In this document: positions 1 through 64,000 of the stretch, in pieces
Position numbering within the stretch: the stretch's first letter is position 1
How the letters are laid out: each line of letters starts with the position of its first letter
Assembly: GCA_001179505.1 (NCBI GenBank)
Contig: CDMY01000396.1
Location: 1 to 64,000, forward strand
Source of the DNA: Vitrella brassicaformis CCMP3155
Taxonomy: Eukaryota > Protista > Chromerida
DNA: 64,000 nucleotides
Direction of reading: 5' to 3'
The notes under the pieces: model-generated
Told to the model about the DNA's origin: nothing
Databases searched by the model: none
What the model saw: only the letters and a program-made list of their open reading frames with translations
Position numbers and translations under genes: made by a program

Positions 1-1354
1 TGTTAGGATCTGCCCAACTGCCGATCAGGCGGAAAAGACAAACCAGATTGCTGCGCCCATGTAAGAATAGGTGGGAGAGAGTCGGGGAGAATGGTGAAGA
101 GAGGATCTGCCGGGCGGTCAGTCCCGGATAAAGGATTAAGTTAATGCAACGTAAGGTCTGTGGATTTTGTGGAGAGTCCACGTAGGACATGTAGTATGCG
201 TCAGTCCATCCTGTCTGACGTCCTGTCCGCCATGGCCTGTCTCATGGAACGGACAAAGACTCAACAGCCGTCCTGTCTCACAGATCAGTGGATCGTCGGT
301 CTATGAACCCTAGGCCCTAAACCCTGGACCGACTTGCACTTCTGACAGAAGTGAAGAAATGGATGGAATGCGCTGCACAGCTGCACTGGCTGCAGGTGAC
401 GAACGCATACCTGCACCACGCGCTGCCAGTAGCTCTTGCTTGTGCGGCACGCCACGTCCTTCAGTGTGCCCATGACGCCTTCCCCCTTGAGCTGATGCGG
501 TCCGAGGGGTGGTGAGTCGCCAGCGCACTCTGCAGGCGCCAGGGAGTCGCCAGCCGCTCCGTAGCAGGCGGTGGAGAAATGACGTGGCGGACGAGGAAAT
601 CTGGACGAGTTGGGAGGGGTAGAGGGAGATGCGGCGGACAACACAAGCCAACAGCCGAGCGAGAAGAAAAGGAACTGGAGGATCTGTGGCCCGAAAAAGG
701 CTGAGAAGCCGAACGCGCCGAAAAACTGTGGAAATGGACATAATAGGGTGTTTTTGGGTCTGTCTCCGTCTCAGATTCTCGCCGCTTGTTTGGGCTGGTC
801 CCGCGCCGCTAACGGTTTTTTTTGAGCTCTACTGTTCACATCCTTCACAGCGCGACATCATGTGAGGTGATGGATGTCGCCAACCCTGTGAATCTGGAGG
901 AATCATTCTTCTCCGATCGGTTTTGCTTGTACTCTCTTGCACACATCATGATGCATATACACTCATTACTCATACGACAGACATACACACGTATCGACAA
1001 AACCGCAAAAATGTGTCGCCTCGTGACTCTTTCACCTGGCTGACTGGCTGGCTGGTCTCATGTCACTCTGTCTGGAAGAGGAAACGATGCAGCAAAATTA
1101 CACAGCAGCAGCAGCAAGGAGGCAGACAAAACATACATACGTATGTATACTTATGCATTTATACGCAGGCGAGCGCGGAGCATGAGCAGCTGACTGACTG
1201 ATCGATTGACACCCTTCCCCAAACACCCACAAATACAGACAGACAGACAGACAGACGCAGACACAAGACCAGCAAGCAAGCAACAACACGGGCCCCATCG
1301 TACGCAGCCTCTCGAGTCCCCCCTGAGCCTCTCTCTGGTTCACTGCTGCACTCA

Positions 1355-3705
1355 CTACACGGCTGCCGGCTGTGTGATTGCCCGCAGCCTCTCAATCAGC
1401 AAAGGGTCTTCAGGCTTGAGCACGTCGAAGGATGTCCTTTCGCCCTTGACGCGCCGCAAAATGTACTCGGACACGCCCTCATAAGTGAACCAGTACCGCA
1501 GCCGACGCAGATTCGCCTGCAGTGCACACAACACACATCACATCGCACCCATCGATCCATCCCCACCTTTCATGTGCTTCGTTGGGCTGGCTGACCTACC
1601 TGTCTTCTGTGTATCTCTTCCGGCGGAATGTCGTTGATGAGGGTGGGCAGCATGTGGGCCATGCTGACGTGGATGGAGACGCCGATGTCGTCCCACGCGA
1701 AGCCCTCGACGTCTGGGTATGGGAGGTAGGGGAAGTCGTCCCACACGTACACGGGAATGGCCCCGAGCTGCACCGCCTCGTACATCCTGAAGGAATGAAG
1801 GAATGAATCCGCACAGACAGACACGTGTATGTTCCTAGCCTGACGGCGGCTCGTTTGTGCATGGCGTGGTAGCGTCATGGGAGTTAACTAACATGCATAA
1901 TACTGACTACCTGAATGATGTTCGTCCCATGCCTCTGGGTGTGAGTGTGAAGACCGACCGCTCCATGAGGCGCTGGAAATCGGAACCCTCGTAGTGCACC
2001 ACCACATGGGGGTCAACCAACGCCTGCCAGGCACACACACCCATCCTAGTTGTCAGTCACACAAACGTCATAAATATTGCGTTCGTTTGTTGTCGGCTCC
2101 TTGGTCGTGTCACTCGTGTGTCTTCTCTCTCCATCTCCTCTCACCCACCCACCCACCCGTTGCAGCTCCTCGTCGGTGCCGCTCTCTCGTTCAATGTCTG
2201 TGAGGTTTGTGAAGGTGAGCACCTCCAGCAGCCGACGACGCACAGGGAACCGCTTCTTGGCGATCGTCGACGACAGCAGGATGTCACGGGCGGGAGGTGG
2301 GTCGGACACACTGCACCACACACACATCATGATGGGGGGGGGATGGCTGGATCAGTGTGTGTGTGTGTGTGGCGTACTGGAGGTTGCCCTTGATGAGGGG
2401 TATGGGTGTTTGTGTGGGGAAGCGCTCCGACCCGCCCGCATTGAACACCAATATGTTGGGCGGGAAGCGAAGCTCCAGCTTCTTCAGACCCTCAGCGTCC
2501 TACACACACACACACACACACACAGTCGATCGATGGACTGCATGCTCGTATGGCGCGGTTTAGATCTACCTGCAGCACGGTGAAGTACTTTCGGTCCAGC
2601 TTGACGTATTTCTGGAGGAATCTGAGGACCTCCAGCCGCCACTGGGCCTTCTTGTCGTCATCCACCTTGCTCCTGCATCCACCCCACCATCCGTACGCGC
2701 GCGACACGTTACACGTTCAATGGCACGACCGACACAATAACTAAGTCACCCACCTGCTGAGTGAGGTCCAGAAGACGGGCAAGTAGATGGGCTCCTTGCT
2801 CGAGTGCGCCACCTGCTGCCATGCCGCGAAGAACGAATCCTCTATCCATGGACCGGTGTATCCGCTGATTGATGGATCGGACAGACCACACACAGGACAG
2901 ACACATCGTTCCTCGCTCCCGAAACACACACTCAGACACACAGGCAAGTACAGTCCAGTCCGCCTGTCTGTCGCTCACCTACCTATAGTTGGAGTTGAGA
3001 AGTGGTCTGAGTCCCGATGTGGCCCCGAGTATGTGCATCTGCTCCTCATAAAACAACTCATGCACGCTCTTCGAACCAACGCCCTCATCGCCACCGTCAC
3101 CCCCCTGCTGCTGCTGCTGTTGCTGTTGCTGCTGCTGTTGCTGCGCAGAGTCGCCCACACGAGCAGCTTCGTGGGCCTCCATGGGAGCCGCCGGATTCGC
3201 ATTCTTGCCGTCCACTGCTGCTGATCCTGCTGCAGCTGATTGGATAATGAGGTCGTTGTCATTTTCCTGGACGTCTGGCATGCCGCCGCCGGTGCGCTTG
3301 CGCATGATGGGTGTGAGGAAAGGGTCAGCCACCTGCCCAGAGAGGGGGGGCGACAGCCGATGCAGCACACTCAGAGCTGAAGGAACGAAAAGAAGAATGA
3401 GCACAACGTGTGTGTCGGTCGAAGTAGGGCGTACCTCTGAGGCTCGAGAGGTGGATATAGACACACAGGAAGAAGACAAAGGTCACCACACACACGAGAA
3501 AGAGACTCGCCCAGCTGAGAAAGGCAGGGAGCATGTGCAGGGACACCACCGGCACCTCCCCCTTCTGCACGTCGAGGGGCCACATGAGTGACACCGGCGG
3601 CCATCTGCGGCCGTTCCCACCCCAGCCCCTGGGCGCTTTGCGTGTGTTGGCCGTTGGGTCAGATCGTTTCCGCTTGAACATTCGTTGCAGAGTGCCACGA
3701 ACCAT
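1355..3705 (-). CDS. Exostosin-like GT47 glycosyltransferase, type II membrane protein, multi-exon
   Basis: Spliced exons give MVRGTLQRMFKRK..., a TM segment (LSWASLFLVCVVTFVFFLCVYI), a poly-Q stem, then YEGSDFQRLMERSVFTLTPRGMGRTSFR|MYEAVQLGAIPVYVWDD, the GT47 motif S.F.L.P.G...SFR.YEA...G.IPV. The last exon ends ...AITQPAAV* (TAG at 1355-1357). Confidence 0.85.
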
Positions 3706-4055
3706 GAGAGGTACCGCTGCATGCGGCGGGCCGCCGAGTCGATGTCTGTCTGACAGACATGCGGCACGGACACAATAAAGCACGAAACCACGGTCAATGC
3801 ACTAAGTCTTTCGTGTGTTTCGTCTCACCTTTGGCCTCACAGCTGCTGAACAACCACCTCAGATTTCTCCCGTTGAAGTGAAAAAGGGGCTCACTCGTTG
3901 GAGCGTTGTCGGGTCAGTCATTAGCTGTCACGGAGTGTTGTGTCACACTACACTAAGCTCCACGGATCCAGAGAGGGTGCCTTTTCCTCTCCTTGCAAGC
4001 CAAGCTCGCAGCGCAAACTTCTTGCGGTCCCCCTTCGAAGACAGCCCCTCTCGCC

Positions 4056-6649
4056 ATGCTTGCTGTCTTCGCCGCTGCATCATCTTTCCTTGCGTCATGT
4101 ATCGCTGTCGACATCCCCGCATTTGCATCGCTCAATGCTGGAGGACTGCATCCCACACTCCGCAGCCGCGCACACAGACTCAGATCACCCGCTATGAGGT
4201 GGCGAGGTGGTCGGTGGCATCATTCTTCCCCTGCTGGTGGCGGTGCTGCTGCTCTTGATGACGGGCAGTGTGGAGTGCTCAGGATGATGGCGGATGCGGA
4301 GGGGCTGCTCGACGTGTAAGGGCGCGACACAATGCAATCACGGCAGAATGACAGACACATGGGTTCTCCCCTTGTCCTGTGTGTCCTGTTGGTGATTGAT
4401 TGCAGCAAGAGGCTTGAGCGTGCCGCGACGGGTCCGCAGATCTTTCTCCCTGACGACCAGCGGTTGAAGATTGGCGTTGTGGGAGCCGGTAAGACCAGGA
4501 CACCTGGATGGATGGAGCGATGGAGGGAGGGAGGGATAGGACGAGCTTTGGTTTGCTGCACTGCCCCTTCTTGTCTTGTGTGGTCATTGGTGGTCACAGG
4601 TCTCGCTGGGTTGGTGACAGCGATGGATCTGGCTGATGCGGGCCACTCGGTTGAGATCTACGAGACGCGGCCGTTCATCGGTGGCAAGGTGGGCAGCTGG
4701 GTCGACAAGGACGGCAACCACATCGAGATGGGCCTACACGTCTTCTTCGGGTGCTACTACAACCTCTTCGGCATATTCAAGGTACACCACACCCCGTCAG
4801 CTTCAGCTCAGGACGCTCAAACCTGCTTGTCTGGGTCATTTTGATCAGCGATTGGGCATCTTTGAGGATGCCCTCCGGCTGAAGACCCACACGCATCAGT
4901 TTGTCAACAAGGGCGGCGACGTGGGCGCACTCGACTTCAGGATGGGCGGCGTCGGGGCGCCCTTCAACGGTCTCAAAGCCTTCGCCACCACCAGCCAGCT
5001 GGGTGAGACTGATGCATGTATACTGATGGATGGATGCCTTGCCACACACACTTGGGGGGGTGGGATCGATCAGAGTTGGGTGACAAGGTTGCGAATGCGA
5101 TTGCCTTGGCGACGAGTCCCGTGGTGAGGGGCCTGGTGGACTTCGATGGCGCCATGGAGGATGTCAGGAACCTTGATGACATCTCATTCAGGTCGATAAC
5201 CAAGACAGGCACCACACTGCCACATTGCTGGACCCATTGTGTCTTCCTTCTTGTGTGGATGCATGGCATGCAGTGAGTGGTTTCTGAGCAAGGGCGGCAG
5301 CCGTGGGTCGATCGACCGGATGTGGGACCCCATTGCGTACGCCCTTGGCTTTATCGACTGCGACCACATATCGGCCCGGTGCATGCTCACCATCTTCCAG
5401 CTGTTTGCCGTGAGGAGCGAGGCGTCAGTGCTGCGAATGCTCGAGGGATCGCCGCACGAGTACCTCCACAAACCCATACAGCAATACCTGGAGGCAAGGG
5501 GAGCCAAGGTACGCACCCATCACCACACCCTACCCTGCACACACAAACAACCGTACCATGGTGTCTTCACTCACGGTCCTGTGTCCAGATTTTTACTCGC
5601 CGGAAAGTGAAGGATCTGCTATATGACACCGATGCATCCGGCGCCCCCACCCGGATGCGCGGCATCGTGGTCACGGGCCCGCCTGGCAGAGACCGACAGG
5701 ACGAGACCAAAGAGTTTGACGTGGTGGTTGCGGCTGTGGACGTGCCGGGCATCCAGAAGCTGCTCCCGCCGTCATTCAAGTCCAGCTACGACGTCTTCGG
5801 CAACGTCGACAAGCTTGAGGGCGTCCCTGTGGCGACTGTGCAGCTGAGGTTCGACGGCTGGGTGACGGAGCTGGACCCCAGCCATCCCGACAGAAGAGTG
5901 GTGGACAAGGACTTCTCGGACGGCAAGGCGCCCGGCCTCGACAACCTGCTGTACTCAGGTGGGTGGGTGAGCCCACAGAGACACGCTCTAGCAAGGAGAC
6001 TGAGTGCGCACATCGCTGTCGGCTTCGTCCTCTCTGTGGTGTGTGTCAAACTGCAGCCGATGCTGAGTTTTCGTGTTTCGCCGATTTGGCTCTTGCGAGT
6101 CCAGCTGACTATTACAAGCCGGGCGAGGGGTCTCTGCTGCAGTGCGTGTTGACGCCCGGCGACAAGTGGATGCCCCAGGAGGTCGACGCAATCGCCAACG
6201 CCACGCTCAAACAGGTGCGTGTGTTGACGGGACGGGACACCCATCCATCCATCCATCTATCTGCTGGCCTGAGTGTGTGTCTTGTTGTGTGCATTGTGTG
6301 CGTACAGGTGTACGACTTGTTCCCAAGTGCGCGTGATTTGAAGTGCACGTGGTCCAACGTCGTGAAGCTCAACCAGTCCCTCTACCGGGAGGCCCCGGGG
6401 ATGGACCCATTCCGCCCCCCACAGAAAACACCGGTGGATGGCTTCTACTTGGCGGGCTCATACACATATCAGGACTACATCGACTCGATGGAGGGCGCCA
6501 CCAAGAGCGGGCTCAAAGCCGCCGAGGCCATTCTCGACGACACACCTGCTCTCGCGGCGTTGAGGCGACGGGAAGGGCTGGAGATGGTGCCTGTCATGCG
6601 TCAGGAGGCCACCGCATCGAGGAACGCCTCGCTTGTGGGGTCTGTATGA
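4056..6649 (+). CDS. ZDS: Zeta-carotene desaturase with bipartite plastid presequence
   Basis: KIGVVGAG|[82 protein letters not shown] and [21 protein letters not shown] are ZDS-type motifs. Exon 1 (4056-4315, [23 protein letters not shown]...) splices in frame (phase 2) to 4406. Confidence 0.95.
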
Positions 6650-7124
6650 GGGTGTGCCTGTGTCTGTGTCTGGCCTCTCTCTCAAGATTGGTCTGCGAAT
6701 GAAGCTTTCGTAGGTAGACGAACTGAGTGGGCGAGGGATGGTTTGTGTTTTGCGTGTACAGGAGAAAGAGAGAGGATCCCGAAGGGATCCCGTGATCTAC
6801 GTGTGGATGGGTGGTGGGTGTATGGTGTGGATTGACCAAACAATAATTTTTGATAGCGTATGTAGCTAGCTAGACAACGAGGTAGACGTGTACAGCTTTC
6901 TTCCCTCTATGCTGTGGGTACCCGGGTGGGTGGATGGAGAGACCAACGATTTCATTTCCCACGATGCATGCGATGCTGCGTTACGCTCAGTGTACAGCTG
7001 TCGTGATGTGCCAACGACCAAACACGAACAGCTTACACTTCATCTCGTGACTGTCGTTCGTGTGGTCCCTTTTGCAGTGATTAATCGGCTCGGCACGCGA
7101 AGGGAAGAAAACACCCCTCGGATC

Positions 7125-7147
7125 GCGAGCTCGGCGAAGGAGCTCGC
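7125..7147. promoter_or_regulatory. Inverted repeat GCGAGCTC-N7-GAGCTCGC upstream of the 7381 gene
   Basis: Perfect 8-bp inverted repeat about 230 bp upstream of the ATG. The same motif with an N6 spacer recurs in the duplicated promoter cassette. Confidence 0.35.
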
Positions 7148-7380
7148 CCTTTCGATGAATGGGTTGGCGTGTTGTGCACCAACTAGCACTCCCTGAGTCG
7201 GTGTGAGTGCCCCGCGGAGGTCGGCCTCCTCGATAGTAAGCCGCGGCTGACACAGAGGCCATCGCTCATTGGATTCTGCTCGAGAAATCTCGCCGGTAGG
7301 CAGCACATAGATGCCGAGAGCGATGCACACACACACACACACCACTGTGCTCTTCTCGTCAGCCGTGTTTGCGTCGCGCC

Positions 7381-10300
7381 ATGGCAGCGGCGGCAGAGGT
7401 GAGGTCAAACACCGTACACACAGACGCAATCATGATGTGCCACTGTCAATGATTCATTTCTTTGCTTCATTCGTCAGGCGATTGGACGCTCTGCGCCGTG
7501 CCGTTACCGGGAGGGCAGTCGCGTGCAGATGGTGACCAGCAAGCGGGAGAAGGGCAAGCAGAGGTGGGTCAAGGCCGACGTGTATCGCATCGAGGAGGGC
7601 AGTGGAGGGACGGCGCTTCACTTGAGGGAGGTGCGCGGACTCCGGGAGGAGTTCAAAGTGCTGGTGCCGCACAACGAGACCACGGCGCTGACAGACACGA
7701 ATCAAATGGCACCCGTGGTGGGCAAACACACCTCAACAGAAAGGTCCCTGGACCACTGTGTGATGTCTGTCTGTGGTGTTTGGATGTGTGATCTGTCTGT
7801 GTGCAGGTGTGGGATGTTAGCAAGAAGGTACAAACAGCCACTCTCATGTCTATCTCCCTTGGTCTTGTCTTTGGTGTAGGTTCCTGCACGCTTCAGCGAG
7901 GACCTTCTGGCGTCGCTCTTCAGCTACTTGGCCCCTCGCGAGCTGTCGGCCATCTTCCCTCCCCCTCGCATCACCGACTCCCTCATGGCGTCGTCTTCCA
8001 CCCTGCCGTCGACCAGTGGCGGTGCGCTGTCTGCGGGCGCCGCCTTCGGACCCATCAAGGACGAGACCACAGCTGTGGCGGGTGTGCCATCGGGATCATC
8101 TCTGTTTGGCGGCTTATCTCTGACCGGCACTACAACGGGAGAAGGGGGCTCGTCGCTGTTCACATTTGGCGCAGCCACATCCACACCCAAGCCACGGTTC
8201 CGCGCCAAGCCGGTGAATGCCACCCCTTCACCCGACTTCGGCGGCATCTTCGCGCCTGGCAGTGCCAAAGCACCATCTGCAGCACAGTCGACAACCGCAC
8301 CCGCCAGCAAGCCATTCGCAATCGGCAAGGCATCAACGAGGGGAGGCGGGGGCGACCCGTCTGGTGGTGGGGCAACATCGGGTGGTGGGGCAACATGGAC
8401 GGGCAGCGGCACTGGCAGAGGGACGGCTGGCACATTCACCTTTGGCGGCGCTGGTGAGTGACGAGGGGGCAGCCACACATGAATGGATCAACCGCATGCT
8501 GCCTGTATGTGTGTGTGGATTCCGATCAGGTGTGGCGTCGTCTCCATTCAGTGGAGCGTCATTCTCGACTCGGGGCAGTATGCTTGGCGGTGCGGCCTTC
8601 GGGCAGCAACGACCCGGCGGCGCCGCACAGAGCAGCCCCTCCCCCATCCACACGGCCGCCGTTCAGCAGCAGACACACGTCGCCATCGACTGCAGCACCG
8701 GGGACGACCGCCAATTCTGGGAGCGCATGACGCCTGAGGAGACCTTCGAGCTCGGCAAAAGGCTCGTCAATTTGACAGCCCTCAGCCTCGTGCAGCCGCA
8801 TAACGAGAGGTGGTGGTGTCTGGGCAGCATGATAAGCGTCGTGGAGGGCCATGCGGCCGGGCGGCGCAAGGCGCGCGAGAAGGAGGGGCAGCACCACATG
8901 GCGGAGGGCAGTCTGGAGACCATCCACTTCACCACCACCACCACCAGCCCCAGCAGCACCAGCTCCCCGCCCTCCCTCCCTGCCCCCCTCACCGAGCCCC
9001 CGACCCTCCATGCGCTCAGGGCCGTCACAGGAGTCGTCCAGCAGCACAGTGTGCTGGCCGAAAGGGAGTGGAAGATGCCCGCACTCGAGTATGTGGATCA
9101 GGGCGGGTGGGATGCCACCACGCTGGGCCAGTTCTTCAGCTCGTCGTCATGCCTGAAACAAGTGCGGGGGCTTTGGCGGACCTGGGGCAAGTGGGGGGAT
9201 CTCTTTGAGCACATTCCCGCCGCATCCGCCGGCCAGCCAGGGCCGCTCAGACACCTCCAGATCATCGGAGGCATCGAGCATGAGCGTTATCGGCGAACTT
9301 TAGAGCAGTACCGAGCAGAAATCTCGCGGCTCCAGGTAGACAATCAGCACAGACGAGAGGCCTCACCTGTGCGTGTGCACACACACACGATTGGTGTCAT
9401 TCTCTCTTTGTTTCTTTCTAGGATGTGCTCACGTCGTGTGGCTGCCAGAAGTCGCTGACGCGGTTCGACGTGCAGATCCCACCATTCGCGAAGTACGACG
9501 ACCTTGCCGCCCTGCTGACTGTCGACGGCTTCGTCAGCACGTGCTGCGCGCCCGATGTGCCGCTCACCGTGTCGATTGAGGTGGGCAAGTTCGAGCTGTC
9601 CCTCTTCTACGCCGACGCATTCCCCCATCGCCCATCCCCCTTCTTCAAGACGGCCATCAAGGAGGCGGCGAAGCAAGCGAGAACGGTGTCCTACACCATC
9701 AGCCACCACGACATCACCCACCCCCTCAACAGCCCCAGCCAGGCGGCCATCGAGATCGCACAAAGCCTCTCATTCGACAAGGTGGACCACGTGACGGTCT
9801 ACAATGCCCCCGGCCTCGCCCCTCCAGGCGCCCCCCCACCCATCCCCACCATCGTCACCCACCTGCAGCAGTTCCCAAGCGCAAGAGAGCTGGATGTCTA
9901 CAGCGGTCTGGTCGCCGCTGCGGGCCGGCTGCTGGCGCTGAAGATGCCCATGCAGGTGGGGCGTGTGGTGTTTGGCATAGGTGTGAGCGGAGAGGACAGG
10001 CTCGGTGTGCTGGACGCGCTGGAGCAGAAGAGAGAGGTGCGCACTGTCGATGTGGGTGCGTTAGATCCGGTCAGTCTCACGCAGGGCGGCGCCTTTGACG
10101 GCTGGGGGTCGAATCACCTGCCATCGATTCGCAACATAGAACTGAACCTATTAGGTATGCCGGGAATGCAGCGATTGCAGGAAGGTGCTCGTCGAATCAT
10201 CTTCTGTGTCCATCCGCCTTGCCTGTGTGTCGTCATTCAGCGCCCCGTGAGTTGGAGAAGGCTGCGGCTGTCGAGCTCCTTGGCCACGGCGTGACGTCTC

Positions 10301-10479
10301 TGCTCACCGCTGGCGTGCGGGGCCTGACGGGTGTGCGGCTGCGGCTGGTAGCGCGTGACGACATTCTCACAGCGGTTCGTCAGCTGCTCCCTAACGGGAC
10401 GCGAGTGGCCGACTTCACCATCAACACGCGGGATGAGTCTATTTCTCGCATTCTGGTGGAGGCAACTCGTCGCTCCTAA
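7381..10479 (+). CDS. Lineage-expanded hypothetical protein: SH3/Tudor-like N-terminus, F-box-like motif, FG-rich low-complexity region, LRR-like family domain
   Basis: Exons MAAAAE| ...YREGSRVQMV...RWVKADVYRI...| VPARFSEDLLASLFSYLAPRELSAI (F-box-like), GGSSLFGG/SSLFTFG/GTFTFGG repeats, then THVAIDCSTGDDRQFWERMTPEETFELGKRLVNL...WCLGSMISVVEGHAAGR, which is paralogous to the 56393 gene. Confidence 0.75.
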
Positions 10480-11382
10480 ACGGTGAGAGGTCGAACTTTT
10501 AGACTTCGCTTCGCTTTGTCCGTGCACACGGGTGTGCGTGTTGGCGTGTGTGTGTGTGTGTTGTGTGGTCAGGCTGTCTGTCTGTCTGTCTGTCTGTCAG
10601 ACAGCACCGTAGTGTAGCTGTGCGAGCAAGATGGCGTACTCCTTTTTGATGTGCTTATGGATCCCTGACTTCGGAATCGTTCAAGACTCGATCGCATGCG
10701 CCTTGACGTTTAAGACTCCTTCATTCGAATTCACATCATCAACACTCCTTCATTGAGATGGCTTGATTAGCTGAGAGAGAGTGGGGTTGTGGTGTGTTAA
10801 CCATCCATTTGGTGCGGTGTTGGCGTGATCAATTGAAAATTGTGAGAGTCAAGGGGTCTGCTGTGATGGCTGTGGTGCGTGTGTGAATGCTGCCTTTCCT
10901 ACTTGGGGAACACACGCTGAACCATCTCGACTGTCTACTTTCTGAGCCGTGCTTACACTCACACCTGCACACCTAACCTCACCTTAATTAGCTGCCGCAT
11001 TCCTTCCGATGGCCCTTTTGCCTTTGCACTTCGGCACCATTGCCGCTGGCGAAGTACACCAAAGAGAGCCCCACTCACGAACTCACGCACTCTCTCACTG
11101 ACTCACTCGATCGTTTTCTTAGCATCTCGCATCCGCACAGTACTTAGTAAGTCACCTTCTCTGCCGCCATCAGCACAGCTCGGTCACTTAGTATGTCAGC
11201 TGCCTGTCTGTCTCTCTCACGGACTCGCTTACGCATATCCGGCCGGGGGTGTGTCTGTGTCTTGGTGCCTGACTGTCTGCTTACCGCTTATTCATCTTTT
11301 TGAGTGCGTGAAGATGCATGCCAACGACCAAACGGATTTGACCCGCGTGAATCAAGCTATTTATTGCAAGTTGCTCATTCAT

Positions 11383-12143
11383 TCATTGCACAGAGTCTCT
11401 CACTCGCTCAACACGCACATCCCGCCTTCCTTTTGCCTCTTCCATCAGCCTCTCGGCCGCCTCCTCACCCAACACAAGACTGGTCATCACGCCATCCGCA
11501 TCAAATCTGTCTCGCCTGTCCCTCACATCCCCAAACCGCGTCATCCACCTCTCAACGGCCCCCGTGTCCTTGTAGGCGTATGACACACGCACACCAACAC
11601 ACACAGAATACTCCACCCACACACCGCTCTCGTCCTGCTCTGCCAGTGGCGAGAACAGCAGCTTCGCGGCGCCGCCGTACGCCCGGGCAAGTCCGCCCGT
11701 CCCCAGCTTGATGCCGCCGTAGTATCTCACCACAAACACGGCCACACTAACGGCCTTTTCGCCCTCGAGATGCGACAAGATCGGCCTCCCTGCCGTCCCA
11801 CTCGGCTCGCCGTCATCAGAGCACCGCACATCCACCAGCCCATTGTCGCCAATCAGCCTGTAGGCGAAGGTGATGTGCCGCGCGCCTTTATGATCTTGAC
11901 GCACCTGGCCGAGCAGTTGATCAAACTCCTTGGACGATGCACAGGGATAGCCTAGAGCTACAAAACGTGATCTCTTCTCCGTCAACTCAGCCTGCACGGA
12001 CCGTTAAGTGTTCGCTGAGCTGCTGGCGACGACACCGCGGCGAACAAGAGCTGGACTCCTCTGCGAACGGCGGCCGTCATGGCCAGAGCTCGAGAGGTAG
12101 CCGACAGGAGGATCAGTAAATGGATGTCGCTGAGCAGTTTCAT
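11383..12143 (-). CDS. yigZ: YigZ/IMPACT (UPF0029) family protein with N-terminal signal-like leader; frame break near 11994
   Basis: AELTEKRSRFVA...HKGARHITFAYR...SDDGEPSGTAGRPIL...VVRYYGGIKLGTGGLARAYG is diagnostic. The leader MKLLSDIHLLILLSATSRALA... (ATG 12143) is in another frame. Confidence 0.9.
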
Positions 12144-12560
12144 CAGTGCAGATAGGTGCACTGTGCGTCAGATCCTCCTCGCATGGCCGTCAGATCAGCT
12201 CGGCAGCAGCCTCAGCTGATTCTCGGAAGGTCACCAACACTGCACAAACCGCATAGATCTCAATGCAGCACTGAGTGAATGGCACCTGGCGTGCGTGTGC
12301 CTCATTGCCATGCAGCTGCTTACCGTCGCTGCCCCTGAGAGCTCTCTTGTCCTCCAAAGTCTGGTCGGAAACATGAGATCCAGCCTGCCATCCAGGTCAT
12401 TCGATCTGACTTTGCATCCTGCCTTGACACGAGCAGACGCCTTTGGCTAACCAGCATCTGATGACGACTTCTCGCCAACCTGCGAGCTGATCTGCCGCCT
12501 CCCTCTGGCTCGCGCTTTTTTAGGCCGAAGTTTCGCCGTTTGTTTCAACAGGTTTGACAG

Positions 12561-13980
12561 ATGCGTGAAGGCCGCCTCAAGAGCAAGCGCCTGGTGACGA
12601 CGGCCGAGGAGCTGTTCGCTGCTGGCTCCGACCCGGCGCCGTCAGCCGAGTCGCAGAGTGGGCCACGGCTGTTCTGGTGCCCCAAGTGTATGGAAATCCA
12701 TGATGCGAACACTCACCACCACCAGCCGCCTGGCGAGGAGGGCTGGGAGTTCCAGCCAGAGGCGGGATACGAGCGGCCGATGACCAAGATCCGCAACTCA
12801 CTCAGGACCAGGCCAAAGAAGACAATCGGTGAGGAGCACCACGAGAGAGAGAGAGGGGGGGAGGGGGGGAGGTGGAGTGCATGTGTGTGTGCATGATGGC
12901 TCTGTCTGCTCCCTCTGTCTGTCCCTCTGTGTTTGTGTATGTCTTGGTGCAGATGTCGACTGGATCGATCACAAGAGAGACCTGAGAGGGCTGGAGGACC
13001 CTGACGATATCGACTACCACATCCACGGCTACGACAAGCGCATCAGGAGAAAGAAAAAGAACGCCAAGCAGCAGCAGCGCAAGAAGCCTCCCGCGGTTGT
13101 GGAGAGCAACGGCTACGTTCCGGCCGACCTCAAGAAGGCAGATGCTGGTGCGGCAAAGGCGAGCAGCGACGAGCTGCCGATGGAAGAAGCGGCGGATGCG
13201 GAGGTGCAGCAAGAAGGTGACATCCCCCCGGCCAATACCGACACCAACACGGAATCGAAGCGGCCTCGACGGACCCCCAAGCCACCCAAGTGGATGGAGC
13301 TGGATTTCAAGGTCAAGAAGACCACAACCAAGAAGACCACAACCAAGAGGGCGGCCCCCACGCCACGCAAATTATCGTCCATCGGGGAAAAAGACTCAAG
13401 GCCGCACTCATCAAAAAGGCGAACGGTGAGAACTCTACACAAAGATCCATCCGTCTATGGGATCACATCACATCACATGCTCTCTCTCTCTCTCTCTCTC
13501 TCAGCAGCACCAACAGAAGCAGAAGCAGCAGCAGCAGCAGCAGCAAGAGCAGCAGCAGCAGCAAGGCCCCCCCATGATGTTCCCCATGCCTCTCCCGGTG
13601 CTGGTGCCAGGGCTGCCTTTGGCGACGGCGCTGCCCGTGGGCAGCTTCCCGGTCACTGGGATGCCATCATATGCCCAGCACTACTATGCCCGTCATCCTG
13701 GTGCGGCAGACGAGGGCGGCACGGCCCAGGGACTGGTGCAGCAAGCGGCTCCGGCGCGGGAGGGCACACAGGTGGGGGCGGACACACTGACAGCTGAAGG
13801 ATGATTGGGAGAGAGAAGAGTGCATGTGTGTCCCTGTGTGAGTGCTTGCAGGAAGGTCCGCAGGCGTCGTCAGCTGATGCGTCGGGGGGGACCCCGCGGC
13901 CGTCAAGCGGCGCGGCAGGAGAGGGAGGTCTGACGGACGAAGAGGTGCTGATGTTGTGTGCGCCCGCACAAGACGACTAG
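12561..13980 (+). CDS. Hypothetical protein, CxxC-H motif (FWCPKCMEIH), Lys-rich and Gln/Pro-rich, multi-exon
   Basis: Coding-like exons at 12561-12828, about 12953-13420 and about 13506-13800, separated by microsatellite introns. No family recognised and the 3' end is uncertain. Confidence 0.5.
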
Positions 13981-14615
13981 CCTTTGTGTCAGGTTTTCTG
14001 CTGGCTGGCTCATGGGGTGTGGGAGTGAGCCGTTCGATCGATTTCATGCTGCATGTACAGATACAGGTAGCCAACTGGCTGATGGATTGAGTGATTGATT
14101 GAGATCGATTGATTCACCGGGTGAGTGCCCGCCATATTCGTTTCTCTCTGGTTTTCTACCTGGCTGGCGCGAGATGGCTTGTTCATTTCATTGGCTGACG
14201 TACTTGACGTAGCGGACCGGTTAGCATGATGTGGGTCTGCAGCTGACCCACATCGTGGCTTTTCGTCTCCATTACGTCAAGATCATCAACCAAAGCACAA
14301 ACGGGGGAACGGATCGAATGCACGACACTGCACGACGTGTTGCCAATGTAAAGGAACAGGTGGCATTCCGTCACGGGACCATAAGCCGACTTCCTTGCAA
14401 AGATGAACGACAGTCAGCTACGCAAAGTGTGTCTGTCACTGTGTCTCGCCCCCACTGTCAGTCAATCAAGGCAACTCACAATCACACCACACTTGACCAG
14501 GAAAGAAACAGAAGAAGCTGCTGGCCGACCGTGCACGCACCAGCAGCCCCTTTCTCCGTGTGTGTCTTCTCTCTCTCATCCCGTGTGTGTGGTGTCTCTC
14601 AAATTCAACGATCGA

Positions 14616-16620
14616 TCAGTCGCTGTTCTCGAGCATGGTGCCATACGTCTGCTGTGCGCCCTGTCTCCCGCTCTCTTCGTCACTCGACTCATCCGCCAGC
14701 TGCACAAACTGCTCGTGCCGGTCGTTCTTCTCCGGCCACTTGACGTGGCACGGCACCTGCAATCAATCAATCAATCAGTGGCATGCAAATACGCCCTCAA
14801 TCCTCCGGTGTGTCTGTGGGTCTCGGACAGACCGGAGAGAGTAGATGTGGTCGGGGGCGGAGACGAGATCAGCGTTCCGCAGCGCTCTCACATTGACGTG
14901 TTTGATGCGCTCGAGCTTGAGCATCAGGTATCGCGTGATGATGAACTGGATCACCACTATCACGATGAGGAACAGCATGTCGTACCTGACCAGCTGCCGG
15001 AGCCACATCGGCCCCTCGAGCAGCTTTTCGTCTTGGCTGCTGGTTATGTATACGGTGTGCTCTTCGCGGTGGTCCCAGAAGGTGATCTTGGGGACACCGG
15101 ACAATAGCTCTTCCTGAAGCTCCTGGAGAGACCGAAGGATTGGTGACTCTGTCGGTCCTGTGCTTAAGTGACACTGTCGGTCCTGCGGGCTGCTGCTTTC
15201 TGAGGAGGGTGCGGAGGGCTTGCTTGACATGGTGGTTGTGGATGAGCGGGATGAACGTGGCCACAAAGTCGAACAACCTGAATGAAAGAAGCCAAAGCCA
15301 ATAGCGGGAAAAATCCGATCCACGTGTCCTTCCTCTGCGTAAGTAGGACAGACCAGTGGGAGAGGGCAGGGAAGAGCACCGCGGCCCAGACGCCAAACCA
15401 ACCCTGCCAGACAGACAGCGTTGGGAGACATCCGTCTGCTGCGTGTGTAGCCTTTTCTTTGTACGTACGAGGAAGTTGAAGAACTTGTAGTGTGCCAGAA
15501 TGCTTCCCTGGAGAGATCCGTCAAGACAATGCCTGCATTTGATTCGATCGAGATTGCCATTACGTGTGTGGATTGCAATCGATGTTTCTGTTGGCCGTGC
15601 CCTTGCCCTACTGACCTACCCTGGCACACTGACTATCAGTCGCTGCCATGCGGTCCAAATTCCGTTGCTGACCCATCTAGGGCCAAGCCTCAACCCCGGC
15701 GTCGTAGGAGATGCAACCGTGCCAATAACATAGTTCCAATTTTCAAGGACGGCGAACCTGGCAGAGACAGCGGGCCCGAATCAATCTCTTGTCAACAACA
15801 TTCTCGTTGATGCCTCCCTCTCCTACGTGTTGGCCGATGTGATGCCGTACACTATCAGGGCTCGGGGGTCACATACATGGTCCTTCCACAACACGCGTCT
15901 GAAATGCGCACAGACAGACAGACAGACAGAGACATGGGCAGACATGGGCAGACAGAGACAGACAAGACGCATTCACCGACCTGACTGCAAGAAACTTGAT
16001 GCTCTCCTCAACGATGCCTATGATGAGGGGGCTGAGGATACACCAGAGGACGTTGCCCACGAGCAGCTCCTCGATCTCATTCGGCGGGGTCATGGGGAAA
16101 AAGATCCGGACGAGGAGTTTCGCTGCCAACATAACGAGGACCTGCAACGACAGCCACAATTCAACGACAGCCCGCGGCTATAAATCGACGAAGGCTTCAC
16201 ATTCGGGACAATCAGCAGGAACATCCACAGGCTGAGTGAGCAGTTGATCAGCCACAGACAGGAGACACGCAAAGAGACATCCAGAGGATTCATTAGACGT
16301 GTGCTGGCGTGCATGGCTGTATCCCGCTCACGTCGATTCGCACACGACGAAGAACATCTGAAGGAGAGAGACACGCACCAACAACGATCGATGATGCCGT
16401 CCGTCCGTCTCCATACCTGTTCCGGCAAGAACTGGTTGGTGAAGCGCTGAGTGAGTGAGTGAGTGAGTCAATCAAGGAAGGAGTGACCAAAGACCGGATG
16501 CAACGAGACCTCTTGATCGATCATACACACCTGGATGAGGTACAACTGAATGATGATCGATGGCCCAGTGGCCAATAACATAATGCCTGTGTTCACCAGT
16601 TGCCCCAGAACAACTGCATC
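14616..16620 (-). CDS. PrsW-family glutamic-type intramembrane protease, about 11 small exons
   Basis: Spliced exons give LLATGPSIIIQLYLIQ|RFTNQFLPEQ, LIIGIVEESIKFLAV (EExxK), DPRALIVYGITSA, GFAVLENWNYV (FxxxEN), VPGHCLDGSLQG (H) and SH.LFDF (HxxxD), i.e. the four PrsW motifs in order. Start and end are approximate. Confidence 0.8.
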
Positions 16621-17113
16621 GACACAAAACACGTACGGGAAATCGGTGGTGACTCAGTGTGCGTGTCTCTTTCAGTCCCACATCCAAGCGCAAAGAGCGA
16701 CGCGACGACAACCAGCAGAAGGTACGCAAAGACAGCCCATGTGCCGCGCTGAAAGAAACCTGCAGTCAGCCATCACTGCACTCAAGAAGGCATGGCATGC
16801 ATTGCGTCCGCAAACCTGCACTGAAGAGGGCGACGGACTGCCTTCTTTTCTCAATGAAGTCTTCTTTCCTCACATGCGCCGCCCTCGGCGGCCCCGTGGA
16901 AGGCTGCATTGCGAAAGACGCCTGGCAAAGACGCGAGCTACTGCCAAAAGCTCGCTCTTCGAAGGGTGAGCGTTCCTTGGGTTCGTCTGTGCATGTGGAG
17001 CGTGCGTGGGTGATTCCTGTTGCGTGTCGTTCGTTTGATTGTGCGTGAAAGACATGGGACTTGGCCGTCAGGCCGCTTAGGACGTTCGGAATCGCTCGCT
17101 CGAAGGGTGAGCG

Positions 17114-20100
17114 ATGCATCCTCCTCGTGAGCCGTCGGTGCGGTATCCCGGTCCTCAACACGGTCACCCGCATCCCCGACGCGGCAACTGGCGTCAACCA
17201 CGCCATCCCTTAGGCTACCCCCGCAACCCCAACCCGTCGCAATATGGCTTCGCGCCGCAGCCGCAGCGTGCCGCCAGCGGTGTTCGCCCAGGACCTCCGC
17301 TGCTGCATCAGCACCAGCAGCAGCAGCATCAGCAGCCGCATGTGCCCGGGCGCCAGCAGGTGGACCCGCTGGAGCACGAGAACAGGGTGAGCATCATGAG
17401 AATGGCACTCGACTCACTCAAGCAGGAGAAGACGTTCAAGGCGTTCTGTAAGGTGAGATCAGGAAGGGAGGATGGGACAGAGAGAGGGAGGGGGGTCGGA
17501 AACACACGTTGATCGATGTGGATGTATGCCTGCAGCCGGTGTTTGCCATGCGGGAGAAGTTCACAAGGACGATGGACCTGCAGACGCTAGAGGTGAGGGG
17601 CGACAGGACAGGGATCGACAATGTCCGGATGGACAAGACACGGTCGGTCATGTGTGCCCCCGTGTGTGTGTGTGTGTGTGTGTGGTTCAGGAGAACGTCA
17701 ACAACGGTTTCTACCCCACTCTGGAGTCCTTCGCGAGTGACCTCAGACTCATATGGGTCAACTGCGAGAACTACGCCAAGGAGGACTCGGTCAGGATGAC
17801 ACCTCATGCACACATCCACATTATCTGCATCAGCGCATCCATCCATCTGTTTCCTTTCCGCATGTGTCTCTCTTCAGAAGATCTACGGCCTGGCGCGCGA
17901 CCTGTGCATGAGGGCAGCGGAAATCCTGCGGCCTTACCTGCCGCACTTCCCATTCCAGAACACCAGCCTGCCCGGCGATGCAAACCCGCCGCCGCCGCCT
18001 CCCCCTCCAGGTGCGGAAGCAACCACTTGCACACACACGAGAGAGAAACACACATCTGGCTGTCTGCCGTCTATGTGTTGTCAGGTGAGCCTCCCGGAGG
18101 CCCTCCCTCGATGCCCAACCCCTACCACCAGCCGCAGCCCTCGCGGCCCTTCCCACAACGGAGCCAGCAGATGGCCCAGCAGATGGGACGCCCCTTTCCC
18201 CCACCCCCACCCATGCGCCCGTCGCAGTATGGTGAGTTCGGCGGTGACTTCGGAGGCGGCGGCTACTATCCTCCGCCCCAACAGGGCGGCAGAGGCGGCC
18301 CCACCCTTGGGCCCAAGGAGCCGATGCGGCCACGACGGCCACCGGTGCCACCGCAGGACATGATGCGCCCTCCCCCCATGCACACGCCCGATGGCCCCGA
18401 GCCCATGCACACCATGAGCCCTCGCGGCGGCATCTCGTTCTACCCCCCTCGCCCGCCCCCACCGCCCCCACCCGACTTCGATGATGCCAGTCACGACGGG
18501 GACCACCCAGGGCTGTCGTTCGACATGTCGCCTCCGCCACCCACGGAGGGCCCACATGTCCGGTCACCGATGCGATCGCCACCCATGAGGCGAGGCAAGC
18601 GGCCGCCCGACTCGTCGCCAGTGGACAGGAGGGGCAAGGGCAGTCAAGGGCCAGGAGTGCCAGCCGGCAACAAGAGAGCCAAGAGGCAGACGAGAGCGCC
18701 CTCAGCGCCCGTGCACTCGGGGCAGATGCCCCCGCTGGGCGCCATGGCGGCCGAGCCGGGCGCCCGGAAGCTGGAGGTCATCGATTCGTCAAACGGCGAC
18801 AAGACCCCGCGGGTCGCCAAGCCGCCGGCAGCCGTCAAAGAGAAGAAGGAGCACTTCTTCGACGCTCCCAGGGTGACAGCGTTCGCGATGAAGTCGAGCC
18901 CGCAGCCCTCCCGACGGCAGCCGCTCATTCGACGGTTAGAGGAGGAGAAGGCCCGCATCGCATCGCTCGGCAGCCAGCTGGACGCTGCCGTGGACGGCAT
19001 GGCGCTGAGCGACCGTGCCGCAGAGGCCATCCAGGAAGGCGTGTGGCGGTGGACAGAGTTCTGTCGACAGGAGATGTGGCGCGTGCTGGTGGGGGAGCCA
19101 ACACAGACACAGGAGGGTGACGGCCCCAACAAGGAGCACCTGTACTGCTCGGTGCACATGGTGGGGGCCATGGGCACGGGGGTCATAGCGGGGGAGGACG
19201 CCACGCTCGAGCTGCTGACGATCGTGCTGAGCCCCCCTGGCGAGAAGGCGCAGCCCAAGTCTGTCGTCTTGCCCTTCATCCACCAGTGGCTGGATCGGGC
19301 CCTGGCTGACGACCTGCTCCAGGGATGGACCAAGACAGCGGCAGACCCGTCCACGACCAGCAGCAGCAGTGACAAGACGGTCGCCCTCACCTTCGTCTCG
19401 TCCGCCGACCCGCCAGTCACGGTGAGGTGTGTGATGGGTTTCAGCCCCTACGAGTGGTCCAACTCGGCCGTCGCCTACACGCGCCTGCTCCGCTCGTACG
19501 CCTTCGCGAGCGACAGCGTCACCAAGGCGGCCCTGCTGATGCACCGATGGGCCAGGATGGTGGGCCTTCCCTGTCGGTATGTGCCCTTCCTCGAGGCGCC
19601 ATCGCACCACATCTTGCCACTCGAGCGGCCGGGCGGGAGTGGAGGGGAGGACAAGGCAGTGCCATCGAGCTCACAGCCATCGGACGCCTTGCCACCGTCG
19701 GATGCGCCGATGGGGGAAGACGAGCTGTTCGACCAGCCGGTCTTCTTCATGCCGGTCCCTGCTGCTTCCGAGGTCAAGAGTGGCGTCAAGACAGAGGAGC
19801 AGGAGGCCGGTGCTGTCATAGAGGAGAAGCCGCAGGAGCAGGCTGTTGCCAGCACCCCCCCTCTTCCTCCCTCTCCCCCATCTGTCCCGTCCGTCCCCCT
19901 GGCGCACGACTTCTGGACCTGGGTTGTGGTGTTTGTGGCGCAGCTGCCGCAGTACAAGAGCAGCCGGCACCATGCGGCCCTGCCCAACCTGCAGCGGTGC
20001 ATCTCGCAGCAGGCCCCGGACCGCCTGCTCACCATGGACCTCGAGGGGCTGCCCACCATCTTCCTCCTCGAGAAGGGCCGCATGGGGTGGCGATCGAGCC

Positions 20101-20866
20101 CCGCCGTCGCATTCCCTCTGTTCGACCCGCCCGCCATGTCGGCCATGCGTGAGGCATACGAGAACAACTTGGGTGGCCTCGAGCAAGAGCAAGAGGGGGA
20201 TGAGCAGCAGCAAGATCTAGATGGGCCCGCGGGGGCAAAGGAGGGAGAGAGGGAGGGTGAGGGGGGTGGAGTTGGTGTGAAGGCGATGGATGAGGTGGCG
20301 CGTCTATCGCATGAGAGGGAGGAGCGGCTGGACAAGAAGGTCTTTGGGGGCAGCCGCAACATCTACTGGGAGTACTCGGCCGTCGAGCTGCTCGACGACG
20401 TGTGGGATTTCATCGCAGACATGGAGTGGGCCGACACCGGGCTCTCTATCAGAGAAGGTACGGTCTGCTACACACCCACACACACACAGTTCGCCTCCCT
20501 GTGCCATACATGTGTATAATGGTCCGACATCGATCAGGTGAGCAGATCCGCAAGAAGCGGCCGTCCTTCAGCAGCGACCATGCCCCACTCATCGAGGACC
20601 CCATCACACGCCTCAACCTCTGCGCACCCACCCGCCCGTCGCAGTTCTCAACCATACCAACCACCATCAGCACACAGCAGCCAGACAAGGATGGCAATGA
20701 CGACCCCGCCATAAAGGAAGCGTGGGCAGCCTTCTACGCCATTCTCAAGAACAAGGCGATTGAGACGCGAGACGGTCTGAGGCAGAAAATCGGGGGAGAT
20801 GGCCTCGGGAGTGCCAATGGTGCTGATGGCAAGACGGGCGCTTTTGACCTGCTGTTGGGACAGTGA
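17114..20866 (+). CDS. Atypical bromodomain + Pro-rich region + degenerate Cid1/TUTase (TENT)-like nucleotidyltransferase and PAP-associated domain
   Basis: Exons 17114-17452, 17536-17592, 17691-17790 and 17878-18010 give FKAFCKPV...TMDLQTLEENVNNGFYPTLESFASDLRLIWVNCENYAKEDS. The large exon 18085-20458 has SVHMVGAMGTG...LELL, YTRLLRSY...LMHRWARMVGL, LPNLQ and ELLDDVWDFIADMEW. The last exon has LIEDPITRLNL. Confidence 0.8.
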
Positions 20867-21044
20867 GTGGCCGCTGCTTAAGCTCGGTCAGCTTCAGTCA
20901 GATCAGTGGTGAGTCAGTCTCCTGGTAACAGTGTGTCGTGACCTACCTGGATTAGATGGATGAATGAGCGGTGTTTTGTTCATGCATTGACGGGGAGTCT
21001 CTGACGTCGCTTTGCCTTGTGTTTAATCATGAGATGTGCATCAG

Positions 21045-22317
21045 CACCAAGCGCCACCGTGCGTGCTGCGATCCTGGACAAATTGATCACTCTTGCCCCC
21101 CAGTCGACCGCATGGAAGCCCAAGACAGGATATTCAACTTGGCCGCGCGCATGCGAATCAGGAAGAGACGCCCCCGCGACCCCCACCCCCTCCCCCTCCC
21201 AAATGCAGCCGGTTGTTCTCGTCGCTTTCGTCATTTGCGGTACGTACCGAGTGCACATGCCCCGCACAGCTTATAAGCTGCACAGTGTCCATGATGATTG
21301 TTCAGATGAACTTCATTCGGTTGTGTTATGGCGTTCGTTCCACACATGCAGGCATTTTCGTTCGCTGCGGCCCAGCCCGAGACGCCCTTCGGGGATCAGC
21401 CATGCGCCGTGAGGCCCGGAGCGATCAGCGTCGCATACCTGGAGAGTAAGCGCATCGATTAATTCTCACTGCCTCACGGTCTTGCCTGAATGAAATCCTG
21501 CAATGCAGCGATGGGCACGGAACGCACAGGCATCACCCCGGTTGTCCCTCGCGATGCTAGCCAGAGCACTGCAGAGGTGTGCACTACAGCAAAGGAGGCC
21601 AAGAAGCTTGTGGAGCTGGCACTCAAGCTGTGTGGCAGTACGCACAACTGAGTTTGTCTCCTTCCGCGCTTTGCTTTCTGTCATTTCTGCCTGCAGAACT
21701 TGCAGAGAGCGTCTGCCGCAGCATGACACAAGAGCAGGTGGCAGAGGCCGTCGGTGAGTCTCTCATGTTGGCCACGCCCCAGAAGGTGGAGGCCCAGAAC
21801 ATCCGCCGCGACGGCTGCAAGGTCGTCTTGGACCTGGTACCAGCAGGTTGTCTCATTGCTCTTTCGTCAACGAGCCTCGAATTTGTCTCTCTGTTGCTCC
21901 GGTGGGTGCGCTGTGTGTGCAGAGGGCAAGCGAAGCCCCGACAGCTTCCTTCAAGTTCGTAATGGCACCACCGACGGCCCGTACGGCGCCCTCCTCGCCG
22001 GCACGATGGTTCGACTCATCCCAAATGTCGTTGGGGCCATGGTAGCGTAACAAGCGTTCAAAGAGCCTTTTCCAGGGCCTTGCGCCACTGTCACTGATGA
22101 CCTGTGATAGGCATTGACCGTCGGCGGCACGCACATCGTCAAGACAGTGGCCGAAAGATACCAAGACTACCAGAAGACCGGTCTGACTGAGGCAGTCAAC
22201 AAGCAAGCTGCACTGAGGGTGGCACCCAAGCTGGCCATCGAACAACCGAGTGGGGGCGTTTGCATCCACGACACGCCGCACGAGATGTTCGTCAAGACGA
22301 AGCTCTCGTCGTCGTAG
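21045..22317 (+). CDS. Hypothetical multi-exon protein (could be a 3' continuation of the upstream gene)
   Basis: In-phase exons AFSFAAAQPETPF...VAYLE|TMGTERTG...ALKLCG|KLAESVCR...CKVVLDLVPA|ASFKF|ALTVGGTHIVK...KLSSS*. No start codon was identified with confidence. Confidence 0.55.
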
Positions 22318-22837
22318 TCCGGCCGTTGAAACATCCACCCACGCATTCGACCAGGAAAGAGGATTCTCTCTGTGTCTCTCGATTTTTACTCAATTGTCCG
22401 TCCGTCGATTGGGAAAGGGAAGGAGGGAGCGGAGCAGCGGTGCATCAATCACGTGATCCCATCCCATGGCAGAAAGGAATGCAGGGTACATAGATAGATG
22501 AGATGCGTCAGTCAGTCCGAGACACTGACTGACTGTCGTCTCTTCGACTACCGTTTGATCAACGCATGCGCGTGCACAACCAAACAAGTATGAGCCCCTT
22601 CAATGAATGTCCCGTATATTCTGCATGGTCAAAGCCCGGCGGGCGGTGCTTTGCGCGGGAAAGATCGAAGGGCAAGTCGAGCGGCGATTAATTCTTTAAC
22701 TCGCGCTGTTCAGCAATTAATGCAGTGCCATGAATAGCGCCGCAAGCATTAATTGAATTTACGGCCCTATCATGAACTTGAATTTACGGCCCGGCTTGAC
22801 CCCCGGGTTGTGTGTGTGCGTAGTGTTGTGTGAAACG

Positions 22838-25553
22838 ATGCAGTGGCCGCAGGAGCCTTTCCCAGCCCACCCGCACCCATCGCAGGCCATGCTCCCCGCA
22901 CCCGCGTCCTCGGCGGCTGTGTCGGTCTTGCCGCCATCTCCTCGGGCCGATGCTGGTGTTGGGATGGGTGGGATGAGTGGGATGAGTGGGATGGGTGGGA
23001 TGATGGGCGAGCATCCCCATAGAGTGGCAGATCTGGACGTTACGGTGCTCAACTTCGCCCAGTGGATCAGCGATTTGAAGATGCGCAGCAGCTCCAGCCA
23101 AAACACAATTTTGGCCGAGATGGGCGTCATTCGCAATGTAGGCACGCTGGTCCATTACAACACGGGCGGGATGGAAGGGATGTGTGTCCGTGGGCGTGTG
23201 TGTGCAGGGGATCACGAGCAACAACACGGAGTTGATGGAGTTTCGGCGTCACACGGCCACCGTGCAGCAGCAGATGCAGAGCCAGATAACCGACCTCAGA
23301 GATGTGAGCCATTCCACGCACACACACAGAAATGCCCTCGCTCCCTCACCGGCACTTATTGGTGGATGGGATGGATGGATGGTTGCAGAAGTTGATGGAT
23401 GCCTACAACGAAATCGCCAACATGGTCAAGGCACAGACACAGTTCCAACAGGTGGGCATGGATGGATGGACGGACGGACGGACGGACGGATGGGGGGTTC
23501 CTCACATCAACACAGCCACTGACCGTGTCTGTCTGTGTTGCATTCGTATGGTGGGCTGGCTGGCTGCAGGAGATGCGGAGCGAGTACCAGGGGCTGCAAG
23601 AGGTAAGTCAGAGAGAGCAGGCCGCACGACACAACACCCATCCTTTCTACTTTCCTTCTCCATTTTGTCTTGCCCTATACATGGATGGCAGCAACTTCAG
23701 CTCAAGACCATCCAACTCGAAACACTCAAGAAGGTGGGTGAGGCGAAGGCCAACTGGCCTGCAGGAAAACAAACAAACGAACGAAATACACGCGGCTCAC
23801 CCCTGCCCCGTATGCATTGCATGCGATGGCATGCCATTATTCCACACCAGGCCTACAGCCAGACGCACCAGCAGCTGCAGACACAGATCACCAACCTACA
23901 AAACGTACCCACACACCCACTCCCACAGGCACACCCACACCCACACCCACACCCACATACACATACACATACACGAAATCCAGGCAGGCAGGCACTGCCG
24001 ATTCTTTGTGTGTATCTGTGTGTGTATCTGTGCACTACACAGGAGTTGAGTGAGAGTCAGTCGCGTTTGGATGAGTACCGTCGCCAGAGCGACCGGGCCA
24101 ACGAGGACGGCATGCAGAAACTCTGCGAACTCCAAGTGGTAAGCGATCAATCAATTGACGCCACGCCCTCCCACCAAATTGACCGCACGGCCCCCCTGAT
24201 ATATATATATATGTGTGTGTGTGTGGATGGATGGATGCATTCAGTCGTCGGAGATGCAGCGTCAGGAGTGGCAGAAGTTCCGGAATACCTACGAGGAGAC
24301 ATCGGCTAATGTACACAGCACACAAAAGGACATACAGCAGGTCGGCAGAGTAGATGGCTGTAGTAAGGGAGGGAGGGATACGCTACGCAGAAAGGATCTC
24401 TCCGTCTGCAATCAAATCGTGTGTGTATGTCGCGTGGGGTGCATGCGATGCCTGCAGGACTTGGGAGGCTTGTTGAATGACTTCCGCGAGTGGAAGGTAC
24501 GTATGCATCAGTGGCCATGCAGGACGACAATCAAATTACCATCCCCCATCCATCCATCCATCCATCCATGTGGATGGATGGAACACTGTGCCGGCCGTGC
24601 CGTGTATGTGTGTCTGTCTTTCTTTCTTCAGGCGGTGATAGAGAGCAACCACGAGGCGCTCCATCGCAGTGTCGTGGGACTCGACGCAAGACAACAACCG
24701 CAACACCAGACATCATACAGAAAAGAAGACGGGCACGTACCCCACACAGACAACACAGACAAAGACGTACGTACGCTCTCACACATGGGCACTCACACAC
24801 GAATAGATAGATGCACAGATCCTGCAGGCAGGGTACCCTTTCAATTGTCTGTCTTTGCGCGTCTGTCTGTCTGTCTGTGTGTTCAGTCGTCCCGGGGCCT
24901 AGCCGCTAATGATAGCATAGAGGTGCTGGGGGGCACGGTTGCACAGAGGACCACCAAGGTGGGCGGGGCGGGGCGGGGCACAAACCAAAGCCGCACACCA
25001 ACCCGCACGGCACGATGAGTGTTGGTGTTGTGTGTTGTGTGTCTCAGGGTGGTGGTTTCGGTGTGCACCCATCCGTCGTGGCGCCGCTGCCATCCCCGGC
25101 CAATGTCGCCAGTGAGAGCCCCCGAGGGCCCACACCAACACCCACAGGCGAACAGGTCAACCAACCGACACATATATACGATAAAGAACAAAGTGGCAGC
25201 CAACCAATCCATTCGTTTGTTCGCTATATACAGGGATACAGCAAGGGCGTTCCCACTCCGCCCGCTGCCGTGCCCACTGCATTCAACGGCGTGCAGCACC
25301 AGCACCATCAGCAGCATCAGCATGGCCCACACGCCCCTCCTGGCGCCCTGCTGCCCACACAGAACCGGGCCACACTGCACCAGCACCAACAGGTGGATGG
25401 ATGATGAATCAATCAATCGGTGGATGGATGGATGGATGCCTTATGGATGGATGGCATGCTGGCCTTGCACTGTGTGTGTGTATGTGATGCGTGTGTCAGG
25501 TGGCCGGGCGTCAGTTTACATACGGTCCGTATGCGGGGCCTTTCTTCAGATAA
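22838..25553 (+). CDS. Long coiled-coil protein with Gln/His/Pro-rich tail, about 13 short exons
   Basis: Exons such as VTVLNFAQWISDLKMRSSSSQNTILAEMGVIRN|GITSNNTELMEFRRH...|KLMDAYNEIANM...|ELSESQSRLDEYRRQ...|DLGGLLNDFREWK are heptad-like and joined by phase-0 introns. The protein ends VAGRQFTYGPYAGPFFR*. Confidence 0.75.
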
Positions 25554-26257
25554 ACAAATAGCACACACACCTGTCTGTCTGTCCGCCCCGTCCGTCCACA
25601 CGTGTGTGCTATGGCCGCACACAGCACAGTGGCCGATCGATTTTGACCGGTTATGCATTCTATGCAGCTGTAGCTGTAGCTGTCCCTGGACGTCTCCTTT
25701 CCTACACGCATGATTCAATTCTGTCCACACAACTTGTCACTTAATTGCCGCCCACCGGCCCTGACAAACACAACACATCAAACTCAGGCTGTTTGTCTGT
25801 TTGCTTCCCCGCCCATCTGATGGGCAGCGCCGCTCAGATGAGATGACGGTGATCAGCCCATCGCCCCGCACAATGATTCCATTCCACTGGCACCCTCCTT
25901 TTACGCCTTTTTACGCCGCGCTTGGGACATGAGGACACGTGTTGCGTACAACACGTCTCACACCTCTTCAGTGACGCACACAGAGTTGATGTCAGCGTCA
26001 CGTTGCAGACAACAGCTCGTGTCACGGACAGTTCAAGTGGCCAGATCTGGGAACAGCCACTGGCCCTGCGCATCAGAGACTCTTGTCGGAAGTGCTGTAC
26101 AGGCTCCCAACATGAGCTCACGGATGCGCCGAGATTGGCGGTCGTACACAGATTCCATCCACCTCTCGCGCTCTCTCTCCCCCCAGCCCGCCCATCACAA
26201 TGCTACCTCTACCCACAGCAGCCAACCAGGAACCCACGTATCTACACACCGCACCCC

Positions 26258-27380
26258 TCAGAGCCAGCCGAGCCCCAGGCCCTTGGTGGTCGGCTTGAAT
26301 TTGACTTTGGATCGCACACTTGGGCGGTAGGCCAGCTGCGGGCCGTGCAGAAAGTACTTGACGCCCATCACGACCACACTCAGCACCACCTGGCCCTTGA
26401 CCACCGTGCGAAGGCGGCTGTCCTGGCACATCAGCCGAATCGTCTGCTCGGTCTCCTGCACGATAATGCCGTCAAGACCGATGTAACTCGGCACCCTGGC
26501 CTTGTCCACCCTCACAAATGCGCCATGCAGGTCGGCCGCCGCCNNNNNNNNNNNNNNNNNNNNNNNNNNNNNNNNNNNNNNNNNNNNNNNNNNNNNNNNN
26601 NNNNNNNNNNNNNNNNNNNNNNNNNNNNNNNNNNNNNNNNNNNNNNNNNNNNNNNNNNNNNNNNNNNNNNNNNNNNNNNNNNNNNNNNNNNNNNNNNNNN
26701 NNNNNNNNNNNNNNNNNNNNNNNNNNNNNNNNNNNNNNNNNNNNNNNNNNNNNNNNNNNNNNNNNNNNNNNNNNNNNNNNNNNNNNNNNNNNNNNNNNNN
26801 NNNNNNNNNNNNNNNNNNNNNNNNNNNNNNNNNNNNNNNNNNNAGTCCACCCTCACAAATGCGCCATGCAGGTCGGCCGCCGCCAGCCGGCTGCCCCTCT
26901 CGGTGATGGGCAGCCGCTCGTGCATCAGCTGCTCGGCGTACTGGCTCCACAACTCATTCAGGGGGAGGCAGTCGGCATAACTCAGTGTGCCGTCTTGCAA
27001 GTCGTAGAGGCCCCGTCTCCTGGCCTCGTTGTTGCTCATCTTGGTGAGCCGCCGTGGTGGCTTCTGCTTGGCCTTGGGCTCTCCCTGCTGCTGCTTCTTG
27101 CTGGGCTGGTTGTCCAGCCGCATCACTCGCCCCTTGACCTTGCCCTCGTACACAGCGGCCGGGTCATCCCGCATCGACGGCACCGCGTCCGTCAGGAAGT
27201 CGAGAGCTTCCTGACAAGAGCAGCATCGTCCGCCGTGGACGAAGGGGGATGGGGATGCTCTGCCGAAGGCCCTGGCGCGTAGAGAGGGTGGCTTGGGCGT
27301 GACCCATCCACATTTTGCCGATCCAGATATCGCTCAGCGGCAGCCCGCGCATTCTTGCGGGACACGTTGTGACGACTCAT
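26258..27380 (-). pseudogene. POP4: RNase P/MRP subunit POP4/Rpp29 copy 1, frameshifted by a 14-nt insertion and spanning an assembly gap
   Basis: Same protein as 48091-48858, but an extra TTCCTGACAAGAGC near 27208-27221 ends the 5' ORF at AALVRKLSTS*. The downstream frame MRDDPAAV...GLGLGWL* is intact. Confidence 0.8.
26544..26843. other. Assembly gap (300 N)
   Basis: N run; the flanks share a 40-nt overlap (26504-26543 = 26845-26884). Confidence 0.99.
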
Positions 27381-27915
27381 TCCCTTTCTTTGCCCTTTTT
27401 GCCATGGCGAGCTCAGTCCCGGGCTCGCATAATTGCAAGCTCAGCCCTCAGCTCGCAAAATATTCCCTGCTTTTTCCTTCGTCAGACGTTGAGAGCTCAT
27501 CGAAGGGAAGCGACCTATGCGACAAAATCGCTAAACGAATGTGCCACTTTCGCGAGAAACGGGGTGATCGAGTGAGGATCGAATTCCTCTTTTTCTCGAA
27601 CCTGGCAAATTCGTTTGCGATTTTGTCGCGGGAGGCGCTGCTCTCTGTGGCTACCAGTATACTCAGTCAAAGAAAATTCGCAAAAATGGGGAAATGCCAA
27701 AAGGGGCACCGGGAAGCTGAGCTCGCACGCTGACTCGTGCTCTAAGAAGCTCAGCAGACGGCAGCTGATGTGCTCGTTGATGTGCTTGGATGGAAGATCT
27801 GCCAAAATCGACGCCAATGCTGCTCGTGGGATCTGTCAAGACGAATGCAGTTCTATCTCTGGGTGATCAACATGCTCGCCCACTCTGTCAGCACAGCCTT
27901 CGTCCCCCTCCTGCT
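27290..27915. repeat. Bidirectional promoter cassette copy A (between POP4 copy 1 and the RAP gene)
   Basis: Reverse-complement homologous to about 47565-48190 and, in part, to about 37990-38584 (shared blocks such as GCGACAAAATCGCTAAACGAATGTGCCACTTT and GGAATTCGATCCTCACTCGATCACCCCGTTTC). Confidence 0.9.
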
Positions 27916-30900
27916 GCCCCCCAAGGCTCCATCTATCGCTCATCATCCTTCCGTCAACCGGAGGGAGAGGTGGGCCGTCATCAAGGGTGCATCCACACCA
28001 GCAAGCGCCACGAAACAGCAGGGACCATCACGGCCAGCGGCTTCTCGCCGCCGCCCCAGCAGCAGCGAGCAGATACGACAAGCTGCGACGTCGGATGAGC
28101 TGTTAGGCGTCTGCCATCGCTACCGGGGCTCCCTTCGTCCCTTCACGTGCAGCGTGGCGCTGCTGCAGCTTTCCAAGGTTGCGCGAGGGGCTGAGCAGCT
28201 GCGGACCATGAGAGAGGACAGTCGGTTCCAGCAGCTGGTGGAGGAGACCCTGGCGGGCATCGACAAGATGGAGCCAAGGTCACTGGCTACTTGTCTTTGG
28301 GCTCTGACAAGGTCAACATGATAAGACAATAGGCAGGCGAGCCGGCCCACCCATCATGGCTGCAAGCCCCCATTCACGCGTTCGCTTGTATCGCAGACTG
28401 GGCGCCGATGTTCCTCGTGAATCCCTCGATCGCTTCAGTGCCGCCATCCTGGCGTACGCAGCGACGCCGGGTGCGTTTGAGGAGGCTGACATGGGATTCT
28501 TGTGGCATGCCGTGGCCGAGGGAGGGATCAGGCACGATGCGGCGGTGAGGGCGCTGATGCGGATGACGAAGGAGAGCTTCGTCCGCGTGACGCCCCGTAC
28601 TTTGGCTGCCATGATCAAGGCCATAAGCAGAGGCCAGTGGAGGGACGATGAAATGCTAGAGGTTAGCGCTGACTGGGCACGCGATGGACGTGTCTTCCAT
28701 ATCCTTTGTCTCTTCTGTCAGCTGTCCACCTCGCGGCTATTGCGTGACCTCGCGGGTCGCCCTGATACCGTCCCCAACAGTCTTGTGGCCACGGCTTTAC
28801 CTGCGTTAGGGGACCTTGGCCACCACCCGCCCTCTCTGCTGCCCCTCACTGCGCAATATCTGATGTCAGCATCACCTCACGCCGACCTCGCTACCAAGTG
28901 GAGAAGGGGAAGCATCGCGCCGTTCATGAGAGGACTGTGTCAGCATCTCGCCGCAGTGTATCCCGACGGAAGCAACCCACCTCAGACGCTGATCGACCTG
29001 GCAACGCATTGGTCTCGGAGTCTGTTGCCGCTTCTTGATGGCACCCCATCATCTCTTCTTGATGCGATCACCATGGTTATGGTGCGGCTGACCTATGGAG
29101 GGCCTTTCAGGTGCCATTATCTGGATGAAGAGACCCATTTTGGGCGTGCTGCCGTGGAGGGCTTCTTTGTTGCGCTCAAGAGCGCGTGGCTGGCTAGAAT
29201 CGAGACGGCCGAGGGACGAAAGGACATCGAAAGTGCAGAATGCTCCAACGCCATCGCCTTCCTCAAAGCTCGAGGCGAGCACGAGGCCGCAGACGAGCTG
29301 GCTATCATGCACTCTGGCGACAGGATGGGCCAGGCAGCTTTCAGCCGGACGCTCTCGCGAGATATCGAGACTCTCTCGTGGGACGACCTGCTCAGCCGAT
29401 GCTGTTCCTTTCGCCTCGACGATCACCGCGCGGGCATCCCCTTCCTCGATGCAACCAATCTCGCTCTCGCCATTGCAGGCATTTCCGTTACGGCCGTGGA
29501 CATGGAAAGGCGGAGAGACCTCTTTACCGACCATAGATTCCTGGCCCTCGTCGCACGTGCCGTCGACAAGATGCGCACGGCCGATTTGATGCTACAGGCC
29601 AACGCCGTGAGCAGCCTCGCGAAGCTTGGCTGGTGGGAAGGCGTGGCGGAGGGCGACCTGGGGCTAGAGTGGCGGTCATATGAGACGCTGGTTTGCAATG
29701 CACTGGCCGCAGCGGAGAGGGAAGCGGGTGAGGGAAGGGTGGACTGGCAGGCAGTGGCCACGTTGGTATGGGCGGTTGGTCACGTGGGGGTCGCCACTGA
29801 TGGCATCCGCCAGGTGAGCAGCGCCAGGCAAAAGGCAGGCAGAGACATCCAATCATCTCATTGATTTCCCTTTCCTTCCAGCGCCTGTCATCTCTCCTGT
29901 CTCGCTGCTCGCCCGACGGCGACGCGCTTCGCGAAATCGGGGCCATCGCAACCATGTTATTCGGATTGGGGTCACTCCAGTGGACGGCAGGGGATAATTT
30001 CACACGGCTCGTCCAGCACTATGTGGTCCGTGTTAACGGCAGGCGGCCTGAGAAGACGTCACAGGGCCTCGCGAACGTAGTCTGGGCAATGGGGAAGCTG
30101 AAATGGAGGGATGACAAGACGCTCAAGGTCAGCAACGCTGGGGGTCTCCTCACTTGCTTACCCCTACACTATGGCGTTTTCGCAGGCTCTCGAGCCCATA
30201 GTGATCCACCACCTGAACCATACCCAGCCCGAAGGCATGTCGCAGATTCTGTGGGCCATGGGTCGACTGAAATGGTCGTCGTCTCGTCTGCTCGACGCCG
30301 TGGCCACAGCCATCTGCAGCCGCGAGGATAGTCTTGCAGCCGCGAGCATAAGAGATGCTGACTTGATGCTGCTGACGATGGCCAGCTTGGGATGGCGAGA
30401 CGAAAGGCTGCTGTCAAGGGTGGAGAGGTGCGTGCGGGAGGAAGCGTCGGAGGCAACACCTGAGGTCAGGGGATGGATGGATGAATGGATGTGTGGACAG
30501 ACACACGTCTGCCTCCCTGTGTTGTGTGTGTGTCAGGAGTGTGGGTCGCTGATATGGGCTGCGGGTGAGCTGCAGTGGGACTCCCCTCCCCTACTGACCA
30601 AACTCACCGACACCCTGCAACGGCACATCAGGTACCACTCACTACCCACACACATGCATTGCATTGCATTGCATTCACGCACACATGAATGAATACACTC
30701 GCGTGTGTATTGCATTGCTGTCCTCCAAAGTGTATGTGGCGGTGGTGCGACCTCCCTCTCGCCCAAGACAATTTACCTCACCCTGCACGGCCTTCGCATG
30801 CTACAGCACAGCGACCATCTGCTCGTGGGGCAGATGGTGGCCCTGGTCCCCTCTCTGCTGCAGAGCATGACGGCAGAGAGTGAGATGGACCCGGCCATCG

Positions 30901-33900
30901 AGCGGCTGCTGAATGAGTTGAGCCAGCTTCCACCGATTGATGCCTCACTCGACAGTCTCATGCTCGACAGCGTTGCTGCGGTGAGTGGGGCGAGAGGGTG
31001 AGTGCACAGAGGGCGGCGGCGGTAGTGATCCTTCCCTGTACTTTTCTGTCAGTACGTGTCCGGCCACATATCGCATGCTGACGAGGGCACACTCCGTGCG
31101 GCTGTGAGGTTGTTCGCAGCGCGTGGCGACGTCATGGAGCTGATCAGGTCTATCACCGAAGCCGCAACAACAGCTCAATACGACGATGCAGCCAAGAGAA
31201 AGGTATTTATTACACAGGTCTCCCCTCAACCCTCACACAACACAACCGTGTCTGTGTCCTCGTTCCTGTCTGTCATCAGGCAGCCCGGCGGGCTCTTCTC
31301 GTGTACCATCGCACCGGCATGGCCCCTGACGACCCCCGCACGCTGTCATGGCTGCTCGACGCATCCCTCCAGGAATTGCATGAAGAGGACACGTCTTCTC
31401 TGGTCAGCCTCCTCTCAACTCACAGAAGCATCGGGGGGCTTGGCAACAGGCGGATGGAGCCGTTGCTGACGGAGCTGGGGGGTAGACTGAATGAGGGTAA
31501 CATGACCCTACATGAGGTGACGGGACTCCTGGATGGCCTGGTGGACCGCTATCCGTCGTTCGTGGAGGACCACCGTGACGCCATCGCCAAACAGGTGCGT
31601 CTTCATGTGCAGCACACACGTCCATGCGATATGGAATGTCTGTTGCCTGCCGGATCAGGTGACGGCCGCAGTGGAGCGATCGCGACCTTCTCACAGTGTT
31701 CCCGACCCACGAGAGCCATCCAAGCGACTCGCCGACCTGTGGAGGCTTGCCCGGATCACCCCACGGGTGTTCGACGGTGTCCCTGAGGCCGTCGTGGTGG
31801 CCCTTGCATCGGCAAACGTGGAGGGCGTGCAATGGGAGCGGAAACGACGCGTGCACTTGCTGCTGACGCTGTGCAAGCTCTTGCGTGACCAGCAAATGAA
31901 GAAGAAAACGGAGAGGCTGCTCGTTAAGGCGATTGAGGAACGGATCGCGGATGTCGTACTCCCTGCCAAGGACACATCCTCTCTCGAGGCCGACGAGACG
32001 GCGGCACTCGGGCTGGCCTTGGCCTACATGCACCAGCATCAGCACGGCAAACGGCTGGCTGACGCGTATCCGGCCTTCTACACATCGCTGATGGACACCA
32101 TCCTCACAGTTCTATTGTACCACCGCACAGCCCTCGACCCTTCATCCATCGCCAGCCTCATTTTCGCCGTCGTACATCTCCCGGGTGTGTTGCCACAGTC
32201 GGCGGTCGACATGGTCATCTCTCGCGCGCTGAGGGAGGAACCATCTGCGCGCGTGGCGGCCATCTTGTGTCGTTATGTGGCGATCGGAGGCGCGGCTGCC
32301 AGCTGGCGACCTGTGAATATGATGGTTGACCGGTTGGCGGCGGATCATGACGCGGGAGAGGTCCGACGAGCCTTGAGGGTGTTCGAACGCGCTGAGCTGG
32401 GGCGGGCTGATGCACAAGTGGGCTGGGCTAAATGGGGGGAGAGAGTGAAGAGGGACGTGGTCAGGTCACTTCACTCACGTGTCTGTGCTGTGTGTGTGTG
32501 TATGGTATGGGTGGGGTGGATGCAGCGCCTGGTCGACGTCATTCTTGAGCGCGGTCTGTCACGTCATTATGGGCCCCCTGACGTCGTCATGGCTGTGCTG
32601 GATATTGCCGTGGAAGTTGCGAGGAGGGCTGACGTGGCCGAAGGGGTGAGGGAGCGGGTGGAGCAGTACCTGGCGGGCCCTCTCACAGACACGAAATCGC
32701 TCAGCAGGTGAATGGAATTTGAAAGGCATTCATTCATTCATGTTCGAGCTGCTTCCATCGACTGGGCGGTCCATTCCATGTGTGTGCTGTGCTGTGCTGT
32801 TGTGTCAGGATGGACATGAGGGCTCTGCGTCGATTGATTGGGCTAATGGCGTTCGCAGAGGACGGCAAAAGGATGACCGCCGAGGCAGACCTCACCACAT
32901 GGAGGGTAACTAACACAACCCAAGAAGCACGCAACCTTCTTTGCTGTACTCCCCTGGTGCCTGGTTGTGGCTGTCTCTCATTTTAGGCCATTTGCGAGCG
33001 ATACATAAGCCTCTTGGCGTCAGCCGACCTCCCGGCCACCCTGCTCACGTTCGAGCATCTCGCCAATGCCCGAGTGCATCACCCCGCCCTCATGGAGGCA
33101 CTCGCCACTGCCATCGAGTATCGTGGTTCCCTGGACACGATAAGTCCAGCTCTGGTGTGTCGATGCGCATCGGCTCTGACGCTCTGTGCTCCGACGGATG
33201 GGTTGAGGAGATGTGCTGCTCTCATCGCAGATACCGCTGGTGTGTGAGCTGCGCACACAACACTTGCCATGCCATGGGTCAGCCATTTGGTGTAGGGTAG
33301 GCATGACTAACTGGTGTGCAAATGTCTGTCAGATCGGCGGCAGCTGGACCTTGACTTGGTCGTCGCGTCGATTATTGGCCGTGCGCTCGCCGTATGTGGG
33401 GTGTTTGAGCCGGCTGGGCTGTTCAAGCGCATCTTCTCACACGCTGCGGTGCTCACGGCCGACAAGGCAATGGACGAGGCGACACAGATTGTGGCATCCC
33501 GGCTGCAGCAGGCTCGCCTTGCGTGGGAGGTTGAGTGCGGTTCCCTTCCAACATCACCGACAGAGCCACAGCCGCCGCCGGCCACTCGTCCACAAGCGTC
33601 ATCCTGGGTCGACCAATGCGCCGACGATCTGCAAGACACCGACGCGGCCATCGATGAGCAGGGGTCTGAATGGAGCAGCGATGGGGGAGAGGACAACAAG
33701 TGGGTCGTTCCGGGGGCTGTGGGTGGGGGAGGGGTGCGGGCACTGGCAAGGTGGCAGAGGGCGCTCACGGTGGTCGGGGAGGAGGTGGCCACCAAGTCAT
33801 CTCGCCTGCACACACTCGTGTCGGACCAGCTCGATGCTCTCGGCGTCCTACATGAGAACGAGGCCGTCACAAAGGAGGGCGTCTCGATCGATGTCCGAAT

Positions 33901-34597
33901 CACACTGGTAAGGTGAACCGACCCACGCACATATCCATGGCCGGCCACCTGTGCTGTCGTTGTGTGGTGGCTTGGCTGTGCTGTGCTGTGCAGCGGGGTC
34001 ATGAGAAAGTTGCCATCGAGGTTGACGGCCCGAAGCACTTTGTCCGAGACGTCACTACGGTCAGTCAGTCAGCCAACCAGACAGTCGGTCGGCACGTAGC
34101 CACCCACTCCATGTATGTGTGAATATGTCGACCGCTCTGTTGTCTGTGTGTCAATGACTCCTCCGGTCACTCATGTATGTCAGGGTGCCTTCATCGCCCA
34201 CGCCACCGCCGTCCACAAGCGACGAACGCTGGCCAGCAGAGGCTGGAAAGTCATCTCGCTCGACTTCCTCTCCATCGACCAGCGAGGCATTTCCTATGTG
34301 CAAGATGAGCTCACACGTGCGGGAGTCCTGGCAAGTGCCGCTGGGTGTGATGATGACGACCCCATTGACCTGCTCAAGAAGCTGCGGGTTAGAAACAACA
34401 AAGGTCGGGGGCTGGGCATCGCGTGGAGCGAGAAGGATCGGTGTTTTCGCGTCCGTCTGCAGCACGGAGGAAGGAGGCATGACCTGGGCAAGTTCGCGGC
34501 CAGGCGGGGAGGGGTGGGGGTGGCTCTCGACAAGGCCCTGGCAGCGAGGAATGGATTGGCTGCGCAGCTGGGGCTGCCACTAGTGGAGGGCGTGTGA
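27845..34597 (+). CDS. Plastid-targeted helical-repeat (HPR/OPR-like) RAP-domain protein with C-terminal AP2-like domain
   Basis: N-terminus MQFYLWVINMLAHSVSTA-FVP (signal + Phe). Repeats include MEPRSLATCLWAL, TSQGLANVVWAMGKLKWRD, QPEGMSQILWAMGRLKW and ECGSLIWAAGELQW. RAP domain: KVAIEVDGPKHF...HKRRTLASRGWKVISL. Tail: GIAWSEKDRCFRVRLQHGGRRHDLGKF...ALAARN. Confidence 0.85.
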
Positions 34598-34722
34598 CGG
34601 GATGAGTGTGGGCTTATGCATGCGAGCGCTTTTTCTGTTGATACGACCGTCTTGTAGCGCAGAACTCCTCTGTGGCCCCGAGATTTACACATGTAAACAA
34701 CAGAGCTTTTTGCGGAAAGAGA

Positions 34723-35673
34723 ATGGCTTCTCTGAAGCGAAGTAGCGACACCGTGCCCACCAGCCTGTCGGCACCGGACCTGCCGGAGCGTTTCACCCTC
34801 AACGTCGGCGGCAAGCACGTGCAGATCCAGACGAAAACGCTTCTCTCGCGACCCGACGATGGCAGATCTCTCATCGGCCACATCACGGCGGAGATGCGCA
34901 AGCAGGAAGTGACCATGGGCGACAGCACGGTGATTTCCAACCGCAACGTGTTTCTCGACCGCAACTCGGAGCTCATGGACCTCTTGCTGATGTGGTTCCG
35001 CCAGGGTGAGGCCTGCCAGGTCCGCCGCTGGCCGACGGAGGTCCTCCACTACCTCATCCCCGAAGCCGACCACTTCGGTGAGAAATCAGACAGAGCGGTG
35101 GGATCGGATGGCCGCAGGGTGCGGTGCGCAGATCAGATCTCTCCATCACATGCTCTCTCTTCCCTGGTTGCGTATGTATTGTGTGTGTGGCAGGTTTGTT
35201 GTCGTTGCGTCAGGAGATAGAGGAGGCGCTGCAGGGCCGGGGCGGCATGGCCATGGCCGCATCGGCTGGCGAGGAGGTGGACGTAGAGGGCGAGGGTGAG
35301 GGAGAGGGCATGGACGGCGGCGAGTGCGAGGGCACGGAGGATGACACGGACGAGGAGGGCACAGAGACCCCTCCGATGCCCAATGACGAACAAGTCGGCG
35401 ACCCCATCTTCTACAAGGAGGATGGCAAACCGGTAAGTGAGCATACCTAGATGGATGGATGGATGGATGGATGGGTGTGTGTGTCAGGCCGACGGTGTGG
35501 TTCGTCGCAACATGGAGTTGGGTGTGTTGGCGAGTGTGGCGTCTGCCGGCCCCAACGTGCTGCGGCGCCACGCCACTGTGTCGGCGGCGCAGACGGCGGC
35601 CCGCGAGAAGCAGCACCTCAACCTCAAGCCAGAGATAGACTTCAAGGTGTTCACACCAGACTGGGACAAGTAG
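34723..35673 (+). CDS. BTB/POZ (KCTD/T1-type) domain protein with acidic tail
   Basis: FTLNVGGKHVQIQTKTLLSRPD...VFLDRNSELMDLLLMWFRQG...EADHFG|LLSL matches the KCTD BTB pattern; three exons. Confidence 0.8.
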
Positions 35674-36172
35674 GGAGGATGGAGGGTGAGGGGTTCGCTG
35701 ATAGATGCAGCACAGGTAGATGGGCGCCACGTAGAGGGAGGGGGAGCGGGGATGTGTGTGTGAGGATGGAAACGGTCCGTGTGTGGCTGCCGGGTTACCT
35801 TAGCGAACGCCTGTCTGCCTGTCTGTCTGACTGCCTTCCAACCGGCGGCGGACGGCTCGGCTCAATGTAGATGTCGCTACTGCGTGCGGGGCTCGTATGT
35901 ATGTGTTGGTGGATGGATGGATGGATGGAATGGCGGGTGGTGCTAGCAGTGCTGCTTAGAGAGATAGATAGAACGATAGACGCACAATGGACGGACGGAC
36001 GGACGGATGGATGGATGGACAAGAAAGACCAACACATTCTCAAATGAACCGCGGTTACTTAAACGGCGCACGCAAGCAAACAATATACACGCTGTAAAAT
36101 CTGGTCCGCCATCGATATCGGCCGACGTCAACGAAAGACGGAACACGAAACACGCCAAAGGGTCATCGCCAT

Positions 36173-37980
36173 CTATCCGATGAGCGATGCCCGCTCCTCA
36201 GGCCGCTCGACAGCGTCTTGTGTCACACCACCGGCAGCTGCCTTCCTCCTCTTTCTCATGAACCTCTGATGCTGTGGGAGGTCACTGATGGCCGCCACGT
36301 GGTACTCGTGCGGCCAGTGCGTGAGCGTCGTCCCCTCAGCCACAGCGCGGCGACGCTGCGCAAGCACCTGCAGCCACCATGTCATCAGACACAGACACTG
36401 CAAAGGTGCCGTGATGGCGGCGTCAGCCAGCCACGGACCTGCGGCGTCGCCCTGCTCTTGGCCGTCATGCATACGTATGCCACCGCACGCAGCAGCCGAT
36501 CTGTCGGGGAGGTCGGCTCCTTCAATGCGGGCGTATTGCAGTGAACCGTCCTGACACACACACCGCCCCCATTCCCCACCCCGTATTAACATGTGTGTGT
36601 GTGCGCCTCTATCCTCGCGGACTTGTGTGTGTGTTTACTTACCGAGAGTCCCACAAGACCAGGTCGCCAGCCTGACAGCTGACGAGACGCGGCGGGAGGG
36701 GGCGGGGGAGTGAGTCGTCCAACAGAGAGGAGGACGACGGATTGCCATTCGCCACAGAACGGATGAGCGGATCAGATGGAGGGATAGGAAGAAAATCGCC
36801 CGTAAGCAGACTGACACAGACAGAACAAAAGGAAGGGCAACAAATCAATCACCGACACTCCTGGTGCGCAGCGCACAATGTGTGTGGTATTTTCTCATAT
36901 ATGTGGGTATGTCCTGACTGACCCGATGGCGCCGGCCCGTTGGCTGAGGTGGCGATGGTGATTGTGGGAGCGGGGGATGACACACAAACCTCCCGTTGTC
37001 GCATCGCTCGCGTACAGTGACACGAAACCCTGAAAGACACAAACAAAAGGCAGGCCACACACAACACAACACAAGACACATGTCTGTCTGCCCTGATCCC
37101 TGATGCATTCATTGACCGGTGTGTATGTGTGTGTGGATATCCTATCCCCCAGCTGATCTGACCTGCACACACTCGAAGCCCGGCTTCTTCCGGGCGTCCT
37201 GGTCGATGTGCCACCAGCCCCCTTTGGTCTTCCAGTGCCCTGCACCCTCCCTGTGCCACGGCCGATACAGACCCAGCCCATCAAATGACGTCAGCAACTC
37301 GCCGCCTTCGACGCCCCAAACGCTCTGGAAGGCCTTTTGCGTGAGGTGGTGTGTGCGGACGGCCCACATGACCTCCGAGTGGCCCACAGCCATCGAGTGG
37401 ATAGCACCGGTGGCGAGGTCGCCAAGCCAACCGATGTCGTCCCATGTGGATGGATCATGCCTGCAAGAAAAGGATGGATGGCAGACACGGCACATGAATG
37501 GGATGCATTTTTCCATCTATCTATCTCAATGCACGTGACCTGCTGTTAGCTGACTGACCTGGTCAGGTTTTGGTTGGTGCTCTCGAGCCAATCCCAAACG
37601 CCCTCACGGCACCTCTCCAGCATCGCTGCATCCATCACGTCCCCGATGACGCAGTAGCCCTCCTGCCTCAAGTAACCCATTGCCTCACCCATCTGCCGCT
37701 CGTCCAGCACAGAAAACCGCTTGATTGCCGGACACTCCAGCTGCAATGGACCATTGCCGCCCTCTCCCTCCCCCTCTCCCCAGAAGACCCGCCGCACACA
37801 GCGCGAGATGTCGGTCTCGCATTGCTTCTTCGTGGCCTCGTCGAAGGTGAGGCACTGCCGCATGAACAGGGGGCCCGCGTGAAGCGCCAGACCGGCCAGA
37901 TCCCACAGGGACACGTTGGGACGCGAGAGAGGACGACGATGGGCAGCGGTGGGCTGATGCTGTGCGACGCTCACTTTCAT
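36173..37980 (-). CDS. Phytanoyl-CoA dioxygenase-like (PhyH) Fe(II)/2-oxoglutarate dioxygenase
   Basis: GYLRQEGYCVIGDV, WWHIDQ (HxD), CVQ|GFVSLY...TGGLCVIPRSH, AGDLVLWDSR|TVHCN (distal His), RAVAYVCM. Confidence 0.85.
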
Positions 37981-38584
37981 TGCCTTCACAGCAGGAGGGG
38001 GACGAAGGCGGCGCTGACAGAGTGGCCGAGCATGTTGATCACCAGAGATAGAACTGCTTCTTCTTTACAGATCCCACGAGCAGCATTGGCTTCGGTTTGG
38101 CAGATCTTCCATCCAAGCACATCAACGAGTGTCAGCTGCCGTCTGCTGAGCTTTTTAGAGCCTGTAAGGCACCAATTGCGCAGTCGGTGTGCGATCAGCT
38201 TCCCGGTGCCCCTTTTTGCATTTCGCAATTTTGGCGATGTTTCTTAAACAGAGTATGCTGGTAGCCACAGAGAGCAGCGCCTCCCGCGACAAAATCGCAA
38301 ACGAATTTGCCAGGTTCGAGAAAAAGAGGAATTCGATCCTCACTCGATCACCCCGTTTCTCGCAAAAGTGGCACATTCGTTTAGCGATTTTGTCACATAG
38401 GTCGCTTCCCTTTGATGGTCTGACGAAGGAATGAGGTGAACATTCTGCGAGCTCGGGATTGAGCTCGCTTTTGCGTGCTCGGGACTGAGCTCGCCATGCC
38501 AAAAAGGACAAAGACAGGGAACGAGTCGTCGCAACGTCTCCCGCAAGAATGCGCGGGCTGCCGCTGAGCGATATCTGGATCGGC
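37520..38584. repeat. Segmental duplication (PhyH exon 1 + promoter cassette B + first ~60 nt of POP4), near-identical to 47100-48144
   Basis: Long colinear similarity with 47100-48144. The POP4 start is ACG here (38521) and similarity stops after ...GATATCTGGATCGGC. Confidence 0.9.
38447..38494. promoter_or_regulatory. Tandem pair of GCGAGCTC-N6-GAGCTCGC inverted repeats in the promoter cassette
   Basis: GCGAGCTC GGGATT GAGCTCGC at 38447-38468 and GCGTGCTC GGGACT GAGCTCGC at 38473-38494; degenerate equivalents at about 27407-27457 and 48014-48064. Confidence 0.4.
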
Positions 38585-38945
38585 GGGACGTTGATGCGTT
38601 ACGCCCGCTCAAAGGAGCGGAGCCGCAGTTTTTTCTTGTCCACTTCAGGCAGACGATGCCATCGCTCAGAGGACTCTCGCTCTGTCCGGCAGGACAGCGA
38701 TCCTGTGATCATCTCTCAAAATTGCATCTCTGCTTGCGCGTCGTGCCTTCCCTTCTAGTGGCGTCATTGTTTGGCTTATCGACTCATCGGTGGAGTGATT
38801 TGCTTGTCGACAGTCGCTGCCTTTCCACCGGTAAGCACATGCACGAGAGATGACACGTGCGAACGACACACTCACTCAGTGCGCATTGTGTGTGTGGTGG
38901 TTTTGAGGCGCTGTGTGGGCTGCCGTGAGGACAGCGGGTGGCACT

Positions 38946-41845
38946 ATGAGCAGCACATCGGCATCAGCTGCTGCAAGTGGGCTGACCTACTGGCTTAAGA
39001 GAGAGGGAGGGGAGGATCCACTTATGTGGTGTGGTGTTCGTTGGTCAGGCCGCGAACATATTGGAGTCGGCAATCGCAGCGGTGCTCTCGTAGACCAGTC
39101 GATGAGTGCGGCAGGCAGCACGTCTGTCGCCGGCAGCCTGCTCAACGCCCTCAGGAACCTCTGTGTGCTGCAGTCGCGGGTATGCAGAACAGAACAGAGA
39201 AGAGCCACAGCTACATCATCCCTATCCGTCGCGCGCACGTGTGCGCGCGTGTGTGTGTGATCAGGGTCAAGCGGTTCTCGAATCGCTTTATGCAGTAAGG
39301 CACACAGGCAGCTGGCTGGCCCTATGTGGCTCATTCTGGTGTGACGTGTGTCATTCACAGGGGTCGCCCATTAGCGCGGAGATGGCCAGCGGAGCCCTCT
39401 CGGATCTCGCATCTCACACAGAAGGCTGCGGCTCGGCCATCGCACGGCTGGATAGCCTAGTGCAGGTCGGAATGATGCCGATAGCCTCTCTGTGTGTATG
39501 CCTTCTCTCTCTGCATATAATGCTCTGTGTGTGTTCTTGTTTTCGGTTCAGGGCAGCAGTGGTGCGCGGGAGACGACTGAGGAGGCCTCCGACGCTGCAC
39601 ATGAGGGGGTACGTCTGTTTCGCTCTAATACTGACATGACGGCCTGTGAATTGCGTGGTGTAGTTTCTGTCGTGCCCCAAGGGGGACTTGGCCGGCAAGA
39701 AACTCCACAACACCGGGGGCCAAAAGGTCAGTCAGGGAGGGAGGGGCCACCTGTGCTGTGTACAGGTGTTTGGGCGGTGTCTTGTGCCTTGGTGTGTGCA
39801 GTCTAGCAAGAAGAGCGGCAAGACCTCGTCCAAGCCATCGTCAGCCAAATCGGTAGGTAAACCACACTAAACCACACTCACGCACCGCACCAAACGCAGA
39901 TCTGATCTCCACTCCACTCATACGACCCTCCTGTCGTATGCTTGCCGTCTTCTCTCTCCAAATCAGGAGGGCGGCAGTGGTGTCAAGCGTCCGCCCGGCA
40001 AGTTCATCCTGTTTTGCAACGAGCGCCGCGCGGCCCTGAAGCAGGAGATGGAGGCCGAGGGCGTCGATGCCGCACCCAAGGGCGTCAACAAACGGCTCGG
40101 GGAGGAGTGGAACACCATGGACGAAGACGAAAAGAAGGTCAACTCGGACGGGGAGAGACGTTCACATGGATGGACGCTCAGCTCACATGGTGCACCGCAC
40201 CGTGTCCTGTGTATGTGTTGTGGCTGTCAGCCGTACAAGGACAAGGCTGAGGAGCTGCTCGCTGCCTGGAAGCAGAGTCAGTGAGCCGACAGACCGTCCG
40301 ACAACGCACAACCACACACATGTGTCCATTTGTGTGTGTCGTGTCGTGTCATGTTTGTCAGGCACTGGCGGCGATTCCTCGTCCAAGAAGGGCAAGAAGG
40401 GCAAGGGCGACGAAGACGATGAGGACGAGGGGGAGGAAGACGAAAACGTAACACAACAAACACGACCACCCCATCGGCTATTCGTCTGTGTGTCCATGGA
40501 TGTCGCTATCAGGAAGCCGTGCAGGGCCAGGGTGGTGCGAAGCGTTGCCGAGTCGATGGCCTTCCCGAGTCGTCTGGTGCTGCCCAGCCCGTCTTCCTGC
40601 CTGGGCTGTCCCTGCCCACCGACGTCATGCGCGACGTATTCCTACCTCTCATCACCCCCAACGACTCCACTGCCCTCTGCCGCACATCCGAGGCGGTCAG
40701 CAGCGCACTCGAGGCCGGCGTGGCCGCCGACATCGACAGCATCATCCGACACGACGGCCTCACCGGCGTCATCGGCTACCGCCAGGTGCGCCAGTCGACC
40801 GGCGTCCGTCGTCTGGTGCGCCGACTGCGACTGATCCGCCTCCACTACCTGATGGTGGCGGGGGGCGACTGGCGCGGCAGCGTGCCGCTGCTGCGGCTGG
40901 CCAAGAGCTGCGGACGGGTGAAGCAGCTGCCCATCGAGCTGACGAAGAACGACCTGCAGCACGTGGGCAGCAAGGCCGTCATCGACAGCCGGCCGCCCAG
41001 CATGAGGCAATACGCCCTCTTCAGCCACCGACTGAGCCAGAGGATGCGGCTGACGCGTGATGCCGGCGGGGGGGACGAGATGGGCGGGGATGAGGTGACG
41101 GTGTACACCGACCAGACGGTGCCGGCCAGATATCGAGATCGATTCGATCCAGACGATCCTGTGTGCGAATGTAAGAGAGGGAGGGCAAAGCCCACAAGAA
41201 AGGCAACTCGACCTAGATGGTCTTCTCCCTCCCTGTTTCCGTGTCTGCAGACGGTGGTGTCGTGTACGATGGCTTCAGAGGAATGATCATCAAGAGGTGC
41301 GATGCGGCACCGCTCAAAGTGGAAGGCACACACAAGACGGCAACCTGCTGTTTGCTCTTGCCTTCCCAGCATGGCCTTCGGGTCATCGCGTTTGGTGTCA
41401 AACCGCTTCTACAACGGGCGTCCGCCCTCTGCTGAGTGTCACCGCATCAATGTCCTGCTCGACCAGCAGCCGCCCCTGTGGGACTGTCGCACCATCGGCT
41501 ACCACCTCCACACACCCCGCCGATTCGTCATACTCTGTGGCGACGAGGAGGGCGATGACTTCCTGGCCTTCATCGAGATGACCAAGTACACAGGACACAT
41601 GTACCCTGATGGGGCGGCAGACATGTACCTGTACACCACCGAGGCGCCCCAGAGCGGCGTAGGCGCTGCTGGCTCCCCCCTGACAGTGTCCATCGCGCGC
41701 AACAAGATGGGCGACGACATCAGAGCCCTCCCAGACGTCGACGAGGCCTCCAATACAGGTACACGCGACTGCAAAGTGAGACCCACACAGGGGCAAGACT
41801 TTCTCTTCATGTGTGTGCACAGCTGTCGCGGCGGTGTTAGTGTAG
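38946..41845 (+). CDS. HMG-box fused to an F-box-like motif and a lineage-specific domain (tandem paralogue 1)
   Basis: HMG-box: VKRPPGKFILFCNERRAALKQE...VNKRLGEEWNTMDEDEKK|PYKDKAEELLAAW. A phase-0 intron (40448-40512) joins it in frame to EAVQGQ...LSLPTDVMRDVFLPLITPNDSTALCRTS...SRPPSMRQYALFSHRL. Confidence 0.8.
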
Positions 41846-42738
41846 CTGATGTGGAGTGACGTACACATCTGACGGGTGGACGACTCTGAGATGAGCATGT
41901 GACCTGGCAATGGGCGTGGCGTGGCTGGTGGGGGGATGCAATGGATGCTTCTGTAGCCGTCCACTTTTTCTATGCGTGTTTTTTCTCACACAAATCCAAT
42001 CCCTACACGCGATCATCAATGCATGGATCCCGAGCCGTTCTTCAGCATGTATGGCATGTATCCACCGCATCCAGTTTTGTGTACACACACTGGTTGTCGT
42101 CGGATTCATATTCGTGCAGGCCAGGCGGTGCGTGGTGAACTCCTTGATCTGACTGACGGGCTGGTTGAGTGCTTTACCATTCAGATGTCATGTGGTCACA
42201 TGCCTGCCAGTCATATGGATCAGGAGTCACATGCGCAGTAGCATCACGCAAACTATACAGACAGACACGCACACACACACGCATCAACCAGACAGGCAGC
42301 CAGGCGCATGTTTGTCATCCATCAGACATACACAAACCCTCACTGCACCAACCCACTCACACAATCACGTCAGCGGCATGGTTTCGATCTCGCGCGCTGA
42401 AAGGAGGAGTTCGGCAGTTGTTGGTTTTTGCGCGCGTCCAGACGAAACCATCAGCTCAGAGGGCTCCCTCTGTCCCGCACGACAGAGATCTCATCGCATT
42501 CTCTGCCGTGTTCGCAATTGCGTGTTCGTCGTGAGCCCTCCCGTCTGGCGGAGTGCTGCGCGGCGCTGTGATTGATTGGCTTATCGACTCATCGTTTGAC
42601 TGATTTGCTCGTCGACAGTCGCTGTTCTCTCGCCGGTGAGCACATGCGCGTGGGAGCGACGCACTCACTGCGCCATTGTGCGTGTGCGGTGGTCTTCAGG
42701 CGTTGTGTGGGCTGCCGTGAGGCCAGTGGGCGGCAGCT

Positions 42739-45008
42739 ATGAGCAGCACATCGGCATCAGCTGCTGCTGCAGGTGGGCTGACTGGTTGGAAGAGGGAGAA
42801 AAGGGTTAGTTGTGTGGTGTGGTGTTTGTGTCGGTCAGGTAGTGTCTTCTATAGCAGTGGCAGTAGTTCGATCGGCACACAAGGAGATGAGCAGTCGGTA
42901 AGCCAAGATGCGGCCACACAAACAGGCAGAGACCGTCATGCATTCGTCTGTTTCTCATGACAACGTCGCGTGTGCTGTGCAGAAGTCGTCTGATCCCGTG
43001 GCGCGTCTGGTGAAGTTACACCACCAGGTAGGTAGGTGGCTTGGCTCCAGACACAGACGAGAGGACATGTGGGCAGACAGGGAGATGGATGGCGGGTGTG
43101 ACATGTCGTGTGTGTTGTGCGTGCAGGCAATGGGGATCTCTCTGACCACTCATCCAACACAGTCGCCTCGCAGACAGAGATGGTGGCACAGGTACGATGC
43201 CACGTATGCCGTGTGTGTGTGTGGATATCTTCCTTCGTGACGTATTGCTGCTTTTGCTTCAGGGCCCTGGCAGCCGATTTGCCAACAAGGCCGTCACTGA
43301 TGAGACCACTAAGGCCACAAAGACACAGAAGAAGGTACGACAGCTGCTGCACCGTGCTGCTGACATCATTACGGCCAACGTATGCTGTGCTGCGCGTGTC
43401 AGGTTGACGCCATGGGGCTCTTGCGGCAGCTATACGCCCTGCCCGAGGCCCTCATGCACGGCACACTCCTCCCCCTCATGGACCAGCAGCACCTGCACAC
43501 CGCACTCGCCAAGGTCAGCAGTGCCCTCTGCTGCACCTCACCGGCAGTCGGCAGCGCCGTCGCGGCCGCCCTCATCCCCCAAATCGACAGCATCATCGAA
43601 CGCGACGGCCTCACAGGCGTCATCGGCTACACCCAGATCCGTTGGCACCTGCAGCGGCAGCCGGGTCGGGCGATGGACGTGTGTCGTCCATTCCGGCTGA
43701 TCCGCCTCCACTATGTGGTGGTGACAGGGGGCGACTGGCGGGGCAACGTGCCGCTGCTGCGGCTGGCCAAGAGCTGCGGGCAGATCCAGTCGCTGCCGAT
43801 TCAGCTGACGAAGCACGACCTGCACCGTGTGGGCAGCAAGGCCGTCATCGACAGCCGGCCGCCCAGCATCCGCCAGTACAGCCTCTTCAGCCACCGACTG
43901 GGCGAGGGGATGCGGCTGACGCGCAACGCCAACGGGCGGGAGATGCTGGGTGGGTATGAGGTGACGGTGCACACCGACCAGACGGTGCCGAGGAGGTATC
44001 GAAATCGCTTCGATGCGGCCGATCCCCCGTGCCGATGTGAGAGAGGGGAGGGGAAAGCACCACAGGAAAGGCAACTTGACATGGATGGTGTCTGCCGCTG
44101 TGTCTGTGTGTCTGCAGACAATGGTCTCGAGCTCAGCAGCTTCAGAGGACTGGTCATCAGGAGGTACGCAGCGACTGAAATGAGAGAAGAAACAGTACAG
44201 CAAGGTGTCGTGTTGTCTGTCTTTCCGCTCCTTGCTCTTTCAGGTTGACAGAGTGGTCGTTGCGTTGTGTGTCGTATCAGAACTGGCATCTGCCCTCTGC
44301 TGAGTGTCGTGACATCGGTGCCCTGGTCGACCAGCAGTCGCCCCTGTGGGACGGCTGCCGCACCATCGACTACAGCACCATCGGCGGCTCATACCGACTC
44401 GTCATACTGTGTGGCGAGGAGGAGGGCGACAAGCGGCGTACATCGAGATGGCCAAGGGGTCTTATCGGCCGGCATCCATCTCCCTCTTCACTACCGAGGC
44501 GCCCCAGCAGGCCGGCGATGGCCCTGCTGCCTCCACGCAGGCAGTGGGCATCGCCCGCAACAAGATGGGCGACGCCATCACTCTACTCCCACAGGTCAAC
44601 GAGGCCATCAACACAGGTACACACGAATGAAAAGGGGCGGGGGACGCAGCCACGCACACACATTTCATGGAGTGCGCCTTCGTGTCGCTCTGATGTTCAG
44701 GTGTGTTTGCGTGTTCGGCCACAGAGCGGCGACCGACCTTCCAGATCTTCTACAGAAGCATCCCAGGTCAGACACATAGACTCTCACGAACCAGTCTCCA
44801 CATTGTGACTATTTTACATGCAGGCAGGACCGGAGTACTGGACGTCCACCCCAGCGACACCATCAGGACTGTCAAGGCCAAGATTCAGGCCAAGGAGGGC
44901 ATCCGCATCAGCTGGCAGCGACTCAATTATGGTGGCAAGCCGCTCGAGGACGGCCGCACCCTGTCGGACTACAACATCCAGAAGGAGAGCACACTGTTCC
45001 TGCTGTAG
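42739..45008 (+). CDS. Tandem paralogue 2: F-box-like + lineage-specific domain + C-terminal ubiquitin-like domain
   Basis: Same first exon ([10 protein letters not shown]) and core domain ([16 protein letters not shown]...[16 protein letters not shown]) as paralogue 1. Ends FQIFYRSIP|[27 protein letters not shown]...[30 protein letters not shown]. Confidence 0.8.
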
Positions 45009-45799
45009 CCTGGGGGGCGGCATGCAGATCTTCGTCTAGACACTCTCTCACTGGTGGGTCAGGCAACACACACGACCTCACCAGCGGGACTCTGCAAACG
45101 TGTGACTTAGTCGGCGTGGTGGGCGTGGCACGCATCGATCGAGAGAGACAGGGATGGATAGATGAGTAGATGCGTGTGTGTGTGTGTAGGTATGCGCATT
45201 GGACCGACCTTGGCTCCCTCCGTTGAATGTTCATTCGAGGTGTGTGTGATGTATGTATACGCAGCATCGCTTTTCAACACTTCTTGTCTTTGCATGTGTG
45301 TACTTGACGGATTCAATCCGTGTGTTGGTCGGTCACATCATCCTTCACCCTTTACAGACCCCAGACACGCCAACTAGACAGACAGACAGACAGATCAACC
45401 AGCCAGACAACCAGGCGCATGTTTGTCATCCGTCATTCACACACACACATGCACACACCCTCACCACACCAATGAAAACTATGAAATGACACTAACTGGT
45501 GTGGGGGGACGGTATGGATGGTAATGCGTGAATCCATCTGTCTGTTTGACTGTTCCGCGTCGATAGAGTACACCAGACCAGATACATGGGCGGTGGAAAA
45601 TCACTCACTAACCGAATGCACCGCACCAATCGGCCGCTCCTCTCCCATCTCCCACCTGCCGTAACTAGCGTACACGCCGATACAGTGAGTGCACTGCCCG
45701 GACACGCAATACGATACACTGCAGCAGAAATACAACACACAACTCCCCCAACCCCCACATGAGGGAAAAACCCTCCCTCCCTCTCTCCCCTCTGTCATG

Positions 45800-47097
45800 T
45801 CAGCTCTTCTTGTACGCCTGCATGAGGTCGTCAGCGATAGAGTAGGCAATCATGGCCGCCAGCGCCAGCATCAGCCCCACCGTGGCCCAGAAGGGCCGCC
45901 GCTCGATACACGAGCACCCCCACACACTTAATGCGCTCATGCCAGTCCACATACTGCCGCAGCAGCTGCTCCAGCCGCTCCGCTTCAGACGCCGAGTGCA
46001 GCGTCGACGCGTGTGAGCGGGGCGACTCCTCTTCCCCAGCCGCTTCATGCTCGTCTTTTGCCGGCGACGTGTCGTCGGGTAGGTAGGGCGCCAGTTTGTG
46101 CCTCATCCGCCGCTTGCTGCCTTGGTGCCGCTCCTCCCTGCCACCCTCCTCAGCGCCGTTCATCTCAGCTGGTGGCCGACGACACGCGGGAGTTTTCCTG
46201 GGTGTCGTCCGCGACCGTCACGGCGTCGGACTGCCTGCCCGCATCGTTGTGGCAGCCGCACCCGAGCCGCCCTCCTCGTGTGCGTGTGGGAGTGGCTGTG
46301 TCCTGGTCTTGCGGGCGATAGCCAGCAGATACACCACAGCGGGCAGGAAGTAGTTGGCCAACACACCTGCCGTGATAGAACTGCACACACAGAGAGAAAG
46401 AGAGACACACACACACTGCCGAAGAGCCGCCGATTGGACAGGGCCCACGCGACCAGCCAGGGGGCACAGCAGCCGCAGAAGAACGCCCCCTGCTGACCGC
46501 ACAGACCACTGTTATAGAGGTTGTAACGACTCGCAATGGCCATGACAGGAATGCCGGGCAGCACGGTGGTGAACGAAAACGTGAGCATCCCCGTCGACGG
46601 CTCGTTGGTCATGTACACGAACGCGTTGCTGCTGTTGAGAGCGGGGTACGCCACACACCACCAAGGCGAAGCTGAAGTAGAGAAACGCGGAGAGGATGGC
46701 CGACATCCACACGACGGGCATGACTCGAGTGGACGGGAGGACCTCGTTGCACCAGGAGGGGATCAGCACCACGTAGGAGTAGGAGGCGACCATGATGCCG
46801 AAGACGGCGCCGTAGCCAGTGTCGCCGACTAGAGGGGGGAAGGTCACTGGGGAGTGGGTGCGCTCCTCCTGCTGGAATGACCGAATGATCGACGAGATGA
46901 TGATCAGGCCGATGGCGCCGAACTGCAGAAAAAACGTGACGATCTGAATGTACATGTTCTCATTCAGACTGACACACACATCGACACCGACACACACTCC
47001 CACAACCGCCGCTCTTTCGCCCGGTGTGCTGTCATTTCTCTCATACTTACACACTTACTTGAGGTAGCTCATGGGCAGGCACAGCAGCGCCGTCAGT
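45800..47097 (-). pseudogene. 3' half of an amino-acid transporter (Aa_trans/AAAP-like), frameshifted
   Basis: LTALLCLPMSYL|NLNENMYIQIVTFFLQFGAIGLII...YGAVFGIMVASYSYVVLIPSWCNEV...LPGIPVMAIASRYNLY...LANYFLPAVVY. There is one extra base at 46655 in a GT run, and the native 5' exons are replaced by the PhyH duplicate. Confidence 0.6.
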
Positions 47098-47148
47098 CTG
47101 TCTATCTCATGCAATGCACGTGACGTGACCTGCTGTTAGCTGACTGAC

Positions 47149-47564
47149 CTGCTCAGGTTTTGGTTGGTGCTCTCGAGCCAATCCCAGACGCCCTCACGGC
47201 ATCTCTCCAGCATCGCTGCGGCCATCACGTCCCCGATGACGCAGTAACCCTCCTGCCTCAAGTAGCCCATTGCCTCACCCATCTGCCGCTCGTCCAGCAC
47301 AGAAAACCGCTTGATTGCCGGACACTCCAGCTCCAATGGACCATTGCCGCCCTCTCCCTCCCCCGCTCCCCAGAAGACCCGCCGCACACAGCGCGAGATG
47401 CCGGTCTCGCACTGCTTCTTCGTGGCCTCGTCGAAGGTGAGGCACTGCCGCAGGAACAGGGGGCCCGCGTGAAGCGCGAGACCGGCCAGATCCCACAGGA
47501 ACACGTTGGGAGGTGAGAGAGAACGACGATGGGCCGCGGTGGGCTGTGGGACGCTCACTTTCAT
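47149..47564 (-). pseudogene. Duplicated exon 1 of the PhyH-like gene, spliceable in frame to the transporter remnant
   Basis: MKVSVPQPTAAHRR...GYLRQEGYCVIGDV...WDWLESTNQNLSR is near-identical to 37546-37980; the remaining PhyH exons are absent. Confidence 0.8.
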
Positions 47565-48090
47565 TGCCTTCACAGCGGGAGGGGGACGAAGGCGGCGTTG
47601 ACAGAGTGGGCGAGCATGTTGATCACCAGGGATAGAACTGCATCTAAGAGCAGCATTGGCGTCGGTGTCGGCAGATCTTCCATCCAAGCACATCAACGAG
47701 TGTCAGCTGCCGTCTGCTGAGCTTTTTAGAGCACGAGTCAGCGTGCGAGCTCAGCTTCCCGGTGCCCCTTTTTGCATTTCGCCATTTTGGCGATGTTTCT
47801 TTGACTGAGTATGCTGATAGCCACGCGGGGCAGCGCCTCCCGTGACAAAATCGCAAACGAATTTCCCAGGTTCGAGAAAAAGAGGAATTCGATCCTCACT
47901 CGATCACCCCGTTTCTCGCGAAAGTGGCACATTCGTTTAGCGATTTTGTCGCATAGGTCGCTTCCCTTTGATGAGCTCTCAACGTCTGACGAAGGAAAAA
48001 GCAGGGAATATTTTGCGAGCTGAGGGCTGAGCTTGCAATTATGCGAGCCCGGGTCTGAGCTCGCCATGGCAAAAAGGGCAAAGAAAGGGA

Positions 48091-48858
48091 ATGAGTCGTC
48101 ACAACGTGTCCCGCAAGAATGCGCGGGCTGCCGCTGAGCGATATCTGGATCGGCAAAATGTGGATGGGTCACGCCCAAGCCACCCTCTCTACGCGCCAGG
48201 GGCTTCGGCAGAGCATCCCCATCCCCCTTCGTCCACGGCGGACGATGCTGCTCTCGACTTCCTGACGGACGCGGTGCCGTCGATGCGAGATGACCCGGCC
48301 GCCGTGTACGAGGGCAAGGTCAAGGGGCGAGTGATGCGGCTGGACAACCAGCCCAGCAAGAAGCAGCAGCAGGGAGAGGCCAAGACCAAGCAGAAGCCGC
48401 CACGGCGGCTCACCAAGATGAGCAACAACGAGGCGCGGAGGCGGGGCCTCTACGACTTGCAAGACGGCACACTGAGCTATGCCGACTGCCTCCCCCTGAA
48501 TGAGTTGTGGAGCCAGTACGCCGAGCAGCTGATGCACGAGCGGCTGCCCATCACCGAGAGGGGCAGCCGGCTGGCGGCGGCCGACCTGCATGGCGCATTT
48601 GTGAGAGTGGACAAGGCCAGGGTGCCGAGTTACATCGGTCTTGACGGCATTATCGTGCAGGAGACCGAGCAGACGATTCGGCTGATGTGCCAGGACAGCC
48701 GCCTTCGCACGGTGGTCAAGGGCCAGGTGGTGCTGAGTGTGGTCGTGCTGGGCGTCAAGTACTTTCTGCATGGCCCGCAGCTGGCCTACCGGCCTAGTGT
48801 CCGCTCCAAAGTCAAATTCAAGCCGACCACCAAGGGCCTGGGGCTCGGCTGGCTCTGA
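48091..48858 (+). CDS. POP4: RNase P/MRP subunit POP4/Rpp29, intact and intronless (copy 2)
   Basis: 255 aa: YADCLPLNELWSQYAEQL...LAAADLHGAFVRVDKARVPSYIGLDGIIVQETEQTIRL...KYFLHGPQLAYRPSVRSKVKFK matches the Rpp29 pattern. Confidence 0.92.
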   Translation: MSRHNVSRKNARAAAERYLDRQNVDGSRPSHPLYAPGASAEHPHPPSSTADDAALDFLTDAVPSMRDDPAAVYEGKVKGRVMRLDNQPSKKQQQGEAKTKQKPPRRLTKMSNNEARRRGLYDLQDGTLSYADCLPLNELWSQYAEQLMHERLPITERGSRLAAADLHGAFVRVDKARVPSYIGLDGIIVQETEQTIRLMCQDSRLRTVVKGQVVLSVVVLGVKYFLHGPQLAYRPSVRSKVKFKPTTKGLGLGWL

Positions 48859-49315
48859 ATGAATGGATGGATGAATGAAGGGAGGGAGGGAGGGAGGGAG
48901 GTGTGATATCCTTCGTGTCTACGCTACCGCTATGCTTGGCTGCACTGAAATGTACTGTATAGCTAAGAGATTCTCAAGTGTCTTGCTGGAGTGGAGTGGT
49001 GTATGAAAGAAAGGCGCTGGACACGGCGGAGGTGTGGCGTTCATTCCGTGTGTGTGTGTGTGTGTGTGAACCACGGTTGTGCTTTCCTATCACACCATGA
49101 ATCGATTGGAGTCGAATACCTCACGACACCTACATACATATATCCAGTACAGACAGACAGACAGACACGGACACCGCGTCAAGTACTCTTATTTGTTTTT
49201 TCCTGCATGGATCACGAGCACGGGTGCTTGACCACCAACCAACTGAATGTATGTGTGTGTGTGTGTGTACACACCTACTCGATCTGTGCAGGTATGGATG
49301 CGTATACTGTGTACT

Positions 49316-49615
49316 NNNNNNNNNNNNNNNNNNNNNNNNNNNNNNNNNNNNNNNNNNNNNNNNNNNNNNNNNNNNNNNNNNNNNNNNNNNNNNNNNNNNN
49401 NNNNNNNNNNNNNNNNNNNNNNNNNNNNNNNNNNNNNNNNNNNNNNNNNNNNNNNNNNNNNNNNNNNNNNNNNNNNNNNNNNNNNNNNNNNNNNNNNNNN
49501 NNNNNNNNNNNNNNNNNNNNNNNNNNNNNNNNNNNNNNNNNNNNNNNNNNNNNNNNNNNNNNNNNNNNNNNNNNNNNNNNNNNNNNNNNNNNNNNNNNNN
49601 NNNNNNNNNNNNNNN
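49316..49615. other. Assembly gap (300 N)
   Basis: N run between two tandem units of about 1.1 kb (48203-49315 and 49616-about 50728). Confidence 0.99.
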
Positions 49616-50271
49616 CTTCGGCAGAGCATCCCCATCCCCCTTCGTCCACGGCGGACGATGCTGCTCTCGACTTCCTGACGGACGCGGTGCCGTCGATGCG
49701 AGATGACCCGGCCGCCGTGTACGAGGGCAAGGTCAAGGGGCGAGTGATGCGGCTGGACAACCAGCCCAGCAAGAAGCAGCAGCAGGGAGAGCCCAAGGCC
49801 AAGCAGAAGCCACCACGGCGGCTCACCAAGATGAGCAACAACGAGGCCAGGAGACGGGGCCTCTACGACTTGCAAGACGGCACACTGAGTTATGCCGACT
49901 GCCTCCCCCTGAATGAGTTGTGGAGCCAGTACGCCGAGCAGCTGATGCACGAGCGGCTGCCCATCACCGAGAGGGGCAGCCGGCTGGCGGCGGCCGACCT
50001 GCATGGCGCATTTGTGAGAGTGGACAAGGCCAGGGTGCCGAGTTACATCGGTCTTGACGGCATTATCGTGCAGGAGACCGAGCAGACGATTCGGCTGATG
50101 TGCCAGGACAGCCGCCTTCGCACGGTGGTCAAGGGCCAGGTGGTGCTGAGTGTGGTCGTGCTGGGCGTCAAGTACTTTCTGCATGGCCCGCAGCTGGCCT
50201 ACCGGCCTAGTGTCCGCTCCAAAGTCAAATTCAAGCCGACCACCAAGGGCCTGGGGCTCGGCTGGCTCTGA
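49616..50271 (+). CDS. POP4: POP4/Rpp29 copy 3 (5' end lost in the gap)
   Basis: Open frame to GLGLGWL*. The 3' flank is identical to copy 2, but internal variants (EPKAKQ) match copy 1. Confidence 0.7.
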
Positions 50272-50873
50272 ATGAATGGATGGATGAATGAAGGGAGGGA
50301 GGGAGGGAGGGAGGTGTGATATCCTTCGTGTCTACGCTACCGCTATGCTTGGCTGCACTGAAATGTACTGTATAGCTAAGAGATTCTCAAGTGTCTTGCT
50401 GGAGTGGAGTGGTGTATGAAAGAAAGGCGCTGGACACGGCGGAGGTGTGGCGTTCATTCCGTGTGTGTGTGTGTGTGTGTGAACCACGGTTGTGCTTTCC
50501 TATCACACCATGAATCGATTGGAGTCGAATACCTCACGACACCTACATACATATATCCAGTACAGACAGACAGACAGACACGGACACCGCGTCAAGTACT
50601 CTTATTTGTTTTTTCCTGCATGGATCACGAGCACGGGTGCTTGACCACCAACCAACTGAATGTATGTGTGTGTGTGTGTGTACACACCTACTCGATCTGT
50701 GCAGGTATGGATGCGTATACTGTGTACTTGCTCGCCTCAGCTCTAGTGCGTGACACAACTCAGCACCGATTTCAGGGTTTGACAAACCCTGCACCCGACC
50801 TGCACCCCTTAACCCATCTCGCCGACCGGGCGGTTGGCCTTCATCTCTCGCGAATGCCGCCGTCTCTTTCATC

Positions 50874-51483
50874 ATGAATATGTCCGGCGCGAAGAGGAAA
50901 AGAGAGACAACACCTCCATCAGATGGAGCCCAGGTGCATGCCCAGCGACCAGATCCAGCCACTCCATGTCGCATGTTTTGTTTGGTGTGGTTGGCTGATT
51001 GGATTGGTTGCGTCATGCAGCTACGGGCGGACGCGAAGGCCATGTTGGACAGCCTCGCGAAGCTCGAGGGCATCCACTCAGAAGTGAGCGCATGTGAAGG
51101 CTGACACTCACAAGCCAACCAACTCGTTAATTCATTTTCATTGTTCGTCAGATCTACGAGAGGCTTCAACGGGTGGACGAGCATGCATTCAACATCGCCG
51201 CCGAGCATGTGAGTGACACAGTAAGTGATAGGGCCTGGAGTGATTTCTTTCTATCAGCTTAATTACCATTGTCGGTCGATTGTGTCGTTCCTTGCAGTCA
51301 TCCACCGTCAATGAGTTGATGCGGCATCAGCTTCGCGTGCAGATGTCGTTTCTGTCTGCGTTCCTGGCCGCCGCCACGGGGCAGCTGACCCAGCTTGAGC
51401 CACAGCTGAGTACAGCGGTGGAGGCACTCATTGCACCAGCTGTCGAGGCACGTGCCAACCAAAGGAAGGAGTTTAGGGCCTAA
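50874..51483 (+). CDS. Small hypothetical helical protein, 4 exons
   Basis: MNMSGAKRKRETTPPSDGAQ|LRADAKAMLDSLAKLEGIHSE|IYERLQRVDEHAFNIAAEH|SSTVNELMRHQL...QRKEFRA*, with phase-0 GT-AG introns and an NLS-like KRKR. Confidence 0.55.
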
Positions 51484-51699
51484 ACCCTTGTGTTGCACAT
51501 TGGTGTGTTTTGCTTGTTTGTTTGTTTGTTTGTCTTGTCAGGCCACGTTTAGTTTGATTCACACTTCCCAGCAGCCAGTGGCCGACGACGCGCCGGTAAG
51601 ACAAACACACATAGCCACCGAACAGCCCGCCCGTCGCTCACTCTCATTTATTACGCCTGCCTGCCTGCCTGCGTGTGGTGTTCATCTCATCCAGGCTGG

Positions 51700-53456
51700 T
51701 CATCGCTCGTCTGTGGAGGAGCTCTCCCATGTTTTCGGGTTCGTCCACCCGTGGCAGCAGGCCCTCCTCGCCCCCTCAGTGCCGATCTTCCTCCAGGCGG
51801 CCGCACTTTGATGACAAGCAGCGAGATTTGACTCTTTGATGACAAGATTTGCTCTTTGATGACACAACATGATCCCATCAATGCGATATGATTGTCAGGC
51901 CATGTAAAACACGTTGAGGTCTGGCATTGGGGCAGTGTGCAGCCGGATGTCGTTGTCAAGTGGTGTATGGGTTTGTGTGGGTCTGTGCGACTCGTGACTT
52001 GACGCGCGACGATGACTCATGTGCCCATGTGGTAGTGTAGCTGCACCTGATGATTAAACAGACAGCGACACACATCTGCACCCTCACCCGCCACCACACA
52101 CCATCACTCACCATCTCTGCCCGCAATGCAGCACACGCCTGTTTTGCGCCATCGCTCCCGCCGTAGTCACAGGGGTGGAATGGGCTGGATTGCTTCTGCT
52201 GCTTGTTCTGTTGCCACTGAGCGTACCAGAACTTGCCCTGCTTATGCCAGTGCACGCCCGTGATTCCACTCTTGGGTGGTGCCCACCCGCCGCCCCTCTC
52301 CGTCCTGTCCCCCCACACCTGCTTGGCCAGTGCCTCGGCTGCTTCCTGAACCATGGATGCGTCGATTCGTTCATCAGACTCGGCTGGCGGATGGTTCTCT
52401 CCCACCCACCTGTGCCTCCTTCATCCCCATCTTCAGGACGCAGAATTCCTTGATGTAACGATTCTCATCACCGGGCGCCTGCACTTTCCACTGGTTGTTA
52501 GTCGAGTCGAAGGTCACACCGGGCTGGCGGGACTTGTACACTCCAGACGGGATGATGGTCATGTTGTTGGGTCTGGTCGACGTCATGGGTTCGAGGGGGA
52601 CGGATGGAGCGGGATGCTTGTGGGGCATCATGTCGGACTCAGTGCGAGGGGGCATGACTGCACAGAAACCAGAGCAAGTAATGGGGACTTGTCATTCCGT
52701 GCACTGCACTGCCGTGGGCGACCTCACCGGCATTGATAGCGCGGCGCTCCCGTCTGTCCTTGAGGTCAACCCATCGACGACGCTTCTACACAGAAACGGA
52801 CCATCACATCCATACAAATGTGTGCGTCTGCCTCTCCTGAATGTCTTACCTCAGCACGACGGTCTGGATTGCCTTCTTCCTCGGCAGCGGCCGCACACTC
52901 AGACTCACCCTGCCAACATATACACACACACACACACACACGCATGAGACATATGTTACACCAATCCATCCGCACCTCCCAGGTGAGTGCGGCCCTTTCC
53001 TCACCTTGTTGCTCGGTCCAGCTCCCTCCTCTTACGCCCTCCCGCCTCACGCCCTCCGGCCTTACGCCTTCCCGCCTTACGCCCTCCCACGCTCCTGCCC
53101 GCTGCCTTGTTTGCCGTTTTGCGGCTCTTCTTTGCCCTCCCTCGGCGGCCCGATGCCTTCTCCTCCTCCTCCTCCTCCTCCTCCTCGCTGGATGCCTCGT
53201 CAGCGCCGCCCTCCCACTCCTCGTCATCCCCCACACCCGCTGTGCGGTGCCGCTTATTGACCTTCTTGTGGGCCAGCAGGGCACTCAATGGGTATTCGTC
53301 CTCGTCTGGACCGTCCAGCTCCATGCTCACTGAGATCTTCTCGCAGCGGTGTGTCGGGGGCTGATGCAGCGATGGCCAGCTGGGCGGCGGCGGCGGCGGC
53401 TCTGCGGGTAATCGGGGGGCCGGGAATGGCTGCGGCGTCAGGTATGTCGGACACAT
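51700..53456 (-). CDS. ApiAP2-type transcription factor with at least two AP2 domains (3' end uncertain)
   Basis: YKSRQPGVTFDSTNNQWKVQ...IKEFCVLKMGMKEAQ (about 52410-52540) and KSGITGVHWHKQGKFWYAQWQQNKQQKQSSPFHPCDYGGSDGAKQACAALR (about 52110-52280); acidic/basic N-terminal region with GRKAG repeats. Confidence 0.8.
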
Positions 53457-53673
53457 GGTGGTGCTGAACACCTTCTCCCCCCTTAATCACACTGCCACGT
53501 GCTCTGTCGACCGCCATTTGGTGAATGTGACGGGCACTGGGCACCGCAGCGAAGACGGCCCCGTCCCAGAGGTCCATAGAAGCCTCATCCATGGTGAGGG
53601 AAAACAGCCGACAGAGCCATGCGTAAATACATTCCAACATATAAGCTCGCAGATCAGTGGCAACAGAGCAAGA

Positions 53674-56366
53674 ATGGCTGATGAGGAAGATGACCGACCC
53701 ATCTATGCTGGCCTCCCGCCACCGGCGCCACAGAGCGAGGATTCCGACGTCTATCCGGCTGGCGCTCTTCGCACACTCGGGCAAGCACGGGCCGCGGTCG
53801 TCACGAAGCTTCGCTTTGTGATCGACCGCTGGTGCCCAGACGAGGTGCGGATCCCCATCTGGGCACATGTGCAGAAGCTGTGTCGACCGGGGATGGAAGT
53901 GACGGACTTCCTGGGCGGGATGTACCTCATGATCCTGTGAGCCGTGACACCACACACACGTAGATCATCCCGTCCTGTCCACACTGCTCTCTCTCGCCCC
54001 TATTGTGTGTGTGTGCAGAGGGGGTGTGGTGCCTCGGCTGCCGGACGACGCGCCGTACAAGTGGAGCCCGGACAAGCACGCCTTCGTCGAAAAGGGCGTC
54101 ACGGAGCGGCGGCTTCCACCGGCGATGAAAGCCAGCAAGGTCCTTCCGGCCCAGGAATGGCACACCCATGCACTGGTAGGCTGCATTATGATGCCAACGG
54201 CTACATCGCTCGATCTCAAGGCCCATGTCCTGTGTGGCTGCAGGGCAAATTGGAACCTCTGTTCGAGGAGGCCTGCGGGAAGATGGCTCCTGATGCTAGG
54301 GACCGATGCATGGCCGGGTGGCGGCTCATGGCCGCAAGGCTCAGGGTCCCCGGTCTTCCCCCACTCGATGATCTCCTCAAGGATGCGTGTGAGAGCGAGG
54401 TCGAGCTCCTGTGGCCCCGCACACCCGAAGGTTCGATGTTCGTGCACTCTGAAGGCTGTACTCCATTGTTGATGTGTGTGCACATCAGAGTGCACGCGTG
54501 CCCGTGGCCGTGTGGGAGTGCTATGTGCAGTGGGTGCACTTGTCTTGGCCACCGGGCACCTTCCTGACGGCTTAGACAAGGACAAACTATCGCCATTGGT
54601 GCGGCTTACTGACTGACACTAACACACACATTGATGGATGGATGGATGGACGGACTGACCGGGGTGTGTGTGTGTGTGTGTGTGTGTGTGGTATGTCAGG
54701 TGCATGATTTTCTCTGGGGCCTTGTATCTCTCCGTGAGAGCAGCGGCGGAAAGGATGCAGATGGTGACGTCAGGATGACTGCCGAGGTAGGGAGGGGCAC
54801 AGAGCAGATGCACGTGCAAATGCATCATCACCATGCACACATGCTGTGTGTACGTGCAGGCAAGCTCGGCCGTGGTGGAGCCTGACGAGGACGCCCCCCT
54901 CACCACTCGGCTCAACCGTACCTTATCAGGTGTCGTCAAGAGCACAGACTGACTTGGTTGCCAGTGTTACATCTGTGTGTGGGCATGTTCCCTAACAGCT
55001 TTGACAGTGATGGCCCAGCTTGCCGAGGTGGATCAGGTCCACAACCGATCTGTCGTCTACCGGTTGGAGAACACCATCGCGCTCAGCGCCACATCCCGTC
55101 GCGATCTTCTGCGCAACATCAAGACAGGTCGGTGTGCATACGAACTGAGCCCATCGCCGCAAACCTATCCCCTCTCTCCGACAGGAATGGCCATGTTCAC
55201 CGGCGCAACCATGCGTCAGCTGGGGCTCCTCACTGAGTCCAGCGCCGTCTTCATGTCGACACAGATCGCCATCAAGACGGAGGACGGGTCCGGACGCATC
55301 TCTGTCCCGGCTTGTGGGATGGAGGTTGCTGATTCGATGGCGACAGGCAAGCGGGACGAAATGGCTGGGACACTCTCCCTGTGGTCGTATTTCTGCTGCG
55401 TCTCTTTCAATGCCTTGTCAGGCGATGTGGGCCTCATCTGCTGGGCCAAGCCGGACGACTGGGGCGGAGGTCGTGTTTTGACAGTGGCGACGGTCGAACA
55501 GGAGGGCGTGGCCCGGCAGGTTTACAAGATGGACATCTTCCACGCCGTGTTGGCAAGTAGGCACGACGCAGAGGGAAAGAAAGCAGACATTTCAGCATGT
55601 CTCCATTTCGTCTGTTCTTGTCAGCAAAGGGCTATCCGTCCGATGCCGTCATGAAGCTGTTCATCCGCCTGTCCACAATCACTCATGTGGCGGTAGGCGA
55701 CATCATATGGCCACGCACTCGGGCATTGTCATCTTTTCAGGTGTTTCACTTCGGCGATGGCGACGTCCATGGTCTCGAGATCGCACTCGCCATAGCCGCC
55801 CGGCTGGAGAGGCATAAGGTCGACGTGCATTGGTGTGCTGTGACATGCCTGCAGGTCGAAATGTGGGCAGCGCAGGTGCGTCACAGGCTCACGTGCCTAG
55901 CCAGACAGCATGTGTGTGTCGGTGCCCTTCTTGATTGTCTTTTCGTCACCAGGCGAAGCTGGAACCCAAGGCGCTTAGCAAGAGCGACGAGAAGAAGGTG
56001 GATGCCATGCTGCGTGGGCCTACAGAGGGCCGCAAGAGTGCCGAGTATGCGGCGTACGAGGAGAAGCACGAGACGAAGGTAAGCACACACCGAGCTACAC
56101 ATGGCGCCCTCACACATCCCACCTGCGGTGCATGTCAGCTGTTCAAGAAGTGTGTCAAGGGCCAGCTGGAGACCATCCTAAAGACGCAGCAACAGATGAA
56201 GCTAGATGTGAGTGGATCGGAGATGAACATACATGTGGGCACTGTTTCTCCTGCTCTGTAGATGGTATTTGACAAGGTGGACGAGGGGGTGTTGAAGAAG
56301 GCCTTTCAGCAGTTGAAGGACAAGAGGCTGGCTGAGGACGCCGCTGAGAACAATGAGAGGATGTAG
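53674..56366 (+). CDS. SPO11: Divergent Spo11/DNA topoisomerase VI subunit A-like protein with long N-terminal extension, about 14 exons
   Basis: Spliced product: LSALTVMAQL...HNRSVVYR (R.x.x.x.Y; Tyr codon 55058-55060), GATMRQLGLLTES, TVEQEGV (Glu 55496-55498), VLATKGYPSDAVMKLFIRL, VFHFGDGDVHGLEI (DxD 55756-55764), ALSKSDEKKVDAML, QLETILKTQQQMKLD. Motif order matches Spo11/Top6A, and intron phases were checked as compatible. Confidence 0.8.
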
Positions 56367-56392
56367 GGGTGGTGTGAGACGGTCGTTTAGGT

Positions 56393-58400
56393 GTGACATC
56401 AGACGTCTATCTGCATGAGAATGAAAGACTCGTCAAGGGCTGGAAGGGCGACTGGCCATCGCAGGTGCAGCGATACTGCACCCACCTGACCATCGACTGC
56501 CAAGACCCGCGCACAAGAGACCTGTGGACGGCCATGCCATTGGAGGGCGCGTACGAGTGGGGCAAGAGGGCGGTGCGGCTGAGGCATCTGAAGGTCCGCT
56601 ATCCCTCCAGTCGGCCCAAGTGGTGTCTGGGCGTGTGGATGAGTATCTGTGAGGGTCACGCAAGCGGCCGGGCAGCACTGGTGGCCGAGAAGAAGAAGCA
56701 GCAGGAGAGCCACGGCAACGGTGCGGCAGCGGAGCTGGCCGACCAGGGCACACTGGAGGTGTTATCGTTCGAGAGCGTGGCGCTGCGGCAGAGAGCTGGC
56801 GTCATGTGTGAAGTGGTCCCCGTCCCCGCCTCCCTCGTCCATCTGCCAGCCCTCAAGACCGTCACTTCCCTGCCGAGTGAGTGTGCACCGGCGCGTGTCG
56901 ACAGGCAGTGGTCCACCCCCAACCTCGCCACACTCAGCATCACCGGCTGCCAGAAGCTCGACACAGAGGGTGGGCGGGCGTGGCTGGAGGGATGTCATCG
57001 GCTGGAGGATCTTGACCTGAGTGGGATAGACGAGGAGGACGGCAAGGGCAAACGGCTGGTGGAGGTCCTCAGTGGTGCCTTCCCGCCCGACGGCAAGTGC
57101 CTCGCGAGTCTGCGGTCACTGCGTGGCGTTGACGTGTCCGCTGCAGAGAAGTCCGGCCATCATCCCTTTTTCCCGGAGATCGACAGTGTGCGGGAGACGC
57201 TGGTGCAGCGAGGGGTCAGGCGTACACTCAAGCATATTGACTTGAGTCGCCTGCTGCCGATGGAGCTGCTCAACAGTGACGAGTGTCGGGTGCGGGTCGG
57301 CACAGTGGCTGACCTGATGTAAGTCAGACACGCACACGCACAGCCAGCCAGCCAGCCAGCCATCTGTCTCTGCATGTTCGTCGCTGTAACGTAATCAGGG
57401 GTGCCATCATGCATGGTGATTTCCTTTCCGACGAGCCACGAGCTTTCCATACGGATCACGAAGTCGTCATCGCCGCCGAGGTATTCGTCCTCTGGGCCCG
57501 TGTGTACTACGTGGGCACTCACCGCTCGCAGTGCGTCAAGAAGATCATCGCCGACGTGGCCGCTCAGGCAGGGACGGTGGTCTACTCGGGGAATAGCGAC
57601 CCGTCGGCGGCCACCTGCATCTCATTCGACACCTTCCCAAAGGCGCACACTTTCGAGATGGCTTGGAGTGCTCTGGCGTCGGAAGAGGAGCGCGCGACGG
57701 CCGTCGACATCGCCTGCTCCCTCCCGAACTTGTCTCGTGTCGAGGTGGGCTCTCAACATCGGCCCCTGACGTCAGGTGCCGGTGCCGGCGTCGTTGCTTT
57801 CCTGACGAAGATCAAGCCCCTCGGGAGCATCGACTTGACCATCCACACGACGAGCGCATCGGTCATGTCGACGGCTGGTGGCGGGCGAGAGTGGGAGCTG
57901 GGCAGACATGCGGCGTATATTTCGCCCATCGAGAACCTGCATCTCAAAGTCTACGGTACCTGAGATGGATCGATGGGTGGATGGATCAATGGATGGATGT
58001 GTGCATGCGCATGTGTGTGTTTCGCAGGCGTCACAGCTGCAGGCGTCAATGTTGATGCTGAAGACTTCTATGGCTGTGTGCTGGCGATGCTGGCATCCTC
58101 AACCGACCTGGAGGTACGCCGACAAAGAGTGCAATTTCCCGCTGGCCAGCGGCCACAAGTTTTGTTGTGTCGTACTTGTTCAGTTCCACGTGAGCACCTC
58201 CATACGCATCGACGACGCTGCCCTTCGCGCGTACCTCCACAAGCGCTTCCGAAGTCAGTACGGCCTGTTCAACCTTCAGCCGGGTCAAGAATACAAAGCG
58301 GAGTGTGCCGGCGACGACCTGCTGCTTAAGCGCCGCAGAAGGCCGATGGATGGATAGGCACGCGGACTCACTGTTGACATATCGCATGCGACGAGATAAG
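56393..58400 (+). CDS. Lineage-expanded LRR-like hypothetical protein (paralogue of the 7381 gene); start unclear
   Basis: RYCTHLTIDCQDPRTRDLWTAMPLEGAYEWGKRAVRL...WCLGVWMSICEGHASGR...GTLEVLSF, followed by LRR-like LATLSITGCQKLD...LEDLDLSGID. Confidence 0.7.
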
Positions 58401-58804
58401 GCGTGGGTGAGAGCGTCCAGCCAGCTGACGGCCTGTCCGCCGCCAGTGTCCGGTGATGGCGTTTTCCTGTTGCAATCGTTTTTCCCCTTCTTGCATTAGT
58501 GCATATTGTGTTTGTATGTGTGAGTGTATATTTTGCAATAGCTGTGTGTTGGTATCGCACGACGTCTCGTGGCGGTGCCATGGGAATGATGCACGGTGCG
58601 GTGCAATCAGTTCTTTACTGTGCACGCACATCGACGAGTCCAGCACGAGACACACAGAGATCGGAGTAGCTAGAGCGACAAGCAGATGATCGCCAGTAGC
58701 ACCAAATCAGCATCCAATTCACTTTGTTCACCAACCAACAGCTATCACAAGCCTCTCCTCCTCCCTCCTCCTTCCCCCCCCTCCATCCATCCATCACCAT
58801 GACA

Positions 58805-59035
58805 TCACGCCTTGCATGTTGCGAGTGTTCCCCTGGCGGCCGCCTCGTCCACCACTTGCTTGACGAAGTCGTTGGCCTCCAGCGTCCCTTTTGGCCTGTA
58901 CTCCCGCATCAAATTGGCCTTGCGCATGATGCACCACAGAATCGGCACCAGGAACAGAAGGGCCGCACCAGCGACGAACACCACGCAGAAGAGCCACAAG
59001 TCGAGGCCGAACTCCTTCTCAACGGTTTTGGCCAT
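58805..59035 (-). CDS. Small single-TM protein (76 aa), intronless
   Basis: MAKTVEKEFGLDLWLFCVVFVAGAALLFLVPILWCIMRKANL... has a clean hydrophobic helix followed by basic residues and coding-like codon use. Confidence 0.4.
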   Translation of the reverse strand: MAKTVEKEFGLDLWLFCVVFVAGAALLFLVPILWCIMRKANLMREYRPKGTLEANDFVKQVVDEAAARGTLATCKA

Positions 59036-59146
59036 CGGGGAAAACAGAACGACAGGAGGGAGGGAGAGGTGGGCGGGCCTGCCCCCCGCGGCCCCAATAC
59101 GAAATAATAATACAAGGATTGAGGGCATCCTCCCAGAGAACGAGGT

Positions 59147-62100
59147 ATGCCGCCATGCCGCACAACGACGACAGGCAAAAGAAGCGACGCCATCTCCCCA
59201 CCGTCTGCAAGCGATGGCGGTGGCCGTGCCGACAGCTCAAGGCAACGTACAAGGACACAATCACGCCAACGACCACCATCATCCCGGCCATCCCCTTCCA
59301 CCCCCTTCCGCCCCTCCCTCTTGCTGACGTCTTCCCTCCTGCTGCTGTCGTCATTTTGCCAAGCGAAGACTCGTGACGAGTGGGTGGATTCTCGCCGTGT
59401 GATTTATCAGGTGGTGACGGACCGCTTTGCCCTTGAGGGCGGGCAGCAGGGTACGAAGCAGGGGACGTGTTGGAAGGACGGCTGCGAGAACGGGGGCTAC
59501 TGCGGCGGCACTTGGGCGGGGCTGCGGGAGCAGCTGGGGTACATCAAGGGCATGGGGTTCAACGCCATATGGATTTCCCCACACGTCCAAAACACCAAAT
59601 GCGGCTACCATGGTGAGCGAGGGGGACGGACGGCCTGGTGAGCACAAAGTAGGGAGGCTGTGTGTGTGTGTGTGTTGTCGGCGTGTGTCAGGGTTTTGGC
59701 CGAAGAATTTCGCCGAGTTGAATGAGCATTTTGGGACGGAAGATGAACTGTACGCTCTGGTCAAGCGCGCCCACGACCTCGACATATGGATCGTCATGGA
59801 CACAGGCAAGCGTGTGCATCAACGAGCCAACCAAAACATGATGGCCGACAGCGCGTGTGTCTATCATGACATGGCAGTGTTGAACCACATGAGCATGGAG
59901 GAGCCAATCGAGAACTTGTGGCCCTTCAACGACACCGTCTACTACCGCGAGCACTGTCCCATGGACTACAACGACCGATACGCCGTCCGCCACTGCTGGC
60001 TCATGGGGCTCCCTGACCTCAATGACGACATATACGCCGTCCGGTAGGCCTCTGTGCGCGCGTGAAAGTGACCGAAACTCACTCCTCCCGACCCACCCCT
60101 GTGTGTATTACCTCCCTGGCACGTGTGCAGGAAGTATCTGATAGACTGGGCGGAGCACCAGGTGCTCAAATACGAGTTTGACGGGTACCGGATGGACGCC
60201 ATCGTGCACCTGCAGTACGACACGCTGGCCGAGGTGTGGGAGCGGCTGTCCAACCACACATTCACCATCGGGGAGGCCTTCATGCCGCTGGTCAAGGACA
60301 TGGCCTGGTACCAATTCAACAAGTGGAAGCAACGGCAGCTCATGGATGGGGTCAGTCAGTGAGTGAATGGCTGGTGTGGTGGATGGATCGCCGTCCATCC
60401 ATCCACTGTGGGTGTGAGTTGGGTTGGGGTGGTCTTCAGGTGACGAACTACCCGATGGCCATTCAGCTGCGGAAGAGCTTCGGGCAGAAGGAGAGCCTCT
60501 ATGGCGTCAAGTGGATCTGGGGAGAGCTCATGAAGGAAGTCAGGTACGCACACACGCAGACCAGACCCACACACACCTGCACCGTCCACCCGCCCCACCC
60601 AGCGACCGCCATCCCTTCACCTATCGTCCGTCTCAGGGACGTCAGCGCGTTGGCCTTGTTTGTGGAGTCCCACGACATGAAGCGGTTCCTCAACATGCAG
60701 CCCGACTGGACCCTCTTCACCAATGCGCTCACATGGATACTCGCCGCCGACAACATTCCCATCGTCTACTACGGCTCCGAGCAGGCAATGACTAACGGTA
60801 CGGTCAGCGGGAAATGGGAAGGAGACGCACATTTCGGGGGGAAGGATGTGTAGGTGTGGGTGTGGGTGTGTGTTGCTATCAGGTCATCGAGAGCCGCTGT
60901 GGTACAAGGGCTATGACCAGGAGGCCGTCTACTACGAGCTAATCAGGCGGATGATCACACACAGGGTCGCAGGGGTGTTCGACGGACCACAGCAAGAGAG
61001 ACACGTACGCAGGACATCCATGAACACCCCAAACACACCTTGCCCACTTCGCCGTCTCTGCAGGTAGAGGATTGGCTGTACGTGTATTCCCGCAACAACA
61101 CCCTAGTCGTCACGTCCAACCTCGGCTCCGGCAAGGGTAACCAGCGGTTCATCCCCACGGCCGAGCTGCCCCCCTCCTACACCAAAGACACCGTCCTCTG
61201 CAATGTCCTCACCGACACGTGCGACACGACCGTGCAGGCCGGCGGGCTAGAGGTGGTCATCCACAATGGGCAGCCACTCGTGCTGGTGCCGCAGGAGCAG
61301 TTGATCCCCTACACCGAGCCGGAGATATTCGGGGAGGCGCCGATTGACGACGACAGTGAGGAGAGTGAGGAGAGTGAGGAGAGTGAGGAGGGTGTGGGTG
61401 TGGATGAGGGCGGAGATGACGGTGGGTACGAGTACTACGGCGATGGGGCGTATGGAGACTACTATGGCGCCTCGCAGGCCCCGCTGGTCGACGAGTACTA
61501 CGGCGACCTGCAGAAGGAGATCGACGAGGTCCTGCAGGAGCAGGAGGGAGACATCACCACCACCATTTCCAGCACCCCTCTCCCCACCAGCAGCAGCAGC
61601 AGCACCACACCCATTCCAACCGATGGCATCATGGCCACCCAACGGACAGCCGATGACATCCCAACATTAGCGCCCATCGACATGGAGGAGGAGGAACAAC
61701 AAGAAGACGAGGAGGACGGCAGCAGCACCGACACAGCAACAGAGACCGACGGAGACGGAGACGGATGGGCCACCCGCGGGTTAGAGGAGCACTGCTTCGA
61801 GTATGCTGACTACCTGGGCAACGACGTAGGCGGCGTGAAGGTGTCATCGCCCAAGGGGTGTCAGCTGGCGTGTCAGGAGGACGACCGTTGTCTGTTCTTC
61901 ACCTATTTGCCGCGGTTCACGGAGATGTCGAGTGTCAACTGCTGGCTCAAGGCCACCGACCAAGGGAGGGTAATCAGGTGGGGCGGCGACACCCCATCCG
62001 TCTCGGGGCCCAAGACATGCCGTATGCCCTGCACACACACACACACACACAGACACACAGACAGAGAGACAGACCGAGAGGGAGGGCGGCAGGGATGGAT

Positions 62101-62343
62101 GAATGGATGTGTGTGTGTGTGTGGTGTGTGCAGCCACGAGCAGTGTGGTTGGTGTGGAGATGTCAGTGGAGGACGACAACGGCCCCAGCATTCCCAGGGA
62201 GATACCCCCTGACCCTGGTTAGTCGAGCAAAGAGACACCACTGGTTGACTCATCGATGAGTGTTGTGTTGTGTTGTGTGTGGTGTGGGTGCAGCGTACAT
62301 GGCATCTTTGCGGAAGAGGCAACAGCAGGGCGGCAGCACGTGA
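59147..62343 (+). CDS. GH13 (Taka/fungal-type) alpha-amylase with acidic linker and C-terminal PAN/Apple domain
   Basis: [42 protein letters not shown]|FW, catalytic DGYRMDA / GEAF / ESHD, IPIVYYGSEQ. The C-terminal CFEYADYLGNDV...CQLACQEDDRCLFFTY...CWLK...VSGPKTC is Apple-type. Confidence 0.92.
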
Positions 62344-63379
62344 AGGAGTGAGAAGGAAGGGACGGCTGGAGGGATTCAATCATTGCCCTCCCTGCCCCGA
62401 GAGAGACATCATGTCATTGTCATGAGGTGTGCGGCGAACGTTTTTTGCAAACTGTCTGTCTGTCTGTCTGTCTGTGTGTGTTCATGTGATGAGCTGTGTG
62501 TACCTCTCCACACACACATGTCTATGAGTGCGCGTGTGTGTGAATGCATGGCGGTGCCCTTCGTCCCGTCCCGCCCTTTGTATGTATGTCTTCATATTTG
62601 TTTGTCTGTGCACACCACACACATGTGGGTAAGTATCTACATATCATGCATTGTGTTGGCTGGTTGGTTGGTTCGTCAGCATTGGTATTGACATTGGTGT
62701 CGGTGTCAGCATTGGTATTGCTAGGTAGAGTGTTTAATCTAATCTGCTGCGGAGCACGACAGACACGACCTGCGCAGGTACCTATCTCTCTATCTCTTTA
62801 CTTGTGTGGCTCCTGAGTGCACTGCACTCACTGCACATGTTCTGTACGTCGTGTGCGTGTCCATCCATCCATCCACCACAGACATCCATTTTAATTCATG
62901 CGTGTGCTCGTCTCGCCTGCGTCCATGACACACATCCCTGGCATATGCACTCACTGCCACACACCTGACTGACGTGCATGACTCAAGGTTCCATCCCCCC
63001 CTCCCTCCCAGTGGGTGCCACGATCGATCACGGCAGGAGAGCGCTTCACGCACACCACTCAGGCACTCACGCACACAACACAGACAGGCACTGACTGACC
63101 AACTAAATATATGCTGCATTGCCTGCTCGGGTGGCGATTTGCATCTGCAGGGGCCACCAAAGCAATGCAAAGCAGCACCGAAGCAGCAAGCTAAGAAGCT
63201 AGCTGCCGAGGGAGGGAAAAAAGCAGCGACAGAGAAAAAGAGGAGGAACACCACACCACATCTGCTTCGCAGTCACCACACGTATAACACGCATACACAT
63301 ACAGTCAGTAGGTAGTCTACAGGTGGGTGGATGGCCGGACGGACGGACTGCAGCAAGCAAGAGCTATCGATGAGCTATC

Positions 63380-63410
<31 letters not shown>

Positions 63411-63463
63411 CAGAGAAAGGGATCTACACACACAGCCAGCCAGCCAGCCACCACATCAGTCAG

Positions 63464-64000
63464 TCACGCGCCCACCCTCCTCCCCCTCGCCCCTCCCGCT
63501 AATGCTGCTGCTGCTGCTGCTGGTGATGGTGGCTGCTCTTGTCGACAGCGGTGCTCACTGTCGATCCGCTTGTCGGAGCACCAGGACATCCACACCGACG
63601 CACCCACCAGGTAGTGCGCGGCGAACAAGGCAAACACCGCCCCCCATCTGTGGGCGTCGGACAGGCCGTACTCGTGGGCCTTCTCCAGCACGAAGCCCAC
63701 GGCAGGCACCGCCACCAGACCCCCGACCATCCCGCATGTGTTGCCGGCAGAGAACAGCAGGCCGGCCTTGCTGGGTGCCAGGTCCAGGTGATTCGCGCAC
63801 ATCGCACCTGCACACGTGTGACACACACACACAGTGAGTGAGACAGACAAAGGCGGCCTGGGCTGTCTGTGCTTTGTCACATGGGTCCATCCATCCATCC
63901 ATGGCACCGACCATAGGCGAAAGCGTGGCACCCGGCAGCCAGCGAGAGGAAGAGTGTCGCCTCGAGTGGTGTGGAGGCCACGAAGCCCACACCCAGCAGC
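63464..64000 (-). CDS. MFS anion/phosphate transporter (SLC17/PHT4-like), C-terminal exons, runs off the window
   Basis: LFLSLAAGCHAFAYG|GAMCANHLDLAPSKAGLLFSAGNTCGMVGGLVAVPAVGFVL...WGAVFALFAAHYLVGASVW matches the SLC17 pattern N.lDlaP..AG.l.g..NT.G. Confidence 0.85.
   Translation of the reverse strand, partial: AAGCGLRGLHTTRGDTLPLAGCRVPRFRLWSVPWMDGWTHVTKHRQPRPPLSVSLTVCVCHTCAGAMCANHLDLAPSKAGLLFSAGNTCGMVGGLVAVPAVGFVLEKAHEYGLSDAHRWGAVFALFAAHYLVGASVWMSWCSDKRIDSEHRCRQEQPPSPAAAAAALAGGARGRRVGA

What the first reader, a model, noticed from the sequence alone, without database searches (positions are those of the whole stretch)
33990..34597. Plastid-targeted HPR/RAP RNA-binding protein ends in an AP2-like DNA-binding domain
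After the RAP domain (IEVDGPKHF...RGWKVI), the same exon continues into GLGIAWSEKDRCFRVRLQHGGRRHDLGKFAARRGGVGVALDKALAARN. This fits the AP2 pattern (GV.W......W.a.....G....lg.F......A...A...R). The N-terminus has a signal peptide followed by Phe (STA-FVP), typical of complex-plastid import. HPR/OPR-RAP proteins are known organellar RNA-processing factors; I do not know this fusion with AP2, which could link plastid DNA and RNA metabolism.
Basis: partly seen in the sequence, partly recalled or inferred. Interest (0 to 1): 0.72.

Follow-up and report, generated by a model that had tools for sequence, protein, structure and literature searches.

The report
RAP protein ending in AP2-fold domain
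An expressed gene of the alga Vitrella brassicaformis encodes an organelle-type RNA-processing protein (helical repeats plus RAP domain) that ends in a real but very divergent AP2-type nucleic-acid-binding domain, a combination I found nowhere else, and about a third of its transcripts splice half of that domain out.

Summary
The gene (window 27872-34597, + strand) is the annotated 1825-aa Vitrella brassicaformis protein CEM09858.1, named only "RAP domain-containing protein". Its last 65 residues (34388-34582) are a divergent AP2-fold domain. Pfam's AP2 model misses it. However, an exhaustive phmmer search returns almost only multi-AP2 proteins. hhalign against 34 AP2 stretches gives 97.5% probability (E 8e-12). 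The AlphaFold model has three strands plus a helix. Its best matches among 48,161 PDB chains are PfSIP2 AP2 and the AP2 proteins of the Toxoplasma mitoribosome (Z 6.8-7.6).

RNA-derived contigs confirm the splicing into the tail.

No other protein with RAP plus this tail was found, and no orthologue at all. The plastid signal-peptide claim depends on an unannotated upstream ATG and stays open. A role on DNA is untested. Myzozoan mitochondrial AP2 proteins bind rRNA, which makes an RNA-anchoring role beside the RAP nuclease-like domain more likely.

This is a new variant of known kinds and moderately interesting. The scan had noted the same locus once before, from an overlapping window (s1-231197), not on other DNA.

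The parts
27845..27871 (+). Possible 9-codon N-terminal extension from an unannotated in-frame ATG.
   Evidence: Sequence and frame translation. The RNA contig of run X6 reaches about 27777 by my arithmetic. Out-of-frame ATGs lie at 27780, 27790 and 27817, so the start-codon choice is unresolved.
27872..33907 (+). Annotated start codon, an S/R/P/A-rich N-terminus with few acidic residues, and about 1660 residues of helical repeats. The span is multi-exon; the introns fall inside it.
   Evidence: tblastn of P0001 on the window and twelve GT..AG joints in spliced contigs. The motif '..LW A.G.L.W..' recurs at residues 583, 624, 665, 702 and 779, i.e. at 37-41 aa spacing. Only 2 acidic residues occur in the 60 after STA|F.
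33994..34059 (+). 66-nt micro-exon encoding the N-terminal half of the RAP domain, including the E-x-D-G-x-x-H motif.
   Evidence: Joints 33906/33993 and 34058/34183 in runs X1, X5 and X6. Pfam RAP matches P0001 residues 1674-1718 with E 5.6e-5 and 23.5 bits.
34060..34183 (+). 124-nt GT..AG intron that splits the RAP domain.
   Evidence: Spliced contigs in three runs, with zero intron depth in X1, X5 and X6 by bin arithmetic.
34184..34273 (+). C-terminal half of the RAP domain, at the start of the last exon.
   Evidence: Pfam RAP match and translation.
34274..34387 (+). 38-residue linker, acidic in its middle (DDDD), predicted as a helix then coil.
   Evidence: Translation. AlphaFold models show low confidence here.
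34388..34582 (+). Divergent AP2-fold domain, P0001 residues 1757-1821. It has 14 K/R against 4 D/E. Predicted elements: strand 1 at 34412-34429, strand 2 at 34442-34465, strand 3 at 34472-34498, helix at 34514-34570.
   Evidence: phmmer hits are AP2 proteins. hhalign 97.5%. Shuffle control. AlphaFold model with pLDDT 74. Top fold matches are AP2 domains, Z 6.8-7.9. Charge count.
34388..34462 (+). Alternatively spliced in-frame 75-nt 'exitron' (GT..AG). It encodes 25 residues covering strand 1 and nearly all of strand 2 of the AP2-fold domain. It is retained in roughly two thirds of transcripts.
   Evidence: Joint 34386/34462 in X1, X5 and X6, with the unspliced contig 34358-34491 beside it (X1 depth 6.3 against 3.4). 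Splice-site sequences. Translation.
34595..34597 (+). Stop codon TGA.
   Evidence: RNA contigs continue past it to at least 34601-34617.

Best explanation
Shown: this is an expressed nuclear gene of Vitrella brassicaformis. It encodes an 1825-aa protein of the organellar helical-repeat/RAP class. One divergent AP2-fold domain has been added to its C-terminus, 38 residues after the RAP endonuclease-like domain. The main mRNA encodes the intact domain. A minor isoform, about one third of transcripts, uses an in-frame 75-nt exitron and loses strands 1-2, so it cannot form the fold.

Inferred: the very basic AP2 module (net charge +10) is an accessory nucleic-acid-binding module. It most likely contacts the RNA backbone or RNA ends, as the arginine-rich AP2 domains of the four myzozoan mitoribosomal AP2 proteins do. 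In that role it would help the helical repeats hold or position an organellar transcript or rRNA fragment next to the RAP domain. Exitron splicing would then produce a second form of the protein without this anchor. Whether the protein acts in the plastid or the mitochondrion is not settled.
For: Identity and expression:
- The protein is CEM09858.1 / A0A0G4FB35.
- Contigs in runs X1, X5 and X6 skip 12 canonical introns and run from the RAP exons through the tail past the stop.

AP2 homology:
- 24 of the 29 non-self hits of the exhaustive search match the tail region, usually several times per protein.
- 41 of the 52 stretches aligned to the tail are themselves Pfam AP2.
- The tail carries all six nearly invariant alignment columns.
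- hhalign against an AP2 alignment that excludes the tail gives 97.5% probability, E 8.4e-12. That profile finds WRI1, TEM1, ERF096 and AtERF1 in the PDB.
- In the shuffle control, 0 of 5000 shuffles reach the real score.

Fold:
- The strand-strand-strand-helix order appears even without an alignment, and at pLDDT 74 with one.
- In an all-against-48,161-chain comparison the top four matches are AP2 domains: PfSIP2 Z 7.6, Toxoplasma mL161 Z 7.4 and 7.1, mS130 Z 6.8. The next unrelated chain scores 5.2.

RNA precedent:
- Mitochondrial AP2 domains bind rRNA fragments through arginines and are essential.
- The tail has 14 K/R in 65 residues.

Exitron:
- Three runs show the joint with canonical GT..AG ends. 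It is in frame and a multiple of three.
Against: - Pfam's AP2 model gives no hit on the tail even at E<=10.
- Foldseek E-values are not significant (0.07-0.5), and VIA Z stays under 8, a range the tool calls middling.
- The alignment used for the better model was built from AP2 hits, so that model is not independent of the sequence evidence.
- Whole-library E-values of the phmmer hits sum several weak per-domain scores (the best single domain is 27.7 bits).
- No orthologue or second RAP+AP2 protein exists in the searched data, so there is no conservation evidence that the tail is under selection.
- A third of transcripts discard half of the domain.
- The exitron junction contigs have only 29-30 nt on each side, below the tool's 31-nt rule of thumb, and isoform ratios from contig depth are rough.
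- Nothing here tests binding, substrate or localisation.
Confidence: 0.6

Rival explanations
1. One reading: the AP2 tail is a sequence-specific DNA-binding domain. It tethers the RAP protein to plastid (or mitochondrial) DNA and so couples transcription with RNA processing.
For: The fold and sequence family are those of dsDNA-binding AP2 domains. The best structural match is PfSIP2 bound to DNA. The profile of the tail's relatives hits plant AP2/ERF-DNA complexes. The domain is strongly basic.
Against: The only organellar AP2 proteins characterised so far, the four in Toxoplasma and Perkinsus, are ribosomal proteins bound to rRNA and were shown not to act as transcription factors. The tail departs from the consensus at several usually conserved positions (RGV becomes LGI, the helix EEAARAYD becomes GGVGVALD). 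The rest of the protein belongs to an RNA-binding class.
Confidence: 0.2
2. The tail is a young, lineage-specific accretion with little or no function. An AP2-like module from Vitrella's own expanded repertoire (related to the repeats of CEM28282.1) was captured at the 3' end of a RAP gene. The exitron reflects an unsettled gene structure.
For: The closest relative of the tail is a repeat family in another Vitrella protein (E 4.9e-10; hhalign 93.8%). No orthologue of the fusion was found anywhere. One third of transcripts remove half of the domain.
Against: The open frame, all six nearly invariant core positions and a confidently predicted fold are retained. The domain-encoding form is the major mRNA, while neighbouring introns are fully spliced. 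The exitron is in frame, so both products are full-length proteins rather than decay targets.
Confidence: 0.17
3. The resemblance is chance or a gene-model artefact, either read-through of non-coding sequence or fusion of two genes.
For: Pfam AP2 does not detect the tail. Part of the domain can be spliced out like an intron.
Against: The shuffle control, hhalign and the fold searches argue against chance. The AP2 match spans both the exitron and the downstream part in one frame. One uninterrupted ORF runs from the RAP half into the tail. Unspliced-exitron contigs occur in runs that have zero depth in the two neighbouring introns.
Confidence: 0.03

Closest known systems
Mitochondrial AP2 proteins of Myzozoa (Toxoplasma mtAP2-1 to -4, also named mS130, mL143, mL153, mL161; conserved in Perkinsus and Vitrella)
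   Same: Both have an AP2 fold used inside an organellar RNA machine, arginine-rich, and working alongside RAP and HPR proteins. mL161 and mS130 are among the four best structural matches of the tail (Z 7.4/7.1 and 6.8, 18-21% identity).
   Different: Those are small stand-alone AP2 proteins with long extensions, and their RAP partners are separate polypeptides. Here a single AP2 module is fused to a 1750-aa helical-repeat/RAP protein. CEM09858 is not among the Vitrella orthologues listed for any Toxoplasma mitoribosomal protein. The compartment is unknown.
HPR/OPR/FASTK-type helical-repeat proteins with a C-terminal RAP domain (PfRAP01/21, Toxoplasma mL136/138/141/147, Chlamydomonas Raa3/TDA1, Arabidopsis RAP, human FASTKD1-5)
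   Same: Long degenerate repeats of about 37-41 aa followed by a RAP domain with the D...E-x-D-G-x-x-H signature, an N-terminus poor in acidic residues, and nuclear encoding.
   Different: In those proteins RAP is the last domain. A survey of 267 of them found no recurrent extra domain and no AP2. This protein continues for 107 residues into an AP2 fold.
ApiAP2 / AP2-ERF transcription factors (PfSIP2, AtERF1, WRI1, TEM1)
   Same: Same fold and the same conserved core positions: the G of RGV, the W ending strand 1, an aromatic residue in strand 2, LGxF, and the A..D.A helix.
   Different: The tail scores below Pfam's detection limit. It has a single copy at the extreme C-terminus of an organellar-type RNA-binding protein, with no other transcription-factor features. 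DNA binding is untested.
HNH-AP2 homing endonucleases of cyanobacteria and phages, and AP2-like arm-binding domains of integrases (from established literature: Magnani et al. 2004, Balaji et al. 2005; the latter is cited within)
   Same: A nuclease-type catalytic fold is joined to an AP2 targeting module. A P4-like integrase arm-binding domain appears among the weak fold matches (Z 3.4).
   Different: The nuclease-like part here is RAP (PD-(D/E)XK/Vsr-like), not HNH or a tyrosine recombinase. No HNH domain is detected. No mobility is evident. This is an analogy only.

Membership tests
AP2 domain (Pfam PF00847) | Match to the Pfam AP2 model at or above its gathering score (33.3 bits) | tested here: not met
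   No AP2 hit on the tail, the last exon or the full protein, even at E<=10.
AP2 domain (Pfam PF00847) | Significant profile-level sequence similarity to bona fide AP2 domains over the whole domain | tested here: met
   hhalign gives 97.5% probability, E 8.4e-12, over 69 columns against 34 AP2 stretches that exclude the tail. 41 of 52 aligned stretches are Pfam AP2. The profile hits PDB AP2/ERF chains. Shuffles reach at most 7.1 bits against 37.2.
AP2 domain (Pfam PF00847) | Three-stranded antiparallel sheet packed against a C-terminal helix | tested here: met
   This is a prediction only. The models show E18-23, E28-35, E38-46 and H52-70 at pLDDT 74, and the same order without an alignment. 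The top matches among 48,161 chains are AP2 domains, Z 6.8-7.6, 61-66 residues aligned, rmsd 2.5-3.2.
AP2 domain (Pfam PF00847) | Conserved core positions (G in RGV, W at the end of strand 1, aromatic in strand 2, LGxF, A..D.A in the helix) | tested here: met
   The tail carries all six nearly invariant columns of alignment A1 (G19, G43, F45, A52, A55, D57), plus W and F in strands 1 and 2. It differs at R-to-L in RGV, Y-to-L before D, and lacks the acidic helix cap.
AP2 domain (Pfam PF00847) | Sequence-specific binding of double-stranded DNA | not testable with these tools
   Needs EMSA or a protein-binding microarray with the recombinant tail.
RAP domain (Pfam PF08373) | Match to the Pfam RAP model at its gathering score (24.2 bits) | tested here: inconclusive
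   23.5 bits, E 5.6e-5, residues 1674-1718 on profile positions 1-41 of 58. This is 0.7 bits under the cut-off. UniRef names the protein 'RAP domain-containing'.
HPR/OPR helical-repeat proteins | Tandem degenerate repeats of 37-40 aa forming an alpha-solenoid | tested here: inconclusive
   A regex finds the LW-A-G-L-W type motif at residues 583, 624, 665, 702 and 779, spaced 37-41 aa or twice that. No repeat profile or structure was run. Pfam has no hit in this region.
Complex-plastid bipartite targeting (signal peptide then transit peptide starting with Phe) | Cleavable signal peptide with a hydrophobic core, an AXA-type site, F at +1, and a transit peptide poor in acidic residues | tested here: inconclusive
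   Only with the unannotated ATG at 27845 is there an 18-residue pre-sequence ending STA|F. Its 11-residue Kyte-Doolittle maximum is 1.86. The following 60 residues hold 9 S, 8 R, 9 P and 2 acidic residues. No SignalP, ASAFind or TargetP was available. uATGs lie at 27780, 27790 and 27817.
Myzozoan mitoribosomal AP2 proteins (mS130, mL143, mL153, mL161) | Orthology to one of the four conserved proteins | tested here: not met
   The Vitrella orthologues listed in the paper's supplement are CEM17867, CEM08875, CEM02754 and CEL93516. CEM09858 does not occur in the supplement. phmmer of the tail against PDB sequences finds no mitoribosomal chain.
HNH-AP2 homing endonucleases | HNH nuclease domain next to AP2 | tested here: not met
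   No HNH family appears in the Pfam scan of the full protein.

The most novel reading that the evidence does not exclude
The AP2 module gives the RAP endonuclease-like domain a second, sequence-reading address. The protein would then be an organellar site-specific nuclease or processing factor built like an HNH-AP2 homing endonuclease but from RAP parts. Regulated exitron splicing would switch that address on and off, giving two factors with different targets from one gene. As a 'Rosetta-stone' fusion, it would also predict direct cooperation between the separate RAP and AP2 proteins of apicomplexan mitoribosomes.
Probability: 0.12. Interest if true: 0.78.

Novelty: new variant of a known kind. 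Interest (0 to 1): 0.5.

Why it matters
RAP/HPR proteins and AP2 proteins are the two protein families most strikingly expanded in apicomplexans and their algal relatives. Both were recently found inside the fragmented-rRNA mitoribosome as separate subunits.

A natural fusion of the two in a free-living relative is a hint that the modules can work side by side on the same RNA. It also shows that AP2 folds have entered organelle-type RNA proteins more than once. It gives a small, expressible domain (78 residues) on which RNA binding and DNA binding by an AP2 fold can be compared.

The domain is invisible to Pfam, so similar cryptic AP2 modules may be under-counted in alveolate proteomes. The in-frame exitron that deletes half of the domain is a simple natural on/off variant that could be exploited experimentally.

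The weight of all this is limited. The architecture is seen in one species only, and no function was tested.

Tried and rejected
- Pfam on the tail alone, the last exon and the full protein gave no AP2 hit. The only tail hit was a spurious CAP160 repeat, E 0.1.
- phmmer of the tail against PDB sequences gave only chance hits with E>0.9.
- phmmer of the RAP region against PDB sequences found nothing relevant.
- Foldseek on the low-confidence single-sequence model of the last exon gave meaningless matches. Foldseek on the better model gave AP2 chains with high 'prob' but non-significant E-values. I therefore relied on VIA-align.
- The ESM Atlas feature search gave no usable hit.
- The word-index homologue search with the C-terminal 186 residues, and with the whole protein, returned only the protein itself.
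- The metagenome contig scan with the last exon matched 306 patterns, none confirmed.
- Literature searches for the accessions found no paper (its third term, a locus tag I guessed, also found nothing). Searches for RAP or HPR together with AP2 found no described fusion.
- Cluster look-up of the AP2 hits showed only unnamed metagenomic proteins, one cluster mislabelled 'ketopantoate reductase'. The donor lineage of the AP2 module could therefore not be named.
- Rejected: that the 75-nt segment is an ordinary intron wrongly read as coding. The AP2 match runs in frame across it and the following exon. It is also the only spliced segment that stays unspliced in runs where neighbouring introns have zero depth.
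- Left out: the exitron-spliced protein (25 residues shorter) has no reference. I never searched a self-joined spliced model; the full-length protein used was the database entry P0001 returned.

Full report
**What is there.** The window is eukaryotic, about 58% G+C, with short GT..AG introns. I confirmed this. The last exon is 100% identical to residues 1689-1825 of an 1825-aa protein, P0001. That protein is CEM09858.1 / UniRef A0A0G4FB35 of V. brassicaformis CCMP3155, "unnamed protein product / RAP domain-containing protein".

tblastn places it at 27872-34594 on the + strand. At the 3' end the structure is:
- an exon ending at 33907;
- intron 33908-33993;
- a 66-nt micro-exon, 33994-34059, holding the E-V-D-G-P-K-H part of RAP;
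- intron 34060-34183;
- the last exon, 34184-34597.

The RAP domain is split by an intron. From RGWKVI onward one exon runs into the tail.

**Transcription.** One search found eight coded runs, and I laid four of them. The contigs of X1, X5 and X6 skip twelve canonical introns of this gene. By bin arithmetic they have zero depth inside 33908-33993 and 34060-34183. For example, X1's mean of 2.98 over the 33974-34172 bin equals depth 9 times the 66 exon bases divided by the bin's 199 bases. I therefore treat these three runs as RNA-derived. X7 carries the introns and looks like DNA.

The spliced contigs run from the RAP exons into the tail and past the stop.

The same three runs also hold a further joint, 34386/34462. 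It skips 75 nt with GT..AG ends (CGG|GTTAGA ... TCTGCAG|CAC). Beside it lies an unspliced contig, 34358-34491. The skipped piece is in frame, has no stop, and encodes 25 residues. In X1 the depths are 6.3 retained against 3.4 spliced, and my bin arithmetic for X5 and X6 gives a similar 2:1. This is an exitron, an alternatively spliced piece of coding exon.

Three cautions apply. Contig depth is a poor measure of level. The junction contigs are 59 nt with 29-30 nt on each side. The runs' RNA nature is inferred, not on record.

**Is the tail an AP2 domain?** Pfam says nothing. There is no AP2 hit on the tail, the last exon or the full protein, even at E<=10. Four other lines say yes.

*1. Exhaustive search.* phmmer of the 137-aa last exon against 1.84 billion representatives gave 30 hits at E<=0.001.
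- Apart from the protein itself, 24 of 29 match the tail region, mostly several times per protein.
- Six of the eight non-Vitrella hits scanned whole are strong Pfam AP2 proteins, E 1e-11 to 1e-31. Their AP2 coordinates coincide with the matched stretches.
- Of the 52 stretches I aligned to the tail, 41 are Pfam AP2 on their own.
- Each single-domain match is weak (at most 27.7 bits). The library-wide significance comes from summed repeats.

*2. Profile comparison.* In the alignment the tail carries all six nearly invariant columns and follows the consensus GV.W.K...KW.A.I...GK.H.LG.F..EE.AARAYD.AA. It has F for the second W. It differs at RGV (LGI here) and at the start of the helix (GGVGVALD for EEAARAYD).
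- Against an alignment of 34 AP2 stretches that excludes the tail, hhalign gives 97.5% probability, E 8.4e-12, over 69 columns.
- That profile finds WRI1, TEM1, ERF096 and AtERF1 in the PDB.
- A profile HMM built from the same alignment scores the tail at 37.2 bits, against a maximum of 7.1 in 5000 shuffles.
- That HMM finds exactly one such domain in P0001, at 1757-1821.

*3. Predicted structure.* AlphaFold without an alignment already gives strand-strand-strand-helix, at low confidence (pLDDT 55). With the 53-row alignment it gives pLDDT 74 and elements E18-23, E28-35, E38-46 and H52-70.

*4. Fold comparison.* Foldseek E-values are not significant for so small a domain. VIA-align over all 48,161 PDB representatives ranks four AP2 chains first:
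- PfSIP2, Z 7.6, 66 residues aligned;
- 9i05_XH, Z 7.4;
- 9g6k_LG, Z 7.1;
- 9hqv_Yn, Z 6.8.

The next unrelated chain scores 5.2, and AtERF1 scores 4.7 at 22% identity (the second look agrees). By the supplement of PMC11742926, XH is mL161 (AP2XII-10) and Yn is mS130 (AP2IX-6) of the Toxoplasma mitoribosome.

The better model leans on an AP2-rich alignment, and Z stays below 8. The fold evidence therefore supports the sequence evidence and cannot stand alone. Taken together I hold the AP2 homology at about 0.9.

**What the exitron does to the domain.** In model numbering the 25 residues are 10-34. That is all of strand 1 and all but the last residue of strand 2. The spliced isoform keeps only strand 3 and the helix and cannot form the sheet. 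I did not fold or search that isoform, because the joined sequence has no reference.

**The rest of the protein.**
- Pfam RAP matches residues 1674-1718 at E 5.6e-5 and 23.5 bits, 0.7 bits under the gathering score. The D...E-x-D-G-x-x-H signature typical of this Vsr-like nuclease fold is present. The signature is my knowledge, read directly from the sequence.
- Upstream, an LW-A-G-L-W type motif recurs at 37-41 aa spacing. This fits HPR/OPR/FASTK-like repeats, but I ran no repeat profile.
- The whole protein has no detectable homologue of comparable length, nor does its C-terminal 186 aa. Nothing turned up in metagenome contigs.

**Targeting.** The annotated N-terminus starts MLAHSVSTAF... 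and has no hydrophobic core before STA|F. An in-frame ATG 27 nt upstream (27845) adds nine residues. That gives an 18-residue pre-sequence of moderate hydrophobicity (Kyte-Doolittle 11-residue maximum 1.86). It is followed by F and 60 residues with only two acidic ones.

By my arithmetic the X6 contig reaches about 27777, so both ATGs are transcribed. Three out-of-frame ATGs (27780, 27790, 27817) precede them. An organellar destination is plausible. Plastid against mitochondrion is open. RAP proteins of this lineage are mostly predicted or shown to be mitochondrial.

**How it most likely works.** Shown: the architecture, the expression and the two isoforms. Inferred: the function.

In Toxoplasma, and by co-migration in Perkinsus, four AP2 proteins are integral mitoribosomal proteins. 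Their AP2 domains hold rRNA fragments and fragment ends, mainly through arginines on the RNA backbone. They are essential and do not act as transcription factors. RAP and HPR proteins sit in the same particle as separate chains.

The Vitrella tail is very basic, with 14 K/R against 4 D/E in 65 residues. It sits 38 residues after a RAP domain. The simplest reading is an RNA-anchoring module that adds contacts next to the RAP domain. An isoform without it is made by exitron splicing.

A young, nearly neutral accretion is also possible, at about 0.17. Supporting that view, the closest relative of the tail is a six-fold repeat in another Vitrella protein, CEM28282.1, and there is no conservation evidence.

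**Comparison with the known.** This is not one of the four conserved mitochondrial AP2 proteins. It is not a classical ApiAP2 factor and not an HNH-AP2 endonuclease. It belongs to the helical-repeat/RAP class but adds a domain that the published survey of 267 RAP proteins did not find in any of them. That survey included 31 Vitrella proteins and used SMART/Pfam. This is unsurprising, since Pfam cannot see the domain.

**Verdict.** This is a new variant of known kinds. Interest is moderate (0.5): a neat single-species architecture with a natural on/off isoform, and no functional data.

Noticed in passing
Not in the window: proteins P0003 (CEM28282.1, 1652 aa) and P0017 (CEL93990.1, 2237 aa) of Vitrella brassicaformis: P0003 carries six tandem copies of a ~75-aa module (consensus ..LRRLN...I.W....W.I....G........RT.EAIDKALEEAV.KRN.LA...G.PPI). 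The module matches the tail (hhalign 93.8%) but matches canonical AP2 only weakly (56.7%, strands 1-2 only). The tail therefore bridges a derived Vitrella-specific repeat family to AP2. P0017 has five weaker copies, one at its extreme C-terminus. Neither protein has an informative Pfam hit.
   Followed up: partly
window 27767-27871: Several upstream ATGs precede the start of the RAP gene. The uORF from 27780 ends at a TGA (27864-27866), just before the annotated ATG 27872. The one from 27790 opens a ~100-codon out-of-frame ORF. Together they make start-codon choice, and hence the predicted targeting signal, uncertain.
   Followed up: partly
window 34672-35220 (+): The next gene downstream encodes a BTB_2 (T1/KCTD-type BTB/POZ) domain protein (Pfam E 3.8e-5, above the gathering score). 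Its first in-frame ATG (34725) lies only about 130 nt after the RAP gene's stop, so the 3' UTR and the neighbour's 5' region are tightly packed or overlap.
   Followed up: partly
window 30463-30534 and several introns (e.g. 34060-34080, 35440-35470): Introns and spacers are full of short 4-nt periodic runs (GTCA, CCAT/GGAT). These give spurious ORFs with WMDG / IHPS repeats. Read laying skipped a repeat at 30467-30497, and contigs of several runs break there with unrelated loose ends.
   Followed up: no
Metagenomic protein cluster P0007 and P0031-P0034: A cluster of five-AP2-domain proteins from JGI metagenomes is labelled 'ketopantoate reductase' by its source. This looks like a mis-annotation, since Pfam finds only AP2, E 1e-31.
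   Followed up: no

What the first reader, a model, noticed from the sequence alone, without database searches (positions are those of the whole stretch)
53674..56366. Hidden, highly divergent Spo11/Topo VI-A-like transesterase with all catalytic residues apparently retained
No single ORF reveals this gene. Splicing about 14 short exons gives, in the right order: a winged-helix-like segment HNRSVVYR (cf. the Spo11/Top6A R-[DE]-x-[FY]-Y catalytic Tyr motif), G..MRQLG (cf. Top6A G..RE.LG), the TOPRIM Glu in TVEQ (VEK), VLATKGYP (ITxKGxP), FGDGDVHGLEI (DxDPHGxEI), and C-terminal helices ending in KLD (KAEIE-like). The sequence between motifs is far from the consensus I know for SPO11-1/-2/TOP6A. 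It may be a fast-evolving extra paralogue or a repurposed DNA double-strand-break enzyme in a chromerid. The motifs are seen in sequence; family assignment rests on known Spo11/Top6A motifs; novelty is inference.
Basis: partly seen in the sequence, partly recalled or inferred. Interest (0 to 1): 0.9.

Follow-up and report, generated by a model that had tools for sequence, protein, structure and literature searches.

The report
Cryptic divergent Spo11/Top6A-like gene
A real, expressed 14-exon gene of the alga Vitrella brassicaformis encodes a very divergent relative of Spo11/topoisomerase VI-A, the enzyme family that cuts both DNA strands, which databases list only as 'uncharacterized'.

Summary
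The public model (Vitrella brassicaformis CEM09875.1, 'uncharacterized protein') wrongly keeps the 48-nt intron 10, which splits the Toprim motif block.

The family call is supported, though not by simple searches. Pfam, NCBIfam and phmmer against PDB find nothing for this protein. Other evidence does:
- A same-genome paralogue (CEM15511.1; 32% identity, E 4e-74) passes Pfam's TOP6A-Spo11_Toprim cut-off.
- hhalign of the pair against 32 archaeal Top6A gives probability 92%, P 6e-7. It aligns R308/Y312, E414, KGYP and D462xD464 with the Top6A catalytic Arg/Tyr, Glu, KGxP and DxD.
- ESM Atlas, AlphaFold DB, Foldseek and VIA searches all rank Top6A/Spo11 first, above JetD/MksG.

'All catalytic residues retained' is only partly right. 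The fourth acidic residue (the KAE glutamate) aligns with a lysine.

Most likely this is a lineage-specific, fast-evolving Spo11/Top6A-like transesterase with a new 290-aa N-terminal region. Its activity and role are untested. This scan has noted similar divergent Spo11-like genes elsewhere in this genome. Both loci examined have an AP2-domain gene head-to-head upstream.

The parts
53674..56366 (+). Whole CDS span of the Spo11/Top6A-like gene: 14 exons, 600 aa. Exons: 53674-53936, 54019-54175, 54244-54430, 54489-54598, 54700-54786, 54860-54929, 54999-55127, 55185-55346, 55422-55556, 55625-55692, 55741-55875, 55953-56078, 56139-56207, 56262-56366. Stop TAG at 56364-56366.
   Evidence: RNA-contig joints, splice-site refinement, translation. 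Identical to annotated P0001/CEM09875.1 except for intron 10.
53674..54929 (+). Exons 1-6 (aa 1-291): family-specific N-terminal region with no known domain. Residues ~53-250 are conserved with the paralogue.
   Evidence: No Pfam hit. BLASTP alignment to P0003 covers it. AF2 gave no confident fold.
54999..55346 (+). Exons 7-8: winged-helix (5Y-CAP-like) region. R308 is at 55046-55048 and the putative catalytic Y312 at 55058-55060.
   Evidence: R and Y align with the Top6A Arg/Tyr (TKRdvfY) in hhalign. They are invariant in the 32-sequence MAFFT alignment and conserved in the paralogue.
55422..55875 (+). Exons 9-11: Toprim core. E414 at 55496-55498, K435-G-Y-P438 at 55627-55638, D462 at 55756-55758, D464 at 55762-55764.
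   Evidence: hmmsearch alignment to the Top6A HMM, hhalign, invariant columns. AF2 pLDDT is 75-92 in most of this region. PADLOC JetD hit at E 0.009 over the same stretch.
55693..55740 (+). Intron 10 (48 nt, in frame, no stop). It is spliced out in RNA but kept as 16 codons (VGDIIWPRTRALSSFQ) in the public gene model.
   Evidence: The joint is present in X1, X2 and X8. The paralogue has a gap and an intron at the same position. Keeping it drops the Top6A HMM score from 10.3 to -2.7 bits.
55347..55421 (+). Intron 8, the only GC-AG intron (75 nt, in frame).
   Evidence: Joint in X1 and X8; donor GC and acceptor AG.
55953..56366 (+). Exons 12-14: C-terminal helices of the Toprim domain plus a helical tail. 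QLETI...QMKLD aligns with the Top6A ...KAEIQAL helix; K564 stands where Top6A has the conserved Glu.
   Evidence: hhalign greedy alignment, MAFFT A2, AF2 helices at pLDDT ~80-90.
51959..52405 (-). AP2-domain ORF piece of an upstream minus-strand gene. That gene appears to be transcribed divergently from the Spo11-like gene. Context only, not part of the gene.
   Evidence: Pfam AP2 E 6.1e-5, 23.7 bits, below the curated cut-off. The paralogue's locus has an AP2 gene in the same position and orientation, E 3.5e-9, above the cut-off.

Best explanation
The locus is a real, transcribed, 14-exon gene of Vitrella brassicaformis. Its 600-aa product has a family-specific N-terminal region of about 290 aa with no known domain. 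This is followed by a very divergent Top6A/Spo11-type cleavage module: a winged-helix (5Y-CAP) domain carrying R308 and Y312, then a Toprim domain carrying E414 and D462-x-D464.

It is one of at least two paralogues that arose by gene duplication within this lineage, and it is the faster-evolving copy.

Inferred mechanism, by analogy with Top6A/Spo11: two subunits (a homodimer, or a heterodimer with the paralogue) form a DNA-binding groove. The Toprim acidic residues hold Mg2+. Tyr312 of one subunit attacks the DNA backbone beside the metal site of the other, making a double-strand break with the protein covalently joined to the 5' ends.

Shown here: the gene structure, its expression, and homology of sequence and fold with retention of the Arg/Tyr/Glu/DxD core. 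Inferred only: dimerisation, catalysis, any partner protein and the biological role.
For: - Splicing and expression: (three runs, one contig spanning all exons).
- Identity with CEM09875.1.
- Paralogue P0003: BLASTP E 4e-74 over the full length. It passes Pfam PF21180 TOP6A-Spo11_Toprim at 27.5 bits against a cut-off of 24.1.
- Profile-profile: hhalign probability 92.1%, P 6e-7, 207 columns, catalytic residues aligned. Controls reach at most 25.8 against 58.6.
- MAFFT with 30 archaeal Top6A: R308, Y312, E414, G436, D462, D464, G467 and I470 are invariant in all 32 sequences.
- Only 12 of 51 highly conserved Top6A columns are kept. They include the active-site Arg, Tyr, Glu, DxD and the KG.P motif, and 11 of the 12 are also kept in the 32%-identical paralogue. 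This pattern suggests selection on the active site.
- Searches independent of my alignment: ESM Atlas features 0.93 and TM 0.59-0.62 to Top6A/Spo11 clusters. The protein's own AlphaFold DB model matches my model at TM 0.70.
- AF2 model (pLDDT 68.8): Foldseek's top 10 PDB hits are all Top6A/Spo11. VIA Z is 15.7-18.1 for Top6A, 15.3-15.5 for Spo11, 12.4 for MksG and 11.6 for JetD.
- Residue spacing: Y-to-E 102 and E-to-DxD 48, against 96 and 52 in M. mazei Top6A (residue numbers from PMC13040014).
Against: - Pfam, NCBIfam and phmmer/hmmsearch against PDB find no Top6A/Spo11 match for this protein itself.
- The hhalign score for this protein alone is weak: 30.3, P 0.004.
- The Top6A seeds were fished with a motif pattern resembling the candidate's own motifs. 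My AF2 alignment also contained Top6A sequences. Both tests therefore lean towards Top6A.
- The winged-helix part of the model has low confidence, pLDDT about 50-60.
- Several near-invariant Top6A features are lost: the KAE glutamate (M. mazei E342) is Lys, the GS loop is deleted, the DxDP proline is Val and the VEK lysine is Gln.
- No biochemical evidence exists, and no Top6B-like partner was examined.
Confidence: 0.72

Rival explanations
1. It is a catalytically dead or repurposed Spo11-like protein. It keeps the fold and perhaps DNA binding or dimerisation, acting as a regulatory partner or decoy, but no longer cleaves DNA.
For: - Only 12 of 51 conserved Top6A positions are kept.
- The KAE glutamate of the acidic tetrad is Lys in both paralogues (role of E342 from PMC13040014).
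- The GS loop is deleted and the DxDP proline replaced.
- The branch is very long, with the window copy the longer: 1.04 against 0.46.
Against: - Arg, Tyr, Glu and both Asp are kept in both paralogues despite 32% overall identity. That is hard to explain without selection on the active site.
- In M. mazei Top6, E342Q increases cleavage rather than abolishing it (PMC13040014). Loss of that Glu therefore need not inactivate the enzyme.
Confidence: 0.17
2. It works like the bacterial JetD/MksG nucleases: a Toprim dimer that hydrolyses DNA without a covalent tyrosine intermediate, possibly in a defence-like role.
For: - The only direct library hits for this protein are PADLOC JetD models: E 0.009 for residues 410-488, and E 0.019-0.045 for the exon 10-11 piece.
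- The paralogue has weak JetD_C and DUF2399 hits.
- JetD/MksG appear among the structural matches.
Against: - Top6A/Spo11 score higher in every comparison: Foldseek E 1e-8 against 1e-3 to 6e-3, VIA Z 15-18 against 11.6-12.4, Atlas TM 0.59-0.62 against 0.54-0.55.
- For the paralogue, Pfam PF21180 beats JetD_C, 3.5e-6 against 0.088.
- MksG, and by that account JetD, lack a catalytic Tyr in the CAP-like domain (PMC10123090). This protein has the R-x3-Y aligned with the Top6A Arg/Tyr.
- The Glu-x-Glu proposed as nucleophile in JetD/MksG has no counterpart here: the helix reads K-L-D/N.
Confidence: 0.06
3. It is simply Vitrella's ordinary SPO11-1, SPO11-2 or TOP6A orthologue, badly diverged, doing the standard meiotic or endoreduplication job.
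For: - One paper states that Vitrella keeps the full core meiotic gene set including Spo11, without giving accessions (PMC7522995).
- I could not show that separate canonical SPO11 genes exist in this genome.
- The scan has a note of a TopoVIB-like gene elsewhere in the genome (unchecked).
Against: - Published surveys say all Top6A/Spo11 members keep the conserved WHD and Toprim residues and are easily recognised (PMC11302465). This protein escapes Pfam altogether.
- It has a 290-aa N-terminal extension shared only with its Vitrella paralogue.
- Exhaustive phmmer of the WH region over 1.84 billion proteins found no orthologue in any other organism.
- The two copies share 11 of the window gene's 13 intron positions, pointing to a lineage-specific duplication. 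SPO11-1 and SPO11-2 are described instead as ancient paralogues (PMC12203943).
Confidence: 0.05

Closest known systems
Topoisomerase VI subunit A (Top6A; archaea, plants as SPO11-3)
   Same: - Same domain order (5Y-CAP winged helix, then Toprim).
- Aligned Arg/Tyr, Toprim Glu, KGxP and DxD-x-x-G-x-x-I, with near-identical spacing.
- Best structural matches: VIA Z 15.7-18.1, rmsd 2.9 Å over 200 residues to 1d3y.
   Different: - About 12-15% identity; only 12 of 51 highly conserved columns are kept.
- The KAE Glu is Lys, the GS loop is deleted and the DxDP Pro is Val.
- There is an extra 290-aa N-terminal region and a C-terminal helical tail.
- Below all Pfam thresholds.
- No Top6B partner was examined.
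Spo11 (meiotic DSB protein; SPO11-1/SPO11-2)
   Same: - Same fold and catalytic layout.
- Yeast Spo11 core-complex structures match at Z 15.3-15.5 over about 250 residues.
- Spo11 clusters are among the top Atlas matches.
- It exists as a paralogue pair, which recalls the SPO11-1/-2 heterodimer idea (PMC12203943).
   Different: - Not placed in any SPO11 clade; no eukaryotic sequences could be fetched for a tree.
- Found in ordinary RNA-seq assemblies of cultures, so not shown to be meiosis-specific.
- The N-terminal region is unrelated to the known Top6BL-binding helix as far as sequence shows.
Vitrella brassicaformis CEM15511.1 / A0A0G4FNX1 (same-genome paralogue)
   Same: - 32% identity over the full length, E 4e-74.
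- Same N-terminal region and same catalytic residues.
- The same Lys replaces the KAE Glu.
- 11 of the window gene's 13 intron positions are shared.
- An AP2 gene lies head-to-head upstream.
   Different: - The paralogue carries a roughly 100-aa acidic low-complexity insert before the winged helix.
- It lacks the C-terminal tail and has N where this protein has D566.
- It is less diverged: it passes Pfam PF21180 and has a branch of 0.46 against 1.04.
JetD / MksG (Wadjet/MksBEFG nuclease subunit)
   Same: A Top6A-type Toprim dimer fold. There are weak PADLOC JetD hits and structural matches at Z 11.6-12.4.
   Different: JetD/MksG lack the CAP-domain catalytic Tyr (PMC10123090) and work with an SMC motor. 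This protein keeps R-x3-Y and matches Top6A/Spo11 better in every test.

Membership tests
Top6A/Spo11 (type IIB topoisomerase A subunit family) | Toprim domain recognised by the curated family profile (Pfam PF21180) | tested here: not met
   The annotated protein P0001 gets no Pfam family at E<=10, and neither do the exon pieces. The annotated sequence carries a retained intron inside the motif block; the corrected sequence could not be given to Pfam by reference. With a local Top6A HMM the corrected protein scores 10.3 bits, against -2.7 for the annotated one and at most 3.6 for shuffles. The paralogue P0003 does pass PF21180 at 27.5 bits against a cut-off of 24.1.
Top6A/Spo11 (type IIB topoisomerase A subunit family) | Winged-helix 5Y-CAP domain recognised by Pfam TP6A_N (PF04406) | tested here: not met
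   No TP6A_N hit for P0001 or P0003. The region is nevertheless aligned by hhalign (query 297-380 to Top6A 121-190) and covered by the structural matches to 9o0g and 8urq from model residue 1. AF2 confidence there is only about 50-60.
Top6A/Spo11 (type IIB topoisomerase A subunit family) | Catalytic Tyr with Arg four residues before it (R-x3-Y) in the winged helix | tested here: met
   R308 and Y312 align with the Top6A Arg/Tyr in hhalign. They are invariant across 32 sequences in MAFFT and conserved in the paralogue. That they act in catalysis is not tested.
Top6A/Spo11 (type IIB topoisomerase A subunit family) | Toprim metal-binding Glu and DxD | tested here: met
   E414, D462 and D464 are invariant columns. 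The E-to-DxD spacing is 48, against 52 in M. mazei Top6A.
Top6A/Spo11 (type IIB topoisomerase A subunit family) | Fourth acidic residue / clasp Glu of the C-terminal K-A-E helix (M. mazei E342) | tested here: not met
   Both hhalign (greedy) and MAFFT put K564 (K621 in the paralogue) at the Glu column, which is 30/30 Glu in Top6A. An Asp (Asn in the paralogue) lies two residues later. The alignment here is of low confidence.
Top6A/Spo11 (type IIB topoisomerase A subunit family) | Overall two-domain fold matching solved Top6A/Spo11 structures better than other Toprim proteins | tested here: met
   Foldseek's top 10 PDB hits are all Top6A/Spo11. VIA Z is 15.3-18.1, against 11.6-12.4 for JetD/MksG and about 10 for DnaG. 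The Atlas structure search on an independent model gives TM 0.59-0.62. Caveat: my AF2 alignment contained Top6A sequences.
Top6A/Spo11 (type IIB topoisomerase A subunit family) | Works with a Top6B / TOPOVIBL partner | not testable with these tools
An unchecked scan note mentions a TopoVIB-like gene elsewhere.
Canonical eukaryotic clades SPO11-1 / SPO11-2 / SPO11-3 (TOP6A) | Phylogenetic placement inside one of the three clades. No motif separates them (PMC11302465). | not tested
A tree with archaeal Top6A alone puts the pair on a branch of about 9 changes per site and says nothing about origin.
JetD/MksG (Wadjet nuclease) | Family profile match (JetD_C / DUF2399 / PADLOC JetD) and absence of a CAP-domain catalytic Tyr | tested here: not met
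   There are only sub-threshold hits: PADLOC E 0.009, and no Pfam JetD_C hit for P0001. The R-x3-Y is present. Structural scores are lower than for Top6A/Spo11.

The most novel reading that the evidence does not exclude
Vitrella may carry a separate, multi-copy fourth branch of eukaryotic Top6A/Spo11-like enzymes, outside SPO11-1/-2/-3. The branch would be defined by a new ~290-350-aa N-terminal domain and loss of the clasp glutamate. Each copy would be paired head-to-head with an AP2 DNA-binding gene. The pair would act as a sequence-targeted DNA-breaking module independent of the canonical meiotic machinery, for example in a mobile element, a programmed rearrangement or genome defence.
Probability: 0.12. 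Interest if true: 0.85.

Novelty: new variant of a known kind. Interest (0 to 1): 0.58.

Why it matters
Recent surveys describe eukaryotic Top6A/Spo11 proteins as three well-conserved clades whose key residues are always present and easily recognised (PMC11302465, PMC9665070). Other type IIB branches (Topo VIII, Mini-A) are known from prokaryotic mobile elements and viruses.

A transcribed, lineage-specific family in a free-living relative of apicomplexan parasites differs from that picture. It keeps only the Arg/Tyr/Glu/DxD core and has lost the clasp glutamate that restrains cleavage in Top6. It has also gained a new N-terminal domain. It would be a natural experiment on what is minimally needed for Spo11-type DNA breakage and how that activity gets re-used.

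The case also shows a practical point. One retained 48-nt intron in a public gene model was enough to hide the domain from profile searches.

Tried and rejected
- Pfam, NCBIfam, PADLOC and phmmer-against-PDB on exon pieces. Nearly blank, and an unfair test, because intron 9 splits the Toprim domain between the pieces.
- ESM Atlas on piece A with intron read-through: nothing.
- The search for homologous proteins with piece A, P0001 and P0003: only self-hits, because of the length window and the word filter.
- The first search of protein representatives was lost; the repeat worked.
- hmmsearch of the family profile against PDB: nothing.
- AF2 with the 4-sequence family alignment: pLDDT 34, unusable.
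- Tree with archaeal Top6A only: the branch is too long to say anything about origin.
- The search for related loci in JGI metagenomes and IMG/VR: no relatives.
- tblastx of the flanks of the two paralogous loci: no shared neighbours apart from the short AP2-domain match.
- No HNH or NUMOD domains were found next to either locus, so the 'three-gene module' of scan note s1-199304 was confirmed only for its AP2 part.
- Literature and supplement searches for the accessions, or for Vitrella SPO11 identifiers: nothing.
- Chance motifs, rejected on the shuffle controls.
- A single gene continuing into the ORF at 56393, rejected. RNA contigs run unspliced through the TAG stop, and the next ORF is in another frame.
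Full report
**1. Is the gene there?**

No single ORF covers the region. I laid Logan contigs of four public runs on window 52900-57900. Runs X1, X2 and X8 show spliced joints. X3 shows none and is collinear with the genome, apart from breaks at simple repeats, so it behaves as DNA.

Twelve joints are listed directly. The thirteenth (54598/54700, across a (GT)13 repeat found) is carried by an X2 contig. It also fits the length arithmetic of the single 4188-nt X8 contig that spans all exons.

Shifting each joint within its ambiguity gives 12 GT-AG introns and one GC-AG intron at 55347-55421. The 14 exons from 53674 to 56366 make an 1803-nt CDS of 600 codons with no internal stop.

**2. What is it in the public record?**

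An exhaustive phmmer of the exon 7-9 piece against 1.84 billion representative proteins found two proteins only.

- P0001 (616 aa) is the annotated product of this gene: CEM09875.1 / A0A0G4FAF1, 'uncharacterized protein' of Vitrella brassicaformis CCMP3155. It equals my RNA-based model except that it keeps intron 10 (48 nt, in frame) as 16 extra residues. All three RNA runs splice that intron out.
- The second hit belongs to a cluster whose full-length member is P0003: CEM15511.1 / A0A0G4FNX1, 634 aa, same species. UniRef names it 'Topoisomerase 6 subunit A/Spo11 TOPRIM domain-containing protein'.

P0001 and P0003 align over their whole length (32% identity, E 4e-74). P0003 has a gap exactly where P0001 carries the 16 residues. 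I mapped P0003's gene on its contig (L088:8001-10849). It has 14 introns, and 11 of the window gene's 13 intron positions recur there in the same phase, including intron 10. The two are therefore paralogues by DNA-level duplication, and the public model of the window gene has a retained-intron error.

**3. Is it Spo11/Top6A-like?**

Simple searches say no.

- Pfam, NCBIfam, and phmmer or hmmsearch against PDB give nothing for the pieces, for P0001 or for the family profile.
- The only direct library hits are weak PADLOC JetD matches over the KGYP...DGD stretch, E 0.009-0.045.
- The paralogue does pass Pfam's curated threshold for PF21180 TOP6A-Spo11_Toprim: 27.5 bits against 24.1, E 3.5e-6, over KGMP...DCDIHGLEI. 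Its JetD_C and DUF2399 hits are weaker.

To test the corrected window protein itself, I fetched natural Top6A genes. I used a degenerate motif scan of prokaryotic genomes and kept 32 archaeal ORFs. Six ORFs were scanned with Pfam, and the five drawn from this Top6A set are full Top6A (PF21180 at E 1e-58 to 1e-70, plus TP6A_N).

- Their HMM scores the corrected protein 10.3 bits, P0003 20.8 bits and the annotated P0001 -2.7 bits. The best of 1000 shuffles scores 3.6.
- hhalign of the two-paralogue alignment against the Top6A alignment gives probability 92.1%, P 6e-7, score 58.6 over 207 columns (query 297-526, template 121-345).
- One hundred column-shuffled controls give mean 16.7, sd 2.8, maximum 25.8. 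The reversed alignment gives 20.8. The window protein alone gives 30.3.
- The alignment pairs HNRSVVY with TKRdvfY (R308 and Y312 on the Top6A Arg and Tyr), VATVEQ with LVVEK (E414), ATKGYP with TgKGQP, and FGDGDVHGLEI with lvDsDPfGlhI.
- An independent MAFFT alignment of 32 sequences makes R308, Y312, E414, G436, D462, D464, G467 and I470 invariant columns.
- Spacings are Y-to-E 102 and E-to-DxD 48. In M. mazei Top6A they are 96 and 52 (residue numbers from PMC13040014).

**4. Structure**

- AF2 with only the four family sequences failed (pLDDT 34).
- With the 32-sequence alignment, residues 294-616 of P0001 gave pLDDT 68.8 and pTM 0.66. The Toprim core is mostly at 75-92 and the winged helix at about 50-60.
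- Foldseek against PDB: the ten best hits are all Top6A (1d3y, 9o0g, 9o8p, 9o7o, 2q2e, 2zbk) or yeast Spo11 (8uru, 8urq), E 8.8e-9 to 2e-5. MksG follows at 1e-3 and JetD at 6e-3.
- VIA-align gives Z 15.7-18.1 for Top6A, 15.3-15.5 for Spo11, 12.4 for MksG, 11.6 for JetD and about 10 for DnaG.

Because my alignment contained Top6A, I looked for evidence that does not depend on it.

- The ESM Atlas search on P0001 294-616 gives feature scores of 0.93, with 191 shared features, to Top6A/Spo11 clusters. All of the best named hits belong to that family. Its own single-sequence model matches Spo11/Top6A clusters at TM 0.59-0.62 over about 240 residues, against 0.54-0.55 for JetD-type clusters.
- The paralogue gives 0.94 and TM 0.70-0.74.
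- In AlphaFold DB clusters, the protein's own public model matches mine at TM 0.70. It is followed by many 'DNA topoisomerase (ATP-hydrolyzing)' entries at E 1e-12 to 1e-8.

Homology with the Top6A/Spo11 superfamily is therefore well supported. I put it near 0.9.

**5. How far has it diverged?**

Of 51 columns that are at least 90% conserved among the 30 archaeal Top6A, the window protein keeps 12 and the paralogue 15.

- Kept: the Arg, Tyr, Glu, DxD, KG.P and G..I positions.
- Lost: the Lys of VEK, the Pro of DxDP (Val/Ile), the whole 'GS' loop after the third Toprim helix, and the K-A-E helix. There the Glu (E342 in M. mazei) aligns with Lys in both paralogues. E342 is part of the acidic tetrad and of a clasp with the catalytic-site Arg, and E342Q makes Top6 more prone to cleave (PMC13040014).

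'All catalytic residues retained' is thus only partly right.

In a tree with archaeal Top6A alone, the pair sits on a branch of about nine changes per site. The window copy has the longer tip, 1.04 against 0.46. This says nothing about origin.

**6. Distribution and context**

- No relative was found outside Vitrella: not in the 1.84-billion-protein library with the winged-helix piece, nor in JGI metagenomes or IMG/VR. The Toprim half was never searched exhaustively, so more distant relatives may exist.
- The scan's own notebook lists several other 'divergent Spo11/TopoVI-A-like genes with a long N-terminal region' on other pieces of this genome. It also lists a TopoVIB-like gene. These are unchecked, and some may be the P0003 locus seen from overlapping windows.
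- One note describes an AP2 gene head-to-head with a Spo11-like gene. I could confirm that at the P0003 locus (L088 6727-7815, minus strand; AP2 E 3.5e-9, above the cut-off).
- In weaker form, the same holds in this window (51959-52405, minus strand; AP2 E 6e-5, below the cut-off). The only similarity between the flanks of the two loci is this AP2 domain.
- AP2 domains seem frequent in this genome: three of the nine unrelated scan notes listed mention one. The pairing is therefore suggestive, not proven. No HNH or NUMOD domain was found.

**7. Mechanism**

Shown: a spliced, expressed gene, and a Top6A/Spo11-type fold with Arg/Tyr and Glu/DxD in register.

Inferred from the family's established chemistry (PMC13040014, PMC12203943): dimerisation, Mg2+ binding by E414/D462/D464, and attack by Y312 to give 5'-phosphotyrosyl-linked double-strand breaks.

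- The loss of the clasp Glu could mean looser control of cleavage, or control by a different element. The new N-terminal domain is a candidate.
- The selective retention of active-site residues in two copies that share only 32% identity argues for activity. The many other losses argue for caution. I put activity near 0.55-0.6.
- The role is open. The gene is present in RNA assemblies of ordinary cultures. This does not show meiosis specificity and does not exclude it.

**8. Novelty**

The paralogue's Toprim domain is already flagged by automatic annotation. AlphaFold DB holds a model of this protein. No paper in the searchable library mentions either accession. The surveys I read do not mention Vitrella or Chromera in their main text. 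Supplementary text was held for only one of them, and it did not mention them either.

I file it as a new variant of a known kind: a lineage-specific, strongly diverged Top6A/Spo11-like family with a new N-terminal domain. The fold and chemistry are the known ones, and the most exciting readings (a separate functional class, an AP2-guided module) remain untested.

Noticed in passing
window 51959-52405 (-) and L088:6727-7815 (-): Both Spo11-like paralogues have an AP2-domain gene upstream in head-to-head orientation: window E 6e-5 (below Pfam's cut-off), L088 E 3.5e-9 (above it). The AP2 domain is the only similarity between the flanks of the two loci. This may be a conserved divergent gene pair or chance in an AP2-rich genome.
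   Followed up: partly
window 55693-55740: The public gene model CEM09875.1 keeps this 48-nt in-frame intron as coding. RNA from three runs splices it out, and the paralogue has an intron at the same position. The 16 extra residues sit inside the KGxP-DxD block and abolish the profile match.
   Followed up: yes
window 56393-57322 (+): A 309-aa ORF in another frame opens 27 nt after the Spo11-like stop codon. It lies on the same unspliced stretch of the X1 and X8 RNA contigs (56262-57318, next intron 57319-57398). It has only a faint LRR_4 hit (E 0.23). It is either a closely packed neighbour with overlapping UTRs or a bicistronic transcript.
   Followed up: partly
window 53001-53471 (-): An acidic and basic low-complexity exon (a Glu run, then an Arg/Lys-rich tail) starts about 200 nt upstream of the Spo11-like ATG on the other strand, suggesting a shared bidirectional promoter. 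It is probably the first exon of the AP2 gene, but the link was not shown.
   Followed up: no
window 54599-54699: Intron 4 holds a perfect (GT)13.5 microsatellite (54664-54690) preceded by GGAT repeats. Read-laying skipped joints here.
   Followed up: no
window 59147-62212 (+): Several ORF pieces hit the alpha-amylase catalytic domain, alpha-amylase domain C and a PAN domain. This points to a spliced alpha-amylase gene with a C-terminal PAN/apple module.
   Followed up: no
window 48991-50268 (+): An ORF with an RNase P/MRP subunit p29 domain (E 4.9e-19).
   Followed up: no
L021, L046, L049 (bacterial MAG contigs from the motif scan): Bacterial ORFs of 436-489 aa carry EK..F...TKGEP...SD[IV]DPS in Top6A-like spacing. 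The one scanned (L049) had no Pfam family. They may be an undescribed Toprim family or chance matches to the pattern.
   Followed up: no
P0002/P0004 (MMETSP Transcript_168): The MMETSP transcript of the paralogue is split into two ORFs at the position of its intron after residue 495. It is likely an intron-retaining transcript.
   Followed up: no
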